Translations under genes and position numbers: made by a program | The notes under the pieces: model-generated | What the model saw: only the letters and a program-made list of their open reading frames with translations | What the model was told of the DNA's origin: nothing | Database searches by the model: none | Assembly (NCBI GenBank): GCA_026129095.1 | Contig: JAHCIT010000006.1 | Location: 44,235 to 64,234 of the forward strand | DNA length: 20,000 nt | Reading direction: 5' to 3' | DNA from: Deltaproteobacteria bacterium | Lineage (GTDB): Bacteria; JAGRBM01; JAHCIT01 | In this document: piece after piece, positions 1 through 20,000 of the stretch | How the letters are laid out: every line of letters starts with the position of its first letter | Numbering within the stretch: the stretch's first letter is position 1

Positions 1-1
1 C

Positions 2-1135
2 GATGACCGTATTTGCCGGATCAGGGAACGAATTCCCCGTTGCCGCGCCGATAGCGACGTAAATACCCTGTGCCGGAGTGGTTACCATCCCCCGGAACAG
101 GTTTCCGGCAATCAGCGTGCCCGCAGTATTCGCACTGTTCATGTATATATGGTTGCCAGGGCTGTGGCCGCCGATAAACGTGTTGCCGACGATCTTGGTC
201 AGTTCACCATCGTTCCATACGCCGTTCCCATCATGATCCGTCAGGTCAATACGGTTTCGGCGGATGACCGTATTGCTGGCGGATCCCGTCAGGAAAATTC
301 CGGTATCGTTGTACACCAGGTGATTATCCTCGATAACCGTATTTTCATCCTGGATCAGGAACCCGTTCTGGCAGCCAGAAACGGTGTTCCGGGCGAAACG
401 GACATCATTCACGGAAAATTCCGTCCGGAAGCCCTGCACGTTCGTGGACCCCATGCAGGTTACCGAATTGCCGGTGATATTCAGGGAACCGGGCATCTCC
501 ACCACCCGGACACCCATCGAGGTGCTGAAGGGATCGTACATCGTGATCCGGTTGTTCTCGATACGGACATCGCCGGTCATGGCTTCCTGCCTGATAACCC
601 CGCCGCTTCCGTCACGAACAGCGATATTGTTGTCCCGGACCTGCATCAGCCCATCGCCAGCAACATATACAATTCCGTCGCCGCGGAAGTTTGCGCTGAC
701 CCGGTTGCCATAAAAGTCGGTATTCGCGGATCCGAGCCAGATCGCCGGAGAAGTGCCCGACACCGGGACATTGAACCGGAAACTGTTGCCGTGGATATCC
801 ACGCCACTCGCCTGGCCACCAATATACACGACGATCAGGTTCCACGACGAAACGGCATCCAGTTCGATCCCGCGTATGGTGATATGCGGTGCGCCCGATA
901 CCGGCTCTATGTACAGAGCATTGAAGGCACTGTCAGTCTTGGATATCTGTAGCTGGCCCATTCCATCCAGCGTGAAATCATCTTCGTCGTTATAAGACGC
1001 GGTAACCGCGAGCACCACCTGCGAGACCGCCCCCGGCCGGACGGTCAGCGGCCCGGAAATCAGGCCAGGCAGTGTCTCCATGCCGAACCGCAACGTACCG
1101 GGACTGGTATCACCGCCACCGGACTGGATCGCGTA
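2..1135 (-). other. Domain: right-handed parallel beta-helix (PbH1/pectin-lyase-like fold), truncated by the window edge
   Basis: An N-cap-like segment GGGDTSPGTLRFGM is followed by ~22-25-aa coils with an Asn ladder: VDIHGNSF, TDFYGNRV, MQVRDNNI, VRIENNRI, LNITGNSV, VRFARNTV, TVIEDNHL, TVIRRNRI, TKIVGNTF, TLIAGNLF. Confidence 0.85.
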
Positions 1136-4100
1136 GCCGCTCACATCCAGGCTTAATTCATAGTCCGAGGGGGCAAAGCTGTTCCCCGGCGGAATCTGGT
1201 AGTACAGCGTGAGCGTGTAGTCCTGGTTGTCGTGGGGAACCTGGACGGTCCAGTTCCCATTCGCCTGGTCACCCGGCCCCGGAATATCCAGGATCATCCC
1301 CTCGGTGCTGTCCACGAGCTTCACGCCAACCGAGCCGGGTTCAAGCAACTGGACGTTAAGCTTCACCACCTGTCCGGCCCTGAGGCCCTGCAGGTAGAAG
1401 GTGTCTATATCGCCCCTGGCATCGAACCGGCCCGTGTATTGGGCGACCGAATCGCCAGTCGTATCCAGATTGACGACGGCACCGATGTTGTCGCCGAACG
1501 GCTCGTTGAAAATCCAGGGATCGAGCGGATCGGGATCAAGACCCTGGCACCAGGGCGTGTTGACCGGACCGTCGCACTGTCCGTCGCCGTCGCTGTCTGA
1601 CAGCGCCGGATCGGTGTAGTGCACGAACCCGGAAACAGCAGGTGGGGTGGCTGCTTTCAGTGCAGCCCCCATTTCGCCCGGATTGTCACCGCGGTGCTGC
1701 CAGTCGCCCACACCCAGCTGACCCTGGTTATTCATTCCCCAACACTTCACACGACCGTCCCGCAGTATCCCACAGCTGGTAACACCTCCTGTGGACACCA
1801 TGACCACCTCGCCATCCAGATCCACGTAGGGAAGGTTATCACCCATCTCGCCCGGACTATCGCCCCGGTTCTGTGTATCACCGATTCCGAGCTGCCCGAA
1901 GTGATTGCGGCCCCAGCATTTCACCTTGCCGTTGTCGAGGAGCGCACAGGTATGGGCACTAATTCCACTGGCGGAGATGTGGCGGGCGCGCCGGCCGGTA
2001 CCGAAATCAACATACGGCAGGCCGTCGCCCATCTCCCCGGCGTTATCACCCCGGTCATTCGTGTCGCCCTGCCCGCTGATTCCGTATGCATTGTAGCCCC
2101 AGCACTTGACCCCGCCATTATCCAGAAGCGCACAGGTATGGCCCCCACCCGCAACAATCTGAACCGCCGTCCGGCCGGTGCCGAGGTTCACAACCGGAAG
2201 ATTGTCACCCATCTCGCCGGGTCCGTCACCGCGGGAAACTCCATCTTCATAGCCCAGACGGCCCTGCATGCCGAATCCCCAGCACTTCACCGACCCATCG
2301 TCGAGAATCGCGCACGTGTGATTGTTACCCGCCGAAACCTGAACGGCGGTCCGCCCTGTCCCCAGATCAACGAATGGCAGGTTGTCACCCATCTCGCCGC
2401 CGTTGTCACCCCGATTGTTGACGTCACCCAGTCCGAGCTCGCCGGAAGAATTTATTCCCCAGCACTTCACCTGGCCACTCGCCAGGATCGCGCAGGTATG
2501 AGAACTCCCCGCATCAATGAACGTGGCCGACTGGCCTGTACCCAGGTTCGTAACCGGAAGGTTATTGCTCATCTCGCCAGGACCGTCACCCATGTGGTTG
2601 GTCGTGCCCTGCCCCAGTTCGCCACTGGTATTCCGGCCCCAGCACTTGACGCTGCCGCCCGGCCTGATGGCGCAATTATGATACCCACCGGCCGTCACCA
2701 TCTCCGATGTCGCACCGGAACCCAACAGCACGTTCGGCAGTGACGACATTTCCCCTGGGTCGTCACCACGCGGTGTGGTATCACCGTAACCGAGCTGGCC
2801 GTAAAGATTACCGCCCCAGCACCACAGGGCACCGGGCCAGTCGCTCCGGTCAGTCTCGCGGGCACAGACGTGCTCGGCTCCAATGGAAATCATCTTGCTT
2901 TCACGGAAGTCGTTTTCGGCTCCGGCGCAGGCGCCCACAGCCACGTACCCGTCGCACAGGCCGTCGCCGTCGCTGTCCGCCAGCGCCGGGTCGGACCGCC
3001 GCGAGAACTGGGCTTCACCCAGCATGACGACCAGTTCGTTGTACATCCAGTTGGCGAGCGCGAGGTCTGGCACGCCGTCGCCATTGAAGTCGGCAACGGA
3101 CACCCGGTCGAAATCATAGGAGGCCAGCTCATACTGGCGCGGGGAGATGTGGTAGTTGCCGTTCGGCAGGCCATAGGCCCCGCCCTGCTCATCCACATGA
3201 CCGTAGAACACCTGCATTCTGGTTTCGCTGCTTCCACCCGGAATAATGATGTCCAGTGCGCCGTTCTGGTCGAGATCGGCCATGGTGAACCAGGAGGGCG
3301 TCACGGCCGGGTTCAGGTCGAGATCCTGGAATCCGGTGTTGGCGAACTCGAGGGTGCCCCGGCCATTGATACCGCCCTGCATCCGTGTCTGCACCTTCTG
3401 GGAGTCGCGCATGAGACTCACGAGGTCCGGGACGAGGTCGGCATTGATGTCGGCCATCATCACATCGGCCAGCTCGTCGCTCACCGGGCGCGACTGCAGC
3501 GCGCCGAATGAATTACCCGGCTGTCCGGTACCGGCACTGCAGCCGGACACCGGCTGGACCGCGCCGCAAAGCGGCAGGGTATGGACATATCCGCTCTCGG
3601 TTTCGGGGAAGTAGATATCCTTGAGTCCGTCCCGGTTCACGTCCGCAACATACGCGAAGCCGAGCGGCTCGAAACCGCCATTATCATAGGGGGTAACCGG
3701 CGATCCCGGCCAGGAATTGAACCCCGTCGCCGTGAAGGTGCGGATCTGGCCAAGCACTCCGTAGGCCATCATGATATCCAGGTTGCTGTCGCCGTTCAGG
3801 TCAATGACACCGCCGCTCGTGATCCCGCCAGCTCCCGTGCTGTTGTGCAGCACCCCCGCCTCGAACTGCCCAACGCCCAGACAACCAGCCAATGGGCTGC
3901 TGATACCCGCGCACCCATAGAACACCTGGAACTGGCCCGCCTGGTAGAACACGACCAGATCCATGAAGCCGTCGCGGTTCATGTCGGCCATCTCGATTCC
4001 GGCCGTTGTGGATGAACCCAGGGTATATTGCGCCGGACCCGTAAACTGGCCCGTGCCATCACCGCTGTAGACGAGCATGACGTTGTTGCCGCCCGCCACC

Positions 4101-7100
4101 GCGATATCCTGCCGGCCGTCCAGATTGAAATCGCCCGTGGCCATGTATCTCGGACCGCTCAGGGCGTGGGTGCCCGTGTTGTACTGCGCGGCCATTTCGA
4201 ATTTCCCGTCCAGATTGCGGCGCACGACCTCTCCGCCGTCCGGCAACCCGTCGCCATCGGTGTCCCAAAGGTGCGGATTGATGCCGTAGTGAACCTCCCA
4301 CCCGTCCGGCAGGCCATCGCTGTCAGTATCAGACAGCGCGGGATCGGTACCTACATCGCGGAAGTTTTCCATCGTGCCGGTATTGGTCTCGGCGAAGTCG
4401 GGGTACTGGTCGCCGTCGCTGTCCGGCCCGCCGATCACAAGCCCGATCGAGGTGAACCCGGCCATTTCATCCGCCTTCACCCAGGTGAACGCCATCGTCG
4501 GACGCCCGGCCGCATCGACGGCGACGCTCACGCCATTGCCGTATTGCCAGATATTGGGGCTCACCGACTTGGTAAGCGCCCAGGTAAACCCGCCGTCATA
4601 GCTCCGGGCGAGATAGAAATCGGCTTCCTTTTCGTCCGGCACGTTTGAACGGCGCTGCTCCCAGCCGAGATAGAGCTGGTTGCGCGGTCCTACGGCAACG
4701 GAGGGGCCCCGGCTCTCGGTCTCAAGGGAGGGGGTCACCTCAATCTGGCCGGTAAAGGTGCTGCTGCATTCGTCACCAACTACCGCAAACCAGACCTCCG
4801 GTCCGTTGACGCCCACCCTGAGCCAGACAACGGCCCATCCGCCACCATTATGGAGGGCCGCAATCCTGGGTGAGGTGTGATTGGAAGCAGGATCAGCGGA
4901 AACGTCGAAAGCCGCAGTGTAGCCGCTTCCGCCATCAGTTGAGCAGGCGATTTCCACCTGGCCGTATCCGCCATAGTTGGCAACATACACAACCGCGATA
5001 TCGCCGTTTTCCGCAACAGCGATATCCGGCTGCGAGGCAGTTGACCCGCCCGAGAACCAGTAAGGCCAGCCGGTCGTAGTGAAAGACTGCCCGCGGTTAT
5101 TCGATACCTGGACCTGTATGGCATCATCGGTCCCCGTGTCGTCCACTTCGTGGAAAGCCACGGCGACGCGTGCGCCACTGGCAGCTACCGCCGGAGTATG
5201 GCCGCTCCATCCGCCCGAGTGGTTGGTCAGGTTCAGGGAGTCGAACGACTGGGCGCCATTCTGCGAGCGCAGGAACATGATGTCGTTGTCCCACGGAGAA
5301 GTGGGAGAAAGCGCCGTAAAGACCGCGTAGTAGTCGTTCAGGAAACGCGATGTGGCGGCGGCGACATCAATCTCGCCATCGGGATCATGGGAACCAACCA
5401 CATTGGCACTGAACACCACGCCGCCATTGAGCGAACGGCGGACCTGGGTCTCCGCGGGCTGCGGCACACCGGCCAGGACTTCGTGGCGCGAGAAGGCAAC
5501 GACCGGGACATCCTCTGACCTGGGCAGCCAGCGGATCACCGGATTAGTGACAACCACATTCCCGAAATACTCCAGGCTCTGCGGGCTGGCCGTCAGCGAG
5601 TAGCCGGGGAGCAACGGATCCATTCCTTCGCCAGGCAGTTCCGCCCCGTCGGGCACCAGATCCCGGTCCGAGTCCGGGTCCGTTGGGTCGGTAAAGGTTA
5701 TGTACAGCTCGTCAGAATCACTTAGCCAGTCACCATCGGTATCCGGGTTCAGCGGGTCCGTGTCCCAGCCGGATTCCGTGCCGGAGCAGATTCCGGTAAC
5801 TACCGAGCCGTCACACAGGAAGTCACCATCCGTATCCTCGTTGTTCGGATCGCTGGAGTAGCCAAGACCCACGGTATTCGCCGGGATGATCTTCACTCCC
5901 GAAGTGTCTGCGACGACCAGGTCGGCGGCTCCGTCCCCGTTGAAGTCCGCGAGCACGAAGCTCCGCGAATCGGAAGTCCCCGACAATGCATTATCGGAAA
6001 CGAGTTCACCCGTCGGACGGCCAAAGATACCTTCTCCTCTGAATATCTCGGCCTCGAATGCCACACGCCCCACAATGACGTCGGGGCGGCCATCGCCGCT
6101 CAGGTCTCCAGCGAAGATTCCCGTTGTTTCTGTAAGAGTGGGGGCCGTCCCAAGCTGGGCAACCCGCGCAAACCGTACCGGCACTCCCGGTCCTGACCCA
6201 CCCGGCTGGTAGCCAGCGGCGACGAAATGGTTGACGCCAATCTGGCCGGTGAAGAGGACGTCCGGACGGTCATTCCCGTCAAGACCGGCCACCCTGACAT
6301 GGCCATGCAACGTCATTGGCGGGTTGAAACTCGCCCCTTCCAGGAGAGTCTGGACCGGACCGAACTGCCCGGAACTGTCATTCGCAACCCACTGGAGCCT
6401 GTTCGTGCTGCCATTAACAAGCAGGATATCCTCATACCCGCCATCGTCATTCAGATCAGCCACGGCCAGCCCCAACACCTGGTCTGACAGCGAAACCGTA
6501 TGAACCGGAACCGGATCAAAGCAGTCATTCCCCGAGAAATCATAACCCAGAACAGTGATGCCAGATGCCGACGAATGAGCCACTGCGAGGCCCGGATATC
6601 CCGAAACATCAAGCTGGGAGAACAGCGCAATGTGCACCACATTATCCGGGAGGGAATTGGTTCGCATCGTTCCGAATTCGCCCTGCACGTCCGAGCTTCC
6701 CGGCCAGCACCGGAGCGTGTTCGAGTTTGTGTCGTTGACGACGATATCTTTCACAAAGTCGCCATCAATATCGGCCAGTATCATCTGGGTCGAATTCGGA
6801 CCGGCATCCATGCTGTATCCTTCAGCAAAGCCGCCGCCGGACTGCCCAAGCATCACCTGGATACGGTTGTTGGGCGTATCGTCTTCGAGCAGGACCAGAT
6901 CCAGCCGTCCGTCGGAGTCAACGTCGGTAACAGCCACGGCGTAGACATAACCGGGCCGGAAGATATCTTCCGTCTGGCCCGTATCGAACGTGCCGTCTGG
7001 CCGTCCCACGGCCTCCTCACCGTCGTAGAGGCCGTCTGCATCGGTATCCGGCTCGAAGGGATTGGTACCGGCGTTGCTGGGGCTGACCCAGGTTCCGGTC

Positions 7101-10100
7101 ATCGTCTCCGCGCCATCCTTAAGGCCGTCAAAGTCGGTGTCAGGATTGTTCGGATCGGTGCCGGTATCGAACGGTCCGTTGTAAACGCTCGTATTGGTTT
7201 CGACGCTATCCAGGAGTCCGTCCCCGTCCGAATCGGGGTTGAGCGGGTCGGTCCCCATGATGTTTTCCATATGGTCGGAAAGACCGTCGCCATCGGTATC
7301 CGGATTCCACGGATTCGTTCCATTCTGTATTTCAACGCCGTCCGGAACGGTATCGCCGTCACTGTCGCTACTGGTCGGATCGGTACCGAAAGCGATCTCC
7401 GCACTGTCGCTGAGTCCATCGCCATCCGTATCGGCATTGAGCGGGTCGGTCGTGGGAAGGATCGTTCCCACCACCGCGTAACTCGATCCGTCCGCATTTT
7501 CGCTTTCCCATGCAAGGAAGCGGCGGCCTGAACTGGACACCGCCACGGCCGGATTGTTCTGGGCCCCGGCAGTGATCTGGTTCACCTGGTATTGCGGTCC
7601 GTATGCGGTACCGGCACTGTCAAACTCGCGGGCGAAAATCCCGTAGAAATCGCCGTCGAGTCCGCCCAAATCCGCCCACAGCACGATGATCTCGTCGTCC
7701 CGGTTCATCCCGATGGCAGGCACACGCTGGAAATCGAACTCCTCGTTGTTCACGGCGAAATCCGGACTCATCGGAGTGATGCTGTCATCGAATATCCGGG
7801 CGCGGATGCCGAGGCTGGCTGCGTCGGGGCTTGTCCAGGCAACGGCAAAGTTACCCGCCGCGTTCATCGCAATGGCCGGATCATCCTGGGTCCCACCCGT
7901 GACCGAGTTGACCAAGTACATGTCCGTGTCGATCGCGCTTGACGGCAGCATCGTGCTGAGACGGATGTCGGTATCAGAGCCGTTATGCGACGAGTAGACG
8001 ATGAAGCTCAATCCCCATGAATCGACAGCCACATCCGGCTTGGTCTGCGCATTGGCAATTGTCCCGTGAACAACCACTTCGCCGGTCAATGGCGTGCCGT
8101 TCCGGTCAAACCGGCGGGCCACGACGTCCCACCCGCTGCCGCAGGTATTTTCACACTGCCACGCGACAGTGAAGTCGCCCGTCTGCCGGTGGACACCAAC
8201 CGAGGGGGCGCTCTGGTCGCCCGCAGTGGTCGCATTGACCTGGATTTCTCCGGTCTTTGGGGAACCATCGCTACCGAATACCCGCGCATAGATTCCACCC
8301 AGGTCGCCGTCCTGTCCGTCGCTCATCCATACGACGACGAAATCCCCGTCGCCCGAAACAGCCACGTCCGGCTGGCTCTGGGTACCAGCGGACGTCGAAT
8401 TGACGACGATTTCACCGCCCGTCTTCTCTCCGCTGTGCACAAGAAGCTGGGCACGGATGTCGGTCCCATCAACCCACGCGGCCACCCAGTTGCCATTCGG
8501 GCTTGCCGCCACGGACGCCAGTCCCTGGAAGCCTGCCGTCATTGTATTCACGACAAACTGCGTGCTGCCCTCTACGCCGGTGCATACCCCTGTCACCCAG
8601 GTGCCGTCACACAGACCATCGCCATCGGTGTCGGGGTTCAGCGGATCGGTACCGAGCGCCGTTTCGCTACCCGTGCAGATACCAACGACATTCAGGCCGT
8701 CGCACAGCCGGTCCCCGTCGGTATCGATATCAACGGGATTGGTCATGCGTGTCTGGCGCACGAAGACGCCGTTTCCGTCTCCGTCACGGCCGGTGGTGTC
8801 CTCAAAAACGATCACCCAGTCGCCGCCAGCAAGGTAACCAGCCTTTACCATGTCACCGGAGGCACTCGGCTGCATCATCAGGAATTCCGGGCCCACGGAC
8901 GTTCCGTTCCACTGGTAACGCTGCCCGTAAACCCTGAACATTCCGCTTCCGTCCTGGTCCCAGCTGGCCCAGGAAATCAGATAGTCCCCGCTGTTATGCT
9001 CGACAGAAACAGATGGCCGGGTCTGGTCGTACAGCGTATAGGAGTTGACCTGGTACTCACCGGCGTACGGCGAACCGTTCATGTCGAACCGGCGGGCAAA
9101 GACGCCGCTGTTCGATCCGTCCTGGTTGCCACTCGCCCAGGCAACGACAAAATCCCCCGATACTGATGTCGCCGAAATGGACGGATAGTTCTGGATATCC
9201 GCGGTGGTGGTGTTGGCCGTCAGTTCGGCGAATGCCTCGTTATTGGGCGCACTGAACCCGCGGACCCGGATATCCAGCGCATCGCCAGAATCATCCTCGA
9301 AGGCAATCGCCACCCGGCCCAGCCCGAGGGAAGCGATTGCAGGGCGCCCCTGGTTTCCGGCCGTCACGCTGTTCACCTGGAACACCGGCGCAAAAGTTGT
9401 CTGCGACGGATAGGGCTGCCAGTACCGGGCGTAAATATCAGACCCTGTATCGCATCCGTCACAGCGCCAGGCGAGTACGAACTGGCCCGTCACGCTGGTT
9501 GTTGCAATGGCCGGCTGGTAACGGCTGTTTCCGTCTGGACCTACCGCCTCGACATCGTTATCAACCGGGTTGCCAGCGGCATCAAAGCGGCGGAGCCGGA
9601 TCTGGTAAGTCCCGCTCCGGCTGTCGCTCCAGGCAACAACAAACCGGCCACTGTCGTCGACGGCTATCGTTGGCTGAATCTGGTCGCCTGTATTGGTCGA
9701 ATTAACAAGGATCTCCGTCGTTACCGGCCGGCCGGCGGAGTCGTACTTACGGGCATAAATGCCGCTCTGGTCACCGTCCGGGCCCGACCAGGCAACGACG
9801 TAACTGCCGTTACGCATGACCGCCAGCGCCGGGGCAAGCTGATGACCGGAAACAGTCTCGGTCGCAATGAAGTCCAGTTGCCGTTCCGTGCCGTTGCAAC
9901 TGCCGGTCATTTCATGCCCGTCGCACAGGCCGTCGCCATCCGTATCGGGATTGTTCGGGTCTGAACCGGGATTGCCCGGACTGATGAAAGCCAGGCTCGC
10001 ATTTTCGGCGCCGTCGAAATACCCGTCACCATCAGTATCCGGGACATTCGGATCCGTTCCGGTCATGACGGCCGAGAAATAGGTTCCGCCGTTATCTTCA

Positions 10101-20000: not shown

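Follow-up and report, generated by a model that had tools for sequence, protein, structure and literature searches.

Five beta-propellers probably nested in the variable spacer of TSP3 calcium-loop units in a giant bacterial protein

Nested display of domains is known from RTX adhesins, and the TSP3 repeat as the host of such display would be a new variant of it. The RTX adhesins AhLap, FrhA and MpIBP are described as carrying pairs of split domains and ligand-binding domains, the budding domains having typically adjacent N and C termini; since a domain with adjacent termini buds from its host, it projects sideways from the axis (PMC12077191). Bacterial TSP3 repeats (PF18884), which the protein described here has in common with OmpA-family proteins, Myxococcus CglD and giant proteins of Omnitrophota, are abundant in giant extracellular proteins (10.1101/2023.11.21.568195; 10.64898/2026.06.07.730766). 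They are treated as contiguous calcium-binding arrays, and the available portions of the three works on TSP3 proteins describe no domain nested within a unit (10.1101/2023.11.21.568195; 10.64898/2026.06.07.730766; 10.1101/2023.10.19.562135). The only solved chain similar to TSP3_bac-type units is that of Staphylococcus aureus Bap (PDB 7c7r), in which two adjacent loops were matched (E 7.9e-5, query P0330), and which comprises two units only, without a nested domain. The type 3 repeats of thrombospondin and COMP (PF02412; PDB 1ux6, 3fby) share the DxDxDG calcium loops but belong to a different Pfam family and have a different unit length; a search of PDB chains with the TSP3 array of the 20,000-base stretch of DNA analysed here (the window) returned no match (best E 0.23). 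We know of no inserted domains in the thrombospondin or COMP repeats. Eukaryotic and OmpA type 3 repeats have a cysteine pair within the unit, as do the Cys-type units of the window protein; Dai et al. (2017) reportedly deal with repeats of this type.

The window lies inside one gene. Its 20,000 bases translate as one minus-strand frame that is stop-free from end to end, within a contig-level open frame of 9,976 aa, and encode the distal, domain-bearing half of a protein of ~9,900 residues. The N-terminus of the protein has a signal-like segment and a possible lipobox, and the protein is best explained as secreted and surface-located. RTX repeats (PF00353) gave no match at E ≤0.01 in 12 segments covering the whole 9,976-aa frame. 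A motif scan located 21 TSP3-like calcium loops at residues 3228-6135 of the window protein, in the distal half of the gene product, in keeping with the approximately 21 units counted in an earlier, sequence-only reading of the window. Each unit is laid out as a DxDxDGxxDxxE loop, a spacer, [TS][DN]P and then three residues, and a Pfam profile search gave two above-cut-off matches to TSP3_bac (PF18884) in the gene, at residues 4185-4335 (E 3.7e-24, 84.7 bits, cut-off 25) and 3220-3375 (E 6.1e-8). The predicted loops would be expected to bind calcium and to stiffen the thread. Scores against the NCBIfam CglD and MtsD models were far below the respective cut-offs (54.9 bits against 400 and 16.4 bits against 800), which rules out equivalog identity with either protein. 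The domain-bearing features, in order along the protein, are as follows.

16574..17848, minus strand: RCC1 propeller A in an Ig-like domain (Ig model positions 1-43 before, 45-95 after)
13694..14977, minus strand: RCC1 propeller B in an Ig-like domain (Ig model 1-43 and 47-95)
11441..12715, minus strand: RCC1 propeller C in an Ig-like domain (Ig model 1-52 and 47-95)
9884..10318, minus strand: TSP3 array 1, residues 3228-3372; four 31-residue units and a Cys-type unit open after its last Glu
8744..9883, minus strand: VNT1 propeller, residues 3373-3752; seven repeats of ~54 aa; no Pfam family
8570..8743, minus strand: TNP return, a complete Cys-type unit and an open Cys-type unit, residues 3753-3810
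7451..8569, minus strand: VNT2 propeller, residues 3811-4183; seven-bladed (AlphaFold2, Foldseek)
7013..7450, minus strand: TDP return and six TSP3 units, the last open at Glu12, residues 4184-4329; TSP3_bac E 3.7e-24
5855..7012, minus strand: FG-GAP propeller 1, residues 4330-4715; FG-GAP_3 E 8.9e-28; AlphaFold2 model
5615..5854, minus strand: SDP return and three TSP3 units, the last completed (…MDP), residues 4716-4795
4424..5614, minus strand: BNR/sialidase-like domain, residues 4796-5192; preceded by a completed unit and followed by a bare loop
4229..4423, minus strand: three TSP3 units with a bare-loop start, the last open at Glu12, residues 5193-5257
2996..4228, minus strand: FG-GAP propeller 2, residues 5258-5668; FG-GAP_3 E 3.8e-29, FG-GAP E 2e-16
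2915..2995, minus strand: SDP return and one open Cys-type unit, residues 5669-5695
1616..2914, minus strand: RCC1 propeller D, residues 5696-6128; RCC1_2 E 4.8e-62, WD40_RLD E 6.4e-59
1514..1615, minus strand: TDP return and the last, completed Cys-type unit, residues 6129-6162

The six long inter-loop gaps were classed by script, five as running from an open loop to a [DN]P-led loop and one, which holds the BNR-like domain, as running from a completed unit to a bare loop. In all five of the former (two VNT, two FG-GAP and one RCC1 propeller) the chain leaves the unit just past its last Glu, with exit Glu codons at 9884-9886, 8570-8572, 7013-7015, 4229-4231 and 2915-2917, and re-enters at [TS][DN]P, with the Thr/Ser codons of the T[DN]P or SDP return at 8741-8743, 7448-7450, 5852-5854, 2993-2995 and 1613-1615. 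The sequence-only reading had placed five propellers at one site of the unit and the BNR-like domain, as the exception, after a completed unit; its ten junction coordinates agree exactly with the translation, and the gap classification bears out both the shared site and the exception. However, its description of the propellers as belonging to unrelated families was overstated, since all are propellers and VNT2 matches the BNR-like domain by BLASTP (E 4.6e-8). Three of the five exits follow a position-21 Glu that ends a Cys-loop variant, not Glu12; in the last unit of array 1 only positions 1-14 of the 22 of the TSP3_bac model were matched, and the unit at 2915..2995 is a single one that serves both as the end of one socket and as the start of the following one. 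With this junction class taken to occur at its base rate of 36%, as among other TSP3 proteins, at least five of six would arise by chance with p = 0.027, the junctions not being independent.

The five propellers are thus probably, though by no means certainly, nested in the variable spacer of TSP3 units, the half-units being resumed after each. The protein would consist of a thread of bacterial TSP3 units, each with an EF-hand-like loop, then a spacer whose length varies, then [TS][DN]P, with three residues separating this motif from the following loop; the chain would exit a unit a few residues past the last Glu, form the propeller and return at [TS][DN]P, whereupon the array would resume in register, leaving the propeller as a side branch off the thread as opposed to a link in the chain. 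The arrangement resembles that of RTX adhesins in that a binding domain of a giant fibrillar surface protein buds from a host element that is completed afterwards. Indeed, the three RCC1 paralogues A, B and C split their Ig-like domains cleanly, with halves of the Ig model on both sides, which is exactly the RTX split-domain design, and are 52-58% identical to the RCC1 propeller in the TSP3 site; a host interrupted by a complete passenger and completed after it is found for both the Ig-like and the TSP3 hosts. The five propellers differ in that their host is a 22-residue calcium-loop repeat and neither an Ig-like sandwich nor an RTX beta-roll nor a vWFA domain, and the passengers here are seven-bladed propellers, unlike in the RTX adhesin case. 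The split-domain account (PMC12077191) refers to Graham et al. (2024, Proteins 92:933).

The layout could be an artefact of phase or of chance if the natural unit were TDPxxx-DxDxDGxxDxxE, with propellers lying between whole units, as five of six junctions would then be expected from any such array. The two phases are indistinguishable from this protein alone, and in the other phase the five junctions are whole units and only the BNR-like domain lies inside one. However, the 22-position Pfam TSP3_bac model has D1 first and GTDPxxx last, the array at residue 3228 and the post-BNR array at 5193 both open with a bare loop, and DP closes the last unit. By regular-expression motif counts, which pick up some calcium loops outside TSP3 as well and were made in proteins related to one another, 4 of 63 arrays without upstream TSP3 were TDP-led in a sample of 120 TSP3-rich proteins, compared with 101 of 197 arrays that follow an internal domain and have TSP3 further upstream (odds ratio 15.5). 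Counted per protein, the values were 4/63 for first arrays and 41/85 after an internal domain (p 1e-8); a random-position control for chance gave 49/1,563. In two other protein sets, 2/15 and 3/43 of the first arrays were TDP-led, so that first arrays were bare in 59/63, 13/15 and 40/43 respectively, the contrast between first and internal arrays not being significant in the two smaller sets. Additionally, in two proteins (P0004 and P0090) a hydrophobic N-terminal segment is immediately followed by the first calcium loop, which is bare and passes without interruption into a propeller with a TNP or irregular TD…NP return at its end. Since TDP leads so few first arrays and about half of the internal ones, these data indicate that the TDP is the tail of the pre-domain unit instead of capping the loop that follows, and thus belongs to the unit upstream of the passenger; an artefact of phase is considered highly improbable. 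A repeat boundary between E and TDP was itself largely refuted by the TDP-led counts of first arrays.

Length variation within the unit falls in the Glu-to-[DN]P spacer, which has 5 residues in 598 pairs, 6 in 601, 8 in 203, 9 in 135, 13-14 in 162 and 31-32 in 119, while the [DN]P-to-D1 link is mostly constant (3 residues in 1,599 of 2,301 pairs). Inserts of about 13 aa, which had been noted at the same site, are real, 13-residue spacers corresponding to a 30-31-residue period class, to which 204 of the 2,884 adjacent pairs counted in other proteins belong. Classification of 118 junctions in the 120 TSP3-rich proteins gave 43 open/led, 32 complete/bare, 17 complete/led and 26 open/bare (odds ratio 3.1, p 0.005), and collapse into 40% identity clusters gave 43, 23, 10 and 19, respectively (odds ratio 5.2, p 4e-4); across 43 passenger families the two sides of the junction were not significantly linked (15/8/8/12, p 0.13). 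Junction type goes with the passenger family.

Survey of other TSP3 proteins, as proposed in the sequence-only reading, revealed a C-type lectin, VNT propellers and several unnamed families between Glu and [DN]P. The lectin, a fold with adjacent termini, is found in P0317, where Lectin_C at 329-425 lies between loops at 308 and 446, and its family is open/led at eight of nine junctions. Among 511 single-propeller-sized VNT regions, 32 have a Glu-ending calcium loop just upstream; a [DN]P-led loop lies just downstream in 29 of these 32, and a genuine completed tail precedes the propeller in none. The E/TDP site is preferred without being exclusive. The proposal of a general-purpose socket therefore stands, at the level of sequence, as regards the socket but not as regards its generality, given that whole-unit junctions are common (32/118, including all three at the propeller-sized domains of P0310) and that one orthologous propeller lacks the TDP.

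The passengers themselves were examined by profile search and structure prediction. The FG-GAP propellers matched FG-GAP_3 with 97.1 and 101.5 bits (cut-off 26.9) and five stretches each, and the AlphaFold2 model of the first is all-beta, with pLDDT mostly above 80 in the propeller part; RCC1 propeller D matched RCC1_2 with 204.8 bits in seven stretches and WD40_RLD with 200.5 bits (cut-off 150). The VNT domains, which are 36% identical to each other (E 1.3e-47), matched no Pfam family above its cut-off; the family gave only a sub-threshold match to the NCBIfam 'PDIAV motif-containing lipoprotein' model and comprises 57,368 representative clusters at E ≤0.001. VNT2 is modelled by AlphaFold2 as a seven-bladed propeller (pLDDT above 85 at model residues 57-432), the nearest solved fold to which, by Foldseek, is the CylK beta-propeller (7fh8, E 3e-12, 16% identity; also 7fh6 and 7ron), with a query-normalised TM of 0.57-0.59 over the 506-residue model. 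CylK is an alkylating enzyme, but nothing in VNT2 points to such activity, and the likeness is one of fold only. In the VNT2 model the last blade takes its fourth strand from the N-terminus of the chain, and its third strand is the one with which the chain ends; exits are tight, Glu and the first strand being three residues apart, and the last strand and TDP two. A VNT propeller would thus start with the outer strand of its last blade and end with the third, placing entry and exit side by side, and therefore a whole domain could replace a short spacer.

Alternatively, the TSP3 units may be flexible acidic linkers between beads on a string, with domains or cassettes spliced into the arrays by in-register recombination, such that Glu-side and TDP-side leftovers flank each domain, the halves making no contact and forming no functional unit. 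The statistic of TDP-led arrays is compatible with this view, since it shows that TDP accompanies an upstream array and is silent on whether halves touch, and the 60-89% identity between units at the DNA level would provide homology for recombination. Similarly, the tracking of junction type with passenger family would be expected if cassettes spread with their flanks, all TSP3 flanks have pLDDT under 60 and are unstructured in both AlphaFold2 models (VNT2 and FG-GAP propeller 1), and the TSP3-like region of CglD is reported as largely unstructured in the portion of the source that presents its AlphaFold2 model (10.1101/2023.10.19.562135). Comparison with two orthologues from the same family (G001 and G002; ~40% identity) bears on both sides of the question. 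Cassette copy number differs, with two VNT propellers here and four in G001 as a result of segmental duplication, and downstream of one G001 VNT propeller the loop is bare and lacks TDP, whereas the paralogue of this propeller returns at TNP, indicating that the return motif was dispensable at least once. However, the junction type of every domain is kept, and the [TS][DN]P return is retained at 15 of 16 socket junctions (5/5 here, 6/7 in G001 and 5/5 in G002), which at this level of protein identity suggests selection. The passengers identified at this site, three propeller families and the C-type lectin, are as far as is known folds with adjacent termini. This feature, the tight exits of VNT2 and the true nested insertions in Ig-like domains of the same protein also speak against simple beads, which are regarded as a somewhat unlikely explanation. 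The sequence layout of nesting, its conservation and the fact that it recurs elsewhere with different passengers are clear; the two half-units may, in addition, physically re-join.

If the halves do re-join, then folded domains would be displayed on a natural scaffold of very small size, the 22-residue unit. A further-reaching and decidedly unlikely version is that the TSP3 unit acts as a calcium-closed clasp, its loop and TDP halves closing round the base of a domain with adjacent termini, and thus as a metal-switchable, portable display socket for propellers, lectins and unknown domains across bacteria and archaea, in which calcium would govern how stiff the thread is and how each displayed head is posed. 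Nesting in TSP3 units would also provide a rule for reading giant TSP3-rich surface proteins, whereby a nested domain begins where a loop ends in Glu and lacks its TDP tail, and finishes at the following TDP. Applying it corrects domain boundaries and draws attention to several large unannotated families, among them that of the VNT propellers. By analogy to the split domains of RTX adhesins (PMC12077191), nested domains are likely ligand-binding heads, and the propellers of the window protein may be lectin-like heads of this kind.

The BNR-like domain matched no Pfam family above its cut-off and no BNR family at E ≤0.01; in a protein atlas it was placed among BNR_2/sialidase clusters at 0.95, which serves as a lead only. 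Five Asp-box-like motifs can be discerned in this domain by eye.

The window is read through by a single stop-free minus-strand frame, established by translation, which spans the whole 20 kb and belongs to an open frame of 9,976 codons in the contig, where the window occupies C20:44235-64234. Near position 50, three Met codons are followed by a hydrophobic stretch ending in Cys, as judged by eye from the sequence, and the start of the frame is possibly signal-peptide-like, with a possible lipobox. Pfam places Ig-like (Big_1) repeats towards the N-terminus, followed by RCC1, bacterial TSP3 and FG-GAP domains, with NosD/beta-helix close to the C-terminal end. Twelve segments spanning the entire frame gave no match to an RTX repeat family. 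Downstream of the last TSP3 unit (window 2-1513 together with G000:C20:41689-44234 of the same contig) lie a NosD-like parallel beta-helix and then an 848-residue tail; no Pfam family exceeded its cut-off in the tail, and the part C-terminal to the last TSP3 unit showed no recognisable sorting or secretion domain. A sequence search of the window array against the PDB gave no match (best E 0.23).

A motif scan located 21 TSP3-like calcium loops between residues 3228 and 6135 of the window protein, numbered along the minus-strand translation of the window. Fifteen of the 21 units are of a plain type (DxDxDGxxDxxE, spacer, [TS][DN]P, three residues, next loop), the remaining six being cysteine-pair units in which a nine-residue extension puts the conserved Glu at position 21. 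Here, the Glu-to-[TS][DN]P spacer of the bacterial TSP3 unit (PF18884) is termed the socket, a domain that fills a long gap between two loops a passenger, and the [TS][DN]P that follows a passenger the return. A loop left after its last Glu without a tail is referred to as open, and one with the tail as complete; the next loop is led if preceded by [DN]P, and otherwise bare. Scripted classification of the six long gaps between loops gave five that are open/[DN]P-led and one that is complete/bare. Propellers lie between Glu and T[DN]P or SDP in the five, confirming the layout proposed in the sequence-only reading, whose ten junction coordinates are all exact against the translation:

Split junctions of the window protein
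9884 (Glu codon) and 8743 (return), minus strand: first VNT propeller (VNT1)
8570 (Glu codon) and 7450 (return), minus strand: second VNT propeller (VNT2)
7013 (Glu codon) and 5854 (return), minus strand: first FG-GAP propeller (FG-GAP1)
4229 (Glu codon) and 2995 (return), minus strand: second FG-GAP propeller
2915 (Glu codon) and 1615 (return), minus strand: RCC1 propeller

The BNR-like domain, which had been singled out as the exception, is indeed the sole complete/bare gap of the six. The cysteine-pair loops are at residues 3352, 3759, 3790, 4722, 5675 and 6135. All six of these units adjoin a propeller, compared with 5/15 plain units (Fisher p 0.012), and the orthologues place them beside propellers in the same way; a disulfide-stapled loop may serve as an adapter next to propellers.

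An alternative to insertion within a unit is a different repeat phase, in which the natural boundary lies between Glu and TDP and the TDP caps the following loop. Since the window protein alone cannot separate these two readings, other proteins were surveyed. The Pfam 22-position model has D1 at its start and ends after GTDPxxx. The 120 best TSP3-rich matches supplied 2,884 pairs of neighbouring units. Of these pairs, 2,301 have the motif, and in 1,599 of them three residues separate [DN]P from the next D1, whereas the Glu-to-[DN]P spacer takes a range of lengths (5, 6, 8, 9, 13-14 and 31-32 residues), which makes it the one part of the unit that tolerates changes in length. The decisive count concerned the loops that start an array. 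Where nothing TSP3-like lies anywhere upstream in the protein, only 4/63 such loops are TDP-led, as against 101/197 where the array follows an internal domain with TSP3 units further upstream (odds ratio 15.5); counted per protein, the values are 4/63 and 41/85 (p 1e-8), and a random-position control for the TDP motif gave 49/1,563. TDP is therefore the tail of a unit begun before the domain, and does not cap the loop that comes next. Two other sets also have mostly bare first arrays (2/15 TDP-led in a VNT set and 3/43 in a second further set), although the contrast with internal arrays was not significant in either (2/15 vs 40/133, p 0.23; 3/43 vs 1/9, p 0.54). Array ends point weakly in the matching direction: complete ends did not differ significantly in raw counts (32/70 terminal vs 59/159 internal, p 0.24), but did so per protein (30/68 vs 19/81, p 0.009).

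The generality of the insertion site was examined through 118 long gaps in 120 TSP3-rich proteins, classed by regular expression, with several off-diagonal cases being visibly errors of the expression:

Gap classes in the survey (upstream loop / downstream loop)
open / led: 43
complete / bare: 32
complete / led: 17
open / bare: 26

The upstream and downstream sides of a junction are linked (odds ratio 3.1, p 0.005, 118 gaps), and remain so after collapse of all proteins collected to 95 clusters at 40% identity (odds ratio 5.2, p 4e-4); after collapse to 43 passenger families the link is not significant (15/8/8/12, p 0.13). Junction type goes with passenger family:

Junction type by passenger family
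family of ~212 aa: open/led in 26/29
C-type lectins: open/led in 8/9
family of ~101 aa: open/led in 5/5
family of ~270 aa: mostly complete/bare, 22/37
~400-aa domains of the surveyed protein P0310: complete/bare in 3/3

In the surveyed protein P0317, Lectin_C was confirmed at residues 329-425, flanked by loops at 308 and 446; a Pfam search of five proteins with unnamed passengers of about 101, 212, 213 and 270 aa named only the C-type lectin. Protein P0440, an FG-GAP protein with TSP3 units, was considered as a further nested case and rejected, its FG-GAP domain being not nested. A second survey covered 511 single-propeller-sized VNT regions in 251 proteins, 446 of which are without any TSP3 flank. 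A loop ending in Glu lies just upstream of 32/511, and in 29 of these 32 a [DN]P-led loop follows just downstream; no genuine completed tail was found ahead of the propeller in the 32 regions. In proteins P0004 and P0090 the first calcium loop is bare, directly follows a hydrophobic N-terminal segment and runs straight into the propeller, which ends in a TNP or irregular TD…NP return. Other TSP3 proteins contain domains between Glu and T[DN]P (43/118 gaps), but whole-unit junctions are also common (32/118 complete/bare), and 'general-purpose' is too wide a term for the socket. These patterns support the Glu-to-TDP site as a preferred and recurrent, though not exclusive, socket.

With regard to the passengers, Pfam indicates secure FG-GAP and RCC1 identities, whereas no Pfam family exceeded its cut-off for the two VNT domains (window 7451-9883), and the only NCBIfam match, 'PDIAV motif-containing lipoprotein', was sub-threshold. 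The VNT family is large: a search of 1.84 billion representatives matched 57,368 representative clusters with E no higher than 0.001, and 8,236 with E no higher than 1e-30. It co-occurs with T9SS, SLH, dockerin and FN3 domains. AlphaFold2, using an alignment of 52 sequences, predicted a propeller of seven blades for VNT2, with pLDDT above 85 throughout the domain; among solved structures, the model is closest to that of the CylK propeller (E 3e-12, 16% identity), and sialidases are among its fold matches. Assignment of the BNR-like domain (window 4424-5614) is based on protein-atlas neighbours (0.95), Asp-box-like motifs seen by eye and weak similarity to VNT2 (window 7451-8569; BLASTP E 4.6e-8 over 165 residues). 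Sialidase-like propellers may include the VNT family as one of their branches. Pairwise comparison of VNT, FG-GAP and RCC1 gave no significant similarity, but to describe them as three unrelated families was too strong, as all are propellers.

The VNT2 model has a short N-terminal strand (model residues 60-62) before the first full blade, and its last blade breaks off with a third strand (420-427); the phase of the repeats makes the N-terminal strand the fourth one that this blade lacks. Glu is 3 residues ahead of the first strand and TDP 2 residues past the last. From this strand closure and tight spacing we infer that entry and exit should be located where a hairpin turn would be. By sequence, FG-GAP1 opens with what is usually the closing motif of a blade and breaks off once a third strand is complete, and its AlphaFold2 model has one bridge residue at that point. 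When VNT2 and FG-GAP1 were modelled with their flanks the propellers were confident, and every TSP3 flank had a pLDDT under 60; a complex prediction in which the chain was split at the return and four calcium ions were added (score 0.00, mark 0.32) is evidence neither way.

RCC1 propellers of 425-428 residues also lie within Ig-like domains of the window protein:

11441-12715, minus strand: RCC1 propeller in a split Ig-like unit
13694-14977, minus strand: RCC1 propeller in a split Ig-like unit
16574-17848, minus strand: RCC1 propeller in a split Ig-like unit

When a model was made from the Ig-like repeats, its match to each of the three units fell into two pieces, positions 1-43 (or 1-52) before the RCC1 and 45/47-95 after it, and at the sequence level these cases are unambiguously nested insertions. 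The three RCC1 copies are 52-58% identical to the TSP3-site RCC1, and a single propeller lineage therefore occupies host elements of two kinds. A tree of the RCC1 copies, which bears on whether the Ig-nested copies derive from the socket copy, left 7/7 inner branches unsupported.

Orthologues that are ~40% identical were found in two genomes of the same family, G001 (a 9,660-aa frame) and G002 (cut by a contig end), and every domain in them keeps its junction type, the BNR-like exception included. The G001 orthologue has the TSP3-site RCC1 copy only, with no split Ig unit. Between residues of about 1440 and 3300 it (L011, on G001:C17) carries four VNT propellers as opposed to two in the window, the extra pair having arisen via segmental duplication of two propellers plus array. 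In one of the G001 VNT propellers the TDP return is missing and the loop that comes next is bare, whereas the paralogue of this propeller has TNP; in this one case, therefore, the return motif has been lost and is dispensable.

The same principle is known from RTX adhesins, whose 'split domains' (Ig-like, beta-roll or vWFA) let ligand-binding domains 'bud out', typically with adjacent termini, as described in PMC12077191. The window protein is not an RTX adhesin, however, and its host is a 22-residue calcium-loop repeat. In those parts of the literature that were accessible, published bacterial TSP3 repeats are treated as contiguous arrays, and searches of full texts turned up no account of a domain nested within such a unit. 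On sequence grounds the socket reading is supported, and would represent a known design principle, split-domain display, in a new host element. As a PDB sequence query, the surveyed protein P0330 had Bap 7c7r as its sole match.

Three further genes of the same genome (G000) are rich in TSP3-like calcium loops, with differing unit types; no nested propellers were found in them:

G000:C1:276096-282173: 42 loops
G000:C12:356655-359891: 19 loops
G000:C23:108227-115321: 9 loops

Finally, window 1569-1614 and 2949-2994 form a 46-nt direct repeat (89% identity) in the TSP3 units flanking the C-terminal RCC1 propeller. This is the most alike unit pair of the region; gene conversion may lie behind the similarity, or it may be the footprint of recombination.
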